Shown one piece after another: positions 1-64,000 of a stretch of 64,000 nt of DNA. This DNA is from a virus, in the IMG/VR virus record IMGVR_UViG_3300010885_039212, positions 31,734 through 95,733 of that record; one strand, written 5' to 3'. Both the position numbers and the translations under genes were made by a program. The stretch's first letter is position 1. Each line of letters begins with the position of its first letter. The notes beneath the pieces are model-generated. The model was not told where the DNA came from. It was given only the letters and a program-made list of their open reading frames with translations, and did not search any database.

Positions 1-2
1 TT

Positions 3-83
3 TACCGTAAAAAAGAATCAACTGTTTCCAAAGATATCGCAACAGTTTATCCAAAGATTTTCCGTAAAATGGCTGGTTGTTAA
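3..83 (+). CDS. 3' end of an upstream hypothetical protein (partial)
   Basis: Frame 3 reads YRKKESTVSKDIATVYPKIFRKMAGC* up to TAA at 81-83, just before a promoter. Confidence 0.5.
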   Translation, partial: YRKKESTVSKDIATVYPKIFRKMAGC

Positions 84-98
84 AAAACAACGAAGCAC

Positions 99-127
99 TT
101 TACTTTTAATCAATCTTGCAGTATAAT
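99..127 (+). promoter_or_regulatory. sigma70-type early promoter
   Basis: TTTACT(99-104)-17 nt-TATAAT(122-127); preceded by inverted repeat GTTGTT-aaaa-AACAAC (76-91). Confidence 0.8.
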
Positions 128-154
128 TATACTATCGATTTGAAAGGATTAAAA

Positions 155-340
155 ATGCGATTTACTACTATTGGTTTTCTGTACTTTATCACTGGTCTAT
201 TGGCTTTGTTTGGTGTAGTTGGTGGCTTTGAGACCAGCGATAATCTTACAGTGTTGGAAGTAATTCAATTATTTGTAGTTGCACTAGTTGGTATTGCTTC
301 AATGATGGTCGGTGTTTCATATCTAAAGGATGCTGAATAA
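155..340 (+). CDS. small two-TM membrane protein
   Basis: Start moved to ATG155 (SD AAGGA, downstream of promoter); two hydrophobic helices. Confidence 0.75.
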   Translation: MRFTTIGFLYFITGLLALFGVVGGFETSDNLTVLEVIQLFVVALVGIASMMVGVSYLKDAE

Positions 341-612
341 TGCGTACAAAAACAATCATCGATGGCTTTAAAAACAGCCAAAAATTCCGTATCATCTTTA
401 AAGGTGATGGCTCAGAAAATGACGTGGGTTTTTACATGACCATACAGCAAATGACAACTCAGTTTGCCACTGTAAATGCAAGAGCCATTTGCTGGGATGC
501 GCTATTGCAACTGAATTATCTACGCTATACAGCAAAGCGTAAAGGTGACGCAATACCCAGTGGTTTGGGAACAACCATTCGTAATAAGCAAGTACAGTTA
601 GATTTAATTTAA
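340..612 (+). CDS. hypothetical protein
   Basis: TAATG overlap with previous gene, 90 aa. Confidence 0.75.
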   Translation: MRTKTIIDGFKNSQKFRIIFKGDGSENDVGFYMTIQQMTTQFATVNARAICWDALLQLNYLRYTAKRKGDAIPSGLGTTIRNKQVQLDLI

Positions 613-620
613 GGGTTACT

Positions 621-1229
621 ATGCATAAGCACTTTGTTATGGCATGTGGGATTTTGTTGGCTCAAACAAGTTATTCGATGTGGACTGAGGATAGACATGG
701 TAACACCATTATCCCACCCAAGAAAGAAACACTTAATAAAATCGATTTACAAATTATCAAAGTGGTGGATAAAAAGCCAAACAAAGGTATTGCAAAGATA
801 TCCAACACCAGTTTAAAAGATACAGGTAATCGTATCGTTGGTCAAAGTGATGAAGACGTAAAGTGCCTTGCATATTCCATCTATCGTGAAGCAGGAAACC
901 TATTATCCCATGATCAATACGCTGTAGGACAAGTTCATATCAACAGACTTAGAGAAGGATCATGGGGAAATACTCTTTGTAAAGTGGTGTTTGCAAAAGC
1001 ACAATTTAGTTGGACGTTAGAAAAGAAATTGGTAAAATGGTCAACTTCACAAAGAGATAAATTCTATACAATGGCAAAGTTATTAATCAATGGTGTACGA
1101 GTCAAATCATTGGATAATGATCATGTGCTTTGGTACCATGCAAACTACGTCAATCCCAAATGGGCAAACAAGAACAAAATCGTGGCCATGGCTGGTCCAC
1201 ATATATTTTACAGAGATATACCACACTAG
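621..1229 (+). CDS. SleB-family (Hydrolase_2) cell wall hydrolase
   Basis: CLAYSIYREAG, AVGQVHINR, LCKVVFAKAQFSW, WYHANYVNPKW, HIFY motifs; N-terminal signal-like segment. Confidence 0.9.
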   Translation: MHKHFVMACGILLAQTSYSMWTEDRHGNTIIPPKKETLNKIDLQIIKVVDKKPNKGIAKISNTSLKDTGNRIVGQSDEDVKCLAYSIYREAGNLLSHDQYAVGQVHINRLREGSWGNTLCKVVFAKAQFSWTLEKKLVKWSTSQRDKFYTMAKLLINGVRVKSLDNDHVLWYHANYVNPKWANKNKIVAMAGPHIFYRDIPH

Positions 1230-1237
1230 GAGTTAAT

Positions 1238-1540
1238 ATGAGTAAACTAATTGAACTATCAGAAATCGCCAGAAAATCCGTGCCACAAGGTGTATTGGTG
1301 GAAGATTGGATCGAATTATACAATGCAAAATTTGCAGATCTAATCCTACAAGAATGTTATCAAATCTGTGAACAAGGATCTGCAACTCAAACTACATCAG
1401 TAGGTATCATACCTAGACTGAAACAACACTTTCAAAATGATGCAGAATATGAACTAACAACTCATGAGAAACAAGCAGAGTTTGATAAGGATAGAAACTA
1501 TTTTTATGATCGTTTTTTCGCTGGACCAGACAATGACTGA
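1238..1540 (+). CDS. hypothetical protein, KFAxLIxxEC family
   Basis: SD AGGAG before ATG1238; motif AKFADLILQEC...LKQHF. Confidence 0.7.
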   Translation: MSKLIELSEIARKSVPQGVLVEDWIELYNAKFADLILQECYQICEQGSATQTTSVGIIPRLKQHFQNDAEYELTTHEKQAEFDKDRNYFYDRFFAGPDND

Positions 1541-1820
1541 ATTTATTACTCATGACTTTGCAATAGGTGGAAAAATGGTCTTGGGAACGGCAGAAATGTC
1601 AACAGAATTTCATATGATGCTGGAAGATGGAGATCAAACAGCCATTATGCAAGTCAAAGAAAAACTAACAAGAGATATGGTATCATATATGCTAGAGAAC
1701 AAACTGGTTGAATTTACACACTATGATGATCCAGTATCATTAAGTCGGAAGTTAGCAGTTAGAGCATATCTTGCTCCATCAGATCAGGTAAAGATACTAA
1801 GATTATCGAATAAAATATGA
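1533..1820 (+). CDS. hypothetical protein
   Basis: ATG1533 overlaps previous ORF end; part of operon. Confidence 0.7.
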   Translation: MTEFITHDFAIGGKMVLGTAEMSTEFHMMLEDGDQTAIMQVKEKLTRDMVSYMLENKLVEFTHYDDPVSLSRKLAVRAYLAPSDQVKILRLSNKI

Positions 1821-1993
1821 ATAACAAAGATTATGATGTAGTACTAGATACGCTACAGAAACAAAGGGATATTCTATGGAAAATGATGATGAATATTATG
1901 GATGATATTCGTTTAAAACAAATATATGATATTCGTTTAAAACAAATATATGAATTAGATAAAGCAATGGAATTGTGGAAAGAAAGAAAATGA
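1817..1993 (+). CDS. 58-aa hypothetical protein with internal 8-aa duplication
   Basis: ATGA overlaps at both ends; MNNKDYDVV...DIRLKQIYDIRLKQIYE...; not in ORF track. Confidence 0.65.
   Translation: MNNKDYDVVLDTLQKQRDILWKMMMNIMDDIRLKQIYDIRLKQIYELDKAMELWKERK
1902..1953. repeat. perfect 24-bp tandem duplication
   Basis: ATGATATTCGTTTAAAACAAATAT twice plus ATGA. Confidence 0.95.
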
Positions 1994-2172
1994 ACGAACG
2001 AATTAAAGAACTAATGAAACAAGCAGATTATCCTGCGCCTGAGATTGCTTTACGTGCTCAAAAACTCGTTGAGTTGATTGTGAGGGAATGTGCTGATATT
2101 GCTACAATGAATCAATTTCAATATGATGCTGTTGGTAATTATGTACTAAAACATTTCGGAGTTGAAGAATGA
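1990..2172 (+). CDS. hypothetical protein, MNERIKEL...ELIVREC...KHFGVE family
   Basis: Recognisable phage small-protein motif; ATGA overlap. Confidence 0.8.
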   Translation: MNERIKELMKQADYPAPEIALRAQKLVELIVRECADIATMNQFQYDAVGNYVLKHFGVEE

Positions 2173-2235
2173 GCCAAGAATATGGTAGTGATCGCTCTAT
2201 GGTTAAAAACAAAGATTGAGTGTGTCTAGCCACGT

Positions 2236-2574
2236 ATGGGTTCATATCGCCAAAAAACTTGTCCAACATGTGGTGTTACGCATAACAAACGTGGTCCATA
2301 TTGCTCTAGATCATGTGGAAATTCACGCACATTCACTCATAAAGCACGAAAAAATCTGTCTGAAAAGATAACCACACGTTGGTCTACTACTGGAACCAAT
2401 GAAGACAGAGAAAGAGTTGCCCTTGTTGGTAAATTACAGCTGAAAAAAATGCATAACAAGGATGATGAGGACTTGCAGCAGATGACTTTGGACGATTTTA
2501 TGGTGGAACCAGTAGTGGTAAAGTTGCCAAACAACCAATTTGTGCAAGATGGCGACCTTTGGACCGAAGATTGA
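2236..2574 (+). CDS. zinc-finger protein
   Basis: CPTC...YCSRSC Cys pattern followed by basic segment. Confidence 0.7.
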   Translation: MGSYRQKTCPTCGVTHNKRGPYCSRSCGNSRTFTHKARKNLSEKITTRWSTTGTNEDRERVALVGKLQLKKMHNKDDEDLQQMTLDDFMVEPVVVKLPNNQFVQDGDLWTED

Positions 2575-2582
2575 AAATAAAT

Positions 2583-2611
2583 TTGACATAATTTCGGGTC
2601 TGTGGTAAAAT
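2583..2611 (+). promoter_or_regulatory. sigma70-type promoter
   Basis: TTGACA-17 nt-TAAAAT with extended TG. Confidence 0.8.
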
Positions 2612-2707
2612 AACAGTGTCGGGTTTGATGAAAGAGATAGAAAACCAAAGGTTTACATTCTGGATCGTGATTTTGAGACGTTTTCATCCCTAGAAGAGAG
2701 AGAAAAG

Positions 2708-2769
2708 ACCCTACCATCTGTAAGGTCATGAAGAAAGTGCTTTACAATAAATCAGTCTTCAGGCATAAT
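2708..2769 (+). promoter_or_regulatory. early promoter with upstream palindrome
   Basis: ACCCTAC-N5-GTAAGGT (2708-2726), then TTTACA(2741)-17 nt-CATAAT(2764). Confidence 0.7.
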
Positions 2770-2799
2770 TCTATTATGGAATTAAGAAAAGGACTGAAA

Positions 2800-3735
2800 A
2801 TGCTGAATACTCTCAAAATCTCTGTTAAGACTGACAAATCTGGTAAATCTGTGATCTTTTTGGGTGACAAAAAGGTTACTACTGCTAAAACTGGTCGTGG
2901 TCTTGAAGAAGTCATTGAGTTTCATTATCGCAAAATCACTGGTGTAAAAGCACCTTACAACATGATCATGGGTGAAACCAAATTGCAAGAACCAAAAAGT
3001 GAAAAATTCGACATCAACACTCGATTTGGCTTTGTTGAGAAATTGGTAAACATGGTTGCTACTGGTGTTCAGCCATCAGCTGTGATCACTGGTGAAGGTG
3101 GTCTTGGTAAGACTTACACTGTGACCAAGACTCTTGAGTCAGCTGGTTACAAAGACATTAGCGACCTTGCTGAATTCCAAGTTGGTACTGTGTTGAATGC
3201 TCGCAAGTGCTTTACCATGGTCAAAGGTTACAGTACTCCCAAAGGTTTATATCGCACCTTGTTTGAAAACAACAAATCAATTATTGTGTTTGATGACTGT
3301 GACTCAGTGTTGAAAGACCCAGTTGCGTTGAACCTTCTCAAAAGTGCTCTTGACTCATACGGTAAGCGTATCATCTCTTGGAATGCAGACATGAAGGATG
3401 AGGATCTACCCAGATCTTTTAACTTTGAAGGTCGTGTGATCTTTATCTCTAACATGGAAGAAGGTCGTATCGACCAAGCCATTCGTTCACGTTCAATGAT
3501 GATTGACTTGAGCATGACTACCGACCAGAAAATTGACCGCATGGAGCACATCGCGATGTGCAAAGACTTTTTGCCTGAGTATGATGCCCAGTGCAAGAAA
3601 GATGCTCTAGCACTGATTCGTGAGATCGCCAGCGAGTGCAAAGAAATCACGTTGCGTACTCTGATCTCTGTAACAAAGGTTCGTGCCAGCAACAAAGACT
3701 GGAAAGATTTGGCTACTTATATGTTGACTGCTTAA
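2800..3735 (+). CDS. AAA+ / P-loop ATPase
   Basis: Walker A GEGGLGKT, Walker B IIVFDDCD, sensor IFISN, arginine finger AIRSRS; start moved to ATG2800 (SD AAGGA). Confidence 0.9.
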   Translation: MLNTLKISVKTDKSGKSVIFLGDKKVTTAKTGRGLEEVIEFHYRKITGVKAPYNMIMGETKLQEPKSEKFDINTRFGFVEKLVNMVATGVQPSAVITGEGGLGKTYTVTKTLESAGYKDISDLAEFQVGTVLNARKCFTMVKGYSTPKGLYRTLFENNKSIIVFDDCDSVLKDPVALNLLKSALDSYGKRIISWNADMKDEDLPRSFNFEGRVIFISNMEEGRIDQAIRSRSMMIDLSMTTDQKIDRMEHIAMCKDFLPEYDAQCKKDALALIREIASECKEITLRTLISVTKVRASNKDWKDLATYMLTA

Positions 3736-3745
3736 GGAGAGCATT

Positions 3746-3955
3746 ATGAAGATGATGATTATAGTAAATGGTATTAGCTTCTATACTACTAGTACTGCTA
3801 TTAAACGAGGTGTAGGCAACAATAGTAACATCAATGTAGCAATACAGCAAGTGTTCGCAGACCTACACAATGCAATTGGTATTAGCACTAGCATTCGACT
3901 GTACGACCATAAGATGCAACAACACAAATACGATATACAATTAAGGAGAATGTAA
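3746..3955 (+). CDS. hypothetical protein
   Basis: SD AAGGAG, 69 aa. Confidence 0.7.
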   Translation: MKMMIIVNGISFYTTSTAIKRGVGNNSNINVAIQQVFADLHNAIGISTSIRLYDHKMQQHKYDIQLRRM

Positions 3956-4128
3956 TGAAGACGATTCGTGTGTATAAAATTGTTCACCATTGGATAGATG
4001 TTGAAATTGAAGACTTTCTACCAGATGAACATGCAATGGATCTGGCAATGGACCAAGATGAGTGCAATTGGGATTCTGAGATTCAAGATGAAGGTTGTTT
4101 AACATTGGATGGAGATGAAGATGAGTAA
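3955..4128 (+). CDS. 57-aa highly acidic protein
   Basis: SD AAGGAG, TAATG overlap; 19 D/E versus 3 K/R; not in ORF track. Confidence 0.7.
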   Translation: MKTIRVYKIVHHWIDVEIEDFLPDEHAMDLAMDQDECNWDSEIQDEGCLTLDGDEDE

Positions 4129-4312
4129 AATGGCTGACTTACACTTAGAGATTACTGACTATCTGGACAACACCAAATTTATGATAGACGAGATTGCAAA
4201 TGCAATTGGTTGTCCCATAGAGTTGGTAGAAGCGTTGGTGGAGCAACGCTGGACTGATATGGTTGAAGATGCGGTAGAGCCACTGTCGCCTTTTGCAACT
4301 TGTAACTCATAA
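4121..4312 (+). CDS. small acidic protein with possible HTH
   Basis: SD GGAG; IDEIANAIGCPIELVEALV is HTH-like. Confidence 0.65.
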   Translation: MSKMADLHLEITDYLDNTKFMIDEIANAIGCPIELVEALVEQRWTDMVEDAVEPLSPFATCNS

Positions 4313-4347
4313 TTATACTTGACTTGCAATATAAAGTAAAGTAGAAT
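4312..4347. promoter_or_regulatory. overlapping divergent sigma70 promoters
   Basis: Plus strand TTGACT(4319)-17-TAGAAT(4342); minus strand TTTACT(4340-4335)-17-TATAAT(4317-4312). Confidence 0.7.
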
Positions 4348-4512
4348 TGGCTTATGAAAGCCATTTCGGCACTAGGGACTCCTACGCCATGCCCTAGACT
4401 ATGACTTTAAAGCATCATCATTCTTTAAAAGGATTCGGAAAATCGCCAAGAGTTTCATTTTCACACTGGCCAAAAAATTCCGCCAAAAATTTTTTATCAC
4501 TAAAGGTTCGAT

Positions 4513-4728
4513 ATGATTGATTTGAATAAGTACACTTCTCCTGATGTCGAGGAATCATTCTATAAGAATATTCCCATAGAGCATCTACAGACAGTTCAAA
4601 AACACTTTGCCTCACGTGCTTCAGGACTACGCTATGTATTTCGTGGACCACGTTATGATGGTACTCGAGGATTTACCAAGAAATGCGATGCAACTGGCTT
4701 TTCCATCTATAAGAAATGTTGGTATTAA
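4513..4728 (+). CDS. hypothetical protein
   Basis: SD AAAGG; LRYVFRGPR motif. Confidence 0.7.
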   Translation: MIDLNKYTSPDVEESFYKNIPIEHLQTVQKHFASRASGLRYVFRGPRYDGTRGFTKKCDATGFSIYKKCWY

Positions 4729-4729
4729 T

Positions 4730-4858
4730 ATGGCAAATGTAAAGCAAGGTAATCTTACAAGTCCTCCCCAATGGTGGAAACACCTCAAGGATTGGAAACG
4801 TGTGTTTTGGAAATCAGAACGTCAAGAACAAAAGAAAGTGATCAAAAATGAACATTAA
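4730..4858 (+). CDS. 42-aa Trp-rich basic protein
   Basis: MANVKQGNLTSPPQWWKHLKDWKRVFWKSER; fills the operon gap. Confidence 0.7.
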   Translation: MANVKQGNLTSPPQWWKHLKDWKRVFWKSERQEQKKVIKNEH

Positions 4859-5060
4859 TTCAATTATGGTACAAAACGAATTTGGTATTTGGGTACATGA
4901 TATCTTTGCCGAGTGGTTATCAGTCCATACCCTTGGAGAGATTATTGATTTGAACCCGATTCATAACGCTGTATCAGTTGATATCTTTGCAGTTGCATTA
5001 ATGGGTATTGCTAATAATGATTGGGGCGGTGCAGGTGGTATATTGGCATTTGGGTATTAA
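4848..5060 (+). CDS. hypothetical protein
   Basis: Operon position, 70 aa. Confidence 0.55.
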   Translation: MNINSIMVQNEFGIWVHDIFAEWLSVHTLGEIIDLNPIHNAVSVDIFAVALMGIANNDWGGAGGILAFGY

Positions 5061-5061
5061 A

Positions 5062-5265
5062 ATGAATGACCGAATTATACAACTTTACGATCAAGCTATT
5101 GTGATAGAACAAGGTAAAGATTATGTCTGTGGTGAATTGGATCCAGAAAAGTTTGCCCAATTGATTATACAAGATTGTACGAATATAATTGCAAATCAAG
5201 GTAAATTCTTGGGTTATGTTGCTCTTGAAGAAAAAGTTAAAAAACATTTTGGTATTGAAAAATGA
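5062..5265 (+). CDS. hypothetical protein, MNDRI...EKFAQLIIQDC...KHFGIE family
   Basis: Paralogue of 1990-2172. Confidence 0.8.
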   Translation: MNDRIIQLYDQAIVIEQGKDYVCGELDPEKFAQLIIQDCTNIIANQGKFLGYVALEEKVKKHFGIEK

Positions 5266-5417
5266 ACTGGATCCTTTATATAATTTTAGGCACCACCATG
5301 CCCACTCTACATCAGGTAAATCGCTATGCCAACGAAACTGGTTGTCGTGCAGCAATTACTGAATTGACCAGTCAAGGAGTAAGAGCGGTATGCTTATTTA
5401 AACAAGATTCAAAATGA
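5262..5417 (+). CDS. 51-aa protein with hydrophobic N-terminus and two Cys
   Basis: ATGA overlap; MNWILYIILG...C...C; not in ORF track. Confidence 0.6.
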   Translation: MNWILYIILGTTMPTLHQVNRYANETGCRAAITELTSQGVRAVCLFKQDSK

Positions 5418-5463
5418 ATGTCAGCATCGATTCCCCTAAATAGTAACCAAATCTGGAAGTTAT

Positions 5464-5589
5464 ATGCGTGATACAATTATTAATGCAGTTCGAGAGATGA
5501 TGGAAAGACACTGGGATGTTTATGAAATTGCCAGTAAACTAAAGATTGATATTGCAGTGGTGCAAGCAATTGTAGATATGTTATCATAG
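5464..5589 (+). CDS. 41-aa HTH-like protein
   Basis: VYEIASKLKIDIAVVQAIV; not in ORF track. Confidence 0.55.
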   Translation: MRDTIINAVREMMERHWDVYEIASKLKIDIAVVQAIVDMLS

Positions 5590-5596
5590 GAGTGAT

Positions 5597-5926
5597 ATGT
5601 TAAATGACAAATTAGGTGTAAGTGATACAATCTCAATACAGATTGTAAAAGGAACACCAAAACAAGAAGGAGAACGAATGAGTTATTCTCGCTGGGGTGT
5701 TTCCACATGGTACGCATTCTACAATGTAAATGGATGCCTTTCTCTTTGGAGTGATATGGATCATATCATCGACTGGGAATTTGAAGATCTAAAATATATT
5801 ACGATTCAGAAATTACTGGAAGTTTATGGTTGCACTGAGGAAGACGCCAAAGAAGCAATGACTTACATTGCGCAATATTTGCAAGATTATAAAGAGGATA
5901 ATAAAGATGGACAAGAATCTGTTTAA
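5597..5926 (+). CDS. hypothetical protein
   Basis: SD AGGAG; alternative start at 5678. Confidence 0.65.
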   Translation: MLNDKLGVSDTISIQIVKGTPKQEGERMSYSRWGVSTWYAFYNVNGCLSLWSDMDHIIDWEFEDLKYITIQKLLEVYGCTEEDAKEAMTYIAQYLQDYKEDNKDGQESV

Positions 5927-6101
5927 TTATAGTATTCGTATTACTCCACAAGGTACGTATGTTTGGAATCAAAACCCAAAGAAAGAAAAAGTTTCAGATT
6001 GGGTCGAAGACACGATTGACGCATATTTGCAATCTACCAATGACTATGCTGTTGCAAATGCGCTACTACAAAAATATCGCTTGACAAATAATAAGAATTA
6101 A
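5907..6101 (+). CDS. hypothetical protein
   Basis: SD GAGGA before MDKNLF. Confidence 0.6.
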   Translation: MDKNLFNYSIRITPQGTYVWNQNPKKEKVSDWVEDTIDAYLQSTNDYAVANALLQKYRLTNNKN

Positions 6102-6109
6102 GGTATAAT
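6081..6109 (+). promoter_or_regulatory. consensus sigma70 promoter
   Basis: TTGACA-17 nt-TATAAT. Confidence 0.9.
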
Positions 6110-6115
6110 TATACT

Positions 6116-6331
6116 ATGATACCTGATAATGAACTTGTTGAATTAGCCAATAAAGTAGATAGACTTATGTCTAACTTAATGGTAGAATATAAAATCTCGC
6201 CTTTAATCCTTGGAAGTGTTATTCTTGCAAGACTTATGGTGCTCACTGAGATGACAAAAGAAAATAAAGACTTTCGCACAATAATGCAGTCTGCCCTTGA
6301 TAAACCCTTTACTGATAGAACACTACAATGA
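6116..6331 (+). CDS. hypothetical protein, likely leaderless
   Basis: ATG begins 7 nt after the -10 box, no SD. Confidence 0.7.
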   Translation: MIPDNELVELANKVDRLMSNLMVEYKISPLILGSVILARLMVLTEMTKENKDFRTIMQSALDKPFTDRTLQ

Positions 6332-7194
6332 AAATCGCTATTTGCTCCGATGTCCATTTGGAATTTGGGCAACTCAGATTAAGAAATACTGAAAATGCTG
6401 AAGTCCTTATTCTATCTGGTGATATTTGCACTGCTTGTGATTTATTATCCAACGACGATCGGTCTTTTATTGGGACTGCTAAGTCTAATCGTTATCATGA
6501 GTTTTTCAGCAACTGTAGTAGTGAGTTTCATCATGTTGTTTATGTTGCTGGGAATCATGAACATTATCATGGAGATTATGCTGAAACTTTGAAAATCCTC
6601 AAAGAACAATTAGCATACCTTGGTAATGTTCATATTCTAGACAATGAATCTTGGGATTTTGAAGACTATTGTTTTATCGGTGGAACACTTTGGACTAATA
6701 TGAATGATGAAGATGAAATGACCATGCAACATGTTCAACATCGTATGAATGATTTTCGTATTTGTGAAAACAGTAACAACATGGTTAACTATCGATCAAT
6801 TGATAAACATGGCGAAACTATATTTCGCAAGCGTCCAGGAACACTGAGTCCTGCTGATGTTGTTGAAGAACACAAAGCCATGATGAAGTTCATTGAGGAT
6901 ACTTACACAAATACTCCTCCATGGATAACAACGATTGTTGTTGGTCACCATGCTCCAAGTAAACTGTCTGAGCATCCTCGCTACAAACAAGATGTTTTAA
7001 TGAATGGTGCGTACAACTCTAATCTGGATCAGTTTATTCTTGATCGTCCAGGAATTAAATTGTGGACTCATGGTCATACTCATGAAGACTTTGATTATAT
7101 GATTGGTTCCACTCGTGTAATTTGTAATCCTCGTGGTTATATCGATTATGAAGATCGTGCTGATCGATTTGAACTAAAGGTAGTTGAAGTATGA
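6328..7194 (+). CDS. calcineurin-like metallophosphoesterase
   Basis: SDVHLE, LSGD, GNHE, HHAP, HGHTH motifs. Confidence 0.93.
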   Translation: MKIAICSDVHLEFGQLRLRNTENAEVLILSGDICTACDLLSNDDRSFIGTAKSNRYHEFFSNCSSEFHHVVYVAGNHEHYHGDYAETLKILKEQLAYLGNVHILDNESWDFEDYCFIGGTLWTNMNDEDEMTMQHVQHRMNDFRICENSNNMVNYRSIDKHGETIFRKRPGTLSPADVVEEHKAMMKFIEDTYTNTPPWITTIVVGHHAPSKLSEHPRYKQDVLMNGAYNSNLDQFILDRPGIKLWTHGHTHEDFDYMIGSTRVICNPRGYIDYEDRADRFELKVVEV

Positions 7195-7526
7195 GTGACT
7201 ATCATCCTGATAAATGGTTAGTTGTTAAAATTACTGGAAAAGATTATCCACCTGTCCATAAAGTTTTTGCCAACTGGTATGGTGGATATCTTGGATCAGA
7301 CTCATGGAAACTAAACAGTGGTATTACTAAGGCTACTCTTATTGGTGGCCATTACGAGTTTGATGGTAGTTCTGGTTCTGTTTACTTTTGTAATGTTAAC
7401 AGTTATGGAAGTAATGGATATGGATCAGGAGTTCTCGCTGATATGATTGAGAAGGCTGCTAAAAATGGTATTACCATTGAAGTGTTAGATGAAACTACAA
7501 ATTTTCTGGAGATAAATTATGAATAG
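7191..7526 (+). CDS. conserved phage hypothetical protein
   Basis: WYGGYLGSDSWKLNSGI...GSSGSVYFC motif. Confidence 0.8.
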   Translation: MSDYHPDKWLVVKITGKDYPPVHKVFANWYGGYLGSDSWKLNSGITKATLIGGHYEFDGSSGSVYFCNVNSYGSNGYGSGVLADMIEKAAKNGITIEVLDETTNFLEINYE

Positions 7527-7695
7527 GTATACAATTACTGTTGAAGAAGATCCAGAAACTGGAGATCTAGTTCTTCCATTTACTGACGAAATTCTTTCTG
7601 CAGTTGGATGGAAAGCTGGAGACACACTTAACTGGACAGTGAATAAAGATGGTTCTTGGACTTTAGAGAAGAAGCAAGATGAACCAACAGAATGA
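7519..7695 (+). CDS. AbrB/MazE-like small DNA-binding protein
   Basis: TVEEDPETGDLVLPFTDEILSAVGWKAGDTLNW pattern; not in ORF track. Confidence 0.7.
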   Translation: MNRYTITVEEDPETGDLVLPFTDEILSAVGWKAGDTLNWTVNKDGSWTLEKKQDEPTE

Positions 7696-7810
7696 GCAAG
7701 ACAATGCACTTGAACATTATATAAAAAAGTGTATGCAGTTAGAAGAAGAAAATCGTGAGTTGAAGAATCAAATTAAACAATTACTTTGGATATTAGAGGA
7801 GAAAGATTAA
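7679..7810 (+). CDS. 43-aa coiled-coil protein
   Basis: LEEENRELKNQIKQL; TAATG overlap with next gene. Confidence 0.55.
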   Translation: MNQQNEQDNALEHYIKKCMQLEEENRELKNQIKQLLWILEEKD

Positions 7811-8130
7811 TGAGCAAATTTACATTTATGTGCGAAGAAGAACCGATGCCATTTGCAGCAAATGTTCTTACTAAAAGAGTTTTTGAATTCAATGCGGTAT
7901 CACTAAATGATATTCTGCAAGAATTTGAATATTTCTTAAGAGGTGCAGGATTCTGCATTAATGGAACAGTTGATATTGTTCCAGAAGAAACTTATGAAGA
8001 AATGAATGAAGACAATGATGAGGTTCAAACATTTTCAGTTCCACAAGAACTAGATGAATGGACTCGTGTTATTCGTGAAGACAACATGGGACATTCACAT
8101 CACTACTTTGATACAGAAAGAAACAAATGA
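7810..8130 (+). CDS. conserved phage hypothetical protein
   Basis: LNDILQEFEYFLRGAGF, C-terminal HSHHYFDTERNK. Confidence 0.75.
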   Translation: MSKFTFMCEEEPMPFAANVLTKRVFEFNAVSLNDILQEFEYFLRGAGFCINGTVDIVPEETYEEMNEDNDEVQTFSVPQELDEWTRVIREDNMGHSHHYFDTERNK

Positions 8131-8501
8131 CAAAAGTATTTACAGACGTAGCAGTCTTTATGACAGCATGTGGGCAAGAATGTCCAACTACACCATCAAA
8201 ACCATCAGATCTTTCAGCTTTGTATGTAAAGTTAATTCAAGAAGAATATTTTGAATTTATGAAAGCCACTAAAAATAATAATGACACTGAAGAACTCGAT
8301 GCGTGTTTTGATATAATGTGGGTCATTGTTGGTTATATGCGATCACGTGGTTGGGATTGTGAAATGGCATGGGACGAAGGTGCTAAATCAAACCTAAGTA
8401 AAATTGATCCTACCACTGGAAATGTAATTACACGTGAAGATGGAAAGATTCTTAAACCAGAGGGTTGGCAACCACCCAATTTTAGGCAATTTGTAAAATG
8501 A
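8127..8501 (+). CDS. MazG-like / YP_001813558-type NTP pyrophosphohydrolase
   Basis: LIQEEYFE, ELDACFD, SNLSK, REDGKILKPEGW motifs. Confidence 0.85.
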   Translation: MTKVFTDVAVFMTACGQECPTTPSKPSDLSALYVKLIQEEYFEFMKATKNNNDTEELDACFDIMWVIVGYMRSRGWDCEMAWDEGAKSNLSKIDPTTGNVITREDGKILKPEGWQPPNFRQFVK

Positions 8502-9004
8502 TTCTTGATTTATATTTGGATATGGATGGCGTGTTGTGTAATTTTGACAAAGCATATCGCAAAATTACAGATATACGTGTAAAAGACCATAAACAATTTC
8601 GTGACGCAGTTATGAATTATAAAATTTTTGAAGATTTGGAATTTATGCCAGATGCTCAAGAACTTCTTAATCATGTTACTAAGATAGATGGTGTTAATAT
8701 TCAAATTTTAACATCTATGGGAACATATGATAAACCACAGGCAAATGAAGCAATGCGTCAAAAACAAAAGTGGTTAGATAAACACAATATTCCATATCCT
8801 GCAAATTTCGTTCATTCCAAAGAAGAGAAGTCGATGTATGCTTCGTCAATTTCTATTTTGATTGATGATTCAGTTGGATGTATTAAACCATTTGAGTATG
8901 AAGGTGGATATGGTATACTACACACATCTGCAAAAGAATCTATAAAACACTTGGAATATGTTATGACTCAAATTAGAGCAATGCATGCTGTGAGGTTCGT
9001 GTGA
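8498..9004 (+). CDS. HAD-family 5'(3')-deoxyribonucleotidase-like protein
   Basis: LDMDGVL, ILTS, ILIDD motifs. Confidence 0.88.
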   Translation: MILDLYLDMDGVLCNFDKAYRKITDIRVKDHKQFRDAVMNYKIFEDLEFMPDAQELLNHVTKIDGVNIQILTSMGTYDKPQANEAMRQKQKWLDKHNIPYPANFVHSKEEKSMYASSISILIDDSVGCIKPFEYEGGYGILHTSAKESIKHLEYVMTQIRAMHAVRFV

Positions 9005-9288
9005 ACGAACTATTAAAACCGACATTTGACTGGATTCATGATGACTATAGTAGTAATCGTTTTCGTTTTATTCTTGAGTTGTTGGCTTGGATTATTAGTA
9101 TCGGTTGCTCTCTTACTATGGCAATTACAGTCCCCAGTCCTCCACTGCTTGCTCTCTATCCTGTTTGGATTACTGGGTGCGTTATCTATAGTTGGTGCGC
9201 TTATAGTAGGAAATCGTTTGGCATGTTGGCTAACTATGTACTGCTGACAACTATTGATACTGTTGGACTTATAAGGATGCTTATGTAA
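9001..9288 (+). CDS. three-TM membrane protein
   Basis: Hydrophobic helices; GTGA overlap. Confidence 0.75.
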   Translation: MNELLKPTFDWIHDDYSSNRFRFILELLAWIISIGCSLTMAITVPSPPLLALYPVWITGCVIYSWCAYSRKSFGMLANYVLLTTIDTVGLIRMLM

Positions 9289-9437
9289 TGTGGCGACTAT
9301 GGGCTAAAGCACTTGGCGAAAAAACTGGTAGTAGCGATTGTGAATCCGATCAGATCGCTATTATCCGCACTATTATTGTTTTATCTTATATTATTACAAA
9401 TTTTTTTATTATTGCTGGCGTAATCCGCCATTGGTGA
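9288..9437 (+). CDS. 49-aa conserved phage membrane protein
   Basis: MWRLWAKALGEK...IAIIRT...NFFIIAGVIRHW; not in ORF track. Confidence 0.8.
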   Translation: MWRLWAKALGEKTGSSDCESDQIAIIRTIIVLSYIITNFFIIAGVIRHW

Positions 9438-9441
9438 ACTT

Positions 9442-10464
9442 ATGAATATTTCTAAAATTGGTTTTGCTTGTAAATGGATTGATAATGCTAATCAAGTTGA
9501 TGGCATCAGTCCAAAAGACGATGCTCGTAAATACAGCACAGGTACTACTACTATTGCTTGGCTTGCTCGTCAAAGCGTAGAAGATGCTGAACAAAAAATT
9601 TATGACATTGTTAAACAAAATCTTCAAAATACACTTAACCTTGTAATTAAAATATCGACCTTACCAGTTGGTTTACGCATGGTTCGTCTCAGTAGTGAAA
9701 TCTTACCAGTGTATACTCACAAGGACTGGTCTTATTTTTACAAACGTGCAGATGTTATTAAATTAATGGAATACTGTTTTAACAAAATTGGTGAAGTTGC
9801 CAGAACTTCTGGTGTTCGCCTTTCTTTTCATCCAGGACAGTTTACTGTTCTTGCTTCAGAAAATCCAGGTATTGTTAATAACTCTATCAATGAATTTGAA
9901 TACCATACCGACATGGCACGAATGATGGGTTATGGTAAAACATTTCAAGACTTTAAAATCAACGTGCATATCTCAGGTAAACTTGGACCAGAAGGTATTC
10001 GTGCTGCGTATAAAAGATTATCACTAGAAGCACGTAATTGTATCACTATTGAAAATGAAGAAAACGCATGGGGTCTTGATGATTCGCTAGAACTTGCTGA
10101 TCTGTTACCAATTGTTCTTGACATACATCATCACTGGTGTCGTGAAGGTATATGGTTAGATCCAAATAGCGATCAAGTCAAACGTGTTATTGATTCTTGG
10201 CGTGGAGTTCGTCCAACAATGCACTACTCGCAATCACGTGAAGATTATCTTATTGATCATCCAACTAATATCCAACCAGATATGAATTTATTAAAAGACG
10301 CAGGATATAAAAAATCTAAACTGCGTGCACATTCAGACTTTTATTGGAATACTGCATCAAATGATTGGGTTCTTGGGTATTTACCAACTCACGATATTAT
10401 GTGCGAAAGTAAAGCAAAAAATCTTGCTAGTTTTGCTCTTTATGAGAAATCTCTTGCTGTATGA
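9442..10464 (+). CDS. uvsE: UV damage endonuclease
   Basis: IGFACK, RLSS, RLSFHPGQF, INVH, IEN, LDIHHH, HYSQ, AHSD, MCESKAK. Confidence 0.93.
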   Translation: MNISKIGFACKWIDNANQVDGISPKDDARKYSTGTTTIAWLARQSVEDAEQKIYDIVKQNLQNTLNLVIKISTLPVGLRMVRLSSEILPVYTHKDWSYFYKRADVIKLMEYCFNKIGEVARTSGVRLSFHPGQFTVLASENPGIVNNSINEFEYHTDMARMMGYGKTFQDFKINVHISGKLGPEGIRAAYKRLSLEARNCITIENEENAWGLDDSLELADLLPIVLDIHHHWCREGIWLDPNSDQVKRVIDSWRGVRPTMHYSQSREDYLIDHPTNIQPDMNLLKDAGYKKSKLRAHSDFYWNTASNDWVLGYLPTHDIMCESKAKNLASFALYEKSLAV

Positions 10465-11009
10465 AAATAGTTTCATACTATACTGCATTGTATCAATTTG
10501 AAGCATCAAACCTTAGAGAATCTCTTAAGAAATTTCCAGATATACATTATGATATTGACGAACGATCAGAAAGTGGTAGTTGGGAACTAAACACACACTA
10601 TAAAGCAGTTTATATTAAAGAGAAATTAATCGAACCAGTTATTTGGACTGATGCCGATTCAGTTTTAAAACAGTATCCCACGTTAATTGAAACGATAGAT
10701 TGTGATTTTGCTGCTCATTGGTTTAAAGATAAAGAACTTATATCAGCAACAATGTATTGGAATAATACACCTAAAGCCCATGAGTTATTGGATAAGTGGA
10801 TAGAATTAAATAAACTAAATTCAAAACTATGGGATCAGGTAAATTTACAAAATGCTTTAACTGAAATTGAAGATATTAAAGTAATTAAGTTACCGCCAGA
10901 GTATAATTTTATATTTGATTTAAGTCGAGAATATTATGGTAATTTGAACCCTGTATTTGAGCACTATCAAGCAAGTCGAAAATATAAAAATCGACTAAAT
11001 AGAACGTAA
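10461..11009 (+). CDS. GT-A nucleotide-diphospho-sugar transferase
   Basis: WTDADS (DxD), WDQVNLQ, LPPEYN, HYQASR. Confidence 0.75.
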   Translation: MKIVSYYTALYQFEASNLRESLKKFPDIHYDIDERSESGSWELNTHYKAVYIKEKLIEPVIWTDADSVLKQYPTLIETIDCDFAAHWFKDKELISATMYWNNTPKAHELLDKWIELNKLNSKLWDQVNLQNALTEIEDIKVIKLPPEYNFIFDLSREYYGNLNPVFEHYQASRKYKNRLNRT

Positions 11010-11018
11010 GGAGTTATT

Positions 11019-11267
11019 ATGCCAACGTATGTATTTCGAGACAAAGAAACTGGTGAGCAATTTGAACAGATTATGAAGATGTCTGAACTTGACTTGTTCA
11101 GAGAACAAAATCCCCACCTAGAAACAATAATTCAAGCAGTAGCGTTTGGGGATAGTCACAAGTTAAGTGGTAGTCGTAAGTTTGATTCAGGATTCAAGGA
11201 GGTTCTACAAAGAGTACACGAAAAAACACCAGGAAGCCAACTCAATAAGTCGTCATCACAATTATAA
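11019..11267 (+). CDS. FmdB-like small protein lacking Cys
   Basis: MPTYVF...GEQFE, GFKEVLQRV...PGS; upstream of phoH. Confidence 0.7.
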   Translation: MPTYVFRDKETGEQFEQIMKMSELDLFREQNPHLETIIQAVAFGDSHKLSGSRKFDSGFKEVLQRVHEKTPGSQLNKSSSQL

Positions 11268-11276
11268 GGAAACTCA

Positions 11277-12044
11277 ATGGCTCGTACTTTCGCAGCAAAA
11301 AAAGTAGTAGAAATTCATAATGAAGAACGTGAGACAAAGCCAGTTACAAATAATCAATTAAGATTACGTTTAGATAATCTAAAAACTTTCCAACCATTAA
11401 CAGAAAATCAAAAACTATTTTATGATGCGTATAAGCGTGGTGACTATTTTGTAGCACTACATGGTGTGGCAGGAACAGGAAAAACATTTATTGCTTTATA
11501 TAAAGCAATAGAAGAAGTATTAGATAAATCAAATCCCTTTAATAAAATTATTGTAGTTCGTTCTGCAGTTCAATCTAGAGAAATGGGTCATCTTCCAGGT
11601 GATGCTGGTGAGAAGATGGAAATCTATGAACAACCATATCGTCAGATCTGCCATCAATTATTTGAACGTAAAGATGCATGGGATCGTTTAGAAGAACAGG
11701 GTTATATTCAATTTATCTCTACGTCATTTATTCGTGGTATGTCTTTTGATAATGCAATTATTATCGTAGATGAAATGCAAAACTTGACTTATGAAGAGAT
11801 TGACACAGTTATGACTCGTGTTGGTCATATGTCTAAAATTATTTGGTGTGGGGACTATCGTCAGACTGATCTAAATAAACGAAAGAACGACGTTACTGGT
11901 ATTTTAAAATTCTTTGATATCGCCCAACATATGAAGGCATTTACTCGCATTGAATTTACTGTAGATGACATTGTTCGTTCATCATTAGTTAAAGATTATA
12001 TCTTGGCTAAATTAAAGTACGAAGATTACGAGGATAAAAAATGA
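11277..12044 (+). CDS. phoH: PhoH-family ATPase
   Basis: GVAGTGKT, GHLPG, FIRGMSF, IVDEMQN, TRVG, GDYRQTD, DIVRS. Confidence 0.96.
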   Translation: MARTFAAKKVVEIHNEERETKPVTNNQLRLRLDNLKTFQPLTENQKLFYDAYKRGDYFVALHGVAGTGKTFIALYKAIEEVLDKSNPFNKIIVVRSAVQSREMGHLPGDAGEKMEIYEQPYRQICHQLFERKDAWDRLEEQGYIQFISTSFIRGMSFDNAIIIVDEMQNLTYEEIDTVMTRVGHMSKIIWCGDYRQTDLNKRKNDVTGILKFFDIAQHMKAFTRIEFTVDDIVRSSLVKDYILAKLKYEDYEDKK

Positions 12045-12661
12045 TAACATCAGAACAGTTCCATCACTTATTTCCACACAACCCAGATCCTGAACTCTGG
12101 GCACATGCCATGGCAGAAGTATTTCCAACTTATGATATTAACACACCAAGAAGGATTGCTGCATTCCTTGCGCAATGCGGACATGAGTCTGGTGGTTGGG
12201 TAGTATTTGAAGAAAATTTAAATTACTCTGCTCAAGGATTGAATGGTATTTTTAAGAAATACTTTCCAACGATTGAATCTGCACAACCATATGCACGTCA
12301 ACCAGAAAGAATTGCCAATAAGATTTATGCAAATCGTATGGGTAATGGATCAGAAGAATCTGGAGATGGTTTTAAATATCGTGGACGTGGACCAATTCAG
12401 TTAACTGGTAAATCTAACTATACTTCATTTGCAAAAGAAATGTTTGATGACTGGCAGAATGTAGTTGATAATCCTGATTGGGTTACTGAAGATAAAGACT
12501 TTGCTTTAATGTCAGCAATTTGGTTTTGGAATAAAAATAAACTAAATGCTCTTGCTGATGTTGAAGATATAAAGTTAATGACTAAAAAGATTAATGGTGG
12601 TTATATCGGTCTTGATGATCGTATTAAACACTATAACGAAGCAATACAATTACTTGCATAA
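12041..12661 (+). CDS. GH19 endolysin
   Basis: FLAQCGHES, ENLNYS, YRGRGPIQLTG, TKKINGG. Confidence 0.93.
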   Translation: MITSEQFHHLFPHNPDPELWAHAMAEVFPTYDINTPRRIAAFLAQCGHESGGWVVFEENLNYSAQGLNGIFKKYFPTIESAQPYARQPERIANKIYANRMGNGSEESGDGFKYRGRGPIQLTGKSNYTSFAKEMFDDWQNVVDNPDWVTEDKDFALMSAIWFWNKNKLNALADVEDIKLMTKKINGGYIGLDDRIKHYNEAIQLLA

Positions 12662-12674
12662 TTAGGAGAATAAA

Positions 12675-12791
12675 ATGTTAGACATTCTATTTTGGGTAGC
12701 ATTTGGCGCATTTGTTGGTTGGAATTTTCCACAGCCTTTCTGGGCTAAAATTATACAAGAAAAAATTCAAACAATGATCGCTAAAAAATAA
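12675..12791 (+). CDS. 38-aa single-TM protein
   Basis: SD AGGAG; MLDILFWVAFGAFVGWNFPQPFWAK; not in ORF track. Confidence 0.75.
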   Translation: MLDILFWVAFGAFVGWNFPQPFWAKIIQEKIQTMIAKK

Positions 12792-13165
12792 TGGCTTACT
12801 CCGATAAGGTAATCGATCACTACGAGAACCCAAGAAATGTTGGTTCTTTAGATAAAGACGATCCATCAGTTGGCACTGGTATGGTTGGTGCACCTGCTTG
12901 CGGTGACGTAATGAAACTACAAATAAAGGTAGATGAAAATGGTATTATTAGAGATGCTCGTTTCAAGACATATGGATGCGGTTCAGCAATCGCCAGTTCG
13001 TCGTTGGTTACAGAATGGGTTAAAGGGATGCATATTGATGCTGCTGCTAATCTACGCAACTCTCAGATTGCCGAAGAACTAGCATTACCTCCAGTTAAGA
13101 TTCACTGCTCCATACTTGCAGAAGATGCGATTAAAGCAGCAGTAGAAGACTATAGAAAAAAATAA
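12791..13165 (+). CDS. iscU: Fe-S cluster scaffold IscU
   Basis: YSDKVIDHYENPRNVG, APACGD, YGCGSA, LPPVKIHCS. Confidence 0.97.
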   Translation: MAYSDKVIDHYENPRNVGSLDKDDPSVGTGMVGAPACGDVMKLQIKVDENGIIRDARFKTYGCGSAIASSSLVTEWVKGMHIDAAANLRNSQIAEELALPPVKIHCSILAEDAIKAAVEDYRKK

Positions 13166-13176
13166 TTAGATAAAAA

Positions 13177-13296
13177 ATGAAAAAACTTATACATTTTTTA
13201 AGACTATCTTATAGGATGTGTTGTATAGCTCGACTTGCAGCATCTTATACGAATTTGGGTCAAGTTAACAAAGCCAGAGCCTTGTACGTAAAATGA
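13177..13296 (+). CDS. 39-aa hypothetical protein
   Basis: Fills gap; ATGA overlap with iscA. Confidence 0.45.
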   Translation: MKKLIHFLRLSYRMCCIARLAASYTNLGQVNKARALYVK

Positions 13297-13622
13297 TAAC
13301 GCTTACCGAAAAAGCCTGTGAAAAAATAAAAACTCAAATTAAAAATCGTGGTACTGGCGATGGGATTAGGCTTGGTGTAAAGACCACAGGATGCAGTGGC
13401 TTAGCATATACAATGGAGTATGTCGATAAATATGAATTTGAAGAAGGTGTAACTAATTACGCTCAAAAAGATTTTGCAGTTCTTGTAGATACAAAGAGTG
13501 ATCCTTATCTAAATGGATTAACCATGGATTGGGTTCGTAATGGACTCAATGAAGGATTTGATTTTCAAAACCCAAACGAACGAGACCGCTGTGGTTGCGG
13601 AGAAAGTTTCAGAGTAAAATAA
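13293..13622 (+). CDS. iscA: A-type Fe-S carrier IscA
   Basis: GVKTTGCSGLAY, GLNEGF, CGCGESF. Confidence 0.93.
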   Translation: MITLTEKACEKIKTQIKNRGTGDGIRLGVKTTGCSGLAYTMEYVDKYEFEEGVTNYAQKDFAVLVDTKSDPYLNGLTMDWVRNGLNEGFDFQNPNERDRCGCGESFRVK

Positions 13623-13635
13623 AAAGGAGATTCTA

Positions 13636-14013
13636 ATGGAATTAGAACAAATGAAGGAGCAGATGAGTGCCAACGCCAGCAAAGGCGCACTGATCGAAAA
13701 AGTAACATTTGCAGTATTGCCAATCATGTTTGCCTGTGTGGTGTATTTGATGAATGCGCTGTCTCATGTTAATCATCAGTTGACCATTCTTGAAAGCAAG
13801 ATGCAGTTGGTGGTGACATCAGACAACAAACAAGCACCAAACATGGGTGCTGAACTGGCTCGTGAAAAACTGCGCCAAGACTTTATGCAACAGAATACAG
13901 AAGCACTATCAAGAAGCGGTGCCAACAAAGCTGTGTTGGACACATTAGTATGGCGTGTGCAAGAGTTGGAAAAGTACAAAGAGAAACAATCTAACAATGG
14001 TGGGAAGAAGTAA
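13636..14013 (+). CDS. single-TM coiled-coil protein
   Basis: SD AAGGAG; TM VTFAVLPIMFACVVYLM. Confidence 0.75.
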   Translation: MELEQMKEQMSANASKGALIEKVTFAVLPIMFACVVYLMNALSHVNHQLTILESKMQLVVTSDNKQAPNMGAELAREKLRQDFMQQNTEALSRSGANKAVLDTLVWRVQELEKYKEKQSNNGGKK

Positions 14014-14016
14014 TAA

Positions 14017-14340
14017 ATGATAACAATAACAGAATCAGCAAAGATAAAAATTCTAGATCTTTTCGCAGAAGAAGGTAATCCTGACTTATGTTTAAGAACA
14101 TTCGTACAAGGTGGTGGATGTAGCGGAATGAGTTATGGATTTACATTTGATGAGATAATGAACGAAGACGATTTTGAAGTACCTCTTGAAAAAACTAAAA
14201 TACTAATAGATTCCATGAGTATGCAATATCTAACAGGAGCAACTGTGGATTATAAAGAAGATATACAAGGCTCACAATTTGTTATAACTAATCCAAATGC
14301 ACAATCAACCTGTGGTTGTGGAAGTAGTTTCTCAGTATAA
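14017..14340 (+). CDS. erpA: A-type Fe-S carrier ErpA
   Basis: [39 protein letters not shown]. Confidence 0.92.
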
Positions 14341-14341
14341 T

Positions 14342-14995
14342 ATGAAGACATTTATACACCATGAATTCGATAAACTCCAACGTGAAACCTCTCCCGATGG
14401 TAAAAGAGTTTACAAAACTCCGTCGGGTCGAGCCTACCCTAGCGTCACAACAGTTACAGGACTCCACTCAGCAAAATCAATCGCACAGTGGAGAGCAAGA
14501 GTCGGAGAAGCAGAAGCCAACAGAATATCAGGTCGCGCAAGTGCACGTGGCACAAGAATCCACAGTCTCTGCGAATCATTCCTCCGCAATGAAAGATGTG
14601 AGCCTGATATCTTCGATCGAGAATTATTTCAGGGAATTTCACCCCACCTTGAAGAAATAGATAATATACATGCGCTTGAAGATCCTCTGTACTCAGATCA
14701 TCTTGAAGTTGCGGGAACTGTTGATTGTATTGCTGAGTTTAGAGGTAAGTTATCTGTAATAGATTTTAAAACTTCAAGTAAAGTAAAAACTCGTGATGAT
14801 ATTCACAATTACTTTATGCAAACATCAGCATATGCAGTTGCCTTTGAAGAACGAACTGGGATTCCTGTTGGTAGACTTGTAGTTATTATGGGAGTTGATA
14901 ATGAGGATCCATTGATATTTGTCGAGAAGAGAGATACTTGGATTGATGGTTTCTGCAAATTGAGAGAAGAATATAAAAATAAATTTGCTTTATAA
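14342..14995 (+). CDS. Cas4-like PD-(D/E)XK exonuclease (phage type)
   Basis: YPSVTTV, RGTRIH, AGTVDC, IDFKT, QTSAYA. Confidence 0.88.
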   Translation: MKTFIHHEFDKLQRETSPDGKRVYKTPSGRAYPSVTTVTGLHSAKSIAQWRARVGEAEANRISGRASARGTRIHSLCESFLRNERCEPDIFDRELFQGISPHLEEIDNIHALEDPLYSDHLEVAGTVDCIAEFRGKLSVIDFKTSSKVKTRDDIHNYFMQTSAYAVAFEERTGIPVGRLVVIMGVDNEDPLIFVEKRDTWIDGFCKLREEYKNKFAL

Positions 14996-15013
14996 CTAAA
15001 TATAAGGTATAAT
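14985..15013 (+). promoter_or_regulatory. tmRNA promoter
   Basis: TTGCTT-17 nt-TATAAT, with an embedded late-type TAAATA. Confidence 0.7.
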
Positions 15014-15018
15014 GAAGG

Positions 15019-15300
15019 TATTGCTGTATGAAGTGATGTAAAACGTGTTCTGGACGGGAGTTCGATTCTCCCCACCTCCACCAAAACGGCACTACACCCC
15101 TCTTAACAATGGGCAACCTTGTAGTGCGTTTTTGATGGGGGTGACTAGGTTTCGACAGGGCAATTAGTAACTGCGTGGACAGCACATCAGAGTAGATGTT
15201 AAAACTAAACAAAGTAAACGCAAACGACTCACAGTTCGCATTGGCAGCCTAAACGCTGACTAGGGTTTCGGTAGGTTTCCTCGTAACAGAATAACCTACC
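15019..15300 (+). ncRNA. ssrA: circularly permuted (two-piece) tmRNA
   Basis: T-arm GGGAG-TTCGATT-CTCCC plus CACCTCC-A-CCA (ends 15083) lies upstream of GGGGGTGACTAGGTTTCGAC (starts 15137); G3:U70 pair; tag frame 15220-15252 reads ANDSQFALAA*; ends are approximate. Confidence 0.95.
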
Positions 15301-15325
15301 ATTTTTTAAATAAAGGAATATAATC

Positions 15326-15829
15326 TTGTTGGGTATTATATTAGGTAATGGACCAAGTAAACAGTTTTACGATAGAAGCGGAGACTGTGTAATTGGTTGT
15401 AATATCCCAAGCAAGGAATTTAGTGTTGACGCAACTGTAATATGTGATGTGGAGATTGTTTATCTTTTAGCGACATCTCCAGAATTAGTTCAATGTCCAG
15501 TTATTGTCAGCACTAAAGCATGGGAAAAAATGAAAGAGTTACGTATCGATCATTATTTTGATATTCGATACGTGTTTCAACCTAAAGACTGGTATAATAC
15601 TGCACATTATGCTGCAGAGTTTTTGCTCGAGCATGGAGACTTCAATACAATACATATATGGGGATGCGATTCTATATTCAGTGATACTACAGAATCTTCT
15701 ACTGATAAGTTTGTAAAAAAAGAAAACACTAAAGACCAAAAATTTATTAAAAATTGGCGTAGAGTGTGGGATGAGATTTTTAACCGATACCCAAATATCG
15801 ACTTTAACACGATGAGGATAGAAAAATGA
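15326..15829 (+). CDS. Maf/DUF115/sialyltransferase-like fold protein
   Basis: ILGNGPS, IGCN, VICD, IHIWGCD motifs; TTG start. Confidence 0.55.
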   Translation: MLGIILGNGPSKQFYDRSGDCVIGCNIPSKEFSVDATVICDVEIVYLLATSPELVQCPVIVSTKAWEKMKELRIDHYFDIRYVFQPKDWYNTAHYAAEFLLEHGDFNTIHIWGCDSIFSDTTESSTDKFVKKENTKDQKFIKNWRRVWDEIFNRYPNIDFNTMRIEK

Positions 15830-16005
15830 AATCATTAATAATTTTTGCTATGAGTTTAGTTCTTTTAACGTCTAATGCAATCGCAGCAGATAAGAAAGAT
15901 ACCAAGAAAGAAAAATGCGTTCCTTCTAAAGAAGTTGTTTGTAAGGATTCACTAAAAGGTAAAGAGCGTCCTACACCAAAGAAGAAAACAGAAGAAGCTA
16001 AATAA
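15826..16005 (+). CDS. 59-aa secreted Lys-rich protein
   Basis: Signal peptide MKSLIIFAMSLVLLTSNAIA, two Cys; not in ORF track. Confidence 0.7.
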   Translation: MKSLIIFAMSLVLLTSNAIAADKKDTKKEKCVPSKEVVCKDSLKGKERPTPKKKTEEAK

Positions 16006-16008
16006 TAG

Positions 16009-16036
16009 AGGGTTGGTGAACCCTACAAAATCACTA
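16009..16036 (+). promoter_or_regulatory. predicted H-type pseudoknot in 5' leader, after late promoter TAAATA (15999-16004)
   Basis: S1 AGGGT/ACCCT, S2 (T)GGTGA/TCACT(A), loop ACAAAA. Confidence 0.55.
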
Positions 16037-16066
16037 TTTTACACAACACACAAAAAGGAGTAAATT

Positions 16067-16342
16067 ATGTCAAACTTGACACCATTCGAGATTCGCCTAG
16101 AATTATTAAAAATGGCGAAAGACATGCTTAACGATGATTATTACGGTAAGCGTGAACAAATTAGCAACGACTGGTCTACAAAAGTCGAATCTGCTAAAAT
16201 CAATGGAGGCACGATCCCAGATCATCCTGGATTCCCTGCTATCCCATCCGAACTCGATATCATTGCAAAGGCGCAAGTCTTAAATGGTTTCGTTTCAAAC
16301 GTCCCCTCTACAATAGAAAAGACTAGCAAAAAGTCCACCTAA
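16067..16342 (+). CDS. conserved phage hypothetical protein (EIRLELLKMA family)
   Basis: Strong SD AAGGAG; motif EIRLELLKMA...IIAKAQVLNGFVS. Confidence 0.85.
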   Translation: MSNLTPFEIRLELLKMAKDMLNDDYYGKREQISNDWSTKVESAKINGGTIPDHPGFPAIPSELDIIAKAQVLNGFVSNVPSTIEKTSKKST

Positions 16343-16350
16343 CGGGATCG

Positions 16351-16381
16351 GAAGGTGTGTGTGCGAACACACACCTTCTTT
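16351..16381 (+). terminator. 12-bp hairpin with GCGA tetraloop (terminator or stabiliser)
   Basis: GAAGGTGTGTGT-GCGA-ACACACACCTTC-TTT. Confidence 0.7.
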
Positions 16382-16396
16382 AACTAAAGGAGAAAC

Positions 16397-16909
16397 ATGC
16401 GAGTATATTTAAATACTTTTTTGATTATCATTGCGATGGTATGTATTACTATCTTCGTCACAACGAAACCACAAGAAACAAAATTGTTTAATGTCAAATA
16501 CAAAGAATTAACAGCTGAAGCAAGAAAACAAGTAGATTGCTTGGCAGACAACATTTATTATGAAGCAGGTTATGAACCAGATGATGGTAAACTTGCAGTT
16601 GCCCTTGTAACAATTAATAGAACGCAAGATCCAAGATTCCCAAAAGATATTTGCTCTGTAGTAAAACAAAAGGTAAACTTACTGTGTCAGTTCTCTTGGT
16701 TTTGTGAAGGTATAAAAACCAAGAAACATGATGTTTATGCGAAATCAAAAGAGATCGCAATATTCACTTATGTTAATTATGAGATGCTTGACGATATAAC
16801 AAATGGAGCGTTATATTTCCATGCGGATTATATTAACCCAAATTGGAAACTGAAGAAGACCAAAGTTATTGGTCGACATATATTTTATAAAGAAGGAAGA
16901 AACATCTAA
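16397..16909 (+). CDS. SleB-family cell wall hydrolase
   Basis: CLADNIYYEAG, AVALVTINR, ICSVV, CQFSW, GALYFHADY, IGRHIFY; N-terminal TM. Confidence 0.93.
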   Translation: MRVYLNTFLIIIAMVCITIFVTTKPQETKLFNVKYKELTAEARKQVDCLADNIYYEAGYEPDDGKLAVALVTINRTQDPRFPKDICSVVKQKVNLLCQFSWFCEGIKTKKHDVYAKSKEIAIFTYVNYEMLDDITNGALYFHADYINPNWKLKKTKVIGRHIFYKEGRNI

Positions 16910-17469
16910 TGATGCAAAAATTAAACCTCCAATTGAATGAGACATCAGACTCTCGTCATTCGTTCTTTCTATTGATGGAGGAAATTACTCTTGCTGCATG
17001 CAAGCAAGCAGTTGAATGGGTGTTTGAAGCAAACTTTGCTGAAGAACGTCCAGATATGTTGAATATGATTATCACTACTCCTGGTGGTGATTTGAATGCA
17101 GCATTTGCTTTAGTTGATACCATGCGTGGTTCTGCAATTCCGATTCGAACAATTGGTCTTGGTCAGATTGCTTCAGCTGGATTGATGATTTTTATTGCTG
17201 GTGCCACAGGGCAACGTATTCTTACACCGAATACTTCTATCTTGTCACATCAGTATTCTTGGGGTGCGTTTGGAAAAGAACATGAATTGTTTGCTCAAAT
17301 TAAAGAGTTTGACTTGACCACTAAACGCATGATTGCTCATTACAAAAAGTGCACTGGCTTGAAGGAAGACCAAATTAGAGAGTATCTACTTCCACCTCAA
17401 GATATTTGGCTAAGTGCAGCAGAATCTAAAAAGTTAGGACTATGCGATGACGTTAAAGACCTTAGGTAA
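16909..17469 (+). CDS. clpP: ClpP-like serine protease
   Basis: ITTPGG, GQIASAG (Ser), SHQ (His), QDIWLSAAESKKLGLCD (Asp). Confidence 0.9.
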   Translation: MMQKLNLQLNETSDSRHSFFLLMEEITLAACKQAVEWVFEANFAEERPDMLNMIITTPGGDLNAAFALVDTMRGSAIPIRTIGLGQIASAGLMIFIAGATGQRILTPNTSILSHQYSWGAFGKEHELFAQIKEFDLTTKRMIAHYKKCTGLKEDQIREYLLPPQDIWLSAAESKKLGLCDDVKDLR

Positions 17470-17638
17470 TTATGTACGTTACTCTGGTATATGGGTTAGT
17501 TTTGCACTAAATCCATTTCACTGGAGATTTTCGTTCGAGTTTATGCAACCAGATGAGATAAATCCTGCAATGCGTGGATTTTTTGTTTCGATTGCACCTG
17601 TTTCAATTCGACTCGTTATAGATGATGGATCATGGTGA
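17447..17638 (+). CDS. hypothetical protein
   Basis: SD AGGA; NPFHW...IDDGSW. Confidence 0.7.
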   Translation: MTLKTLGNYVRYSGIWVSFALNPFHWRFSFEFMQPDEINPAMRGFFVSIAPVSIRLVIDDGSW

Positions 17639-17649
17639 GGAAAATATAT

Positions 17650-17871
17650 ATGGATAAACCTTTAGACAAAAACCTTCTTGCAATTTTAATTAGTTGCGTA
17701 TTAATACTAGTTACTGGATTTGGATGTTTAACTTATTACAAATTAAACGAATTGCAATCTATGAAATCCAATATTGAATCTGCAATTGTCAAAGGTGTAG
17801 ACCCTCTCTCAGTTCGTTGTTCTTACGACTCCAGTAGTACTGTATGTTCTATCTACGCCAGCAGAAAATAA
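17650..17871 (+). CDS. single-TM protein
   Basis: TM segment then AIVKGVDPLSVRCSY. Confidence 0.75.
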   Translation: MDKPLDKNLLAILISCVLILVTGFGCLTYYKLNELQSMKSNIESAIVKGVDPLSVRCSYDSSSTVCSIYASRK

Positions 17872-17924
17872 CCTTACTTCCAGTAAGGTTTTCGCTTTAC
17901 TTTTATTCAAAAATGAGGTATAAT
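17870..17924 (+). promoter_or_regulatory. early promoter with upstream palindrome
   Basis: AACCTTAC-ttcca-GTAAGGTT, then TTTACT(17896)-17-TATAAT(17919). Confidence 0.8.
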
Positions 17925-17946
17925 TATATTATCGATGAAAGGATTT

Positions 17947-18294
17947 ATGATGCAAATGATACATACTTCGTTCAAGAAAGTAAAGAAGCATAAGCCAAAT
18001 GCAAAACAGCGTGAGTTAGATAGTTCGTGGCAAGACTTACTAAAGAAGTATCCTGCAAAGAGTTTTTCTGATAACAAGAAAGACCTCAGTAGCGTATACT
18101 CACTTGGAAAAAGTGCTCGTGGTGACACGCCTAGGATTCCGAGTTTACCATTTACTGGAGCACCTTGTACGAAAGCACCAGATAAAGTTTATACAGGAAC
18201 TATGATGAAGGGTATTGGTACGATGCATAAATCAAATGCAGTTCCAATTTTTAGTGATGAAGAAGCGATTGCTATAGCAAACATGCGGAGATAA
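17947..18294 (+). CDS. conserved basic T4-like phage protein
   Basis: YTGT...GIGTMHKSNAVP...IANMRR; start moved downstream of SD AAGGA. Confidence 0.8.
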   Translation: MMQMIHTSFKKVKKHKPNAKQRELDSSWQDLLKKYPAKSFSDNKKDLSSVYSLGKSARGDTPRIPSLPFTGAPCTKAPDKVYTGTMMKGIGTMHKSNAVPIFSDEEAIAIANMRR

Positions 18295-18297
18295 ATA

Positions 18298-18564
18298 ATG
18301 AATCAATATTATGGTAAAATGTCAGAGTGCGCAACTTATAGAGATATTAATGGTATTAATGAAATATATCAAAACCTTGTAATGGATCGTATGCGTATGG
18401 ATAAATTTTTCAGTATGTATCTTGATAAAGTTGGTGATAAGATGGATCCTGAATTTACGGACACACCAGTCTGGAAACTTTACAGAAAGAAATTAAAAGA
18501 ATATGGCGAAGTTGAGCAAGCCATTAAAGTTGCTCAATATTATCTAAAGAAAAGTTATGTTTAA
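18298..18564 (+). CDS. hypothetical protein
   Basis: 88 aa, operon position. Confidence 0.7.
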   Translation: MNQYYGKMSECATYRDINGINEIYQNLVMDRMRMDKFFSMYLDKVGDKMDPEFTDTPVWKLYRKKLKEYGEVEQAIKVAQYYLKKSYV

Positions 18565-18772
18565 AAATTCAAACGAATTCTCTTTACACATCGAGCAGTT
18601 AGTCCAAGAAAAGCGTCTAAATTATATGGATGCAGTTCTTGATTATTGTCAAGAAAACTCTCTTGAACCTTCTGATATTTCAAAACTAATTAATAAATCT
18701 CTTAAGGATAAACTTGAGATGAACTTTCGTGAATTAAATTACTTACCTAAGCAGGCACAGCTGGATGTTTAA
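18557..18772 (+). CDS. gp33: late transcription coactivator gp33
   Basis: FSLHIE, YMDAVLDYC, LKDKLE...LNYLP; synteny with gp59 and gp32. Confidence 0.88.
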   Translation: MFKNSNEFSLHIEQLVQEKRLNYMDAVLDYCQENSLEPSDISKLINKSLKDKLEMNFRELNYLPKQAQLDV

Positions 18773-19386
18773 TGGACGGATTTAAGGCATATAAATATTA
18801 TATTGCAATTAAATTACACTTCACAAAAGATTCCTTTGATGTATTTAAGAATCGTGGTTCTGTAAAGGGAACTCGTGAAGCATTTAATGCAAGAAACGAT
18901 CGTTATATTTTTGAGAAGTTAGCACGTAAATATCCAGTGGACAAAGATTTGATTCAATTTTATGTTGCTAACTTTGCATATGGTAATGATGGAATGATTT
19001 ATTCAATTGAGGAAGCAGAATCATATTTGTTAGAATGGAACAAACGTAAGCAGTCTATTACAAAAATCTTTGCAGATGATCTTAACAAGATTTTGATGGA
19101 TGCTTACAAACGCAAGATTAAAGAAACATCAATAATAAATTTTACTTTAAATCAATATCCGAGTATACTTAACCTATACCTTGGAAAACAAATTGGGATT
19201 GAAACTCTTAGGATTTTAGATGACGTAGCGAACTTAATCGAACCATGGAAACAAAACACTTCGATGACTTTACTTTGGGAAAATGAAATCCGTAAAGTTG
19301 AAAAGTCAAAAGGTTTTGTTAAATACGATAAAGAAAAGATAATGTCATCTTATTTGGAATTCAAGGAAGAAGTTAAAGAGTTATAA
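18772..19386 (+). CDS. gp59: helicase loader gp59
   Basis: YIAIKLHFT, RNDRYIFEKLARKY, IGIETL. Confidence 0.9.
   Translation: MDGFKAYKYYIAIKLHFTKDSFDVFKNRGSVKGTREAFNARNDRYIFEKLARKYPVDKDLIQFYVANFAYGNDGMIYSIEEAESYLLEWNKRKQSITKIFADDLNKILMDAYKRKIKETSIINFTLNQYPSILNLYLGKQIGIETLRILDDVANLIEPWKQNTSMTLLWENEIRKVEKSKGFVKYDKEKIMSSYLEFKEEVKEL
19141..19169 (+). promoter_or_regulatory. internal promoter likely driving gp32
   Basis: TTTACT-17-TATACT; spacer resembles promoter at 99-127. Confidence 0.55.
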
Positions 19387-19387
19387 T

Positions 19388-19606
19388 ATGGGCAAGACTT
19401 ACCATAAAAATCAAAATAAATTTGATGAAGAAATTTCCAGCCAGCGTTCTGGGAAACACAGTAAACATTCCAATGGAAAGAAAACTGGGGGTATGAAAAC
19501 GCTAAATAGTTATGTTGAAGAAGATTATGACGATGACTCATTTGACGATGAGTTTGAACTTAATGATGAAATCACTATTCAACATATACAAAACGATACA
19601 CCGTAA
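19388..19606 (+). CDS. hypothetical protein, basic N-terminus and acidic C-terminus
   Basis: 72 aa between gp59 and gp32. Confidence 0.7.
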   Translation: MGKTYHKNQNKFDEEISSQRSGKHSKHSNGKKTGGMKTLNSYVEEDYDDDSFDDEFELNDEITIQHIQNDTP

Positions 19607-19632
19607 ATACAACTTATATAAGGAAAATACAA

Positions 19633-20547
19633 ATGGATATTCAAACACTTCGCAAAATGCGTTCTTCTGACTTCGGCAAAATCGCTGGAGAGTTCGAGAA
19701 AATCGCTAATCCCCAAACCAATACCAAGTCTTATGTCGATGATCGCTTCTGGAAACTTGAAGGCGACAAGGCAGGAAATGGAACAGCCACACTTCGTTTT
19801 CTACCACGTGTAGAAGGTGATGAGTTACCATGGGTTCGTATCTTTTCTCATGGCTTCCAAGGACCAACTGGTAAGTGGTATATTGAAAACTCACTCACTA
19901 CTCTTGGTGAGAATGATCCTGTTGGTGAACTTAATTCACGTTTGTGGAACTCTGGTTCTGAAGCCAACAAGAAAATTGCACAGGCGCAAAAGCGTCGCTT
20001 ATCTTTTATTGCCAATGTTTTAATCGTTTCTGATCCAAAGCATCCTGAAAATGAAGGACAAGTTAAACTGTTTAAGTTTGGTAAGAAAATCTTTGATAAG
20101 ATCATGGATAAGGCTCGCCCAACTTATGATGATGAAAATCCAGTGAATGTGTTTGATCTTTGGGAAGGTGCTAACTTCAAATTACGCATGCGTAAGAAAG
20201 ATGGTTACACTAACTATGATGAATCTTCTTTTCAAGATCCAACTCCAGTCACTGAAGATGAAGAAAAAATGTTGGGTTTTGTAAATGCTCAGCATAAATT
20301 GTCTGAATTCACTGATCGTAAGAATTTCAAATCTTATGATGAGTTGAAGAAAAAACTTGAAGAAGTTCTTTCTGGCGATTCATTCTCTGCTAAATCTGCT
20401 GCGGAGATTGCTGAAGAAGAAGATCGTCCTGTTGCTGCAGCACCACAGATTAAATCTGTACCTGCTCCAAAAGCAAAGGAAGTTTCTTTAGATGAAGATG
20501 ATGAAGACGTTATGTCTTATTTTAAGAAAATTGCTCAAGAGAATTGA
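19633..20547 (+). CDS. gp32: single-stranded DNA-binding protein gp32
   Basis: DDRFWK, RFLP, HGFQGPTGKWYIENSLTT, KFGKKIFDK, acidic tail. Confidence 0.97.
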   Translation: MDIQTLRKMRSSDFGKIAGEFEKIANPQTNTKSYVDDRFWKLEGDKAGNGTATLRFLPRVEGDELPWVRIFSHGFQGPTGKWYIENSLTTLGENDPVGELNSRLWNSGSEANKKIAQAQKRRLSFIANVLIVSDPKHPENEGQVKLFKFGKKIFDKIMDKARPTYDDENPVNVFDLWEGANFKLRMRKKDGYTNYDESSFQDPTPVTEDEEKMLGFVNAQHKLSEFTDRKNFKSYDELKKKLEEVLSGDSFSAKSAAEIAEEEDRPVAAAPQIKSVPAPKAKEVSLDEDDEDVMSYFKKIAQEN

Positions 20548-20565
20548 TTGAGTAATACTTAAAGG

Positions 20566-20591
20566 AAAGCCACCTTTGCGGTGGCTTTTTT
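20566..20591 (+). terminator. intrinsic terminator between convergent genes
   Basis: AAAGCCACC-tttgc-GGTGGCTTT-TTT. Confidence 0.85.
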
Positions 20592-20595
20592 CATT

Positions 20596-23028
20596 TTAGT
20601 ATGCTGCGTATCGAGTACCAATATACTTGTTAAGTGTTGAATCTTCATTCTTAAATGGAGATCTCATTATAGTAGATTGATTAGTGTTGTTGTTAACTGT
20701 AGTTGGTGCGTTCAGAATAGCGTTGGTGTTACCACCTTTATTTGCCATATCTTCTTTTGCACCAACAACTTCAGTTGACTTACCAGCAATAATATTACCA
20801 GATGATGGTGTTGGAGTTATAGCATTTGCTTTAGAGTTATCAACAGTAGCACCACCAGCTAATTGTTTATTATACTGCTGCATTATTTCTGCAGGATACT
20901 TATTTCCCATAGACAAGGACATAGCCATAACTGCCATCTGTTTACCAGATAATGGTTGTCCAGGAACTACTTTTTCACCAGCAATTTGAGTATATTCTTC
21001 TTTTGAACCAGTAGATTTTATTGGTGATGTAGATGCAGGAGATGCTCCACTATCAACTCTTCTTGGATCTTTCGCAGCAAACTCAGCTGAACCTTGTCCT
21101 GCGCCAGCAGTACTATTTCCAGCAGCAATAGGTTTCGTTTCAGCTTTTCCAAACGGATAGAATGGACCAACAGAAACTTTCTGATTAACTACTGGTATCG
21201 TAAATCCAATTTCTGGTATACTAATACTTTGTAGCATACCAATAATACTGGCACCCATACCTTTAAAGAAATCGGTTACTGGTTTAAATACTTCTCCAAT
21301 TTTACTAAATGCACCAGTTACAAGAGTACCTAATTCTTTTAGACTATTGATTGGATGCATTATCAAGTCTTGAATTTTCTGTGGGATAAACATTATCATA
21401 TCCACAAAATCATCAAAAATCTTTTCAAATGAGAATGAATCTAAAAACTTTTCTATGTTTTTAAATCCAAGCGCACCAGCTACCCAAGAGACAGCACCTT
21501 TAATCATATCAGCTACGCCAAAGATTAAAGAATCAAACAACCCTTTAATTGCGCCACCGATTGCACCAACTAAACCACCTTCTTCAAATCCTTTGAACGC
21601 ACCTTTAACGGTATCCCAAACTGTCATAATAATAGTAAGTGGTAGAAATAGTTTCTCAGCAATAACTGCAACTTTACCAATATATTTACCAAATTTAGAA
21701 ACATATTCAGATATCCCAGTAAACATTTTGCTTAGGAATTCTGAACCACCGATTAATCCCTTTAAAGTATCATAGGCTACAACAAATGGTTTTGTTAATT
21801 TAGCAATACCATCTTTAAAACCTTCAATAACTTTTCCGATTCTTGACTCTTCTCCAAACGAGAACAGACTTTTAATTTTGGTTCCTATCTCTTCAAAGAA
21901 TTTACCGATCGATGCAAACTTTTCACCTATAAATTTTCTAAGTGATTCTGGAACTAATGTTTCAAAAAATAATTTAATTGTTTTGACCCATGCTCTAGCA
22001 AAACCAATCAGACCACCGATCAATCCACCAATAACTAGTCCTAGTCCACCTAAACCACCTTCTTCTTCTGGTTTCTGTGGACTTTTAAATTTGTCTTTAC
22101 CACCAGTATTTTCTGCAATACGTTTTAGAAGTTCAGTTTGTTCTTCTTCTCTTCTAATTGCTTCAAGTTCAAGTTCATCAGTTTTTATAGCTGGGTTTGC
22201 AGCTTTAATAACGGATAGTGGCGTATTTCCTATAGGAACTATTTTTTTATTTACATTAATATTTTCATTAACATTAGTAGCATTAACTCGATTTAAATTC
22301 GTACTAGATTCATTAGTAGCATTAACTTGTTTTTTATTAGATTCATTAGTAGTATTTAAATGTTGCTGAACTCTATAATCTATTTTAGATAATTTGTTTA
22401 CTTCTGAATTTCTATTTTCAAGAAGAGTTTTACCATGAATCGTTTTAGAAAGTTGTTCTTCAGAGATTCCTAGTTTAGTGTATTTACCAATTTCTTTTTC
22501 ATTATGAGTGATATTCTTTTCATGCTCTTTAATCTGAGTTAATTTATTTCTGGCTTCTTGCTCAGAAGTACCAGACAGTTTCATATCACCTTTAATAAAG
22601 GTTTTATCGGCTTCTCTACGTTTAAGAGCATTATCAAAAACTCCACCGCCACCTTTTTTAACAACGCCCATTGTATCAAGAACATTACGTAGCGAACCAA
22701 ATTTAGCATCGAACTTTGCTCTAATAGATTCACCAACAGTTCCAGGTGCTTTATCCTGAACCATTTTAGCGATATTTTTTGAGGATTCTTTTGTTAGCTC
22801 AATTAAATCTTTAATGTTAGTGCTAACTTCTTTGGTTGCCTTTAACTGGTCGTTATCTACAACTTTTTGTTCTTTAACTTCTTTAAATGAATCTTCATCA
22901 AGTTTTCTTGATAATTCTGTCAATGTTTTAATTGCAGATAATTGAGTTAAAGATTGTTGTTGTATTTCCAGAAGTTTTTTAAACTCGCTGGAACTTACAT
23001 TAACGACATAGTTTGTATTTTTTGCCAT
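20596..23028 (-). CDS. tape measure / baseplate hub protein (gp29-like)
   Basis: Coiled coil plus Gly/Phe-rich amphipathic repeats, C-terminal APTTVNNN; follows gp51. Confidence 0.7.
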   Translation of the reverse strand: MAKNTNYVVNVSSSEFKKLLEIQQQSLTQLSAIKTLTELSRKLDEDSFKEVKEQKVVDNDQLKATKEVSTNIKDLIELTKESSKNIAKMVQDKAPGTVGESIRAKFDAKFGSLRNVLDTMGVVKKGGGGVFDNALKRREADKTFIKGDMKLSGTSEQEARNKLTQIKEHEKNITHNEKEIGKYTKLGISEEQLSKTIHGKTLLENRNSEVNKLSKIDYRVQQHLNTTNESNKKQVNATNESSTNLNRVNATNVNENINVNKKIVPIGNTPLSVIKAANPAIKTDELELEAIRREEEQTELLKRIAENTGGKDKFKSPQKPEEEGGLGGLGLVIGGLIGGLIGFARAWVKTIKLFFETLVPESLRKFIGEKFASIGKFFEEIGTKIKSLFSFGEESRIGKVIEGFKDGIAKLTKPFVVAYDTLKGLIGGSEFLSKMFTGISEYVSKFGKYIGKVAVIAEKLFLPLTIIMTVWDTVKGAFKGFEEGGLVGAIGGAIKGLFDSLIFGVADMIKGAVSWVAGALGFKNIEKFLDSFSFEKIFDDFVDMIMFIPQKIQDLIMHPINSLKELGTLVTGAFSKIGEVFKPVTDFFKGMGASIIGMLQSISIPEIGFTIPVVNQKVSVGPFYPFGKAETKPIAAGNSTAGAGQGSAEFAAKDPRRVDSGASPASTSPIKSTGSKEEYTQIAGEKVVPGQPLSGKQMAVMAMSLSMGNKYPAEIMQQYNKQLAGGATVDNSKANAITPTPSSGNIIAGKSTEVVGAKEDMANKGGNTNAILNAPTTVNNNTNQSTIMRSPFKNEDSTLNKYIGTRYAAY

Positions 23029-23029
23029 T

Positions 23030-23215
23030 TTAATTTTTCTTAGATTCTAATCGTTGTTTTTCTTCTTCTAGATACTGAACCAACATACTAATATAAATTT
23101 CTCTCTCAAATGGGATCATATTATTCAATTCATCCAATGAGTATTTGTGATATTGCATTAATGCAAAATTCATTTTATAGTGATTGAATAAAGAATCATG
23201 TGAGAGATTCATCAA
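23030..23215 (-). CDS. gp51: baseplate hub assembly catalyst gp51
   Basis: NFALMQYHKYSL...MIPFEREIY. Confidence 0.9.
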   Translation of the reverse strand: MMNLSHDSLFNHYKMNFALMQYHKYSLDELNNMIPFEREIYISMLVQYLEEEKQRLESKKN

Positions 23216-23925
23216 AAAAAACTGTCAAGTCCCTCCAAAACTTTATTATGATCACGAGAGCACATAGGGCACTTATATTGTACCTTCTGACTTAAACGTG
23301 GCATAGTTTCAAAAAAGTTTTGAATTTTTGCGAACTGTTGAGATGTTAAATTCTCAAGGAATTCCATAATGTCTTTTTTACTGGTTTCTTTTGCATGGAA
23401 CAATTCAGTATCATTGTAAATTGTTTCGATTGATGCTGAAATGACATTAAACACTGAATCTACATTACTCATATCCAGCGTTTCTAATTCTTTAATAACA
23501 TTGATAGAAGGATATTTCATTATTACACCCACATTCTCAAATAATTGAATGTTCTTAGTGTGTCCTTCTGGGAAATCTACGTTGATTTTGGTTAGATCAA
23601 ATGTTATTTTAACTCTTGCTTTTTCGTCTTCACAAACATCGCAAGGGAATAGTAACTCAACATTTTCTCCAACTGACTTGGCTCTAATTTGCGTGAATAG
23701 ATATTCTAGATCAAATGTTGCAAGACTATCTGGATCAACTTTATCCATCGTGCAAGACTTAATAATATCTTTTAATGTGTCGACCATTACGACCTGATCC
23801 TCGCTATGCTGAGCAATCAAAAGAGCTTTTTCTTCTTTGACCAAGAATGGTCTAAATTTAATTGATTCCTTGGATGAAGGAATCGTTACTGAGTATACTG
23901 GTGCGGTGTTAATTGGTAAAGCCAT
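23212..23925 (-). CDS. gp26: baseplate hub subunit gp26
   Basis: MALP, FRPFLVKEEKALL, DLEYLFTQIRAKSVGE, FFETMP, LEGLDSFF. Confidence 0.93.
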   Translation of the reverse strand: MALPINTAPVYSVTIPSSKESIKFRPFLVKEEKALLIAQHSEDQVVMVDTLKDIIKSCTMDKVDPDSLATFDLEYLFTQIRAKSVGENVELLFPCDVCEDEKARVKITFDLTKINVDFPEGHTKNIQLFENVGVIMKYPSINVIKELETLDMSNVDSVFNVISASIETIYNDTELFHAKETSKKDIMEFLENLTSQQFAKIQNFFETMPRLSQKVQYKCPMCSRDHNKVLEGLDSFF

Positions 23926-23929
23926 AATT

Positions 23930-24346
23930 TTATTCTCCTAATTTCAGTTTCTTAATCATCTTGTTCAATTCAGATGTGCTACCTACAAAGATAGCATTAT
24001 TTGTAACTTTCTGGGTATTTTCTTTTGGTCCATCAAGTTTTGCTTTTTGCTGATGTATATCCATTAGTTGTTGGTTTACATCAGCGAGTTGCTTCATTAG
24101 ATTACCCACGACCTCATAGGCACGTGGGTGTTCAGATTGTTTTGCCACTTCTAAGGCAGAATATAAAGCATTCTGCCCAGTGACCAATAATTCACGAAGA
24201 TTGTCTCTGGCTGTGTCATAGTCAGAGGTAATTTTCTCCTCAGGAGTTTTTAGTATTTCTCCTGTGGAGTTATCAATCACTTCACGTGTAGTAGTCTCTA
24301 ACTTTACAGTGTCAAAGACTTCTGATAATCTATCATCAATTTTCAT
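23930..24346 (-). CDS. gp16: terminase small subunit gp16-like
   Basis: DYDTARDNL, SEHPRAYEV, NNAIFVGSTSEL. Confidence 0.85.
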   Translation of the reverse strand: MKIDDRLSEVFDTVKLETTTREVIDNSTGEILKTPEEKITSDYDTARDNLRELLVTGQNALYSALEVAKQSEHPRAYEVVGNLMKQLADVNQQLMDIHQQKAKLDGPKENTQKVTNNAIFVGSTSELNKMIKKLKLGE

Positions 24347-24347
24347 A

Positions 24348-24899
24348 TTAATCGTTTCTTGTATTTCTAGTTGGAGGATCAGACGAATCTAATCCAGAAC
24401 CAAAACCTGATACACTTGGAGTCGGTTTATTTATTGTCGTTGTTGCAGGTACGCTTCCAAAGCCACCTCCGCCAAAGCCACTTGATGGAGCTGACGCTGA
24501 TCCAAAACTAGGTGCTGGTGTTGATATTGGTGTATTAAAACCGCTGGTGGATGCCTGTCCGCTTGATGGCGGAGGCGTATATGTTGTTCCGAAATTTGAT
24601 GGTGCAGATATTCCGCCATTGTTAGCTCCTGCTAATTTTTCTTGAGTACGACCCATTGCAGCGATACCAAGAACAGCACCCATGGCGACATGGAATAATC
24701 CAGCACCTTGAAGTGTTAATGGTTGCCATTGACTTGTTACTTGCCCATGACTAACTGATTGTAAAAGGCTCCATAAAATTGGAAATACAACAAAATCAAA
24801 TGCACAGACTCCCATATATAACCAGCCCATCATTGGACGCCATTTGCTGTTCATCCAATCTTCTTTTTTCTTTTCGCTTGCGTTTATTTCTTCTGCCAT
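24348..24899 (-). CDS. 3TM-holin-like membrane protein with S/P/G-rich tail
   Basis: WRPMMGWLYM, FDFVVFP, MGAVLGIAAMGRTQEK. Confidence 0.7.
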   Translation of the reverse strand: MAEEINASEKKKEDWMNSKWRPMMGWLYMGVCAFDFVVFPILWSLLQSVSHGQVTSQWQPLTLQGAGLFHVAMGAVLGIAAMGRTQEKLAGANNGGISAPSNFGTTYTPPPSSGQASTSGFNTPISTPAPSFGSASAPSSGFGGGGFGSVPATTTINKPTPSVSGFGSGLDSSDPPTRNTRND

Positions 24900-24923
24900 G
24901 ATACTTCCTTTATAATTATTGTT

Positions 24924-25649
24924 TTACCAGAATCCGCCAAACCCAGAGTTATCACCCATTGGATTTCCATAACCATAATTTGTTACTGCACCAAAAAACG
25001 AACTTGCAACAGATGTACCAAATGCTACAGCTGTTGTTACATTCTGGACCTCAGGTAAGAATTGATCTTGTGTAATTGTATATGTTGAATTTGTAGATTG
25101 TGGAAGTCTAACTGATGTGTCGGAAGTCCAATACTTATACATTAAACTAACTGTCATTTTCATAACATCTTTTTGGTCATATCCAACTTGAACAGAACTA
25201 ATTGATTTTGGATATGCTTCATATAGTGTAACAGTGTGAATCTCTTCATCTTGCATATTCTCAATATTTATTTTCACTTGGTCGCTAATGTAATAATTGT
25301 AATATTGGAAATTTCTGGTTTTGCCGATTTGAATATTTTTAATCCATTCATCGAAAAGACCTTTTATAATCATGTCTCCATCTACATAAAAACTAAATTG
25401 AACTGGGTCATAATTAAACTCATAAGGCATTTCTCGAACTTCACCAAAGGTTCTTATTTGAGTTGTATTAACATTCAATCCAGGAATCTGAGCAGATTCA
25501 CAAAATAGATGCATCTTTCTAAAATCATTGTCATTATAATTGCTAGTGTTTCGCATTACCAATGGGAATGGTATTTCAATTGTATAACGATTAGATCTGG
25601 CTAATCCATTACTGTTTTGAACTTCTGCAACGAAATCTGTTATTTTCAT
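24924..25649 (-). CDS. gp54: tail tube initiator gp54-like (tube fold)
   Basis: GLARSNRY, CESAQIPG, MPY, LYEAYP, YKYW. Confidence 0.75.
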   Translation of the reverse strand: MKITDFVAEVQNSNGLARSNRYTIEIPFPLVMRNTSNYNDNDFRKMHLFCESAQIPGLNVNTTQIRTFGEVREMPYEFNYDPVQFSFYVDGDMIIKGLFDEWIKNIQIGKTRNFQYYNYYISDQVKINIENMQDEEIHTVTLYEAYPKSISSVQVGYDQKDVMKMTVSLMYKYWTSDTSVRLPQSTNSTYTITQDQFLPEVQNVTTAVAFGTSVASSFFGAVTNYGYGNPMGDNSGFGGFW

Positions 25650-26251
25650 AGGTTAGCCTGTGATTCTTTCCATACTTTTTCTTTTGGTGCTTTTACAAAT
25701 CTTTCAACAGGAAGCATCATTGCTGTTGCCCAATCATTAACATCGACTTTCTTAAAAGCTGTTTTTACATGAGGTAATAGATAATGTTTTATACAAGGTT
25801 CTGCCATTTTATATTTGGAGACTCCTGCGATCAATGACCATGAATATTTGATTCTGGTGGTTCCATCCATTTTATCGTTATTTTTGAAAACTAATAAACG
25901 ATCTAAAAGGCGAATACGTAGTGGATATGGAAGATAATGCATATTCAATCCCATAAAACCACCACCAGGAACTGTGGCATACGGAAACACTAAAGGAAAC
26001 GTATCATAGTATGGAAGAGTTGCTTTTAATTTTGGATCGTATACAAACATATACAAATTCCCAGGAATAATACGTGCTCTTAAATCTTGCGTATTTTCAC
26101 GCATTAATTGCTGTGGCGTTATCCTTTGCTTCGAAAGAAGCAGTACTTGTTGAGTATACCATGACTTTGATCTTTTCAGAGAAGATTTGAGGTCGTATTT
26201 ATTACGCTCAAATACGTCATGCATGCTCGGAGTTTTAGGTGTTGTAGCCAT
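25646..26251 (-). CDS. gp2: DNA end protector gp2
   Basis: YDPKLKATLPYYDTFPL, GLNMHYLP, PCIKHYL. Confidence 0.93.
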   Translation of the reverse strand: MATTPKTPSMHDVFERNKYDLKSSLKRSKSWYTQQVLLLSKQRITPQQLMRENTQDLRARIIPGNLYMFVYDPKLKATLPYYDTFPLVFPYATVPGGGFMGLNMHYLPYPLRIRLLDRLLVFKNNDKMDGTTRIKYSWSLIAGVSKYKMAEPCIKHYLLPHVKTAFKKVDVNDWATAMMLPVERFVKAPKEKVWKESQANL

Positions 26252-26265
26252 ATTAGTTATTTAGG

Positions 26266-26703
26266 TCATTTAATCCCAAGCTCATGCTCTGTAATAATCT
26301 TAAATTCCCAACCTCTGTCTTTTGCATACTCAGTCGCAGCTTTCCATTTTGCCTGATTTTTGATAAAAACTAGGGATTCGTTTAGGTATCTTTGGGTTCT
26401 TTTTCCAGGATAAACTGGAGGAATTGTTTGAGCCGATGGTTTAACTTCAACTAAATATGTTCGAAGCAATCCATCTTTGTTTCTTATCTGAATCTGAAAA
26501 TCTACAAAGTAACGATGGATTTTATTATCAGTTGGACATCTGTATGGAATTACTGTCTCCTCGGATAACCACTTAACAACAGCTGGATTTTTATCGCACC
26601 AAGAAGCAAACCTAGTTTCCCAAGAACTTCGCATAATTATGCATGTGGGATCGCCAGAGTATTTTTCTGGGAACATCGGAACGAAACGTCTTTTATGGAA
26701 CAT
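26266..26703 (-). CDS. gp4: head completion nuclease gp4
   Basis: RSSWE, IPY, HRYFVDF, EVKP, NQAKWKAA. Confidence 0.93.
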   Translation of the reverse strand: MFHKRRFVPMFPEKYSGDPTCIIMRSSWETRFASWCDKNPAVVKWLSEETVIPYRCPTDNKIHRYFVDFQIQIRNKDGLLRTYLVEVKPSAQTIPPVYPGKRTQRYLNESLVFIKNQAKWKAATEYAKDRGWEFKIITEHELGIK

Positions 26704-26749
26704 AAATAGTAATAGGAATAAATAACCTCATTTATATTTAGCATGTAAC

Positions 26750-26757
26750 CTAAATAA
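26750..26757 (+). promoter_or_regulatory. T4-type late promoter, divergent from the gp4 promoter at about 26735-26741 (minus)
   Basis: CTAAATA; same motif recurs near 10995, 15998, 26258 (minus), 34710, 42541, 59241 and 63675. Confidence 0.7.
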
Positions 26758-26783
26758 TCGATAGCCAACTATTAGAGAGCAAA

Positions 26784-27893
26784 ATGGCACTAGACACCAA
26801 TACATCGCCAGGTAATCGTGGTATGCCCAAAGATACCTTTAATCAAAACACATATAATGTAACTCACACACAATATCCGATTGACTTGTTCAGGAATGAT
26901 ACTGAATATGGCGGTAATTATGTTATATTTTACATTAACATAGCGCAGGATTCTAAACTTATTAAAGGTAATACCGTAACAACTATTAATGGTAATATAT
27001 CAAAAAGAGTTCAAAGCGATTTAGTTGGATTAAATTTAAGTAATAAACAACTTATTGAAGCAACTGGAACTGCAGGTGCTTTTACTGGTGCAGTTGCAGG
27101 TGGCATATTTAGTGGTAATGCTATTCGAGGTGCTCTTAAAGGTGCTCTTTTTGGTGGCGTTGCAGGAACCGCAGCAACTGGCGTTGCTACAGATGATGAA
27201 AGACAACTAGGAACACAAGCAGGAAGACAGAATAAACGTCTTGACCATGCCATCGCTTTACATATACCAAACCAACTTAATATCAATTATAGTATGGAAT
27301 GGCAAACAGATGAAACTTTTGCGTTTCAAGCAGCAGCAGTATCAAATCGTGAAATTGCTAAAGCCATTGCATCTGGAACTCACAAAGATATAGATAATGA
27401 TTCCCGTGTCAAAGAAACTCTTGGAACTATTGCTCAAAGCATTGCATTATCTAAAACTCCAGGAATGGCTGGTGCTCTTTCTGCAGCAACTGGACTTGCT
27501 GCAAACCCAAAGAAAGAACAAATATTTAAAAGCGTAAATTTCCGTGAGTTTACATTTGATTATACATTCTCACCAAGAAGTCCTGAAGAAGCACAAGCAG
27601 TTAGAAACATAATCTATATGTTCAAACTCCATATGCATCCTGAATATAAAGATGCAAATAATTTTATCTTTTTGTATCCATCTGAGTTTGACATTTATTA
27701 CTACCAAGGTGGTAAAGAAAATCTTAATATACACAGACATCCTTCTTGTGTGCTGAAAAATATGTCAATCAATTATACACCAAATGGTGCATTTAACACT
27801 TTTGATGATGGTATGCCTACACAAATTAATGTTCAACTACAGTTCGTTGAATTGGCTATCTTGACAAAAGAAACTATACAGAGTAATTTCTAA
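26784..27893 (+). CDS. gp48: baseplate tail tube cap gp48
   Basis: IALHIP, NPKKEQIFKSVNFREFTF, PRSPEEA, YPSEFDI, NYTP. Confidence 0.9.
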   Translation: MALDTNTSPGNRGMPKDTFNQNTYNVTHTQYPIDLFRNDTEYGGNYVIFYINIAQDSKLIKGNTVTTINGNISKRVQSDLVGLNLSNKQLIEATGTAGAFTGAVAGGIFSGNAIRGALKGALFGGVAGTAATGVATDDERQLGTQAGRQNKRLDHAIALHIPNQLNINYSMEWQTDETFAFQAAAVSNREIAKAIASGTHKDIDNDSRVKETLGTIAQSIALSKTPGMAGALSAATGLAANPKKEQIFKSVNFREFTFDYTFSPRSPEEAQAVRNIIYMFKLHMHPEYKDANNFIFLYPSEFDIYYYQGGKENLNIHRHPSCVLKNMSINYTPNGAFNTFDDGMPTQINVQLQFVELAILTKETIQSNF

Positions 27894-28396
27894 TGGCTTA
27901 TTTTAATAACTTTCCGCAAATGTTGTACAACTTCCCGATTGGAGGAAGTGATAAAGTAGTTGTCGTTCGAGACATAACTGCAAATGTAAGAGTTATAAAA
28001 TCTGTATTGGAAAATATTACTTTATACGATGAATACGATATCGTTGATGGAGAATCTCCAGAAATAGTTTCAAATAAAGTTTATGAAACTTCTGACTATC
28101 ATTGGGTTCTAATGATAGTAAACCAGCGTTTTGATTATTTGGCAGATTGGCCAATGACTTACGATAGATTGGTTCAATACTGTATTGACAAATATGGAAA
28201 TACAACTTCTATACATCATTATGAAGATTCGAAATTTAACGTAGTAAATTCTGATTATCCTTCAGCAATATCAATAGATAATATAACATATGAAAACCGT
28301 ATTAATGAATCTAAACGAAGAATAAAAATAATTTCAAAATCTCTTATTCAACAAATAACTAATGAACTTAGAACAGTAATGACTCCAAATGGCTAA
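27893..28396 (+). CDS. gp53: baseplate wedge gp53
   Basis: YFNNFP, PEIVSNKVY, HWVLM, IHHYE, NESKRRIKI. Confidence 0.92.
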   Translation: MAYFNNFPQMLYNFPIGGSDKVVVVRDITANVRVIKSVLENITLYDEYDIVDGESPEIVSNKVYETSDYHWVLMIVNQRFDYLADWPMTYDRLVQYCIDKYGNTTSIHHYEDSKFNVVNSDYPSAISIDNITYENRINESKRRIKIISKSLIQQITNELRTVMTPNG

Positions 28397-29711
28397 TACA
28401 TCTTCAAATGATTTAAGATTTGCTGGTGATGTTAACGTCGGCGAAATTACCATAAAATCTTTGGTGAATAACTCTGCATTCAACGTAAAGAATCAGTTGT
28501 TAACTATTCAACTTTATGAGGATATGTTTTCACCATTTATTACTGGATCTTTAATTTTTAGAGAGTCTTCAGATTTTGCAAGTAACTTTCCTTTTGTTGG
28601 TGAGGAAGTTGTGGACATTAGTATATTTACACCTTCCTTTGATATAAAATATCCTGATAATGGAGTTATTAAAGGAAGGTTCTACATTTATAAAATGTCA
28701 GATCGTCAGGAAATAGCAGAACGTAATACTGTTTATCAGTTGCATTTTATTTCAGTCGAAGCCATTAATGATTTAAATGTAAAAATCTCCAAAGGATTTA
28801 ACGGTAAAATTTCAGATATTGCAAATGAATTGTTAACTGGCGAAAACGCATTATATACAAAGAAAAAAGTTTTTATCGAAGAGACAAGTAATAAAACAAA
28901 ATATGTTTCTAATTTTTGGTCTCCAATCCGCAATATAAATTACATTGTGGATCATGCGTTAAATGAAAATGAATCGCCCACATATGTTTTTTATGAAAAT
29001 AGAAATGGGTTCAATTTTATTTCTCTAGACACTTTAAATAGTCAACGACCATTTCAAACATTTCAACAATATGATGTGCATCAAATTATAACACCAGATG
29101 GTGGTTCCACAAGAGATATAAATTTAGATTTTAGAAAAATAACTGAATTGACTATTCCAGTAAGTTATGATTATATGGATAAAGCAACTTCTGGAGTTTA
29201 TGGTTCTACACTATTGTATAGTGACCTTGGAACTAAAGAATATTTTAATCAAAAGTTTTCATTGTTTGATAAATGGGGTGATGATACCAAGGAAACACGA
29301 CTTAATAAATTTCCTGTAGCATCTAATAAACTATTTTCAACATTTAGAGCATCAATGTTTAATGATACTATTGAAGTTGGATTGTTTACAGATTATGAAG
29401 ATGTTTCAAACATAAAGAATAGACAAAAACGTATTTCCAGATTAAAACAAGCAGAAGCCAATAAAATTCAAATTGTTGTTTATGGAAGAACAGATTATAC
29501 AGTTGGTCTTGTTGTTAAAGTTGTAAAATTTAAATCAGCACCAATTGAAAAGAACGACACTGAGAGTTCTCCCGAAAAGATTTTAGATGGACTTATAAGT
29601 GGTAATTATTTGATATCTGCAATCAACCATGTTATAGATGTAGAAAAACACGAGTGCCATATGACCCTAATTAAAGATTCACTAATTGTTGATTTAAATA
29701 ACGTATCATGA
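28389..29711 (+). CDS. baseplate hub protein (gp27-like)
   Basis: LYEDMFSPFITG, FYENRNGFNF, SGNYLISAINH; between gp53 and gp5. Confidence 0.75.
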   Translation: MANTSSNDLRFAGDVNVGEITIKSLVNNSAFNVKNQLLTIQLYEDMFSPFITGSLIFRESSDFASNFPFVGEEVVDISIFTPSFDIKYPDNGVIKGRFYIYKMSDRQEIAERNTVYQLHFISVEAINDLNVKISKGFNGKISDIANELLTGENALYTKKKVFIEETSNKTKYVSNFWSPIRNINYIVDHALNENESPTYVFYENRNGFNFISLDTLNSQRPFQTFQQYDVHQIITPDGGSTRDINLDFRKITELTIPVSYDYMDKATSGVYGSTLLYSDLGTKEYFNQKFSLFDKWGDDTKETRLNKFPVASNKLFSTFRASMFNDTIEVGLFTDYEDVSNIKNRQKRISRLKQAEANKIQIVVYGRTDYTVGLVVKVVKFKSAPIEKNDTESSPEKILDGLISGNYLISAINHVIDVEKHECHMTLIKDSLIVDLNNVS

Positions 29712-32700
29712 ACAAATTTTATACAGGTTGCGTAGAAGATAGAAATGACCCACTAAAACTCGGTCGTTGTCAAGTACGTATTGTTGGTCTTCATACAGAA
29801 GATAAAACAATACTACCAACTGCTGATTTACCATGGGCATTCCCAGTAACTCCTATTACATCTGCTGGTGTTTCTGGAATTGGTACTACACCAATTGGTC
29901 CAGTTGAGGGTTCTTGGGTTCTTATTATGTTTATGGATCCAGACCAACAGATGCCTATTATGATGGGTACTCTTGGTGGTATTTCTCAAATCGCAAATGC
30001 AAAAGATGATTCTAAAACAATTCAAGTTGATAGTGTAAGTCCTGATGGAACTATTAACCAGAGTTCAGGCGATCCTGAAGCAACTACTACAAAAACACCA
30101 ACTAATTTACAAGATGGTAATATTTCAAAACCAGACGAGATTGTTGGTCCACTTGCAAAACTAATTGCTGGTGGTGAATCTGGTTCTGCAGGATATGATG
30201 CATTCAATAGAGGTAGTGGAGCACCAAAGGGAACTGGTTCTGTTGGTGGTCAAAAATTATCTTTGACAGATATGACTATCAAAGATATTATGGACAAACA
30301 ATCTCTTCCGCCAGGAGATCCTAATAGATTATTTGCAGTTGGTAAATATCAATGTATTCCTTCGACTTTAAAAGATGCATGTCAGAAACTTAACATTGAT
30401 GTAAACCAAAGATTCTCTTCATATACACAAGATCTTATATGTCAAGAATATTTGGTAGCACGTAAACGACCAAGATTACTTGCTTACTATCGCAATCCAA
30501 ATAAAAATAATGAAACACTTTTAAAAGAAGCTGGTAAAGCACTTGCTGCTGAATTTGCTTCTATTGAAGATCCATTCAATCTTAAATTTCCTTATGGTGG
30601 TGAAACTGGAACTTATTACAAAAATGGTAATAGAGTTAAAACATCATGGGATACTATTAAAGAGAACCTAGTTTCTGAATGGGAGTTTAGAAATAATCCT
30701 CAGGCTCCACCAGTAACAACAGCAATTGCAAGTGGTGATAAATTTGCTGCTAAAGGTACAGACTATACTGGTGTTCAGAAGTTATTACCAAAAGACGATT
30801 CTAAAAAATCTAAACCAACTGAATCTGCTGGTGATAGTCTGGTTGGCGATATAGTTGGAGCTATTGCTGGTGATATTATTCCAGAAGGTTTAGGTGATGG
30901 TTTATTTGATGGTGGTTTTGGAGAATTGCTGGGTGGTATAACAGATCTTGGTGGTTTAACTGATTTGGCTGATCTTGGTTTAGATTTCGCTGGTCTTGCT
31001 GATCTTGGGCTTGGAAATTTAGCTGATTTAGGATTAGGAGATCTTGGAGATCTTGGAGATCTTGGTGGTTTACTTGGAGATATGGGACTTTCTGGACTTG
31101 GTAATCTTGGTCCAGACCTAGTAAGTAATATAACTGAACTGCAAGGACAGATAACTGATTTAACTAAGTCAATCGGTTTAGATTCACCACTAGATGGAAT
31201 TCTTGGTAAAACTGCCAATGGTGGGTTTAACTTAAATGGAATGCTTACTGATGCTGGATTTAATGTTCAGGGAATTGATGTAAATGGTTTAGTTGCTAAA
31301 ACAACTGGTATTAATGTAAATAATTTAAATGTCAATAGTTTGGTTTCTCAGGCTACTGGTGTTAATTTGAACAATTTTGCTGGTGGTTTAAATGTTAACA
31401 ATTTAATTGGTCAATATACTAATGGTGATAGTTTAAATATTAACAACATAATTGGACAGGCTACCCAAGGATTAAATGTTAACAATTTGATTGGACAGGC
31501 TGTTAATGCAAGTGGAGTTAATAGTTTACTTGGACAGGTTACTGGAAATGGTTTAAACCTTAATAGTATTCTTGGTCAATCTACTGGGTTAAATCCAAAT
31601 AATTTATTGGGACAATTTGGTTCTTCATTAAATCAAATTACATCAAGTCTTGGTATTGGTAATCTTTCAGGATCAGTAACTGGATTAGTTGCAAGTCTTG
31701 GATTAACATCTTTCACGCCAAATGCTTTGATGGCTGAGTTAACTAAAATTGCTGGATCAACTCCTGGACAAGCAAAAGCAATAGTTTCTAATTTACAAAA
31801 TGAACCAACGATTCAATTACCAGAAGTTATTGGAGAACAGAAAGCCGATGGTACCATTAGTACTGGTAGTAATGTAGATCCAAATCGTGGTTTCCAAGAT
31901 CCTAATGGCAGATACCCAAAATATAAAAACGAACAAGATACAAACAGACTTGCTTCTGGAAACAATCTTGGAAGAACTATTGTTCTTGAAAAAGAAGCTG
32001 CACTAAAAACTGCAGTACCAATTGCCAATGGTGGTACATGGGATCAAGCACCAGTTCCTTATAATGCTGTTTATCCATATAACAAAGTGACTCAAACTGA
32101 ATCAGGACATGTGACTGAGTTTGATGATACGCCTGGATCTGAACGTATACATTTCTACCATAAAGCAGGAACATTTACTGAGACCGATGCCAATGGAACA
32201 CAGGTAAATCGAATAGTCGGTGATGGTTTTGAAATTATTGAACGTAATGGTTTTGTGTATGTGCAAGGCGCATTAAATGTTACTGTTGATGGAGCAATGA
32301 ATCTTCGTACAGATAACATATTTAATTTAGAAGTTTCTGGCGCAGCAAATATCAACATCTATAATGATGCCAATATTAATGTTAGCGGAAATGCTAATAT
32401 GGCAGTTGGTGGCGTTTATAATTTAAAAGCGCATCAAATTAATATGGAATCTGACGGACAATTTAATATTAAAGCAGGAAGTGGATTAAATATTCAATCT
32501 GATTCTGATTTAAACATCTATTCTGGTGGAACGATTTATAACGAAGCTGACTCTGATATTAATTTAAAATCTGTTGGAGCAATATTCACTGAAACAGATT
32601 CTGATGTATATATTAAAGCAGGTGGATTAGTTAATATAGAAAGCGATGAAAGTACCAATATTAATGCAGGTATGAAAGTTAATGTTACCGCTGGCACTAA

Positions 32701-33727
32701 TTTGAATTTAAGTGCGAATATATTTGCAACATTAAGTTCAGAAATTGCTGTTGACATTAATGCAGGAGGCTTCGTTAATGTTGATGGTACAATTATTAAC
32801 TTAAATAATGGTATTTCAACTGGAGCAGGATCTGCAAAAGGAGCTAAAGGAGCTAAAGGAGCAAAACTGGCAGCGAATGCTGATATTGATTTACCAATTG
32901 AAACACGTGGTACTTCTGGTGTAAGTTTCTTACCACCATTAAATGTTGTTACTCGTGGCTCTGAATCGCATTTTGAAACTGACGATACGAGTAGCGGTAA
33001 AGATGATCTTGCAACATATCGTTCAAATAGAGTTGCGAATAATGAAAGTTCTGCAACTGGAATAACTTCCAATAAATATATCAAAGATACGTATCAGCCA
33101 AAGGGAACATCTTCTGGTTCTATTGATAGCAATGTAAGTGGTATTCTAGATATGTCTTCAAACGCATTTAATTCTGGCATGAGGCTATCTAAACATTGGA
33201 CTCTTGGTGAATTAACTAAAGGTGGAACTAGAATTCCTAGAATGACTTATGTTGTTCCATCAGTTAAAGGTGGACCAAGAGATATGAAGTTGACTCCACA
33301 AGATATTGTTGCTAATTTGAAAATTTTATGTGATACAGTTCTTGAACCAATTACTGAAAAATATGGTAAAGATTCTTTTGTAATAACAAGTTGTTTTAGA
33401 CGTTGTTCCAATGGACCAAATGATCCAGGAGATCTTGCTTTGAAAGATGCTAGTGGTAATTATATTCCAGAGCATGGAGACCATGTAAAAGGAAGTGCCG
33501 TTGACATTACATTTAAAGAAGGTAAGGCTAAAACCTTTGCTGTTTGTAAAGAATTACCAGATGTATTGACGACATGGAATCAAATTATTATGGAATATGA
33601 TAAAGGTGGTTCTGCTTATTGGATTCATGCTTCTGCCAAACAACAAGGAAACAATGGTCATTGTTTCAGTATGAATAATCACAAGATTTGTGTAGCTGGC
33701 GTAAATGCAGGATTTGTGTTGATATAA
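29708..33727 (+). CDS. gp5: baseplate spike gp5 with lysozyme-like and M15 peptidase domains
   Basis: OB fold DPLKLGRCQVRIVGLH...LPWA; GES...AVGKYQ; YPYNKV...SGHVTEFDDTPG.ERI; beta-helix repeats; LSKHWTLGEL...ITSCFR...H..GSAVD...WIHAS. Confidence 0.92.
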   Translation: MNKFYTGCVEDRNDPLKLGRCQVRIVGLHTEDKTILPTADLPWAFPVTPITSAGVSGIGTTPIGPVEGSWVLIMFMDPDQQMPIMMGTLGGISQIANAKDDSKTIQVDSVSPDGTINQSSGDPEATTTKTPTNLQDGNISKPDEIVGPLAKLIAGGESGSAGYDAFNRGSGAPKGTGSVGGQKLSLTDMTIKDIMDKQSLPPGDPNRLFAVGKYQCIPSTLKDACQKLNIDVNQRFSSYTQDLICQEYLVARKRPRLLAYYRNPNKNNETLLKEAGKALAAEFASIEDPFNLKFPYGGETGTYYKNGNRVKTSWDTIKENLVSEWEFRNNPQAPPVTTAIASGDKFAAKGTDYTGVQKLLPKDDSKKSKPTESAGDSLVGDIVGAIAGDIIPEGLGDGLFDGGFGELLGGITDLGGLTDLADLGLDFAGLADLGLGNLADLGLGDLGDLGDLGGLLGDMGLSGLGNLGPDLVSNITELQGQITDLTKSIGLDSPLDGILGKTANGGFNLNGMLTDAGFNVQGIDVNGLVAKTTGINVNNLNVNSLVSQATGVNLNNFAGGLNVNNLIGQYTNGDSLNINNIIGQATQGLNVNNLIGQAVNASGVNSLLGQVTGNGLNLNSILGQSTGLNPNNLLGQFGSSLNQITSSLGIGNLSGSVTGLVASLGLTSFTPNALMAELTKIAGSTPGQAKAIVSNLQNEPTIQLPEVIGEQKADGTISTGSNVDPNRGFQDPNGRYPKYKNEQDTNRLASGNNLGRTIVLEKEAALKTAVPIANGGTWDQAPVPYNAVYPYNKVTQTESGHVTEFDDTPGSERIHFYHKAGTFTETDANGTQVNRIVGDGFEIIERNGFVYVQGALNVTVDGAMNLRTDNIFNLEVSGAANINIYNDANINVSGNANMAVGGVYNLKAHQINMESDGQFNIKAGSGLNIQSDSDLNIYSGGTIYNEADSDINLKSVGAIFTETDSDVYIKAGGLVNIESDESTNINAGMKVNVTAGTNLNLSANIFATLSSEIAVDINAGGFVNVDGTIINLNNGISTGAGSAKGAKGAKGAKLAANADIDLPIETRGTSGVSFLPPLNVVTRGSESHFETDDTSSGKDDLATYRSNRVANNESSATGITSNKYIKDTYQPKGTSSGSIDSNVSGILDMSSNAFNSGMRLSKHWTLGELTKGGTRIPRMTYVVPSVKGGPRDMKLTPQDIVANLKILCDTVLEPITEKYGKDSFVITSCFRRCSNGPNDPGDLALKDASGNYIPEHGDHVKGSAVDITFKEGKAKTFAVCKELPDVLTTWNQIIMEYDKGGSAYWIHASAKQQGNNGHCFSMNNHKICVAGVNAGFVLI

Positions 33728-33728
33728 T

Positions 33729-34358
33729 ATGACACTTAAAATAACTCAGTCTAATCTTGTTGGGTTTGAGGCAATCCCAGGAGATGAACTAGATGTAATT
33801 AGAGGAGCAACTGGTGGTGAGGATGGTGCTGGTGGTTCAATACCACAAACTTATTTACCAACAGTTTATGAATCAATGCCATATTCTATTGATTTAACAT
33901 TTGAGGGAATATATGCAGCACCAACTGAACCACCATCTTATACAACTTTACCAGCAACCCTAGTAACTACTACTTTTAATTGGGCTAACGCTGGATTAAC
34001 ATATACACCATTAACTGTTAATAGTATAAGACTATCTGGTGCTTCATCTTATGACTTTAATACTCAACATTATAATTTTGTTAAATCGGATTTAAGTACA
34101 GAGATATTACCACCACCAACATCACCACCATTTAATTTAATATATGAATATACTCTACCAACTAATAAATCACAAAAACTTACATATGCTAGTATTTTTG
34201 CCACAATTCCTGCAGATCCATATTTACTAACTCCTGGTGGAATAGAAACAGTTGATATGGAGCAATGGATTCATTGGTCATTCGCAAGTGCCAGAGCAAA
34301 AGTTTTATTTTTAAGAGCAAATGGTAGCATACCTATTAATTTACCAGCTAAAGCATAA
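33729..34358 (+). CDS. hypothetical baseplate-associated protein
   Basis: Between gp5 and PAAR. Confidence 0.65.
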   Translation: MTLKITQSNLVGFEAIPGDELDVIRGATGGEDGAGGSIPQTYLPTVYESMPYSIDLTFEGIYAAPTEPPSYTTLPATLVTTTFNWANAGLTYTPLTVNSIRLSGASSYDFNTQHYNFVKSDLSTEILPPPTSPPFNLIYEYTLPTNKSQKLTYASIFATIPADPYLLTPGGIETVDMEQWIHWSFASARAKVLFLRANGSIPINLPAKA

Positions 34359-34370
34359 AGGGTTATAATA

Positions 34371-34691
34371 ATGTTTGCAGTTTCAAGAGTTACAGATACC
34401 GTTGCATCGCCAACTGGTACAGGATGGAAATGTCTAATGCCAACTACAACAGTAATTGTTGGTCCAGGAACTCCTACAGTATTAGTAAACTATTTACCAA
34501 TTGCTGGTTCAGGAGATGCAGTAATGCCCCATCTGGGTGCTTTCTGTCATCCAGACATATCATTTATAATTGGGACTGGTTTTACAGTTCTTGCTGGTTA
34601 TAGACCAGTAGCAACGATTGGAGATGAAGCATTTGGATCTGATCTACCAAATTTTATAATAAGAGGTTCTTTTAATGTTCTTGTTGGATAA
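34371..34691 (+). CDS. PAAR-like spike tip (gp5.4-like)
   Basis: AVSRVTD, VLVNYLPIA..GD, His/Cys residues, RPVATIGD, GSFNVLVG. Confidence 0.8.
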   Translation: MFAVSRVTDTVASPTGTGWKCLMPTTTVIVGPGTPTVLVNYLPIAGSGDAVMPHLGAFCHPDISFIIGTGFTVLAGYRPVATIGDEAFGSDLPNFIIRGSFNVLVG

Positions 34692-34721
34692 TAAGACGCA
34701 ACTATTGTCCTAAATAATAAT

Positions 34722-35114
34722 ATGGCACGAAACACTAGAATTTTCACTGATTTAGATCTTAATTTCTCGGCTCATCCTGTTACAAAAGACGTAACAGTTA
34801 AAACTGATGAACAAGCAATTAAGGCATCGATACGTAATCTGATTTTAACATCAAATTATGAGAAACCATTTCACCCAGAAATTGGTTCTCCGATTAAATC
34901 GCTTTTATTTGAACCAGCAACTCCGCTTCTACCAATTATTCTGAAGAAAGCAATTTCTCAGACTATAACTAATTTTGAACCAAGAGTTAATCTTACAAAT
35001 GTAACGGCAAATTTAAGTGCTGATAATAATGATGTTTATGTAACAATAGAATTTACAATAGTCAATACTAGCACAATTTTAAGTGTTGATTTAATACTTA
35101 CCAGAACGAGATAA
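34722..35114 (+). CDS. gp25: baseplate wedge gp25
   Basis: DLDLNF..HP, AIKASIRNLILT, EKPFHPEIG, FEPRV. Confidence 0.95.
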   Translation: MARNTRIFTDLDLNFSAHPVTKDVTVKTDEQAIKASIRNLILTSNYEKPFHPEIGSPIKSLLFEPATPLLPIILKKAISQTITNFEPRVNLTNVTANLSADNNDVYVTIEFTIVNTSTILSVDLILTRTR

Positions 35115-35117
35115 AAT

Positions 35118-36968
35118 ATGGCAATCGATAGCAAAAGAATTCAAGTTAGTGAATTAGATTTCGATCAAATTAAATCTAATTTAAAGAACTTTATGAAGGG
35201 TCAAAGTACCTTTACGGACTATGACTTTGAGGGTTCTGGACTTTCTACTTTATTGGATGTTCTGGCTTATAATACCCATTACAATGCTCTTTATACAAAT
35301 TTGGCTATAAATGAGATGTTTTTAGATTCAGCTAGTAAAAGAGCAAGCGTAGTTTCTTTGGCTAAGTCTTTGGGTTACACTCCAACTTCTGCAACTGCTG
35401 CAAGAGCAACAGTTAATATGCAAGTTACACATCCAACTTCTACTCCGTATTCTCTTACACTCCCCCAGTATTCTGCATTTGGTACTACGATTAATGGTAA
35501 TTCATATACGTTCTATAATATGGATGCGGTTACTATTATTCCTCCAAATGGAATTTATACATTTACAAATTTACAATTGATCGAAGGAACGCCATTAAGT
35601 TTTAAATACACTGTTGTTGATGGACAGAAATATATTATTCCAAACCCAAATATTGATATGTCAACACTTAGAGTTCGTGTTCAAGAATCTTCTAGTTCAG
35701 ATACATTTACAACATTTATACCAGCTGTTTCTTTAGTTCAACTAGCCTCTGATAGTAATGTATATTTTTCTAAAGAAATTGATAACGGATTATTTGAAAT
35801 TGTTTTTGGTGATGGTATTGTTTCAACTGGGCTAATGAATGGTAATGTAGTACATCTTGATTATTTTGTTACTAAAGGCTCTATTGCAAATGGCGCACGT
35901 CAATTTGTTTATAATGGATCAACGCTAATCGGTGGGCGTCCAGTTATAACAACTACAAGTTATGCAACAGGTGGAACTGCTGCAGAAAGTATAGATAGTA
36001 TTAGATTTAATGCACCAAGATTATATGCTGCACAAAATCGCGCAGTCACACCAGACGATTATAAAGCATTAATATATGGATCATTTCCATACATTTCTTC
36101 AGTATCAGTTTGGGGTGGTGAGGATAATAATCCTCCAGTTTATGGGAAAACTTATATCTGTGCAAAACCAACCAATGCTATTAAATTAACTAATCAACAA
36201 AAATCTGATATTACAAGTACTTTACTATCTTCACGAAGTGTAGTATCAATTTCTCCAGTTATTGTTGACCCAGAATATATTAATATTGCACTAAATGTTG
36301 CAGTATATTATAATGATAGAAAAACAATTCAAACTGCTGCTCAAATAGCATCTTTAGTTACTGATACAATTTTTGCATATGATAGTTCAACTCTACAAAA
36401 ATTTGATGGTGTTTTTCGATTCTCTCAATTAAGTCGTTTAATTGATATATCAGATCCATCTATTGTAAGCAATATTACAACAGTTATATTAAGAAGACAA
36501 GTATCACCTCGTTATAATGTGTCTGCTGAATATTCTATAAGACTCGTTAATCCAATTTTTTCTGCAGGCGTACCAGAAGATGCAATTTCTTCTTCTGGCT
36601 TTTATATAAAAGGTAGTAGTCAAGTACACTACATACAAGATGACGGTATTGGTAATATTCAACTTTATTATTTCACAGCATCAAGAAGTGCTGTCGCTGG
36701 AAGCACAAAATTTGTAGTTAATCCAAAAATTGGTACAGTTGATTATGCTGATGGAATTATTAATATTAAAAATTTAAATATTACTGCACTTGCAGAAACT
36801 GATTGGGAAATTGCAATCAAACCTCAATCAAACGATGTGGTTTCTGCGTACACTCAAATCGCTCAAATTGCACGTGATTATGTAACAGTAACAGCAATAC
36901 CAGATCAAACTGCCAATGGCGATTTGCGTGGTGGAAAGAACTATACATTTACATCTAGCAGAAACTAA
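35118..36968 (+). CDS. gp6: baseplate wedge gp6
   Basis: ELDFDQIK, DYDFEGSGL, LAYNTHY, FGDG, QNRAVTPDDY. Confidence 0.95.
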   Translation: MAIDSKRIQVSELDFDQIKSNLKNFMKGQSTFTDYDFEGSGLSTLLDVLAYNTHYNALYTNLAINEMFLDSASKRASVVSLAKSLGYTPTSATAARATVNMQVTHPTSTPYSLTLPQYSAFGTTINGNSYTFYNMDAVTIIPPNGIYTFTNLQLIEGTPLSFKYTVVDGQKYIIPNPNIDMSTLRVRVQESSSSDTFTTFIPAVSLVQLASDSNVYFSKEIDNGLFEIVFGDGIVSTGLMNGNVVHLDYFVTKGSIANGARQFVYNGSTLIGGRPVITTTSYATGGTAAESIDSIRFNAPRLYAAQNRAVTPDDYKALIYGSFPYISSVSVWGGEDNNPPVYGKTYICAKPTNAIKLTNQQKSDITSTLLSSRSVVSISPVIVDPEYINIALNVAVYYNDRKTIQTAAQIASLVTDTIFAYDSSTLQKFDGVFRFSQLSRLIDISDPSIVSNITTVILRRQVSPRYNVSAEYSIRLVNPIFSAGVPEDAISSSGFYIKGSSQVHYIQDDGIGNIQLYYFTASRSAVAGSTKFVVNPKIGTVDYADGIINIKNLNITALAETDWEIAIKPQSNDVVSAYTQIAQIARDYVTVTAIPDQTANGDLRGGKNYTFTSSRN

Positions 36969-39136
36969 TGATTACAAGACCTAAAGTTTCTTCCCTGTTA
37001 CCATCACAGGTTCCTGAATTCGTCAGGGAAGACTACACAACATTTGTTGAGTTCCTACAAGCGTATTATGAGTTTGTAGATCAAAACTATAATACAGACT
37101 TTACTGTTTTAAAAGATTTAGATAAAACTCTCGACCATTTCATTGATCATTTTAAAAATGAATTGGCATTTAATATACCATTCACTGTTGTAAATGAAAG
37201 ATTTTTATTAGAAAGAATTAAAGATCAATACCTAGCCAAAGGTTCTGAAGCATCTTTTAAATTATTGTTTAAACTTCTTTTTAATAAAGAAGTGACTGTT
37301 GGATATCCAGCGAAACAAATTTTACGTGCATCAGATGGTAAGTGGAATCAAGATGTTTCTATATTTGTATATGTAAATGCTGGTAATCCAGATAATATTA
37401 TTGGGAAAATTGTTGATGTAGTTACACCAAATAAAATTATTAGAATTCAGGTAGATAAAAAACATACTGTTGAAATTGAAGTAGACCAAGTTGTTCAAAT
37501 TTCAGAACACATATATGAATTATTCATTGACAGAAGGTTTTTTGGTAATATTAGTGTTGGTGATAAAATTCGTTATGGTAATGTGTTTGATGCAACTGTT
37601 TTACCCACAACATCTAACATTACAGTTCAAGTTTCAGGCAAAAAATTTAAAGTTGGAGAATTATATTCCATTGTAAATGGTAATGGGCTTGGTTCAGTTG
37701 TAAAAATAAAAAGAGTTAATTCACTAGGTTCTATTGAAGCACTTGAGTTTGTAAAATATGGTGTAGGATATGCAACAGATTTTACTGCAACATTATATCC
37801 GTATTCAGAAAGACCTCCAGAAGCAAGTCAAACTAATCTCACTACTACAAAAGTTGGTACTGTTTCTAGTATCTATTATAAAGAACCAACTAATGGTTTC
37901 TATGAACAGGGAACAATCAATTATCTTGATTACGTTGCTCAAACTGCGCAAGAAATTATTTCCCAAGGTGTAGGATTAGCCTGGGATGGAACATATAATG
38001 GTACTGTTGTTCGTGAATTTTTCGTTGATAATAAGAGCGTAGTTTTAGATCCAACTTCTCCTGCTGTTGTTAAAATATCATTAAACTCATTAACGAAATA
38101 TCCAGGATATTATACAACAAATGATGGATTCTTGGATGATGCGATTTATATTCAAGATAGTCGTTACTATCAGGCATTTGCATATGTTCTTAAAATTGAT
38201 GAAAGATTAAATACATATCGTTCTGCTGTTAAAACAATGGTTCATCCAGCTGGTATGGCATTGTTCGGTGAGTATGATATTAGAAATGAATTTGATACAG
38301 GAACTTCTTTAGAATTTGCATTAAAAGCATTTTTCTTTAATCATCGTGATGAAGTTTTTGCAACAGAACAAAGTAATCTTGGTATAACGCTTAACAAAGG
38401 TTTTGGCTCTGATCCAGGAATAGATTGGTTAGCTGGTGCTACTGTTAGCATTGGAGATTACATTAATTTTGGTGGTCGAAGATATCTAGTTTCTTCTAAT
38501 GGAATTTTAGGTTCTTCTTCTCCAGTACACACATCTGGATCAGCTTCTAATGGCTCTGCAATATTAGATTTTGTTGGATACTCTAATGTAGATAAAGTTG
38601 TTCCATTAGAAACGCATACATATAATTTTAATAAATTAGTTGATGAAACGACCAGAAATTTAGATTATGTTCAAGATCCACAATCAGTTATAATAGTTGA
38701 TTCAGATGGATTGTTGAATTATTCAATTAGAACTATACCAAACTATACAGTTGGTAAAACACTTGGTTCTAATCTATTATATACATTAGTTTCTGATACA
38801 AATATAACAATACCAAGCGATTCGATACAACCATTTAGCATATCTAAAGCATTAGATGATGCTCCAGTACTTTCTGAATCTATAGATACAAAAGATTCAA
38901 CTAAAGCACTAGATGATAGTCAATCAATAAATGATACAACTGGGGAAGATTCATCGAGAACTGTCCCATATATTGCGCTAAATATGTATATTACTGGTTC
39001 GCATGTCGCTACACCAACTGATAGTGGAGGAAATTACTGGTTCAATCCATATACAGATCCCTATCCAGTATCAAATTCATATTTTTCGAACGATAGCGGA
39101 AATTACACAGAAGGCGAAAGTGCCTTTACAGGATAA
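36968..39136 (+). CDS. gp7: baseplate wedge gp7-like
   Basis: PEFVREDY, YLAKGSE, ASDGKW, IQDSRYYQAFAY, VHPAG. Confidence 0.85.
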   Translation: MITRPKVSSLLPSQVPEFVREDYTTFVEFLQAYYEFVDQNYNTDFTVLKDLDKTLDHFIDHFKNELAFNIPFTVVNERFLLERIKDQYLAKGSEASFKLLFKLLFNKEVTVGYPAKQILRASDGKWNQDVSIFVYVNAGNPDNIIGKIVDVVTPNKIIRIQVDKKHTVEIEVDQVVQISEHIYELFIDRRFFGNISVGDKIRYGNVFDATVLPTTSNITVQVSGKKFKVGELYSIVNGNGLGSVVKIKRVNSLGSIEALEFVKYGVGYATDFTATLYPYSERPPEASQTNLTTTKVGTVSSIYYKEPTNGFYEQGTINYLDYVAQTAQEIISQGVGLAWDGTYNGTVVREFFVDNKSVVLDPTSPAVVKISLNSLTKYPGYYTTNDGFLDDAIYIQDSRYYQAFAYVLKIDERLNTYRSAVKTMVHPAGMALFGEYDIRNEFDTGTSLEFALKAFFFNHRDEVFATEQSNLGITLNKGFGSDPGIDWLAGATVSIGDYINFGGRRYLVSSNGILGSSSPVHTSGSASNGSAILDFVGYSNVDKVVPLETHTYNFNKLVDETTRNLDYVQDPQSVIIVDSDGLLNYSIRTIPNYTVGKTLGSNLLYTLVSDTNITIPSDSIQPFSISKALDDAPVLSESIDTKDSTKALDDSQSINDTTGEDSSRTVPYIALNMYITGSHVATPTDSGGNYWFNPYTDPYPVSNSYFSNDSGNYTEGESAFTG

Positions 39137-39154
39137 TTAATAAAGGAGACTCCT

Positions 39155-39598
39155 ATGAACATAAAAGAAAATTTAAAAGCAACTGGTCGTTTAACTATTA
39201 CAGTTTTTGACAGAGATGGAAATTTAAAAGAAACTAAGACAGTTCCAAACTTAGTTGTTACTGTTGGTAAAAATTATATTGCAAGTCGTATGGCTGGTAC
39301 AGCATCCACTGTAATGAGTCACATGGCTATTGGTGCTGGCGTAGTTAGTCCAGCTGCAGGAGACACTACACTAGGTTCTGAACTTGGTCGTGCATCTTTA
39401 ACATCATTTACAGCATCTACAAATACAGTTACAGCGACCGCTACATTTAATGCGGGTACTGGTACTGGCGCTGTTACAGAAGCTGGTATTTTAAATGCTT
39501 CTTCTGGAGGAACCCTGCTTTGCCGTACTACTTTTCCAGTAGTCAATAAAGCTGCAGGTGACTCTATTGCTATTACTTGGGTTGTTACAGTAAGTTAA
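39155..39598 (+). CDS. virion structural protein (tail-collar/fibre N-terminal like)
   Basis: NLVVTVGK, MAIG.G, VTEAGILNA, VVNK...ITW. Confidence 0.75.
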   Translation: MNIKENLKATGRLTITVFDRDGNLKETKTVPNLVVTVGKNYIASRMAGTASTVMSHMAIGAGVVSPAAGDTTLGSELGRASLTSFTASTNTVTATATFNAGTGTGAVTEAGILNASSGGTLLCRTTFPVVNKAAGDSIAITWVVTVS

Positions 39599-39613
39599 TT
39601 AAAAGAAAACAAA

Positions 39614-42541
39614 ATGCCAATTACATCTTCTTTAATGAAGTCCACTCTGCACAATTCTATTGCAGATGGTATATATAATGAAATAATCACAAAGTCTTCA
39701 AGATATTATTATTTCTTGGGAAGAACATTGGCATGGGAAAATGATTTAACCCCACCTGCACCAGTTGACAGTCATGCTTATGAGTTTAATACTCGTAATG
39801 AAATTATAACGATGAAACAAATTAATGAAACAGATGTTTCTTATGTAGTTCCACGATATAACTGGATAAGTGGAACTGTTTATGATCAATATGATGACCA
39901 ATATTCAACTGAAGTGCAGGGTATTAATTTATTCAATGGTGGTTATGGCTATGGCTCTGCTCCAAATGTATATGTAGGATCCTATGGTGCTAAAAACTGG
40001 GCATCAAATACTGCATATGTTTATGGAGATATGATTATTACAGCAGCTTCTAAAGTTTATGTTGTGACGGATCCAGGAACAAGTGGCGCTACTGCTCCAA
40101 TATTTACAACTGGTACTGCTTTAAATGGTACAGTGACTTTACGTTACATTAGCCATCATGATCAAAATGGAAGTGGTGCCACTGCTGAAGCAACAGTTTT
40201 AGATGGCGCTGTTGTCGATATAACACTTACTCGCAAAGGTATTGGTTATACAGGTAATCCAACAGTTACTATTATCGGTGGTGGAGGTAATGGTGCAGAT
40301 GCTCAAGGTGTTGTAATTGTTTCTCCATCACTTAAACAAAGATTAGAAGATTGTAATTTTTACGTAGTTACTGATGAATTTAATGTTTATCAATGCATTG
40401 ATAATTATAGTGGAGCATTTTCTACAATTAAACCTACTGGAACATCTTCAGATTTTTTAAAGACTTCTGATAATTATATTTGGAAATTTCTTTACAGTAT
40501 TCCAATTGCTTTAAGAAATAAATTTTTAACAGATGCGTATATGCCTGTTATTACTGCTTTAAGAAATCAATTCTATTCAGCTGGTGTATTAAATACTATT
40601 AAGATCGATCAGGCTGGATCTGGTTATACATCAGGAAACATACTCGTTCAGGGTGATGGAACTGCAACATCTGAACCCAAATATATTACTTCATATTCAA
40701 GAGTTTCAGGTGGATCTGGTTATACGACTGTAACGCTTACAGTTGATCCTCCATTTGATGGTGTTTCACCATGGTTACCTTCGCAGTTAGTTTTGATTGG
40801 CCAAAAATTATCTTACCAAAATAATATCTATAAAGTTGCAGTTTCAGGAACTACTTATACGATTGGACCGATTCATCGAAAAGGTATTGTTGCTAATGGA
40901 TCATCATCATTAGAATATATTGGAACTAATATAACTGCCGATGCAATCATATCTAGTGGTGTTATTACTAATTTAAATGTTTATGGAATGCTCAGAGATA
41001 CAGAAATAATTTCAAATGGATCAGGATATACATCTGCACCAACTGTTACGTTTTCTGGCGGAAATGGTATTTCGGCAACTGGACTTGCGGTTTTGCAAAA
41101 CGGATCTGTTACAAAAATTATAATTACAGATCCTGGAATCAATTATATTTCTGCTCCAACTATTACAATAGGAAATTTATGGACAGCATCAACTTCGGTT
41201 AATATCGGTGACCAGATTTTTTATTCAACACGTCTTTATACTGTAACTGGCGCAGGAACTACTGGCTCAACTGCACCAGTTCATCTATCTGGATCTGCAT
41301 CAAATGGTACAGCTACTTTAAAATATGCAGGAATACCTGCAACAGCACTTGCATTTATAAAATATGGTTCTGGATATTCAGCATTTCCACAGACTACAAT
41401 AACTGGTCCGACGGGTTCTGGTGCTTCTATTTCTTTTAGTGGTATTAAAACTGAAGCAAAACTATTACCAATATTTGCAAGTGATTCACTTGGACAAGAA
41501 TGGCAAACTGTAACAGCTTATGGGGTTGGGTTAAAAATTTGGTATTCTAATAGATTATATACAGTTACTACTGCTGGAACTAGTGGAGCGATATACCCAA
41601 CACATAGTTCTGGATCTACATCAAATGGTAGTTGTATTTTAAAATATGAAGGTAGTTTCGGACAGTTAATTGGCGTTCAGATAGATGATCCAGGAGTTGG
41701 TTATACATATGCTACTTTAACAGTTACAGGTACTGGATCTGGCGCAGCAGTTTCTGCAGATCTTTCTCCAGGAAATATTGATTCGCTGCAAGCAAATATT
41801 GAACTGTTGGCAGTCGATGGTAGGATTGTTAATTGTCCAATAATATCAGGTGGATATAATTATACAACTGCCACTGTTACAATAACTGGTGATGGTTCAG
41901 GTGCTACTGCAACTGCACAAATAGCAAATGGCTCAATTACTCGCCTAAATATAACTAATTATGGTTCTGGATATCGCAAGGCAACTATTACTATTAGTGG
42001 TAATGGATATGGAGCTAAAGCAAGAGCAATTATTGGACCATATGGTGGTTATGGAAAAGAAGCCCTAAATAATTTGTATGCTACAACTTTAATGTTTTAC
42101 AGTAATATTTCTTTAGATAAAAATCAAGGATTTAATGTAAATAATGATTATCGTCAGGTTGGTATTATTAAATCTCCAAGACAATATAGTAATACAAATA
42201 ATTTAACCTCAATTTTGGCATCAGCATGCTGGGTAATTTCTGGAATAACTAATCCTACGTTATTTCCACCAGATTCAATTATAACCAGAGTATCAGATTC
42301 TGTGAAATTTAGAATTGTAACAAATACTTCAGCAGCTCTTTTAGTTCAGTCTATAGATAATGCTATCCCAGTTATCGGTAATATATTTTCTAATTCTGGA
42401 TCAGATTTATTTGTAGTTACTGCGGTATCTCCTCCAACGGTAGATAAATATTCTGGAGATTTATTGTTTATAGATAACAAAGCTGCATTTACACCAACAA
42501 CCGATGAAATTGTTACACTTAGAACTGTTCTTAGGTTCTAA
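39614..42541 (+). CDS. gp8: baseplate wedge gp8-like with inserted repeats
   Basis: YYFLGR..AW, VPRYNWISG..YDQY, FYVVT..FNVYQC, YIWKFLY, YSGDLLFIDN. Confidence 0.85.
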   Translation: MPITSSLMKSTLHNSIADGIYNEIITKSSRYYYFLGRTLAWENDLTPPAPVDSHAYEFNTRNEIITMKQINETDVSYVVPRYNWISGTVYDQYDDQYSTEVQGINLFNGGYGYGSAPNVYVGSYGAKNWASNTAYVYGDMIITAASKVYVVTDPGTSGATAPIFTTGTALNGTVTLRYISHHDQNGSGATAEATVLDGAVVDITLTRKGIGYTGNPTVTIIGGGGNGADAQGVVIVSPSLKQRLEDCNFYVVTDEFNVYQCIDNYSGAFSTIKPTGTSSDFLKTSDNYIWKFLYSIPIALRNKFLTDAYMPVITALRNQFYSAGVLNTIKIDQAGSGYTSGNILVQGDGTATSEPKYITSYSRVSGGSGYTTVTLTVDPPFDGVSPWLPSQLVLIGQKLSYQNNIYKVAVSGTTYTIGPIHRKGIVANGSSSLEYIGTNITADAIISSGVITNLNVYGMLRDTEIISNGSGYTSAPTVTFSGGNGISATGLAVLQNGSVTKIIITDPGINYISAPTITIGNLWTASTSVNIGDQIFYSTRLYTVTGAGTTGSTAPVHLSGSASNGTATLKYAGIPATALAFIKYGSGYSAFPQTTITGPTGSGASISFSGIKTEAKLLPIFASDSLGQEWQTVTAYGVGLKIWYSNRLYTVTTAGTSGAIYPTHSSGSTSNGSCILKYEGSFGQLIGVQIDDPGVGYTYATLTVTGTGSGAAVSADLSPGNIDSLQANIELLAVDGRIVNCPIISGGYNYTTATVTITGDGSGATATAQIANGSITRLNITNYGSGYRKATITISGNGYGAKARAIIGPYGGYGKEALNNLYATTLMFYSNISLDKNQGFNVNNDYRQVGIIKSPRQYSNTNNLTSILASACWVISGITNPTLFPPDSIITRVSDSVKFRIVTNTSAALLVQSIDNAIPVIGNIFSNSGSDLFVVTAVSPPTVDKYSGDLLFIDNKAAFTPTTDEIVTLRTVLRF

Positions 42542-42578
42542 TAAATAATAAAGAATTACTTACAGGACAAAGTTTACA

Positions 42579-45500
42579 ATGTTAGATTTTAATACAGAAC
42601 CTTATAATGATGATTTTGACGAAAATAATAAATTCTATAGAATTTTGTTTCGTCCAGGATTTGCTGTACAAGCTAGAGAATTAACTCAGCTACAAACTAT
42701 ACTTCAAAATCAAATTTCTCGTCAGGGTAATCACCTTTTTAAAGAAGGTTCAATGGTAATTCCTGGACAGATTTCTTTAGATACAAAATATAATTATGTA
42801 AAATTACAAATTTTTAACTCCGCTGGTGATATAACTGAATCATTCGTTCAGAATTTAGCTGGAGCTACACTTATAGGAACATCTGGTGTAACTGCAGAAG
42901 TATTAACTGTTGTGAGTGCTTCTGGTGCTGATCCAACAACTCTTTATATAAAATATACATCATCAGGAACAAATAAAACAACATCTAAATTTTCTAATGG
43001 TGAAGTTTTAACTACATCTGATTCTGCATACACTGTTACTGCATTAACAAGTAATGCTGTTGGTACTGGATCCTCTGCTACAATTGAACGTGGTGTATAT
43101 TTTGTAAAAGGGTTTTTTGTTCTTTGTGATCAACAAACTATTATTTTAGACAAATACACCAATTCACCATCATATCGTGTTGGTTTAACTGTTACTGAAA
43201 CAAAATTAACTCCAGAAGATACTGGATATGAACAGCTTTTAGATAATGCACAAAATTCTTTCAATTATGCAGCTCCAGGAGCACATCGTTATTTTATTGA
43301 CTTAACACTAGCAAAAATTCCACTGTTAACAGATGCATTTAGTTGGGCTGCTGGATTAACAGTTGCAAAGGGAGATGTTGTTAAAAATAATGATATTTAT
43401 TATCAAGTAACAGTCGCTGGTAATCTGGGTTCTTCTGCACCTAGCCATACATCTGGTTCTACTAGTAATGGCACATCAACATTACAGTTTATTGAAATAT
43501 ACACTGAATCAACTGACACTGATTCAGATTCTGGATTTATTGAACTTCTTTCAACAGCTGCTGGACAAGTTAAACGTGAAGTTAGTACATCTTCTTATGC
43601 TGAAATTGAAAAAACATTGGCTCGTCGTACATATGATGAATCTGGAAATTATATAACTAAACCATTTACTATTGAGGTTCGTGAATATAGAAATAATGAA
43701 CGTAAACAGTGGACGCAAGGAACTTCTTATTTAATTGGTGATGTGGTTACAAATAACAGTATTACATATGTTGCTAAAAATAGTGCAACATCTGGAATAG
43801 TTCCACCGACACATACTTCTGGAATTGTCACTGATGGTACTGTAAATTGGGAATATAATATGATGCCATATTATAATCGTGGAGTTTATACCCCATCTAA
43901 TTCAGAAAACATTACTGTAAATCAAGAAAACGAAGCAAAATTAGCCATTGGTTTAGAACCAGGAAAAGCCTATGTGCAGGGTTTTGAAATTCAAAAAATT
44001 GCAACTGAATATGTTACTATTGATAAAGCACGAACTTATGATCAAGTCAACAATAGTTATCTAAGCACCAAACTTGGTAATTTTATTTATGTAACAAATC
44101 TTAATTCACTACCACCATTTGATTCATCAACTGGTTGTCCAGAAATCACAATCTATAATAGATTCACTTCTTCTGTTGGTGTAGCACCAAATAATTCTAA
44201 TGTTGCAGCTACTGTTGCTATTTCTTCTACAGGAGGGCAGTTTACATGCGGTAACTCTACTTTAGTTGTGGGTGATTTAATTACTATTACTGGTACAAAA
44301 GCTGGAAGTTCTACGTTCACTGGTTATGTTTCTGGAACAACTTATAAAGTTTCTTCTGTCACTGGTACATCGCCAAATGTAACTGGGTTTACTTTAACAA
44401 CTACTTCTGATGTCGCATTAACAACTGTAGCTGGTACTCTAACTGGATTAACTTATACTGTTGCAAGCGCAACTGCAATTGGCACTGCTCGTGTTCGTGG
44501 TATTGAATATGACAGTGGTACTGCTGGAAGTCAGACAGCAATATACAAATTATATCTGTTTGATATAAATGTTACTGCTGGATATGATATAAGTCGTGAT
44601 GCTAAATGTTTTTACTATAATCGTTCAGATTCTAATCTAAACTTTACCGCAGATATTAAACCAATGACTTTGGACTTAGTTGGTTCAGCAACAACTTATA
44701 ATTCTTATCCAACTAAAGGTGCTTCTACTTCATTGACTGGTATTGGTTCAGCATGGAAAGGTGGAACGCTAACAAGTCCATTACTTAAAGTTGGAGACTA
44801 TATTTATGTAGGTTCTTCTTCAAATATTCGTAGAGTGGTAACTGTTACAAGTAATGGAGTTATCGTTGTTGATTCTTCAGTTACAGTTGATGGTGGAATC
44901 ATTAGTTTAGTTACATCTAAAGTGCAAGAGCCAGCAAATAATTCATTAATATTCTCTCTACCAAACTATGCTATCAAATCTGTTCGTGATGCAAATAATT
45001 CGAATCAGATTATATACTATACAATGAAATATATTTCTGCCAGTACTGGTAGTAGTATCGGTAGTGGAAAATGTGAATTAACAATTAATAGTGGCGGTGG
45101 AGTTTTTGCAGAAACTACAGAAATAGATAATTATATTTTAATGTATAATGATTCTAGTGCAGGTGGTGCTGTAATTGATCCAATTTCTGCTTCTGGTGCA
45201 GGAACTTCACAGGTTAAGTTTTTACTCTCTGATTCTTATGCAAATAAGAATTTCACCGTCATGGCCACAATTAAAAAGATTGGAACTGATGGTGGAGAGA
45301 AAACGAAAACTCTTCAGACAGTCACTCAAACATATACTACACAAGCATCTGCAACCAATTCTATTATATCATTGGGTAAAGCCGATATATTCAGAATTAA
45401 ATCCATCAAGATGGATACGGGTTCTTTTGCTTCGCCAACTGGTACTTATGGATTCAACATTTATGATCGTTATAATTTTGATAATGGTCAGCGTGACGAA

Positions 45501-48500
45501 TATTATGATGTGGGTAAATTGTTCTTAAAGCATTCTTATTCACCTCCTTCAGCGCCTATTTCTGTTGAATTTGAATATTTCTCACATGGTGGTAGTGGAG
45601 ATTATTTCACTATAAATTCATATGGTAATCAAGTTCGTGTAAACGATATTCCTTCATATAATGGAGTATCATTACGTGATGTATTGGATTTCCGTCCAAG
45701 AATTGCAGATGCTGGAGATGTATTTACAAGTACAGGTTCTTCTTTCTCTTTAACACCGAAACGTGGTCAGGATATTACTGTAAGTTATTCATACTATCTG
45801 CCAAGAAAAGATAAAATTGCAATTAGTCAAAATGGTGTATTTTTTGATGTTGCAGGAGTTCCTGCATTAGTTCCAGGTGAGCCATTAGATCCAGCAGTTG
45901 GTATGGTTCTCTACAAATTAACGCTAGAGCCATATACATTTGGAACAACAAATTCAAATATTATTATTGATCAAATTGATAACAAGCGTTATACAATGCG
46001 AGATATTGGTAATTTAGAAAAACGTATTGATAACTTAGAATACTATACGTCTTTAACTTTATTGGAACAAGAAACCAAAGGATTACCAATTACCGATGCC
46101 AATGGTCTTGATAGATTTAAAAATGGATTTATTGTAGATTCATTTACTGGACATAATGTAGGTAATGTACTATCTCCAGATTATTTGTGTTCTGTCGATA
46201 TGCAGAATGGTGAGTTACGCCCATTCTATAATATTAATAATGTAAATTTAATTGAAAGTATTTCTAGCGATAATGATCGTACAACAGCTGGATATAAACT
46301 TTATGGTGATGTAATTACATTACCTGTTGTAGATCATATTCCTATTGTTAAACAAATTTATGCTTCTCGTTTAGAGAACATTAATCCATTTGCTATTTTT
46401 ACATTCCTCGGTGATATTAAACTCAACCCATCTTCAGATGATTGGTTTGAAACACAACGTGCTCCAGATATTATTCGCAACGTAGAGGGTAATTTCAATA
46501 CAATTGCAGCACTTGCTACTCAAGCAGGTATCCTAGGAACTATCTGGAATGCATGGCAGGTTACTTGGGTTGGGCAAGTAGTTCCAGTTGGTGGAGCTTT
46601 AGTTCAGTATACTACAGGCAATAACTGGGCATCCCAGGGGTACATGGGTGACTCTACAGGAAAAAACGTTGGTACTGGAGCAGCTATCTATATTAATGTA
46701 AATGAATTTAATCAGCGTTTCGGTGGTGGTGGCTCTGGTCCAGCACGTCAAGTTTTTGTTACAACTGAAGCACAAACTATTTCTAGATCTAGACTAGGTG
46801 TTAAATCAACACTCGCAGTTCAGATGGACAGACAAATTATTGATGATAAAGTTATCTCAACTACTGTAATACCATATATCCGTAAACGTAACATATTAGT
46901 TCAGGTTAAAAAATTAAAACCAAATACAACATTCTATCCTTATTTTGATAATATTGATGTTAAATCTTATTGCACTCCATCATCTACCATTACATATACA
47001 TTACCAACTGCAACGTCAACAGATTTTGAAACTTCAAAGAACTCTGGTAGTTTAGCAGCTGACCCAGCACGTGTAATTAATACAACAGCTGGTATATTTA
47101 ATTCAGATTATGGTGGTAATATGTGTCTGAATATTGGTGATGTTATTACTGGACAGTCTTCAGCTGCAACTGCAGTTGTAGTTGGAAGAGAATATGATTC
47201 AGATAGCGGAATTAGAAAATTACACGTAATGAATATAAAGGGTACGTTTACTGTAAGCGAAACAATCCTTGGATCTATTTCAGGTGCGCAGGGAACTGTT
47301 ACAGTTCGTGAAGGTAACAGAGTACAAGGTGGTAATTTAATTACAAATGGTTCTGGAGATCTTAACTTTGTATTCTTTATTCCTGATAATGATAATATTA
47401 GATTCCGTACAGGAACACGTGAATTTAAATTACTTGATGTAAGTACTGTAAATGGACAGCAAACATCTTCAGCTAAAGTTCAATATGAAGCCAAAGGTAT
47501 TTTAGAAACTAAACAACAAACAGTTCTTTCTGTCCGCAATGCTCAAATTATTCAAGAGATTGTCAATGAGAATGATACTGTCACTAAAACTATTGATCGT
47601 ATTGCACGAGATACTGGTTGGTATGATCCATTGGCACAAACATTCTTGGTTCAATCTAAAGGTGGCGCTTTCTTAAGTAAAGTAGATATTTTCTTTGCGA
47701 CTAAGGATACTAAAATTCCTGTTACTTTACAAATTCGTGAAGTTGTAAATGGTTATCCAGGTAAACGTATTCTACCATTTTCTGAAGTTACATTAAAACC
47801 AGAGCAGGTAAATATTTCTGGTACTACTGTTGCAATGACTGATGGTTCAGGGTCAAACTATCCAAAGTATGATACACCAACTACATTTACTTTCCCAAGC
47901 CCAATATATGTTCAGGATAATACTGAATATTGTATCGTGTTGGCTTCTGATTCAAATAATTATAAAGTTTGGATTAGTCAGATGGGTGATCAAATTCCAG
48001 CATCTTCAAGAACTATTTCTGAACAACCATACGCTGGTGTACTATTTAAATCTCAGAATGCTTCTACATGGACAGCTAATCAAGATCAAGATTTGAAATT
48101 TACTGTTTATCGTGCGAAATTTGATATTCTTGCACAGGGTAGTGTTGTATTTACAAATGATGTTTTACCAGTTCAAATTATTGATACAAAACCTTTTGAA
48201 ACTGTTTCTGGAACCAATAAACTTCGTGTATGGCATCGTGATCATGGAATGTTTGTAAATTCTAAAGTTCAGTTCGATAATGAAGATACTACAGTTTATG
48301 CTGGAAAAACTTCTTCTGGTGGTACTATTACATGTTCAACTTCAAGTACTACGGTAACTGGTATTGGAACATTGTTTATTGATGATTTTACTGCAGCAAA
48401 TGCAGCGTTATTTAGAGCAAGCGATGGTAAACTTATCGGTATCGTTGATCATTTAACAAATGACACTACTTTGGTATTAAAAGCCAATGCTTCTACAACT

Positions 48501-49733
48501 ATTGTAACTGGTGTTGCTTATAGATTTGCACTTCCAATAAATGGTATTCCAGTTACTGAAATCTATAAAAATACTCTTGGTAATGCAATTACTCATACAA
48601 TTACTGATGTTGATTTAGATTCTTATGTAATTCAGGTTACTACAAATGCATCTATTACAGGTTATACTGGCGGTGATACAGTTCGTGCAGGAAACAACGT
48701 AATATATGATATCGTTCAGCCAAGCGTACAATGTCAGAATTTCTCAGAAACTAGATGCGATTTCACTTTGGCAACTGCTTCAGGTAAATCTGTTGATGGA
48801 TCTGAGTCTCCTTATCTTGTTGGAGATTACTATGGCGTAATTCCAAATGATAATAACTATCTGTATTCTCCAGCTGTAATTGGATCTACCGTTAATGAAG
48901 ATAATTATATTGTTCAGTCAATCCTAAATTCAGGTAAGAAATCTGTTTATTTGCAAGCATCTATGTCAACTACAAATGATGCACTGTCTCCACTAATTGA
49001 CACCCACAGAACTTCATTGATTGCTATCTCAAACAAGATAAATAGTCCAAGAGAAGATAATATTAACGTAGCTGAGATTGACAACAGAACTTTATTCACT
49101 GGTGCAACTGGTGCTTATACTTTCGCTGGATCTACAATTACTACTAGCAACGCTACAGTTTCTGCATTGATTCAAACTGTTTCTGTTGGTAAATATATCA
49201 CAGTATCTAGTGCAACTACTGCTGGTAATAATGGCACTTATCTAGTTACTGGAGTAGCTGGTGATGGTGCAACTACTGGAACTATTACTATTAGTGGAAC
49301 TTTTACAAATAATGAATCCGCTGCATCAGGAACTACAGTTAAACTAAGAAATTTGTTTGTTGATGAGATTGCTCCAAGAGGTAGTTCATCAGTTAACAAG
49401 TATATTTCCAAGGCAATTAAACTGGCGAATCCTTCCAACTTCTTTAGGATTCGTTTATCTACTAACTGTCCAAACGAAGCTGATGTTTTAGTATATTATA
49501 AAATAAATCCAGTTGGTACGACTCGAGATTTAGAGACAGTTAACTGGACTGTGACTGACCCAGATGTAGCAATCAAGAAAGTTCAAAATGGTGTAAATGC
49601 TTTCTATGATGTAGATTATTCTGAAGATGGCTTAGTTCCTTTCGATGCAATTGCAGTTAAAATTGTAATGCAGTCTACCAATAGTTCTGCGGTACCAAGA
49701 ATCAAAGATCTCAGAATTATAGCATGTGTGTAA
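42579..49733 (+). CDS. large VrlC/DUF4815-like virion protein
   Basis: PYNDDFD, ILFRPG..VQARELTQLQ, LARRTYDESG, RYTMRDIG.LEKRI, DPLAQTF, PRIKDLRIIA. Confidence 0.9.
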   Translation: MLDFNTEPYNDDFDENNKFYRILFRPGFAVQARELTQLQTILQNQISRQGNHLFKEGSMVIPGQISLDTKYNYVKLQIFNSAGDITESFVQNLAGATLIGTSGVTAEVLTVVSASGADPTTLYIKYTSSGTNKTTSKFSNGEVLTTSDSAYTVTALTSNAVGTGSSATIERGVYFVKGFFVLCDQQTIILDKYTNSPSYRVGLTVTETKLTPEDTGYEQLLDNAQNSFNYAAPGAHRYFIDLTLAKIPLLTDAFSWAAGLTVAKGDVVKNNDIYYQVTVAGNLGSSAPSHTSGSTSNGTSTLQFIEIYTESTDTDSDSGFIELLSTAAGQVKREVSTSSYAEIEKTLARRTYDESGNYITKPFTIEVREYRNNERKQWTQGTSYLIGDVVTNNSITYVAKNSATSGIVPPTHTSGIVTDGTVNWEYNMMPYYNRGVYTPSNSENITVNQENEAKLAIGLEPGKAYVQGFEIQKIATEYVTIDKARTYDQVNNSYLSTKLGNFIYVTNLNSLPPFDSSTGCPEITIYNRFTSSVGVAPNNSNVAATVAISSTGGQFTCGNSTLVVGDLITITGTKAGSSTFTGYVSGTTYKVSSVTGTSPNVTGFTLTTTSDVALTTVAGTLTGLTYTVASATAIGTARVRGIEYDSGTAGSQTAIYKLYLFDINVTAGYDISRDAKCFYYNRSDSNLNFTADIKPMTLDLVGSATTYNSYPTKGASTSLTGIGSAWKGGTLTSPLLKVGDYIYVGSSSNIRRVVTVTSNGVIVVDSSVTVDGGIISLVTSKVQEPANNSLIFSLPNYAIKSVRDANNSNQIIYYTMKYISASTGSSIGSGKCELTINSGGGVFAETTEIDNYILMYNDSSAGGAVIDPISASGAGTSQVKFLLSDSYANKNFTVMATIKKIGTDGGEKTKTLQTVTQTYTTQASATNSIISLGKADIFRIKSIKMDTGSFASPTGTYGFNIYDRYNFDNGQRDEYYDVGKLFLKHSYSPPSAPISVEFEYFSHGGSGDYFTINSYGNQVRVNDIPSYNGVSLRDVLDFRPRIADAGDVFTSTGSSFSLTPKRGQDITVSYSYYLPRKDKIAISQNGVFFDVAGVPALVPGEPLDPAVGMVLYKLTLEPYTFGTTNSNIIIDQIDNKRYTMRDIGNLEKRIDNLEYYTSLTLLEQETKGLPITDANGLDRFKNGFIVDSFTGHNVGNVLSPDYLCSVDMQNGELRPFYNINNVNLIESISSDNDRTTAGYKLYGDVITLPVVDHIPIVKQIYASRLENINPFAIFTFLGDIKLNPSSDDWFETQRAPDIIRNVEGNFNTIAALATQAGILGTIWNAWQVTWVGQVVPVGGALVQYTTGNNWASQGYMGDSTGKNVGTGAAIYINVNEFNQRFGGGGSGPARQVFVTTEAQTISRSRLGVKSTLAVQMDRQIIDDKVISTTVIPYIRKRNILVQVKKLKPNTTFYPYFDNIDVKSYCTPSSTITYTLPTATSTDFETSKNSGSLAADPARVINTTAGIFNSDYGGNMCLNIGDVITGQSSAATAVVVGREYDSDSGIRKLHVMNIKGTFTVSETILGSISGAQGTVTVREGNRVQGGNLITNGSGDLNFVFFIPDNDNIRFRTGTREFKLLDVSTVNGQQTSSAKVQYEAKGILETKQQTVLSVRNAQIIQEIVNENDTVTKTIDRIARDTGWYDPLAQTFLVQSKGGAFLSKVDIFFATKDTKIPVTLQIREVVNGYPGKRILPFSEVTLKPEQVNISGTTVAMTDGSGSNYPKYDTPTTFTFPSPIYVQDNTEYCIVLASDSNNYKVWISQMGDQIPASSRTISEQPYAGVLFKSQNASTWTANQDQDLKFTVYRAKFDILAQGSVVFTNDVLPVQIIDTKPFETVSGTNKLRVWHRDHGMFVNSKVQFDNEDTTVYAGKTSSGGTITCSTSSTTVTGIGTLFIDDFTAANAALFRASDGKLIGIVDHLTNDTTLVLKANASTTIVTGVAYRFALPINGIPVTEIYKNTLGNAITHTITDVDLDSYVIQVTTNASITGYTGGDTVRAGNNVIYDIVQPSVQCQNFSETRCDFTLATASGKSVDGSESPYLVGDYYGVIPNDNNYLYSPAVIGSTVNEDNYIVQSILNSGKKSVYLQASMSTTNDALSPLIDTHRTSLIAISNKINSPREDNINVAEIDNRTLFTGATGAYTFAGSTITTSNATVSALIQTVSVGKYITVSSATTAGNNGTYLVTGVAGDGATTGTITISGTFTNNESAASGTTVKLRNLFVDEIAPRGSSSVNKYISKAIKLANPSNFFRIRLSTNCPNEADVLVYYKINPVGTTRDLETVNWTVTDPDVAIKKVQNGVNAFYDVDYSEDGLVPFDAIAVKIVMQSTNSSAVPRIKDLRIIACV

Positions 49734-49734
49734 T

Positions 49735-49959
49735 ATGACAAAATTTTTGAAAGTGACTGGAAATGACGGATTGGTCAGAGATTCTGAAACCTTAGCTATC
49801 CTAAATACTAATAGTTCAGAATATGAAAAATATGTCGCCCAAAGAGAATCTCTCAGAAAAACCAAAGATGAAATGGGTCGTCAGGCAGACGAGATAAATA
49901 ATATAAAACAAGATTTGAATGAAATCAAGCAAATGCTACAGGCATTAATAAAAGGATAA
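49735..49959 (+). CDS. small coiled-coil protein conserved downstream of VrlC
   Basis: LVRDSETLAILN...EINNIKQDLNEIKQML. Confidence 0.8.
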   Translation: MTKFLKVTGNDGLVRDSETLAILNTNSSEYEKYVAQRESLRKTKDEMGRQADEINNIKQDLNEIKQMLQALIKG

Positions 49960-49965
49960 GGAAAC

Positions 49966-51327
49966 ATGTCAACTATAACCTTAAGAGCCACTAAAGGATC
50001 GCCACTTACCAATACAGAAGTGGATAATAACTTTAGTAATTTAAATACTGATAAGTTAGAATCTAGTTACGCTGGAGCAATGAATAGCCTTACTGGTGGT
50101 TCATCTATCGTTACAGTTAGTTCTACAACTGGTATTACAACTGGCGCATGGAAAGCCACTGCAATTGGTGCTGCATATGGCGGTACTGGTGTTGCAAATA
50201 ATGCTGCGAGTACTTTAACAATTTCTGGCGCATACGGAACTACGCTGACTGTATCAGGAACTACGTCTCTTACTTTGCCTACTTCTGGCACTATTGCTAC
50301 TTTAGCTGGTACAGAAACTTTTACAAATAAGACATTAACTTTCCCGACAATTGATAATATCAAGTTAGGTTATTCCACAACTGCAACTGCAGCAGGAACA
50401 ACTATTTTATCTTCTACAAGTAACAGTCAACAGTTTTTTACTGGATCTACCACTCAACAGGTAAATTTACCAGATACTTCTACTCTGTCAACTGGTGTAT
50501 CTTATACGATCGTTAATCAAAGTTCTGGCGTAGTTACTGTTAAAACCACATCTGGTACAAATTTAGTTTTTGCAGTTCCTGCATCAACTCAGGCTACATT
50601 TTATTGTATCAGTACTTCTAATAATAATGCTGCATCATGGTATTATAATGCTGGAGCAACTTCTGGTTCAACAAGTATTATTACTTTAGGTACTATTACT
50701 ACTGGTACTTGGAATGGTACTGCGATCAGTGTTGGTTATGGCGGTACTGGAGCATCATCTTTAACTGCTTATGCGGTTCTTTGTGGAGGAACTACTTCAA
50801 CTGGTGCAGTTCAAGCAGTCGCTTCTGTGGGTACAGCTGGTTATGTTTTAACATCTAATGGTGCTGGCGCACTTCCTACTTTTCAATCTGCAGCAGGTGG
50901 TGTTACTGTTACTGATGACACATCAACTAATAGCAACGCAAGATATCCACTCTTTACATCAGCTACTTCTGGCTCTGTAAGTGGCACAAACGTATCAACT
51001 ACAAAGTTATATTTTAACCCAAGTACTGGTACTTTAAACGCAACAAACTTTAACTCTCTGTCTGATGAAACGCTAAAGACAAATATTACACCTATCGTAA
51101 ATGCAACAGATATCGTTCGTGCATTGAATGGTGTTGAATTTGATTGGACAGATACTGGCGATAAATCGTCTGGTGTTATTGCTCAGCAATTAGAACCAAT
51201 TCTACCGCATCTAGTTAATACTAACGAAGAAGGTATTAAGTCTGTTAACTATCAAGGTATTACTGCGTATTTAATTGAAGCGTTCAAAGAGATCGATCAA
51301 AGATTACAAAACTTAGAAGCAAAATAA
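49966..51327 (+). CDS. tail fibre with C-terminal peptidase S74 intramolecular chaperone
   Basis: KGSPLTNTEVDNNF anchor; T/S/G-rich shaft; SDETLKTNI...GVIAQ...VNY...LIEAFKE. Confidence 0.88.
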   Translation: MSTITLRATKGSPLTNTEVDNNFSNLNTDKLESSYAGAMNSLTGGSSIVTVSSTTGITTGAWKATAIGAAYGGTGVANNAASTLTISGAYGTTLTVSGTTSLTLPTSGTIATLAGTETFTNKTLTFPTIDNIKLGYSTTATAAGTTILSSTSNSQQFFTGSTTQQVNLPDTSTLSTGVSYTIVNQSSGVVTVKTTSGTNLVFAVPASTQATFYCISTSNNNAASWYYNAGATSGSTSIITLGTITTGTWNGTAISVGYGGTGASSLTAYAVLCGGTTSTGAVQAVASVGTAGYVLTSNGAGALPTFQSAAGGVTVTDDTSTNSNARYPLFTSATSGSVSGTNVSTTKLYFNPSTGTLNATNFNSLSDETLKTNITPIVNATDIVRALNGVEFDWTDTGDKSSGVIAQQLEPILPHLVNTNEEGIKSVNYQGITAYLIEAFKEIDQRLQNLEAK

Positions 51328-51328
51328 A

Positions 51329-52441
51329 ATGGCTTTCCAAATAAATGGTACAAATGTTATTGCTGATACAACAGCAGCAACAATAGATAACATTAATATT
51401 AATGTTGCGACCAGAGATGTTCAGGCAGGAACAACAGCATATGGTACCAGTGTGTATCAAGGTACTATAAGTGGATATTCTCATGGTGGGGCTGGTCCTA
51501 CAAGTCCAAGTCCAGTAGGATCTATAAAAATTGAGAAATTTTCGTTTCCGTCAAATGCTAATGCTACTTCTGTTGGATCCTTAACCAAAGGAAGATATAC
51601 TTCTTCAGGTGTAGGTTCTACAGTTAGTGGATATACTATGGCTGGATATACTGCAGATATGGATGGCCGAGCTTCAGTAAATACAACTTATGAGAAGTTT
51701 TCTTTTGCATCTGATGGTAATGGTGTTGGTGTTGGTAGATTGACAGTTGGTAGATGGAGACCATTTGGTGGTAGCGCATCTTCAACATATGGTTATACTG
51801 GTGGTGGTATTAATCCAGATCTTGGACCAAATAGTTCTACAGTAAGTAACTATGAGAAATTTCCATTTTCGTCAGATGAAAATATGGCAATTGTAAATAC
51901 TTTGTTGTGGTCGGCAAGTGGATTAAATATGGGTGCCACGTCTTCAGTGAGTGGATACATAATTGGCGATCAGCCTGCTTTTCCTGGTGGTGCAACTGGT
52001 ATTATTCAAAAATTCCCATTTGCAACAGACTCAACAACAACTTTAGTTACATCTTCAATGGTAGTATCAAGAAGAACTTACGCACAAGGTAATGGAGTTT
52101 CTTCAACAAATTTTGGATATGTTTCAGGTACCAGTGCACCATCACAGCCTGCAACATATGGTGTTTCTAATCAAATGAAACTAATAGAAAAATTTGCATT
52201 CGCATCAGATGGTGCTTCTACTGCAGTTGGTCAATTAACATTGGCCAGATATGGTTCCAGTGGACAATCTTCAACAATTAATGGTTACTGTTCTGGAGGT
52301 TATGGTGGAACTCCAGTAGCAGCAGTATCACTTGTTATTGATAATTGGCCATTCTCATCAGATTCAAACGCAACTTCTGTTGGACAGTTAGTTACTGGCA
52401 GAGAAGAACAAGCTGGATCACAAGCAAGATCACCGAGTTAA
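51329..52441 (+). CDS. Kelch-like beta-propeller protein A1
   Basis: About 50-aa repeats GY..GG...IEKFPF.SD...VG.L. Confidence 0.75.
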   Translation: MAFQINGTNVIADTTAATIDNININVATRDVQAGTTAYGTSVYQGTISGYSHGGAGPTSPSPVGSIKIEKFSFPSNANATSVGSLTKGRYTSSGVGSTVSGYTMAGYTADMDGRASVNTTYEKFSFASDGNGVGVGRLTVGRWRPFGGSASSTYGYTGGGINPDLGPNSSTVSNYEKFPFSSDENMAIVNTLLWSASGLNMGATSSVSGYIIGDQPAFPGGATGIIQKFPFATDSTTTLVTSSMVVSRRTYAQGNGVSSTNFGYVSGTSAPSQPATYGVSNQMKLIEKFAFASDGASTAVGQLTLARYGSSGQSSTINGYCSGGYGGTPVAAVSLVIDNWPFSSDSNATSVGQLVTGREEQAGSQARSPS

Positions 52442-52445
52442 AAAA

Positions 52446-53528
52446 ATGACATATCAAATATCAGGTACAACAGTTATTAATGATTCGTCTGTTACTAGTT
52501 TTCCCACATCAATTAGTACAACGGGATCTATAGCGTTTAGTTCAAATGATACGTTCCAAGGAACTGTGGCAGGATATACTTCTGCTGGTTGGAGTCCATC
52601 ACTGTATCCCACCAACCCTAATGGATATTTCGCTTCTATTCAAAGAACTTCATTTACATCAGATGGTAATTCCATTGTAACTGGAGCTTTATCTCGAGCT
52701 ATACGAGATGGCGGTGGATGTTCTTCTGATAGTAATGGTTACCATGCTAATGGATTTAATTCAAATCCTGGAGCTGGACAGATAGAAAAATTCCCATTCG
52801 CAAGTAATGCCAATTCAAATGTCGTTGGACAAATGAATGGTTGGTCTCATGGTGTTTCTTCTTCTTCAAGTATTCCATATGGATATGGATATATAATGGG
52901 TGGCGCTGGTTCAGGACAGCCAAACCCACAGCCATATCCAGTTACACCAGATGGATATTCAAATAAGATATCAAGATTTCCATTCGCAATAGAAACAAAT
53001 TCCACACTTATGGTTGGAACTTTATCTGTATCAAAAGGTTTTGGAAGTACTGGACATTCTTCACCTCTAGCTGGTTGGGCGGTAGGTGGATGGACTCCAG
53101 CTGGCGTAGGTCTTAGTAATATTGAAAAATATACATTTGCAACTGACTCTAGTGCAACTTCAGTTGGACAATTACCAGCTGCAAAGACTGGTTCTAGTGG
53201 TACATCATCTTCTACATATGGGTATGTAGCAGGTGGTTCAATTAACCAAAGTGGACCAGGAACAGTTGCTACCATTTATAAATGGCCATTTACATCTCCT
53301 GGAAATGCAACTTCAGTTGGACAATTAACAGTTGGAAGATATAGTGGAGTAATTGGGACTTCATCAACTGCTTCTGGATATAATATGGGTGGTCAACCAA
53401 GTGCTGCAGATGGTGGAGCTACAGCAGCGGTCATTGATAAATTCCCATTCGCATCAGATTCAAACGCAACTAGTGTTGGTAGTCTCGCTTGGAGACTACA
53501 CAATAATTACTCTAGTCAACAGGATTAA
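52446..53528 (+). CDS. Kelch-like beta-propeller protein A2
   Basis: Same repeat. Confidence 0.75.
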   Translation: MTYQISGTTVINDSSVTSFPTSISTTGSIAFSSNDTFQGTVAGYTSAGWSPSLYPTNPNGYFASIQRTSFTSDGNSIVTGALSRAIRDGGGCSSDSNGYHANGFNSNPGAGQIEKFPFASNANSNVVGQMNGWSHGVSSSSSIPYGYGYIMGGAGSGQPNPQPYPVTPDGYSNKISRFPFAIETNSTLMVGTLSVSKGFGSTGHSSPLAGWAVGGWTPAGVGLSNIEKYTFATDSSATSVGQLPAAKTGSSGTSSSTYGYVAGGSINQSGPGTVATIYKWPFTSPGNATSVGQLTVGRYSGVIGTSSTASGYNMGGQPSAADGGATAAVIDKFPFASDSNATSVGSLAWRLHNNYSSQQD

Positions 53529-53531
53529 AAA

Positions 53532-54623
53532 ATGGCATTCCAAATAAATGGTACAACAATTTTAGATGCTAATGCTGGCGGTTCTAGTACAATATCAAAT
53601 GTTCCATCACTTAATGCCACTGGCGATGCTGCGTATTTTGAAGCAACTCCATCATCTCCGTATTATGGAACTGTGGCAGGATTTGTTTCTGCTGGTTATG
53701 GAGCACCTCCATCACCACCGCCAACTGGATATCAAAGGGTAATTCAAAGATTCCCATTTGCAACTGATACGGATTCAACATATATTGGTGATGGTTTGGT
53801 TCAAGGATATTCAGTAACAGGAAATTCATCAACTACCCATGGATATAGACAAGGTATGGGTTTTCCTACATCAATTAATCAACCAGATGGTACTAATTGG
53901 AGTTCAAACCAAGAAAAATTTACATTTTCTTCTACAACATATGCTTCAAGCGCAGGTAGTCTTGTAAATGCGGTTATGAGTGGTATCGGAGTATCAGCAC
54001 CAGACACTGGATATATTATCGGTGGTATTAATGGTTCTGCTCCAAATGGTGGTAGTATAAGAAATTATATACAAAAATTCTCGTTTAGATCAGATGCAAA
54101 TGCATCTTTAAATAGTGGAATAGTTACTTTAGGAGGTAGAGCAAATAGTGGTGGACATGCTTCTACTATTAAAGGATATGTTTCTGCTGGTAGTTCGTAT
54201 TCAGGTAACCCTGGAGTATCACCTCTTGGAATAACTGCAGCAATTGAAAGTTTTCCATTCTCAACTGATTCAAATACAACTAGTGTTGGTCAAGTTACTG
54301 TTGGTAGAACAAATGCAGTGGGTCAATCTTCACCTATATCTGGATATACTTCGGGTGGTTATTTACCATCACCTGTTACGCACTATACTACAATTGATAA
54401 ATTTCCATTTGCATCCAATACCAATTCAACCTCTGTTGGTTCATTAACTCAGGCTAGAACTGATGGTTGCGGTGCAGGACATTCTTCAGTTAATTATGGA
54501 TATACCTCTGGTGGTTATATGCAAACCAGAATTGATAAATTTAGTTTTTCCACTGATTCCAATGCAACTACAGTTGGTTCTTTGGCTAAACAAACATGGC
54601 TCGCTGCTGGGCATCAAGATTAA
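53532..54623 (+). CDS. Kelch-like beta-propeller protein A3
   Basis: Same repeat. Confidence 0.75.
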   Translation: MAFQINGTTILDANAGGSSTISNVPSLNATGDAAYFEATPSSPYYGTVAGFVSAGYGAPPSPPPTGYQRVIQRFPFATDTDSTYIGDGLVQGYSVTGNSSTTHGYRQGMGFPTSINQPDGTNWSSNQEKFTFSSTTYASSAGSLVNAVMSGIGVSAPDTGYIIGGINGSAPNGGSIRNYIQKFSFRSDANASLNSGIVTLGGRANSGGHASTIKGYVSAGSSYSGNPGVSPLGITAAIESFPFSTDSNTTSVGQVTVGRTNAVGQSSPISGYTSGGYLPSPVTHYTTIDKFPFASNTNSTSVGSLTQARTDGCGAGHSSVNYGYTSGGYMQTRIDKFSFSTDSNATTVGSLAKQTWLAAGHQD

Positions 54624-54650
54624 AGAGTATCTTAATCTAGATTAAAAACT

Positions 54651-54672
54651 TTCTGGAGGTTCGCCTCCAGAA
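54651..54672 (+). terminator. UUCG hairpin without U-tract (terminator or processing site)
   Basis: TTCTGGAGG-TTCG-CCTCCAGAA. Confidence 0.55.
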
Positions 54673-54712
54673 GTCATATATATAATATGATGAAATAAAC
54701 TATGGAGTTATA

Positions 54713-55552
54713 ATGAACCGCTTGCATTTTTGTGGTGGTCTTCCAAGATCTGGAAGTACCATTTTGATGAATATTTTACAACAGAATCCAAAAATCTTCA
54801 CTACTGGGACTTGTGCCCTGCCTGATCTAATTTCAGATCACATTTTAATCAAATCTAGATACCGAGAAATGTTCCAAGCCATGTCTGTACATGATGCGGA
54901 TAAGGCTATGTATGGATTAATTCATGGTGCAACAAAAGGTTGGTTTGAGGGATTAACAAATAAAGAAGTTGTAATTTCTAAAAATAGAAATTGGTCTTCT
55001 ATTTTTCATCTATATAAAGATTCAAAATATATTGTAATGGTGCGTGATATTCGTGATATAGTTGAAAGTTTTGAGAAGGTCAATCATAAAACACTGGCAC
55101 TTCATTCTTTCGGTGATACTGGAACTACTTCTCCTGCAATGCACGAGTTAGAGAAATATCATTTTTATTTTCAACAAGGAAATGCACTACAGGCTTCCAT
55201 TAATTTTGAAATTCCAAGGTTAATGGAAAGATATATGTCTGGTGGACAAAATAATATAAAATTTGTTCGTTATGAAGATTTTACACAAGATCCAGTTTAT
55301 ATTTTAAAAAAGATATATGAATTTTTAGGGTTGGACTATTTTGAACATGATTTAAATAATATTCAACAACAAACACTGTTTGAGCATGATCATGCTTATT
55401 TTAGAGAAAGAACGGATCATGTTATTGATCCAGTTTTTAAATATTATAAACCTCCAGTTAGAACTTTACCAGATCGTTTTCATGAGAAAACTTTAAAAGA
55501 GTATGACTGGTTTTACAAAGGATTTTATCCAGATGTTATTCCAACCAATTGA
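54713..55552 (+). CDS. PAPS-dependent sulfotransferase
   Basis: 5'-PSB GLPRSGST, 3'-PB VRDIRDIVES, VRYEDF, IYEFLG. Confidence 0.9.
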   Translation: MNRLHFCGGLPRSGSTILMNILQQNPKIFTTGTCALPDLISDHILIKSRYREMFQAMSVHDADKAMYGLIHGATKGWFEGLTNKEVVISKNRNWSSIFHLYKDSKYIVMVRDIRDIVESFEKVNHKTLALHSFGDTGTTSPAMHELEKYHFYFQQGNALQASINFEIPRLMERYMSGGQNNIKFVRYEDFTQDPVYILKKIYEFLGLDYFEHDLNNIQQQTLFEHDHAYFRERTDHVIDPVFKYYKPPVRTLPDRFHEKTLKEYDWFYKGFYPDVIPTN

Positions 55553-56105
55553 AATAAATGGACTTAATACATTTATCGTTCAGAGTAAAGTATCTGATGA
55601 AGCTGTAGAACAAGCGATTAATACATTTAATGTATTAATACCTCATGCTGGACTAACTGGCAATGGTGTTAATCCAGAGAAAAAAGATTCTTTAGATGTT
55701 AGTGTAGTTCCAAATACTGTTCTTATTGAACGTGAAATTCGTGAGATAGTTGGAAATTATTGTGAATACTATTCTTTAGATAAATTTGTAGCTCCTTTAG
55801 ATATTACTGAACACATTAATATACAAAAATATCCACTAAAGGGTGCATACCATTCTATACATGCTGATCGAGGATGGTCGCCATTAGATATGTATAGAGA
55901 ATTAGTTTTTATGACATATTTAAATACGATACATAGTGGTGGTGAAACAGAATTTATGTTTTACAAACTAAAAATTAAACCAGAAAAAGGTTTAACATTA
56001 GTATGGCCAGCTGGATGGACGCATGCACATCGTGGGTTACCTGCTCCAACTGCTGAAAAAATAATCCTTACAGGATGGTTTAGTCCATCAAGAAATTATG
56101 ATTAA
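55533..56105 (+). CDS. 2OG-Fe(II) oxygenase
   Basis: HAD, MTYLN, GGETEF, WPAGWTHAHRG, KIILTGW. Confidence 0.92.
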   Translation: MLFQPIEINGLNTFIVQSKVSDEAVEQAINTFNVLIPHAGLTGNGVNPEKKDSLDVSVVPNTVLIEREIREIVGNYCEYYSLDKFVAPLDITEHINIQKYPLKGAYHSIHADRGWSPLDMYRELVFMTYLNTIHSGGETEFMFYKLKIKPEKGLTLVWPAGWTHAHRGLPAPTAEKIILTGWFSPSRNYD

Positions 56106-56664
56106 AGAATTACCACACCATAAATTATTTCCCACTCCTATATGGGGTTATGTTTTATCAAACTCACATTATCAAGCAATTGACTACGTTAATAAAATAA
56201 GAGAGATACAACAAACAGAACCTTCTGTTAAAAAAAGTAATTTTAGTGGATATCAAAGTCGAGATAATTTGCATGAAGAACCGATTTTTCAAGAATTGGT
56301 TAAATATGAAATTCTTCCACTTGCTCAAGATATTATAAATACATATTCAAATGTTAAAGTAAAAATGGATCAAATGTGGGCAAACATTAACGATAAGTAT
56401 AGTTGCAATCAATCTCATATACATAGTGGACTACTATCTGGAGTATTCTACTTACAGACTCCAGAAAATTGTGGACAAATTGTTTTCTGTAATCCTGCAG
56501 TGAGAAGTAATTATCACATTATAAAAGAACCAGATTATGGAGTACCTCCTCAAAGATTGGCATGTTTGTTTTTTCCTAGTTGGTTAGAACATTATGTTGA
56601 ACCAAATTGCAGTGATGAGAGTAGAATTAGTATTAGTTTTAATATAGGAGAAATTTATGAATAA
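56098..56664 (+). CDS. 2OG-Fe(II) oxygenase (TIGR02466-like)
   Basis: LFPTPI, WANIN, HIH, SGVFYL, FPSWLEHYV, RISISFN. Confidence 0.92.
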   Translation: MIKELPHHKLFPTPIWGYVLSNSHYQAIDYVNKIREIQQTEPSVKKSNFSGYQSRDNLHEEPIFQELVKYEILPLAQDIINTYSNVKVKMDQMWANINDKYSCNQSHIHSGLLSGVFYLQTPENCGQIVFCNPAVRSNYHIIKEPDYGVPPQRLACLFFPSWLEHYVEPNCSDESRISISFNIGEIYE

Positions 56665-57931
56665 ATCAGCAGAATTTTTTGATCAAAATGGTTATGTGGT
56701 AGTTACAGATGTTCTACCAAAACAAACATGCGAAGAGTTAACTCAGCACATGTTTAGTCTTTTAAATGATGGTAAGCTGACAAAAGATGATCAGTGTCCA
56801 ATTTCAGATGCAATTTATGGAGATCCAGTGTTTGATGATCTCTTGCAAAAATTTGCAGAACCAGTTGGTAATCAAGTAGGTCGTAAACTGTTACCAACTT
56901 ATACTTACGCAAGAATTTATCGTCCAGGAGAAGTTTTAAAGAAACATAAAGATCGTCCAGCATGTGAGATTAGTTGCACATTAACTCTTGGTTATAATGG
57001 TAAATCTGTTTGGCCAATTTTCTTTGATGAAAATAAAGCAATACCAGTTATGTTAGAGCCAGGAGAAATGGCTGTGTATAAAGGATGTGATATTGCACAT
57101 TGGAGAACAGAATTTAAAGGCGATTGGCATGTGCAAGTATTTTTTCATTATGTAGATGCTAATGGACCATATAAAGATGAGTATAAAGATCGTCGCCCAG
57201 ATTTTGGAATTGACAAAAAAACTTTGACTACAAATGCAGGTCAAGTTCAAACTGATGTTACTGAACAAGAAAAAATGTTACAACAAGTTAAATATAATAA
57301 GCCAGTATTTGGTGGTGTAATTATTTCTAGTCAAGATGATTCATTTCCTGGATATACAAGTATAGATTCTTCTAATTATCGAGGATTGATGTTTACCAAA
57401 GAAGAGTGTACTAAGATTACTAATTTAGTTAAAGATAATTATCCTGCTCCTGCATCTATTGGTGGAAATCAAAATAATAGTAAAGTTGCAGAATCGATAA
57501 GATCAGCTGATATTTACATTTTAGAAAATGATGATGAAAATAGATGGCTTTTTGATAAAGTTTCAACTATTGTAACTCTAGCGAATAAACTACATTTTGA
57601 TTATGATATTAGTGGTATTATCCATGGTATTCAGTTAATCCATTATAAGTCTAATACTGAAGTTGCTGGACATTATGACTGGCATATTGACTCTGGTCCA
57701 GGAATTTCTGCTACCAGAAAAATATCATTTACAGCACAAATTAGTCCTCCAGAAGATTATGAGGGATGTGAACTTATCCTAAATAATAATGGGCAGATAG
57801 TTACGGCAACAAAAGAACAAGGTTCTGTGCATTTATTTCCAAGTTATATGTCACACAGAGTTACACCAGTAACTAAAGGCGAACGATTTGCTTTAGTAAT
57901 TTGGATCCATGGATCGAGGAGATTTAGATAA
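56657..57931 (+). CDS. tandem two-domain 2OG-Fe(II) oxygenase
   Basis: Domain 1: PTYTYARIY..HKDRPACE..HWR..QVFFHY; domain 2: YDWHID..RKIS..FPSY..HRVTPV..GERFALVIW. Confidence 0.92.
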   Translation: MNKSAEFFDQNGYVVVTDVLPKQTCEELTQHMFSLLNDGKLTKDDQCPISDAIYGDPVFDDLLQKFAEPVGNQVGRKLLPTYTYARIYRPGEVLKKHKDRPACEISCTLTLGYNGKSVWPIFFDENKAIPVMLEPGEMAVYKGCDIAHWRTEFKGDWHVQVFFHYVDANGPYKDEYKDRRPDFGIDKKTLTTNAGQVQTDVTEQEKMLQQVKYNKPVFGGVIISSQDDSFPGYTSIDSSNYRGLMFTKEECTKITNLVKDNYPAPASIGGNQNNSKVAESIRSADIYILENDDENRWLFDKVSTIVTLANKLHFDYDISGIIHGIQLIHYKSNTEVAGHYDWHIDSGPGISATRKISFTAQISPPEDYEGCELILNNNGQIVTATKEQGSVHLFPSYMSHRVTPVTKGERFALVIWIHGSRRFR

Positions 57932-57950
57932 AATGAATGAGGAAAAAATT

Positions 57951-58898
57951 ATGAATGAAAAAGAAACAACTTCAGAAACAGTTAAGCAAGAAATTGCTGT
58001 ATTTGAGGACATCCGTAGAGATTTAGCGATACAAACAAAGCTAAATATACCTATGAGCTACGTGTTTGGGCGTGGGGTAATTGGTAATAAAGAAAGTTTT
58101 GGTGGTAATTCTTTAACAGTTAATACGGCTAAAGTCGATGGGGCTTTGGCTAATGTTGAAGAATTACAGAATATTTGGAACCATAGTCATACTCAATGGA
58201 CATGGAGACATTTAAACTTATCTTATCATGCTCCTCTAAAGAATATGCGACAAATTGCTGCAGAAATGTCAGCAAAAAAAGCTGCGTTAAACGAAGCTAA
58301 ATGGAGACATGTTGATTCAGAATTAAAGATTCGTAAGATTGAAGAAGAACTTCAAAAGGGACTTGATAGTGGTACTTTAGATTATTGGAGAGAAGTTGAA
58401 CTCAAAATTAAACTTGCTAAAATGAAAGAAGGTCTTGCAGATGGTACTTCTTATATTGAAGGAGCCATGAAAGACGTTCTAACTCTCAATGAACTATACG
58501 AGCAGTTGAAAGAAAAAGTTTCTAGTTTTAGCGAAGCTGATGTTGAGAAAGAAGAAACTAAATCTCATCTTCAAAGATCTCTTGTTCAATGTATTCGTGA
58601 TGTACGAGAACGTGGTTCAATATCAAAAGGTGAACAAGAATATATAGAACAGATCGGTGTGAATCCAATGAAACTGCAAGGTTTGCTACAAAAATATGTA
58701 GCTGCAGAAGCAAAAGAAGACAGCTGGGATGTTACGGGATTATATGAATTTGTAAATAAACTTACAGATGAATTAACTGATGTATATAAAGTAGATCATG
58801 CTAGAATGAAACTGCAGGGATTTAAACCTGAAGTATTTGATAATTATTCTTATACAAATAAGGTAGCGTTGTTACCTAAACAAGAAAAGGAAGACTAA
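57951..58898 (+). CDS. coiled-coil hypothetical protein
   Basis: Long helical heptads; SD GAGGA; alternative start 57933. Confidence 0.75.
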   Translation: MNEKETTSETVKQEIAVFEDIRRDLAIQTKLNIPMSYVFGRGVIGNKESFGGNSLTVNTAKVDGALANVEELQNIWNHSHTQWTWRHLNLSYHAPLKNMRQIAAEMSAKKAALNEAKWRHVDSELKIRKIEEELQKGLDSGTLDYWREVELKIKLAKMKEGLADGTSYIEGAMKDVLTLNELYEQLKEKVSSFSEADVEKEETKSHLQRSLVQCIRDVRERGSISKGEQEYIEQIGVNPMKLQGLLQKYVAAEAKEDSWDVTGLYEFVNKLTDELTDVYKVDHARMKLQGFKPEVFDNYSYTNKVALLPKQEKED

Positions 58899-58899
58899 A

Positions 58900-59244
58900 A
58901 TGGCAGTAATAGAATACATGATGGTACGAGATAGACATACTAGACAAGTACCAGAATTTGTTGGAGATCGTGGTCACTGGTATAATTCGGTGGATCATAC
59001 TTTTATCGGTTGGGTAGATGATAATCGTGACTACTATGTTCCAGATACTATTGTTTATCTTACTAAAGAGCAATTCATCGCCAGACAACTTGCTGCTCAT
59101 GCAGTTGTTCCATGGACTAAGTTTAAAGATGAAAAAGAAAACTTTAATCCAGGGGCTGAGAAAATTGATTTGACAATTGAAGAAGTCACATCAATTTCTG
59201 GCGCATGGTATGATGGATTTGTTGCAGCAAATCAACCTGCCTAA
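58900..59244 (+). CDS. hypothetical protein
   Basis: SD AAGGA, 114 aa. Confidence 0.75.
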   Translation: MAVIEYMMVRDRHTRQVPEFVGDRGHWYNSVDHTFIGWVDDNRDYYVPDTIVYLTKEQFIARQLAAHAVVPWTKFKDEKENFNPGAEKIDLTIEEVTSISGAWYDGFVAANQPA

Positions 59245-59250
59245 ATAATT

Positions 59251-59379
59251 ATGATAGAAATTACCGCACAAAGAATTCTAGAGCTAGAACTTCCAGAATT
59301 GATTAGTTTATTGAGAAATTTACAAATAGAAGACTTGGATGCATTTAAAAAAGTACGAGAATTACTAGAAGATCTATAA
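59251..59379 (+). CDS. 42-aa Leu/Glu-rich protein
   Basis: Follows CTAAATA; TAATG overlap with next gene; not in ORF track. Confidence 0.6.
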   Translation: MIEITAQRILELELPELISLLRNLQIEDLDAFKKVRELLEDL

Positions 59380-60395
59380 TGACTATCAGAGTTAAAAAAG
59401 ACCGCATAGATTTCGACAATGGTTTTTCCATTGTCGAAACAGCAGAGGGATTTTCCTTTAATGGAGTTATCAATGCTAAAACTGCTCAAAGAAGTGGTTT
59501 TCAAGGTGTAATTGCGGGTTGGACTGCTGGTGGATATGTATATCCAGGCACAAGTACGCAAATTGAAAAAATTCCATTTGCAACAACTTTCACTCACTTT
59601 GGTGTTGGAAATTTAACAACACCTAGTATCTATGGACAGAATGGACACTCATCTGGAACTGATGGATATGCTAGTGGGGGTTTTACAACTAACATTGAAA
59701 AATTTCCATTTGCATCTGGTTCGGTTACAGCAGTTATATATGGAACACTTGGATCAAGTGGTGGTCTTGGTTTTGCAGTAAGTTCAGATACTGATGGTTA
59801 CAGCCATATGGGACATCCACCATTTCCATCTACTGGTAAGGGTGGTAAAGCAGTTTATAAATTTCCATTTGCAGTTGCTGGTAATATATCTAATCAAGTT
59901 TTTCAGTTAAACACAGGAAGACAACTTCCAGCATCTCAACAAAATACTATATATGGATTTGCCAGTGGCGGAAGAACAGATCCTCCTGGTAGTCCTACTC
60001 CAAGTTATGTTGGAACATCAACTATTGAAAAATTCCAATTTGGAACAGACTATACTAATTATACAGTTGGTGCTTTAACTCAGGCTCGCATTGCTGCTAG
60101 TGGTATTTCTGGACCAGTATATGCATATACTGCTGGTGGGTATAATCCATCTGCAGTTGCAACGATTGATAAATTTCCAATGGTTACTAATAATAATGCA
60201 ATAAGTGTCGGATCATTAAGCGTTACGAAATATTCTGGCTTTGGTAATAGTAGCACAACAGCTGGTTGGGTTCCTGGTGGTAATACGCCTTCACTAAATA
60301 CAGTTGAAACTTTTCCATTTGCCACTGATACAAATGCAACTAATGTTGGTTCTTTGTATACAAGCAGATATAGTGGTGCACCAGCTCAGGTATAA
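59379..60395 (+). CDS. Kelch-like beta-propeller protein B1
   Basis: IEKFPF repeats. Confidence 0.75.
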   Translation: MTIRVKKDRIDFDNGFSIVETAEGFSFNGVINAKTAQRSGFQGVIAGWTAGGYVYPGTSTQIEKIPFATTFTHFGVGNLTTPSIYGQNGHSSGTDGYASGGFTTNIEKFPFASGSVTAVIYGTLGSSGGLGFAVSSDTDGYSHMGHPPFPSTGKGGKAVYKFPFAVAGNISNQVFQLNTGRQLPASQQNTIYGFASGGRTDPPGSPTPSYVGTSTIEKFQFGTDYTNYTVGALTQARIAASGISGPVYAYTAGGYNPSAVATIDKFPMVTNNNAISVGSLSVTKYSGFGNSSTTAGWVPGGNTPSLNTVETFPFATDTNATNVGSLYTSRYSGAPAQV

Positions 60396-60398
60396 CAA

Positions 60399-61508
60399 AT
60401 GACTATTAAAATAAATTCAGACAGTATACAGTTTCCAGGTGGAACCAGAATAGTTGCAACTCCAACTGGTATTGCTATAACTGGTAATCAAACAGAAGGT
60501 GCTTCTGGGTTTTTAACTGCAAAAGCATTTTCATATAAATCTCCAAATATTGGAGAAAACTACGGATATACTTCTGGTGGTGCTGGACCATCTGCTGGTG
60601 CAAATACTTTAACTGCAATTCAAAAATTTGCATTTGCATCAACAGTAAGTTCAACCCCTGTTGGTTCTTTAGCAATTGGTACTAACAATGTTCGTTGGGG
60701 ATCATCTTCTCCAAGTAATGGATATAATGTGGGTGGTCAAAATAGTCAGGCTGGACCAGCAGCACCATTTGCTCAGGCACCGCTTGGGATGGCATTGACC
60801 ACAATTCAAAAATTCCCATTTACATCAGATTCAAATGCAACTAATATTGGACAATTAACATATGGTTCATATGGTACTTCTAATGGGCACTCTACCATTG
60901 AAAATGGATTTGGTGGCGGTGGAATTTATTATACAACCAGAGTTGCTAGATGGTCTCATGTAAATGATGGAAATAGTCAAGTGCACACTAATTTAACTAC
61001 TGGTGTTATGTATGGGAGTTCGTTATCATCTGCATTTGCTGGTTACCAGGCTGGTGGTGGTAGTTCTCCAGCTTCACGAAACAGAACTGCAATTGAAAAA
61101 TTCCCATTTGCCATTCAAAATACTATATCTACTATAGGAAACCTTACACAAGGGCGAGAATCAATAGCTGGTGTTAATGCTCAACAAAATGGTTATTTCT
61201 GGGGTGGACAAGCAACTGCAACTTCAGCTGTTACAACAATTGCGGAAAAGTTTAATTGGAGTAATGAAAACGTAGTTGCTATTCCTAACATGTATACTCC
61301 ATATACGTCGCCAAATGGAGGTACTACTGCGGCAGGCGCAAAGACACCATCATCAAGTGCAACTACAGGATTTCTTGCTGGAGGAAATAATACTGTTGGA
61401 GGTGCTATGGTTGCAGTTGATGCTTTTTCTTTTGCTTCAGATGGATCTTCTGTCCTAGTTGGAACATTGGGAACTGCAGCATCGCAATCATCACCAAGTT
61501 TTTACTAA
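60399..61508 (+). CDS. Kelch-like beta-propeller protein B2
   Basis: IQKFPF repeats. Confidence 0.75.
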   Translation: MTIKINSDSIQFPGGTRIVATPTGIAITGNQTEGASGFLTAKAFSYKSPNIGENYGYTSGGAGPSAGANTLTAIQKFAFASTVSSTPVGSLAIGTNNVRWGSSSPSNGYNVGGQNSQAGPAAPFAQAPLGMALTTIQKFPFTSDSNATNIGQLTYGSYGTSNGHSTIENGFGGGGIYYTTRVARWSHVNDGNSQVHTNLTTGVMYGSSLSSAFAGYQAGGGSSPASRNRTAIEKFPFAIQNTISTIGNLTQGRESIAGVNAQQNGYFWGGQATATSAVTTIAEKFNWSNENVVAIPNMYTPYTSPNGGTTAAGAKTPSSSATTGFLAGGNNTVGGAMVAVDAFSFASDGSSVLVGTLGTAASQSSPSFY

Positions 61509-61520
61509 AAGAAGAATAAA

Positions 61521-62516
61521 ATGGCAATCAAACTTTTTGCAGATCATATTGAAATTGGAAATTTTATCTTAACAGAAGGTAACCAAGGAATTCAATTTGA
61601 TGGTGTTATTAATGCGGATAGAATCAATAGTAATCCATATCAAGGTGTAAGTGCTGGATATACTGTTGGACAATATGGTCCACCGCAAATTGGACAATTT
61701 CCATTCTCGACTTACGTAACTCAAAAAAATCCACAGACTCCTTCTTTTCCACCATATTCTAGAAGTACAGCTGGTGGTGCATCTAATACACATGGTTATC
61801 AATTTGGACACTATCAAGGTGGTTCACCACCATTAATGTCCAGTATTGAAAAATTTCCATTTGCAGATGTAACAGCTCCTGCTGTTGCAACTGGTGCGTT
61901 AAAAAATGCTGCTGGTGGAATTTCTGTTTATTTTAAGAGTTCAGAAAACGCATATATTGATGATTCAACCACTTGTAAAATTCCATGGGCAACAGATCAA
62001 CCATCTGTCCCACTACCATTATTTCCTCAAGGTGGTACTAATCTTGGCGGTGGTCATGGAGTTTCGTCTTCAAGTCATGGATATGGTACAGGGCAATATT
62101 CTGCTAGTTCAGTACTAAGAAAATTCCCATTCGCATCAGAAAATGGAATGCAAGATCTTGGTCAGTTAATGTATTATCCAGGATTTAATAGAAAAAATTG
62201 TTCTTCACCTACCAATGGATATGCATTAAGTGGACAGACCTATGGACCAGCAGGTAATGCAGTATTAGCGTATTCTATGGAAAGATTTCCTTTTGCACAA
62301 GATACAGCAGGTAAAGCAGTTTTAATTGGATCACTTGGTCCAAGCACTGGTGTTTGGGGAATCACCCATTCTTCTCGAACTAATGGCCATTGGACTGAAG
62401 GTACTGTTGGAGTAAATACATTTCCATTTGCCACTGATGCTTCTGCCACGCAACAACAAGCAGCACCAGCACTTGCATTTGGTACATTTTTAGCATCGTC
62501 TCATGTTCATGTCTAA
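61521..62516 (+). CDS. Kelch-like beta-propeller protein B3
   Basis: Divergent FPFA repeats. Confidence 0.75.
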   Translation: MAIKLFADHIEIGNFILTEGNQGIQFDGVINADRINSNPYQGVSAGYTVGQYGPPQIGQFPFSTYVTQKNPQTPSFPPYSRSTAGGASNTHGYQFGHYQGGSPPLMSSIEKFPFADVTAPAVATGALKNAAGGISVYFKSSENAYIDDSTTCKIPWATDQPSVPLPLFPQGGTNLGGGHGVSSSSHGYGTGQYSASSVLRKFPFASENGMQDLGQLMYYPGFNRKNCSSPTNGYALSGQTYGPAGNAVLAYSMERFPFAQDTAGKAVLIGSLGPSTGVWGITHSSRTNGHWTEGTVGVNTFPFATDASATQQQAAPALAFGTFLASSHVHV

Positions 62517-62554
62517 TATATAGAATACTATTTTTTAATTATGGAGAAAATATT

Positions 62555-63415
62555 ATGGCACAGCGAATTTTAGTAATGGGATTACCAGGATCTGGTAAAA
62601 CTTATTTTACACAACATTTAAAAACCTATTTGGAAACTCATGGGGATCTTTATAAAATTAATCCTCAACGAATAATGAATTATGAGGGTATTCCAGATAG
62701 GAATTTCCTTCGGGTAAATGTTGACTGGTTCAACGCTGATGAGATAAGAAAGAAATATAATGATTGGGATTTCTCTAAAGAAGGAAGAATTCGTCAATCA
62801 TTACGTATGTTTCAGTTTGCATTTGAATGTACTGGTGACTATGTAATTTGTGATTTTGTTGCACCACTTGTTGAGATGCGCAACAACTTCAAAGCGGATT
62901 GGGTTATCTGGATGGATACCATTGATGCTGGTCGTTATGATGATACAAACAAAGCATTTACTCCACCAGATGTTTATGATTTTAGAATCACTGAGCAAAA
63001 CGCAGAGAAATGGGCAGAGTTTGTTGGTTCGCATATTCTAGAAAATCGTCGTAGACCTAAGTTTGACTGGCAAAAAGAAACAGTTCAAATGCTTGGTAGA
63101 TGGCAACCTTGGCATGAAGGTCATAGAAAATTGTTTGAAAGATCTATTGCTAAAACTGGTCAGGTTGTAATTCAGATTAGAGACTGTCAGGGGTGGCAAG
63201 GTTCCAATCCTTTTGCAATCGAGCAAGTAAAAAATTACATCAAACGAGATCTTGATCCTTTATTTCAAGGACAATATGAAATTCAAGTTGTTCCAAATAT
63301 TGTAAATATTACATATGGACGTGATGTTGGATATAAAATTGAACAAGAATCTTTTGATAAATCTGTAACAGATATTTCAGCCACCAAGATCCGTAAGGAA
63401 ATGGGAATTGAGTGA
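62555..63415 (+). CDS. APS-kinase (CysC)-like domain fused to HIGH-type nucleotidyltransferase
   Basis: GLPGSGKT, NADEIR, DWDFSKEGRIRQ, DFVAP; C-domain GRWQPWHEGH...YGRDVGY...ISATKIR. Confidence 0.85.
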   Translation: MAQRILVMGLPGSGKTYFTQHLKTYLETHGDLYKINPQRIMNYEGIPDRNFLRVNVDWFNADEIRKKYNDWDFSKEGRIRQSLRMFQFAFECTGDYVICDFVAPLVEMRNNFKADWVIWMDTIDAGRYDDTNKAFTPPDVYDFRITEQNAEKWAEFVGSHILENRRRPKFDWQKETVQMLGRWQPWHEGHRKLFERSIAKTGQVVIQIRDCQGWQGSNPFAIEQVKNYIKRDLDPLFQGQYEIQVVPNIVNITYGRDVGYKIEQESFDKSVTDISATKIRKEMGIE

Positions 63416-63614
63416 TACTTCAGTTCGCAGTCTAGCAAAGGCTGTTAGCTGGCGAGTTACAGGAACTATTGATACGTTTCTTATTAGTTGGCTAATAACT
63501 GGGCAGGTGTTACTTGCTTCAGGTATTGCTCTTACTGAAATACTAACAAAAGTCTTTTTATTTTGGGCTCATGAAAGAGTTTGGAATAAAATAAATTGGG
63601 GTAAATCCCAATAA
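63408..63614 (+). CDS. DUF2061 small membrane protein
   Basis: RSLAKAVSWR.TGTIDT...HERVWNKINWG. Confidence 0.88.
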   Translation: MSDTSVRSLAKAVSWRVTGTIDTFLISWLITGQVLLASGIALTEILTKVFLFWAHERVWNKINWGKSQ

Positions 63615-63624
63615 ATATTTTTGT

Positions 63625-63650
63625 AAAACCCCACCTTGTGTGGGGTTTTT
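63625..63650 (+). terminator. intrinsic terminator
   Basis: AAAACCCCAC-cttgt-GTGGGGTTTTT. Confidence 0.88.
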
Positions 63651-63700
63651 GCATTTCTTGCACTCTGAAAAACGATAAATAAAGATATAGGAGATAAGCT

Positions 63701-64000
63701 GTGGCATCGATAGCAAATTTATACATAGATCAAGGTTCGACTTACAGTAATACTATCACTGTAGCGTCAGCTACAGGCACATCTTTAAATTTAACTGGAT
63801 ATACCGTTGCTTCTCAGATAAGAAAGTCTTATGGTTCTTCCACTTATTATACATTTACCGCAAGTGTTTTTGACGCAGCAACAGGTAAGGTTAGATTACA
63901 ACTAACATCGACACAAACTTCTGCGATTCCAGCTGGTAGATATCTTTATGATATAGAAATCACAAATACATCTACAACTGCAAAAACAAGAATCTTGGAA
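63701..64000 (+). CDS. conserved T4-like virion protein (5' partial, runs off window)
   Basis: Late promoter, SD AGGAG, GTG start; ANLYIDQGST...LTGYTVASQIRKSY...AGRYLYDIEI. Confidence 0.8.
   Translation, partial: MASIANLYIDQGSTYSNTITVASATGTSLNLTGYTVASQIRKSYGSSTYYTFTASVFDAATGKVRLQLTSTQTSAIPAGRYLYDIEITNTSTTAKTRILE

Follow-up and report, generated by a model that had tools for sequence, protein, structure and literature searches.

We find that an uncultured T4-like water phage carries, adjacent to its tail-fiber gene, an island in which six Kelch-propeller genes are interspersed with genes for hydroxylases, for a sulfotransferase, and for an enzyme that probably makes activated sulfate, and that this locus is made up of two separable modules rather than one obligate pathway. 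Across about 380 related loci, the propeller paralogues are accompanied by the double 2OG oxygenase OX3 and two partners, U329 and U114, with or without the sulfotransferase ST. ST itself forms, together with the kinase fusion KIN and the small membrane protein DUF2061, a sulfation cassette that is widespread in aquatic phages. The first-pass annotation had read the locus as a single pathway. The apparently late, co-oriented arrangement of the genes and the linkage of ST to KIN speak for that reading, but the cassette mostly occurs without these propellers. OX3, U329, and U114 track the propellers, whereas the ST-KIN-DUF2061 cassette is separable from them.

Within the 64,000 nucleotides that were analyzed (the window), the whole locus lies on the plus strand and is tightly packed, with intergenic gaps of -50 to +89 nt (Table 1). 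A check of ORF positions recovered every gene of the first-pass annotation exactly where it had been placed, including the propellers directly behind the tail-fiber gene (P1 starts 1 nt past its stop codon), and added a 42-codon ORF (59251-59379) that had been overlooked. The closing terminator is also present, 11 nt beyond the end originally given to the locus. The unit is bounded by this terminator and, 5' of the tail-fiber gene, by a late-promoter-like NATAAATA motif; we take the GATAAATA motif to resemble the T4 late promoter TATAAATA. Before the terminator, the motif occurs in one copy upstream of the tail-fiber gene and in one other inside OX2. This layout suggests that the genes make up a single late unit, all in one orientation, next to fiber genes, which flank the island here and in its nearest relative (L124).

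Table 1. Features of the fiber-adjacent island, in window positions.
Feature	Coordinates	Strand	Evidence or remark
Late-promoter-like motif GATAAATA	49894..49901	+	72 nt 5' of tail-fiber gene
Tail-fiber protein, C-terminal S74 intramolecular chaperone domain	49966..51327	+	Pfam Peptidase_S74, 1.2e-13; tail-fiber PHROGs
P1, Kelch-like propeller paralogue	51329..52441	+	N terminus MAFQINGT; local P-family HMM
P2, Kelch-like six-bladed propeller, the modeled paralogue	52446..53528	+	AlphaFold; Foldseek
P3, Kelch-like propeller paralogue	53532..54623	+	Paralogy
GC-rich hairpin	54651..54672	+	In 89-nt P3-ST gap; no T tail on + strand
ST, putative PAPS-dependent sulfotransferase, Sulfotransfer_3	54713..55552	+	Pfam 6.3e-19; GLPRSGST and R...SF motifs conserved
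OX1, 2OG-Fe(II) oxygenase (Oxy_3, P4H-like)	55503..56105	+	Pfam 2.3e-9
OX2, 2OG-Fe(II) oxygenase (Oxy_5 / TIGR02466)	56098..56664	+	Pfam; accessory in relatives
OX3, double 2OG oxygenase	56657..57931	+	N-half PhyH-like by motif only; C-half PKHD/prolyl-4-hydroxylase-like
U329, helical protein, core propeller-family partner, single copy	57909..58898	+	
U114, small protein traveling with OX3 and U329	58900..59244	+	
Unlisted 42-codon ORF	59251..59379	+	TAA stop overlaps P4 ATG
P4, Kelch-like propeller paralogue, second N-terminal type	59379..60395	+	Paralogy
P5, Kelch-like propeller paralogue	60399..61508	+	Paralogy
P6, Kelch-like propeller paralogue, most divergent of the six	61521..62516	+	Paralogy
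KIN, APS-kinase-like P-loop kinase (~1-165) + HxGH/ISxT nucleotidyltransferase (~175-286) fusion	62555..63415	+	
DUF2061 small membrane protein	63408..63614	+	Match 3.7e-21; start overlaps KIN by 8 nt
Intrinsic terminator	63625..63649	+	10-bp stem, 5-nt loop, T-rich tail

The propeller genes occupy two blocks (51329-54623 and 59379-62516) and encode a paralogous set, 25 to 40% identical, with a repeat of about 45 residues. The earlier claim of six propellers rests on structure prediction for P2, whereas P1 and P3 to P6 are placed by paralogy. The AlphaFold model of P2 is a six-bladed Kelch propeller (pLDDT, 86.7; pTM, 0.85) that matches KLHL12 in Foldseek (2e-19; target-normalized TM-score, 0.90), and Kelch-like virion structural proteins of jumbo phages are among the fold matches. 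The window propellers share with the Kelch domains of KLHL12 and KEAP1 the six-bladed fold and the repeat logic of GG, hydrophobic residues, turn, and Arg, but they are about 15% identical to them, have short phage-type adaptor N termini, and lack a BTB domain; Pfam Kelch models gave no match to window proteins. An Mtd_N tail-fiber adaptor domain on the propeller homologues P0218 (4e-15) and P0156 (2e-8) suggests a role in the virion. Near-complete relatives have 7 to 13 propeller copies each. Every blade carries a conserved D-x-N-A-T turn, a Tyr, and a Pro; since these match the ordinary structural Kelch motif, no modification is needed to explain them.

OX3 is the oxygenase that belongs with the propellers. 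In an ST-anchored sample it was present in 11/11 propeller-positive loci and in 1 of 66 propeller-negative ones, and among near-complete genomes U329 was single copy in all four that have propellers; the one record without propellers that was searched lacked it. The set has been kept through at least eight distinct gene orders, and in most gene orders of this clade ST lies directly 5' of the 2OG genes. OX1 is accessory in relatives (12 ORFs across related loci). As for the four 2OG domains initially reported, three exceed Pfam thresholds; the N-terminal half of OX3 makes up the fourth, which is assigned by an invariant HxD...H...R pattern and a sub-threshold PhyH match. Catalytic residues are retained in both halves of OX3, and its C-terminal half resembles prolyl 4-hydroxylases (match at about 2e-5). 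Hydroxylation of proteins by viruses is known from the prolyl 4-hydroxylase of PBCV-1 and from mimivirus L230, a lysyl hydroxylase/glycosyltransferase that acts on collagen-like fiber proteins. As in those viruses, P4H-like 2OG oxygenases encoded by the phage adjoin candidate structural substrates. Here, however, the candidate substrates are Kelch propellers, the two-domain OX3 comes with two partners, and neither collagen-like nor Pro-rich repeats were found in the locus.

The assignment of ST as a PAPS sulfotransferase stands, given its Sulfotransfer_3 family and PAPS-binding motifs that are invariant in 85 relatives; its match to TPST1/2 is weak. A broad survey of 77 diverse ST loci found 63 with neither a P nor an RCC1 propeller inside 7 kb, and the sulfation cassette thus has no need of propellers. 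KIN accompanied ST in 31/77 ST-anchored loci, and ST accompanied KIN in 42/80 KIN-anchored loci (20/29 where at least 5 kb was available on both sides). One near-complete relative (G004) carries ST without KIN, and another (G003) carries a split KIN without a Sulfotransfer_3 gene. Within the window's own clade, 44 of 53 ST loci have propellers, and in KIN loci ST and propellers occur together with an odds ratio of 18.6 (Fisher p = 3.5e-8, uncorrected for relatedness), where the surveyed loci are mutually related and the counts represent non-independent events. The ST-propeller link recurs in the cultured cyanophages S-SKS1 (Llyrvirus; P-family propellers) and S-SRM01 (Kyanoviridae; RCC1 propellers) and in three single-cell marine viruses.

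A target on a glycan or on the host surface is a strong rival, if a somewhat less probable one than the reading preferred below. The cassette would then sulfate a non-virion glycan (sugars of the host LPS, capsule, or S-layer, or a soluble saccharide produced as infection proceeds), the propellers would be ordinary fiber or receptor-binding proteins, and the hypervariable fiber-to-neck island would merely gather cargo. The frequency of cassettes without propellers fits this reading. Cassettes in relatives often lie beside RCC1 propellers and sugar-tailoring enzymes. The enzymes found there include GT25, GT2, O-methyltransferases, UDP-Galf mutase, a carbamoyltransferase, and a sugar nucleotidyltransferase/cupin protein, which together are characteristic of the tailoring of polysaccharides or Nod factors. 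Judged by gene content, the GT2, GT25, FkbM- and CmcI-type methyltransferases, UDP-galactopyranose mutase, carbamoyltransferase, and sugar epimerase of related islands point to a sugar acceptor. By eye, the additional C-terminal domain of long ST forms (about 370 residues) resembles a glycosyltransferase, and the ST of cyanophage S-SCSM1 lies among replication genes. Yet unrelated Kelch-like and RCC1 propellers adjoin STs in at least three phage lineages, the ST-propeller distance is at most 100 bp in 24/31 KIN-anchored cases, and the genes seem to be transcribed together in one late structural unit. It may also be reasoned that a lytic T4-like phage profits little from altering the surface of a doomed cell. 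Finally, no glycosyltransferase was found in the window, which sets it apart from mycobacteriophages, where virion glycosylation involves glycosyltransferases encoded beside structural genes; the two are alike in that modification enzymes lie inside the structural module, and relatives of the island do carry glycosyltransferases.

The early call of KIN as an APS-kinase/nucleotidyltransferase fusion was confirmed, albeit with a marginal Pfam APS_kinase score (21.6 bits versus a cutoff of 21.1). By fold, the N-terminal domain matches APS kinases best (from 1.6e-6), with PAPSS1 among the matches, while by sequence the C-terminal domain is closest to NMNAT of the NadM type. The metazoan bifunctional PAPS synthases PAPSS1/2 (PDB 1x6v, 1xjq) also join an APS-kinase fold to a nucleotidyltransferase-superfamily domain with HxxH, but that domain has about 390 residues compared to about 110 in KIN, which by sequence matches NMNAT and not PF01747. 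Conceivably, KIN might be a nucleotide or cofactor enzyme, for instance a nicotinamide riboside kinase joined to an NMN adenylyltransferase for NAD salvage, with ST using host PAPS and the adjacency being positional only. We consider this improbable, although the C-terminal domain, with its GRWQPWHEGH motif, scores best against NadM/archaeal NMNAT (2qjt, 1.6e-6 by profile), and KTI12 scores similarly to APS_kinase on a relative. KIN is also far more conserved and widespread than ST; its homologues in cultured Xylella/Stenotrophomonas phages sit amid early and nucleotide-metabolism genes and adjoin NADAR, MazG, and Dam genes, and those in other phages lie beside genes for dCMP deaminase, clamp loader, PTPS, KDO8P synthase, or TauD. 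In contrast, the fold search returned almost exclusively APS kinases, with NadR/Nrk kinases absent from the top 50, and more than half of the KIN-anchored loci have ST within 10 kb. Furthermore, DUF2061 occurs fused to the kinase subfamily of KIN, at 51% identity to KIN, and in a single case to a CysN-like GTPase; these fusions support a probable tie of DUF2061 to sulfate activation or PAPS supply. Six SAR11 genomes each combine kinase and nucleotidyltransferase ORFs with one Sulfotransfer_3 gene; the KIN-type kinase is their sole APS_kinase match, no Sat-type ATP sulfurylase was found in any of the six, and PAPS_reduct matches were weak. This combination supports a predicted role of KIN in PAPS supply. 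The phage contig likewise yielded neither Sat nor CysD. The self-contained pathway originally envisaged would thus require the small C-terminal domain of KIN to be an unrecognized ATP sulfurylase.

Sulfotransferases with their own PAPS supply are known from bacteria: RaxST, with RaxP/RaxQ, serves tyrosine sulfation of RaxX in Xanthomonas, and NodH, with NodP/NodQ, serves Nod-factor sulfation. The island is predicted to resemble these loci in coding a PAPS-dependent sulfotransferase together with dedicated sulfate-activation genes. It differs in having a 286-residue fusion of kinase and mini-nucleotidyltransferase with DUF2061 in place of CysD/CysN/CysC, and in being phage encoded, within a structural gene block. 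The literature searched yielded no account of phage particles being sulfated. Sets of sulfotransferase, APS kinase, and P4H-like 2OG hydroxylase also occur in natural-product clusters, as with CyrJ, CyrN, and CyrI of the cylindrospermopsin cluster, and T-even phages hypermodify their DNA, so that the substrate of the oxygenases and ST might be a small metabolite or the DNA of the phage instead of protein or glycan. This seems very unlikely, because the island holds no scaffold-building enzyme (PKS, NRPS, or base-modifying enzyme), its 2OG domains are of Oxy_3, Oxy_5, and PhyH-like rather than AlkB or TET/JBP types, and it lies inside the structural gene block.

Overall, the best explanation, to which we give a probability of roughly 0.4, is a late island in the fiber/neck region with two modules, in which the propellers are the most likely acceptor. 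The phage would be a pelagimyophage-like T4-type phage that expresses the island late from its tail-fiber and neck region. In the first module, the Kelch propellers would most likely serve in the virion as distal fiber or receptor-binding components whose N-terminal adaptors can be exchanged, and OX3, U329, and U114 may modify them or aid their assembly, OX3 presumably by hydroxylating side chains. In the second module, the kinase domain of KIN would turn APS into PAPS, its small nucleotidyltransferase domain possibly yielding APS from ATP and sulfate, and DUF2061 may assist. ST would then transfer sulfate from PAPS to the acceptor. In this phage, the propellers would most likely receive it, either directly (on Tyr, Ser/Thr, or a newly made hydroxyl) or via an attached glycan.

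We favour, with a probability of roughly 0.4, a reading in which a single late unit carries two modules and the most likely targets are the propeller proteins or glycans attached to them. The window makes up the final 64 kb of an IMG/VR viral contig of 95.7 kb and ~60% completeness. Because the genes upstream of the island are T4-type (gp32, baseplate hub, and baseplate wedge proteins) and the baseplate wedge protein is ~42% identical to that of Methylophilales phage Melnitz and Pelagibacter phages Mosig and HTVC008M, the source phage is, by its sequence, an uncultured pelagimyophage-like myovirus. All genes named in the first-pass annotation were recovered as plus-strand ORFs with exactly the same boundaries, and the terminator that it had placed at the end of the island is a strong one. 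Intergenic gaps within the island range from -50 to +89 nt. One ORF of 42 codons had been left out; its product is predicted to be an acidic, helical-looking peptide without a Pfam match. The hairpin downstream of the third propeller gene has no T tail on the plus strand and could serve as an attenuator, or as an RNA-processing or stability element that sets P1-P3 apart from the enzyme genes.

Features of the island and its flanks (plus strand)
Feature	Position	Remarks
Tail-fibre gene	49966-51327	S74 chaperone domain; directly precedes the island
P1-P3, propeller genes	51329-54623	
GC-rich hairpin, 9 bp	54651-54672	Between P3 and ST, in the only sizeable gap in the unit
ST, sulfotransferase	54713-55552	
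OX1, OX2, OX3, 2OG-Fe(II) oxygenase genes	55503-57931	OX3 with two domains
U329, no assigned function	57909-58898	
U114, no assigned function	58900-59244	
42-codon ORF	59251-59379	Previously unlisted; between U114 and P4; TAA stop overlaps P4 start (TAATG)
P4-P6, propeller genes	59379-62516	
KIN, kinase-nucleotidyltransferase fusion	62555-63415	
DUF2061, small membrane protein	63408-63614	
Terminator	63625-63649	Strong
Next ORF	63701 to window end	GATAAATA 26 nt ahead (region 63675-64000)

The exact T4 late promoter TATAAATA was dismissed as an enriched signal, with 2 matches against 9 expected, and only the looser NATAAATA precedes structural genes. One copy of the latter lies 72 nt upstream of the fibre gene and a second follows the terminator, with none between them except one inside OX2; from this placement, we infer that the island is transcribed as one late transcript. 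Its position is that of the collar and whisker genes in T4, after a short-fibre-like gene, and in relatives it lies immediately upstream of neck proteins and terminase. The ORF beyond the terminator is rich in Ser/Thr/Tyr. Its counterpart in the closest relative (L124) is followed by two further S74-type fibre genes, and the island therefore has fibre genes on both flanks.

The locus had originally been taken for a single pathway, which is borne out in part, but by co-occurrence it splits into two modules. Window proteins were mapped onto 122 loci found via propellers or ST, then onto 80 found via KIN and 77 found via a diverse sulfotransferase profile. In the first module, OX3, U329, and U114 accompany the propellers with or without ST. 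OX3 occurred in 11/11 propeller-positive loci versus 1/66 other ST-anchored loci, four near-complete genomes carry 7 to 13 propeller genes and exactly one U329, and U329 was absent from the single propeller-negative record examined. The module occurs in at least eight gene orders, so the set is kept together while its order changes. The second module comprises ST, KIN, and DUF2061, and its link between ST and KIN is not obligate. ST was present in 42/80 KIN loci (20 of the 29 flanked by 5 kb or more on each side) and KIN in 31/77 ST loci, while one large relative (G004) has ST without KIN and another (G003) has a split KIN but lacks a Sulfotransfer_3 gene.

ST is tied to propellers in part. 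Within the window's own ST clade, propellers of the P family (the paralogues of P1-P6) occur in 44/53 loci, and those of a second, unrelated propeller family, RCC1, in 4 more. The 80 KIN loci comprised 31 with both ST and a propeller, 11 with ST only, 5 with a propeller only, and 33 with neither (odds ratio, 18.6; Fisher p = 3.5e-8, uncorrected for relatedness). The propellers in these loci are mostly RCC1 (Pfam, 1.7e-72), the Kelch-like P family being found in only 3/80, and ST and propeller lie <100 bp apart in 24 of the 31 loci that have both. The pairing is also seen in 5/7 GenBank loci, three of them from single-cell marine viruses. Cyanophage S-SKS1 has a sulfotransferase with P-family ORFs on both sides, and S-SRM01 a run of tail fibre, three RCC1 genes, 2OG oxygenase, sulfotransferase, glycosyltransferase, and epimerase. 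In the broad sample, however, 63/77 sulfotransferase loci have neither propeller family, and the cassette is thus not dedicated to propellers.

The six propeller genes are indeed paralogues, 25 to 40% identical, with a repeat of ~45 residues. P2 was modelled with AlphaFold from 43 family members (pLDDT, 86.7); the model is a six-bladed Kelch propeller, with Foldseek matches to KLHL12 (2e-19; target-normalised TM-score, 0.90), KLHL17, and KEAP1 spanning 2e-19 to 1e-15 and target-normalised TM-scores of 0.87 to 0.92. None of P1-P6 matched a Pfam family, Kelch models included, at E <= 0.01, and sub-threshold Pfam Kelch matches were found only in large homologues of other phages. The known members of the P family are unnamed metagenomic proteins. 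GenBank phages were searched by megablast with the locus and by tblastn with P2 and U329, without a hit; where these BLAST searches had missed it, a profile HMM found the P family in S-SKS1. There, an open frame (NC_020851; L214:4828-6192) matches the family at 2e-77, in a stretch without an annotated gene between SWZG_00287 and SWZG_00286. A conserved D-x-N-A-T was considered as an N-glycosylation sequon and rejected, being the normal Kelch B-C turn.

We favour a role of the propellers as putative receptor-binding virion proteins because of their homologues, their fold matches, and the position of the island. Two homologues carry Mtd_N (4e-15 and 2e-8), the adaptor domain of the Bordetella phage tropism determinant, in place of a short N-terminus, and another carries a TIG domain; the N-termini of P1-P6 are short and differ from these. 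Among the proteins matched by fold are Kelch-like "virion structural proteins" from jumbo phages. Our literature search, which covered S-SRM01 proteomics, found no proteomic evidence for propellers in particles.

Four 2OG domains had been proposed for the oxygenase genes. Three of these (OX1, OX2, and the C-terminal half of OX3) score above the Pfam 2OG cut-offs, whereas the fourth, the N-terminal half of OX3, is recognised by its motif, with H97, D99, H148, and R150 (HxD...H...R) invariant in 30 sequences, and by a sub-threshold match to Pfam PhyH. By profile, the OX3 C-terminal half is similar to the PKHD hydroxylase 3dkq (2e-11), PiuC (~1e-9), and prolyl 4-hydroxylases (~2e-5); a search for a substrate suited to a prolyl 4-hydroxylase, whether collagen-like or rich in Pro, found none. 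For U329 and U114, nothing informative was found in Pfam, PHROGs, NCBIfam, PDB profiles, or the ESM Atlas, and the 130-residue protein located between ST and KIN in relatives proved unrelated to U114.

The identification of ST as a sulfotransferase is secure (Sulfotransfer_3, 69.5 bits versus a cut-off of 27), and its GLPRSGST and R...SF motifs, which bind 5'-phosphosulfate and 3'-phosphate, do not vary among 85 sequences. One distant sulfotransferase (L123), used as a query, retrieved itself alone. The PDB matches of ST are weak (a polyketide-synthase sulfotransferase domain, 4.5e-4; TPST2, ~2e-3) and do not discriminate between acceptor classes; a small molecule or DNA as the target appears very improbable to us. 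The main rival, possible if somewhat doubtful, is that the cassette sulfates a glycan off the virion. In relatives, it is surrounded by GT2, GT25, methyltransferases, UDP-Galf mutase, carbamoyltransferase, and sugar-nucleotide enzymes, which fits sugar sulfation, but the window itself has no glycosyltransferase and ST is usually immediately upstream of the 2OG genes, so that hydroxylation followed by sulfation remains viable. Long sulfotransferases in KIN-anchored loci (567 to 591 residues; L171:3272-4975 and L178:4677-6452) have a ~370-residue C-terminal region without a Pfam match that, by eye, bears a GT9/OGT-type glycosyltransferase likeness.

The favoured two-module reading can be sharpened into one self-contained pathway, which we consider unlikely as a whole. 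KIN would act as a miniature PAPS synthase, its ~110-residue C-terminal domain being a new kind of ATP sulfurylase, and ST would use the PAPS to place O-sulfate on Kelch-propeller receptor-binding virion proteins, at positions that OX3 would have hydroxylated beforehand.

As to KIN itself, its assignment as an APS kinase fused to a nucleotidyltransferase stands on fold better than on family score. The N-terminal part reaches only 21.6 bits against Pfam APS_kinase (PF01583; cut-off, 21.1), over model positions 33 to 93 of 152. A relative without its 23-residue insertion scores 38.5 bits, but 41.5 against KTI12. By fold, the kinase domain, with its Walker A loop, matches mostly APS kinases and PAPS synthases among the best 50 Foldseek matches, from 1.6e-6 (model pLDDT, 70 overall and higher in this domain). 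A non-sulfur function of KIN, to which the KTI12 score might point, is in our view distinctly unlikely. The C-terminal domain, with GRWQPWHEGH and ISATKIR, resembles NadM/archaeal NMNAT over its first 50 to 70 residues only (the GRxQPxHxGH region; PDB match, 57 residues) and scores 23 to 27 bits in NCBIfam against cut-offs of 127 to 418. A full-length match to the NMN adenylyltransferase family, NMN-binding part included, was not obtained. Sat (PF01747) and CysD (PF01507) had no match in the 95.7-kb, ~60% complete contig, nor in five large relatives apart from one sub-threshold PF01507 match. KIN has at least 8,000 homologues, many of them 80 to 89% identical. In two complete or near-complete relatives, G002 (C1:78193-78952) and G003 (C1:158657-159389), it is split into kinase and nucleotidyltransferase ORFs, and G001 has the kinase only. 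Homologues 62 to 77% identical are found on mostly short MAG contigs (L299-L306; Bacteroidetes, Caulobacter, Haliscomenobacter), one of which (L301) shows the phage arrangement ST, RCC1, RCC1, KIN; these contigs appear to be of phage origin and to have been binned with bacterial MAGs.

The last gene of the island, DUF2061, was confirmed by its family match. About a dozen proteins of ~200 residues join the kinase subfamily of KIN directly to DUF2061, one being 51% identical to the KIN kinase domain, and in one 518-residue protein, a CysN-like GTPase is fused to it. These fusions point to a tie between DUF2061 and sulfate activation; a literature search found no function for this family.

To our knowledge, no sulfate activation is known in SAR11. 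In 13 Pelagibacteraceae genomes from a prokaryote genome scan (L309-L321), the ORF of the small nucleotidyltransferase adjoins and overlaps that of the KIN-type kinase. In the six genomes tested, this kinase is the sole APS_kinase match, no Sat-type ATP sulfurylase was found, and PAPS_reduct-family matches were weak only; each has one strong Sulfotransfer_3 gene (~575 residues), located away from the pair. Two bacteria with a kinase-only homologue have strong CysD/CysH-type matches. The SAR11 pattern of a KIN-type kinase and a sulfotransferase without Sat, indirect and drawn from few lineages, agrees with a role of KIN in supplying PAPS, its small domain possibly providing the APS. The KIN fusion thus bears on how SAR11 could make PAPS.

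It is customary to class phage sulfotransferase and cysC-like genes among the sulfur "auxiliary metabolic genes." In this island, ST, KIN, and DUF2061 form a conserved cassette, seemingly built to sulfate something specific, late in infection, and beside the fibre genes. The propellers with OX3, U329, and U114 are a widespread and hitherto uncharacterised partnership of a protein family and a hydroxylase. Our literature search found nothing on phage virion sulfation; the complete pathway, if true, would make this phage particle the first known to be sulfated, and hydroxylation followed by sulfation would be a new protein modification. Since two cultured cyanophages, S-SKS1 and S-SRM01, have versions of the arrangement, the idea can be checked by ordinary virion mass spectrometry. 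Should the virion be the target, phages would have in sulfate a new means of adjusting charge, adsorption, or stability in the waters of seas and lakes.

Follow-up and report, generated by a model that had tools for sequence, protein, structure and literature searches.

All sulfate assimilation and all sulfation begin with the activation of sulfate. To our knowledge, only two types of sulfate-activating enzyme have been described, Sat and CysDN. In the bifunctional PAPS synthases PAPSS1/2 (1x6v), in the Aquifex aeolicus Sat/APS kinase (2gks) and in CysN/CysC, sulfate activation and APS phosphorylation are combined in one polypeptide. The same combination, with sulfate activation as an inferred activity, is proposed here for a protein encoded in the window, which is the whole 64,000-nucleotide stretch of DNA analysed and makes up the 3' portion of an IMG/VR contig of 95.7 kb from a freshwater phage. 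As in human PAPSS, the kinase precedes the transferase in the window protein, the kinase halves are homologous, and bifunctional PAPS synthase entries are observed among its fold matches. However, the window protein contains 286 residues compared with about 570-625 in the bifunctional PAPS synthases, its transferase half has neither a Pfam ATP-sulfurylase match nor a PUA-like domain, and its kinase lacks a lid. The fusion gene is reasonably likely to encode a minimal bifunctional PAPS synthase, an activity inferred from comparative evidence without biochemistry. Literature searches found no paper that describes this family or a new ATP sulfurylase.

Fusion gene and kinase half

The fusion gene occupies positions 62555-63415 on the plus strand and, according to the ORF list and the translation, runs from an ATG to a stop codon and encodes 286 residues. 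A Shine-Dalgarno-like GGAG (62543-62546, plus strand) was identified by direct reading of the sequence 8 nt before the ATG. The preliminary description presented the product as a kinase joined to a small HxGH nucleotidyltransferase, with CysC-like motifs, GRWQPWHEGH and ISATKIR and with the domain order of eukaryotic PAPSS at about half its length; these motifs are all present, and both the architecture and the order hold. An AlphaFold2 model of the full-length protein was obtained with a mean pLDDT of 91.6. The protein matches phrog_10255 (2.7e-44). At 90% identity, its matches amount to more than 8000 clusters, and at 50% identity to 1974 representatives. Some homologues are annotated in databases as 'phosphopantetheine adenylyltransferase'. 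Across 44 full-length homologues with 33-54% identity to the query, residues K15, R65, F73, G181, R182, Q184, H187, H190, G255, R256, G259 and R280 are invariant. Given the very large family and these invariant residues, the fusion pattern is not a product of chance.

The N-terminal half is a trimmed APS-kinase-like domain (residues 1-164; 62555-63046, plus strand) that was delineated using Pfam PF01583, Foldseek and alignment with canonical CysC. Its P-loop, GLPGSGKT, comprises residues 9-16 and is followed by the core motifs NADEIR (D62 and R65), DFSKEGR (F73, S74 and R78) and DFVAP (F101 and P104). When two canonical CysC domains are aligned with the window domain, residues G9, L10, G14, K15, D62, R65, F73, S74, R78, R84, F101 and P104 are retained without change. 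Based on established APS-kinase structures, we take D62/R65, F73, R78 and the FISP-type residues to be the APS contacts. In a Foldseek search for the kinase half, based on the AlphaFold2 model, ranks 1-11 are all occupied by APS kinases (E values of 1.5e-5 to 6e-5 and TM(target) values up to 0.79), such as 4fxp (1.5e-5) and 4rfv (TM(target) of 0.79). The first kinase of another type, the gluconate kinase 1ko1, appears at rank 13, and APS kinases dominate the remainder of the list. With the P-loop and APS-contacting residues intact and APS kinases as the top structural neighbours, the CysC-like character first attributed to this domain from its motifs is well founded.

The window kinase and CysC (PF01583/TIGR00455) have in common the fold, the P-loop and the substrate-contacting Asp, Arg, Phe and Arg residues, but they differ in size and in two segments. 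The window domain is ~35 residues shorter than canonical CysC, and the KGLYKKAR lid is replaced in the alignment by GRYDDTNKAF. The lid-less kinase counts against a PAPS synthase. Moreover, a ~27-residue insertion (residues 29-55; 62639-62719, plus strand), recognized from the homologue alignment and the model, corresponds to a gap in 43 of the 44 aligned homologues and is predicted to be disordered (pLDDT of 54-57); judged from the alignment, it appears to be specific to the clade of the window protein. The divergence is also apparent in profile searches. The Pfam APS_kinase model PF01583 passes marginally (21.6 bits, with the gathering cut-off at 21.1) and covers residues 56-113 only. None of the NCBIfam adenylyl-sulfate-kinase models reaches its cut-off (best NF004041, 19.9 bits versus 127), and the APS-kinase equivalog TIGR00455 is absent from the NCBIfam matches of the fusion protein. 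The kinase half is probably a trimmed 3'-kinase for an APS-like substrate, a function that is inferred.

Small nucleotidyltransferase domain

The C-terminal half is a mini nucleotidyltransferase (mini-NT) domain (residues 176-286; 63080-63412, plus strand), a candidate ATP sulfurylase defined by invariant motifs, the model and fold matches. The translation places GRWQPWHEGH at residues 181-190 (63095-63124, plus strand), YGRDVGY at 63314-63334 (plus strand) and ISATKIR at residues 274-280 (63374-63394, plus strand), and the domain also contains an NPF motif. The family signature consists of GRxQPxHxGH, NPF, YGRDVGY and ISxTxxR within about 110-120 residues, in fusion with or beside an APS-kinase-type domain, and residues are invariant across 44 and 57 members. 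The window protein fits the definition of the candidate mini-NT/APS-kinase family, of which both fused and split forms were found. The first and last motifs were already reported in the preliminary description for a C-domain of roughly 110 residues, and their residues H187, H190 and R280 belong to the invariant set. The model of the mini-NT domain alone (pLDDT of 94.1) has a core of just three strands, and the invariant YGRDVGY is located in a coil of 22 residues.

For the mini-NT model, NadM NMNAT and PPAT head the Foldseek list. In an exhaustive structural search, PPAT is the top match (4nah, Z of 10.3), accompanied by NadM NMNAT and archaeal NMNAT (both Z of 10.2) and NadR (Z of 8.7-9.2). 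Thermus thermophilus Sat (1v47) is superimposed with a Z of 8.7 and an rmsd of 3.5 over 116 aligned residues, and other Sat structures give Z values of 5.7-6.3, all lower than those of NMNAT and PPAT (~10.2). Thus, the kinship with both Sat and NadM suggested by motifs in the preliminary description extends to a shared fold, but not to an equal closeness, as Sat ranks below NadM and PPAT.

The mini-NT domain and Sat (PF01747, 1v47) share the HIGH-type nucleotidyltransferase fold and the motif order HxxH ... GRD ... ISxTxxR. However, the mini-NT catalytic domain is about half the size of that of Sat and has no significant profile similarity to it. The Sat motifs QxRNPxHxxH (QTRNPxH) and GRDHAG are absent, and GRxQPxHxGH (GRWQPWHEGH in the window protein) and YGRDVGY are found in their place. 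No Pfam match to PF01747 (ATP-sulfurylase) was obtained for the fusion protein, and an hhalign comparison of the mini-NT with 9 Sat catalytic domains yielded a probability of 14.5% over 17 columns, confined to the ISxTxxR helix. A shrunken Sat was accordingly considered and rejected. Since the profile comparison aligned the last motif only, the equivalence of the mini-NT and Sat GRD motifs could not be shown at the sequence level. As for CysDN, which consists of a PP-loop subunit (CysD) and a GTPase subunit (CysN), the fusion protein has no PAPS_reduct or GTP_EFTU match.

The closest relatives of the mini-NT by sequence and fold are NadM/archaeal NMNAT (2qjt, 1f9a) and PPAT (CoaD), with which it shares a GRFQPFHxGH-type first motif, an NPF loop after strand 2 and an ISxTxIR helix. 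The known substrates of NMNAT and PPAT are phosphate esters rather than sulfate, which counts against a PAPS synthase. Nevertheless, the mini-NT misses the NMNAT and PPAT family cut-offs by about 100-155 bits, only its first ~70 residues align, and the segment from strand 3 to the last helix is replaced by the short YGRDVGY-containing coil. The bifunctional NMNAT model NF003785 likewise scores 22.9 bits against a cut-off of 418. The mini-NT is a member of the HIGH nucleotidyltransferase superfamily but satisfies the criteria of neither Sat nor NMNAT; it forms a lineage of its own, to which NadM-type NMNAT and PPAT are most closely related.

This relationship bears on a function in NAD salvage, in which the mini-NT would serve as NMN adenylyltransferase and the P-loop domain as a kinase for nicotinamide riboside or a kinase related to it, in a reversal of the NadR logic. 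At the sequence level, the C-domain indeed matches NadM and archaeal NMNAT best (2qjt at 3e-4; NF002243 at 2.9e-6), the structural scores for NadM, archaeal NMNAT and NadR point in the same direction, and a NADAR gene adjoins the homologue in the one Sanovirus phage genome examined, that of Stenotrophomonas phage Bhz60. However, the stand-alone NMNAT models TIGR01527 and NF002243 score only 24.7-27 bits against cut-offs of 127-181 and are matched solely at profile positions ~4-72 of 167-175. The ~50 NMNAT residues between strand 3 and the ISxT helix, a stretch that holds the nicotinamide pocket, are missing from the mini-NT. The kinase half has APS kinases rather than NadR-type kinases as its top structural matches, and the genomic contexts of the mini-NT are related to sulfur and not to NAD or CoA. 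A role in NAD salvage is consequently regarded as very unlikely.

A pairing of PPAT with dephospho-CoA kinase, which would carry out the last two steps of CoA synthesis, would fit 3'-OH adenylate kinase chemistry and a PPAT-like fold. PPAT is the top structural match and recurs in many Foldseek matches, and the database annotation of some homologues agrees with it. Even so, the fold similarity at a Z of 10.3 is generic for the superfamily, and the NCBIfam PPAT model NF001985 (CoaD) gives 15.2 bits against a cut-off of 104. Furthermore, the kinase resembles APS kinase and not CoaE, and CoA genes are absent nearby, where a sulfur context is found instead. We give this assignment almost no credence.

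Bacterial fusions, operons and carriers

The PAPS-synthase reading draws its main support from gene fusions and gene neighbours: a fusion of the mini-NT with canonical CysC, a cysG-cysI-cysH operon, sulfotransferase neighbours and DUF2061 fusions. In ~310-residue marine proteins, the mini-NT is fused N-terminally to a canonical CysC that reaches 233.6 bits with TIGR00455 (cut-off of 138.7). The mini-NT of these proteins is 42% identical to that of the window, and the fusion family comprises at least 120 marine protein clusters. In another protein (P0236), the mini-NT precedes a trimmed kinase, in the reverse of the window order. The mini-NT has therefore been joined to kinases of two types, and in either order. 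Two further candidates, in which the mini-NT is joined to part of chorismate synthase or DHQS (P0263 and P0279), were set aside, as they look like chimeric assemblies.

The CysC-type fusion is carried by marine alphaproteobacteria and is chromosomal in a single-cell genome of the OCS116 cluster. There, it is adjacent to glutamate synthase and POT transporter genes, and no sulfur-related neighbours were found for this OCS116-type fusion, which counts against a PAPS synthase. In the OCS116-type order, 4 of 25 small genomes carry the fusion. A Sat match is found in none, and PAPS_reduct matches in the order were weak and limited to 312-432-residue frames in five genomes, which leaves no clear CysD or CysH.

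A split form is observed in two small alphaproteobacterial genomes, in which a cysG-like gene, cysI and cysH are followed, in this order, by DUF2061 and the genes for a short APS kinase (168 residues) and a stand-alone mini-NT (117 residues). The window kinase half is 41-44% identical to this short APS kinase, the mini-NT half is 49-57% identical to the stand-alone mini-NT, and the DUF2061 protein of the window is 53-55% identical to that of the operon. On the strength of these three identities, the phage module is interpreted as a fused version of a module that resides, in bacteria, within a sulfate-assimilation operon. The operon cysH contains CC...CxxC motifs, which are typical of APS reductases, so the kinase there would not be needed for assimilation; this feature also counts against a PAPS synthase.

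Stand-alone or fused mini-NT genes are carried by 11 of 401 sampled alphaproteobacteria. Seven of the 11 carriers lack both Sat and CysD, and the other four, including an unpublished genome (G263) that enters only these counts, as a carrier with CysD, have a Sat or CysD-like gene, another point against a PAPS synthase. Sulfotransfer_3 genes are present in 4 of five tested carriers without Sat and CysD, and a clear CysH was found in none of the five. In one carrier without Sat or CysD, a sulfotransferase gene begins 12 bp after a 260-residue fusion gene on a 2.06-Mb contig, and in two further carriers an ASST-type arylsulfotransferase gene adjoins the fusion. Depletion of Sat and CysD in carriers was not significant among the 401 alphaproteobacteria (one-sided Fisher test, p = 0.08 to 0.65 across CysD thresholds), and phyletic complementarity with Sat and CysD is therefore not claimed. 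No further carriers were found in 400 sampled Pseudomonadota. Outside certain alphaproteobacteria, cellular members of the family are rare, and this rarity also weighs against the proposed activity.

The carrier data are relevant to the possibility that the activity in sulfate metabolism resides in the kinase half alone. The mini-NT would then be regulatory, bind nucleotides or run in reverse (APS + PPi -> ATP + sulfate), and APS would come from a host Sat or CysDN. The four carriers with Sat or CysD and the lack of a significant anticorrelation with known sulfurylases are compatible with such a division, and regulatory domains do occur in this pathway, as fungal ATP sulfurylases carry a regulatory APS-kinase-like domain. 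Against it, the catalytic-type HxGH, ISxTxxR and GRD motifs are invariant across members that are only 33-54% identical to the query, the mini-NT also exists as a stand-alone gene beside the kinase, and the seven carriers without Sat or CysD nonetheless have sulfotransferases in most of the cases tested. A mini-NT that is non-catalytic or acts in reverse is judged to be quite unlikely.

The pair could instead make a different PAPS-like donor, with the mini-NT nucleotidylating another anion or a phosphate ester and the kinase adding a 3'-phosphate. A parallel is known from the O-methyl-phosphoramidate pathway of Campylobacter, in which a cytidylyltransferase and an APS-kinase homologue build 3'-phospho-CDP-amidate. 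The divergence of the kinase, which barely passes the Pfam cut-off and reaches no NCBIfam adenylyl-sulfate-kinase model, leaves room for such a donor, as do the phosphate-ester substrates of the nearest mini-NT folds and the contexts without sulfur genes. It is nevertheless hard to reconcile with the fusion of the mini-NT to a canonical CysC scoring above the equivalog cut-off, with its location in a cysI-cysH operon, with three kinds of sulfotransferase-family gene nearby (Sulfotransfer_3, Sulfotransfer_4 and ASST-like) and with the retention of the APS-contacting residues of canonical kinases. Another donor is thus unlikely but cannot be dismissed.

Returning to sulfate as the substrate, the mini-NT is probably an undescribed, very small ATP sulfurylase, as judged by its fusions and gene neighbours in the absence of assay data. 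The new type of ATP sulfurylase inferred in the preliminary description accordingly finds support in the CysC fusion, the cys operon, the sulfotransferases and DUF2061; a descent from Sat is not part of it, and sulfate activation itself is inferred and has not been shown.

Phage locus and proposed pathway

A PAPS-type sulfotransferase of 279 residues (54713-55552, plus strand; PF13469 at 6.3e-19 and PF00685 at 1.2e-12) is encoded 7.0 kb upstream of the fusion gene and is the likely PAPS consumer. It contains a PRSGST 5'-phosphosulfate-binding loop and an RD...S stretch. Neither a second sulfotransferase nor a CysQ-type PAP phosphatase was found in the 95.7-kb record. The upstream sulfotransferase of the preliminary description is therefore real, as witnessed by its PF13469 match, its loop and its position, but that it is fed with PAPS by the fusion protein is inferred only.

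The arrangement recurs in related viral loci. The sample consisted of the 80 closest loci, of which 60 have at least 2 kb of upstream flank; many of the 80 are close relatives and do not represent independent observations. A same-strand sulfotransferase gene is located within 8 kb upstream in 40 of the 60 loci, at distances of 0.8 to 8 kb, and 49 of 50 sulfotransferase genes found at viral loci lie upstream of the fusion. No sulfotransferase was found within 8 kb in the remaining third of the loci with enough flank, which counts against a PAPS synthase. Matches to the window sulfotransferase are scarce in isolate phages (only 10 of 50,697 records). Sanovirus phages encode a fusion protein that is 32-37% identical to that of the window, and in Bhz60 a small Sulfotransfer_4-like gene (26.2 bits, over the cut-off) is located two genes upstream.

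A small DUF2061 membrane protein (63408-63614, plus strand; PF09834 at 3.7e-21) is encoded immediately downstream of the fusion gene. The two genes overlap by 8 nt at the TTG start of DUF2061, which is for this reason probably part of the same module. DUF2061 directly follows the fusion in 19 of 78 related phage loci, and its other occurrences include fusions with APS-kinase domains (at least 12 clusters) and a single fusion with CysN. A complex prediction for the kinase domain and DUF2061 gave a score of 0.00, which provides no verdict for or against an association.

In the pathway proposed for the window, the C-terminal 110-residue HxGH domain would adenylylate sulfate (ATP + sulfate -> APS + PPi), an inferred reaction. 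The fused trimmed kinase would then phosphorylate the 3'-OH of APS to produce PAPS, as suggested by its conserved APS-kinase residues and fold; this activity has not been shown. Fusion of the two domains may pull the unfavourable first step forward, and the co-transcribed DUF2061 protein, probably a component of the module, may tether the enzyme to the membrane or aid sulfate access. The resulting PAPS would be used by the phage's own sulfotransferase for an acceptor that has not been identified.

More broadly, we lean towards the view that the mini-NT founds a third, minimal class of ATP sulfurylase of NMNAT/PPAT-like descent, independent of Sat and CysDN. Together with the trimmed APS kinase and DUF2061, it would constitute a portable PAPS module of aquatic phages and of some streamlined marine and freshwater bacteria in which no known sulfurylase was found. 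If this is correct, an ATP sulfurylase type of ~110 residues would stand beside Sat and CysDN, and genomes scored as unable to activate sulfate may be able to do so, which would alter genome-based readings of sulfur metabolism. Such an enzyme would also account for working sulfotransferases in bacteria in which neither Sat nor CysD is found, and phages would bring their own PAPS supply for sulfating an unidentified target. A very small PAPS-regenerating enzyme would, in addition, become available for biotechnology.

The nearest DNA sequencing runs for the window are freshwater and lake metagenomes, and none of the runs listed as carrying it is an RNA run. The fusion/DUF2061 gene pair is closed by a terminator-like hairpin (63625-63649, plus strand) with a 10-bp stem and a T-rich tail. 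The hairpin was identified by a consensus scan alone, which found 4 sites compared with 1.0 expected.

Genes around the window sulfotransferase

The PAPS-type sulfotransferase gene of the window (54713-55552, plus strand) is directly followed on its 3' side by three consecutive 2OG-Fe(II) oxygenase genes (55503-57931; PF13640 and PF13759). This arrangement suggests hydroxylation and then sulfation of an unidentified target. The sulfotransferase and oxygenase genes are flanked by six paralogous genes (51329-54623 and 59379-62516), each of which encodes a protein of 331–370 residues with repeated IEKFPFA-like units. Three of the six paralogues were subjected to a Pfam scan, and no match was obtained for them. 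The paralogues may serve the modification enzymes as substrates or partners.

Sulfur-related genes beside kinase-NT fusion homologues

In the Sanovirus Stenotrophomonas phage Bhz60 (L001 6978-8741), a Sulfotransfer_4-like gene lies two genes upstream of the kinase-NT fusion, with a NADAR-domain gene between the two, and a DNA methyltransferase gene comes after the fusion. The Sulfotransfer_4-like gene encodes a small protein of 192 residues and is annotated as hypothetical.

In two alphaproteobacteria, the kinase-NT fusion is adjoined by a minus-strand gene for an ASST-type arylsulfotransferase (L191 5926-7545 and L192 6565-8166; PF14269, 77–84 bits across the two genes). The pairing is odd because PAPS is not known to be a substrate of classical ASST enzymes. 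In a small alphaproteobacterial genome, the kinase and mini-NT genes belong to a cysG-cysI-cysH-DUF2061-kinase-mini-NT operon, whose cysH gene (L186 2779-3483) encodes the CC...CxxC motifs typical of APS reductases. Judged from these motifs, the operon would need APS, not PAPS, for assimilation.

Architecture of the fusion and its homologues

The metagenomic protein P0187 (395 residues) carries a DUF4118 transmembrane domain N-terminal to the kinase-NT fusion, which again hints at a membrane site of action for the enzyme. In two other metagenomic proteins, P0263 and P0279, the mini-NT domain continues into a partial chorismate synthase or 3-dehydroquinate synthase; these were set aside as probable chimeric assemblies rather than real fusions. 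The kinase domain of the window protein contains a 27-residue insertion (residues 29–55; window 62639-62719), which is unique among 44 aligned proteins and predicted to be disordered.
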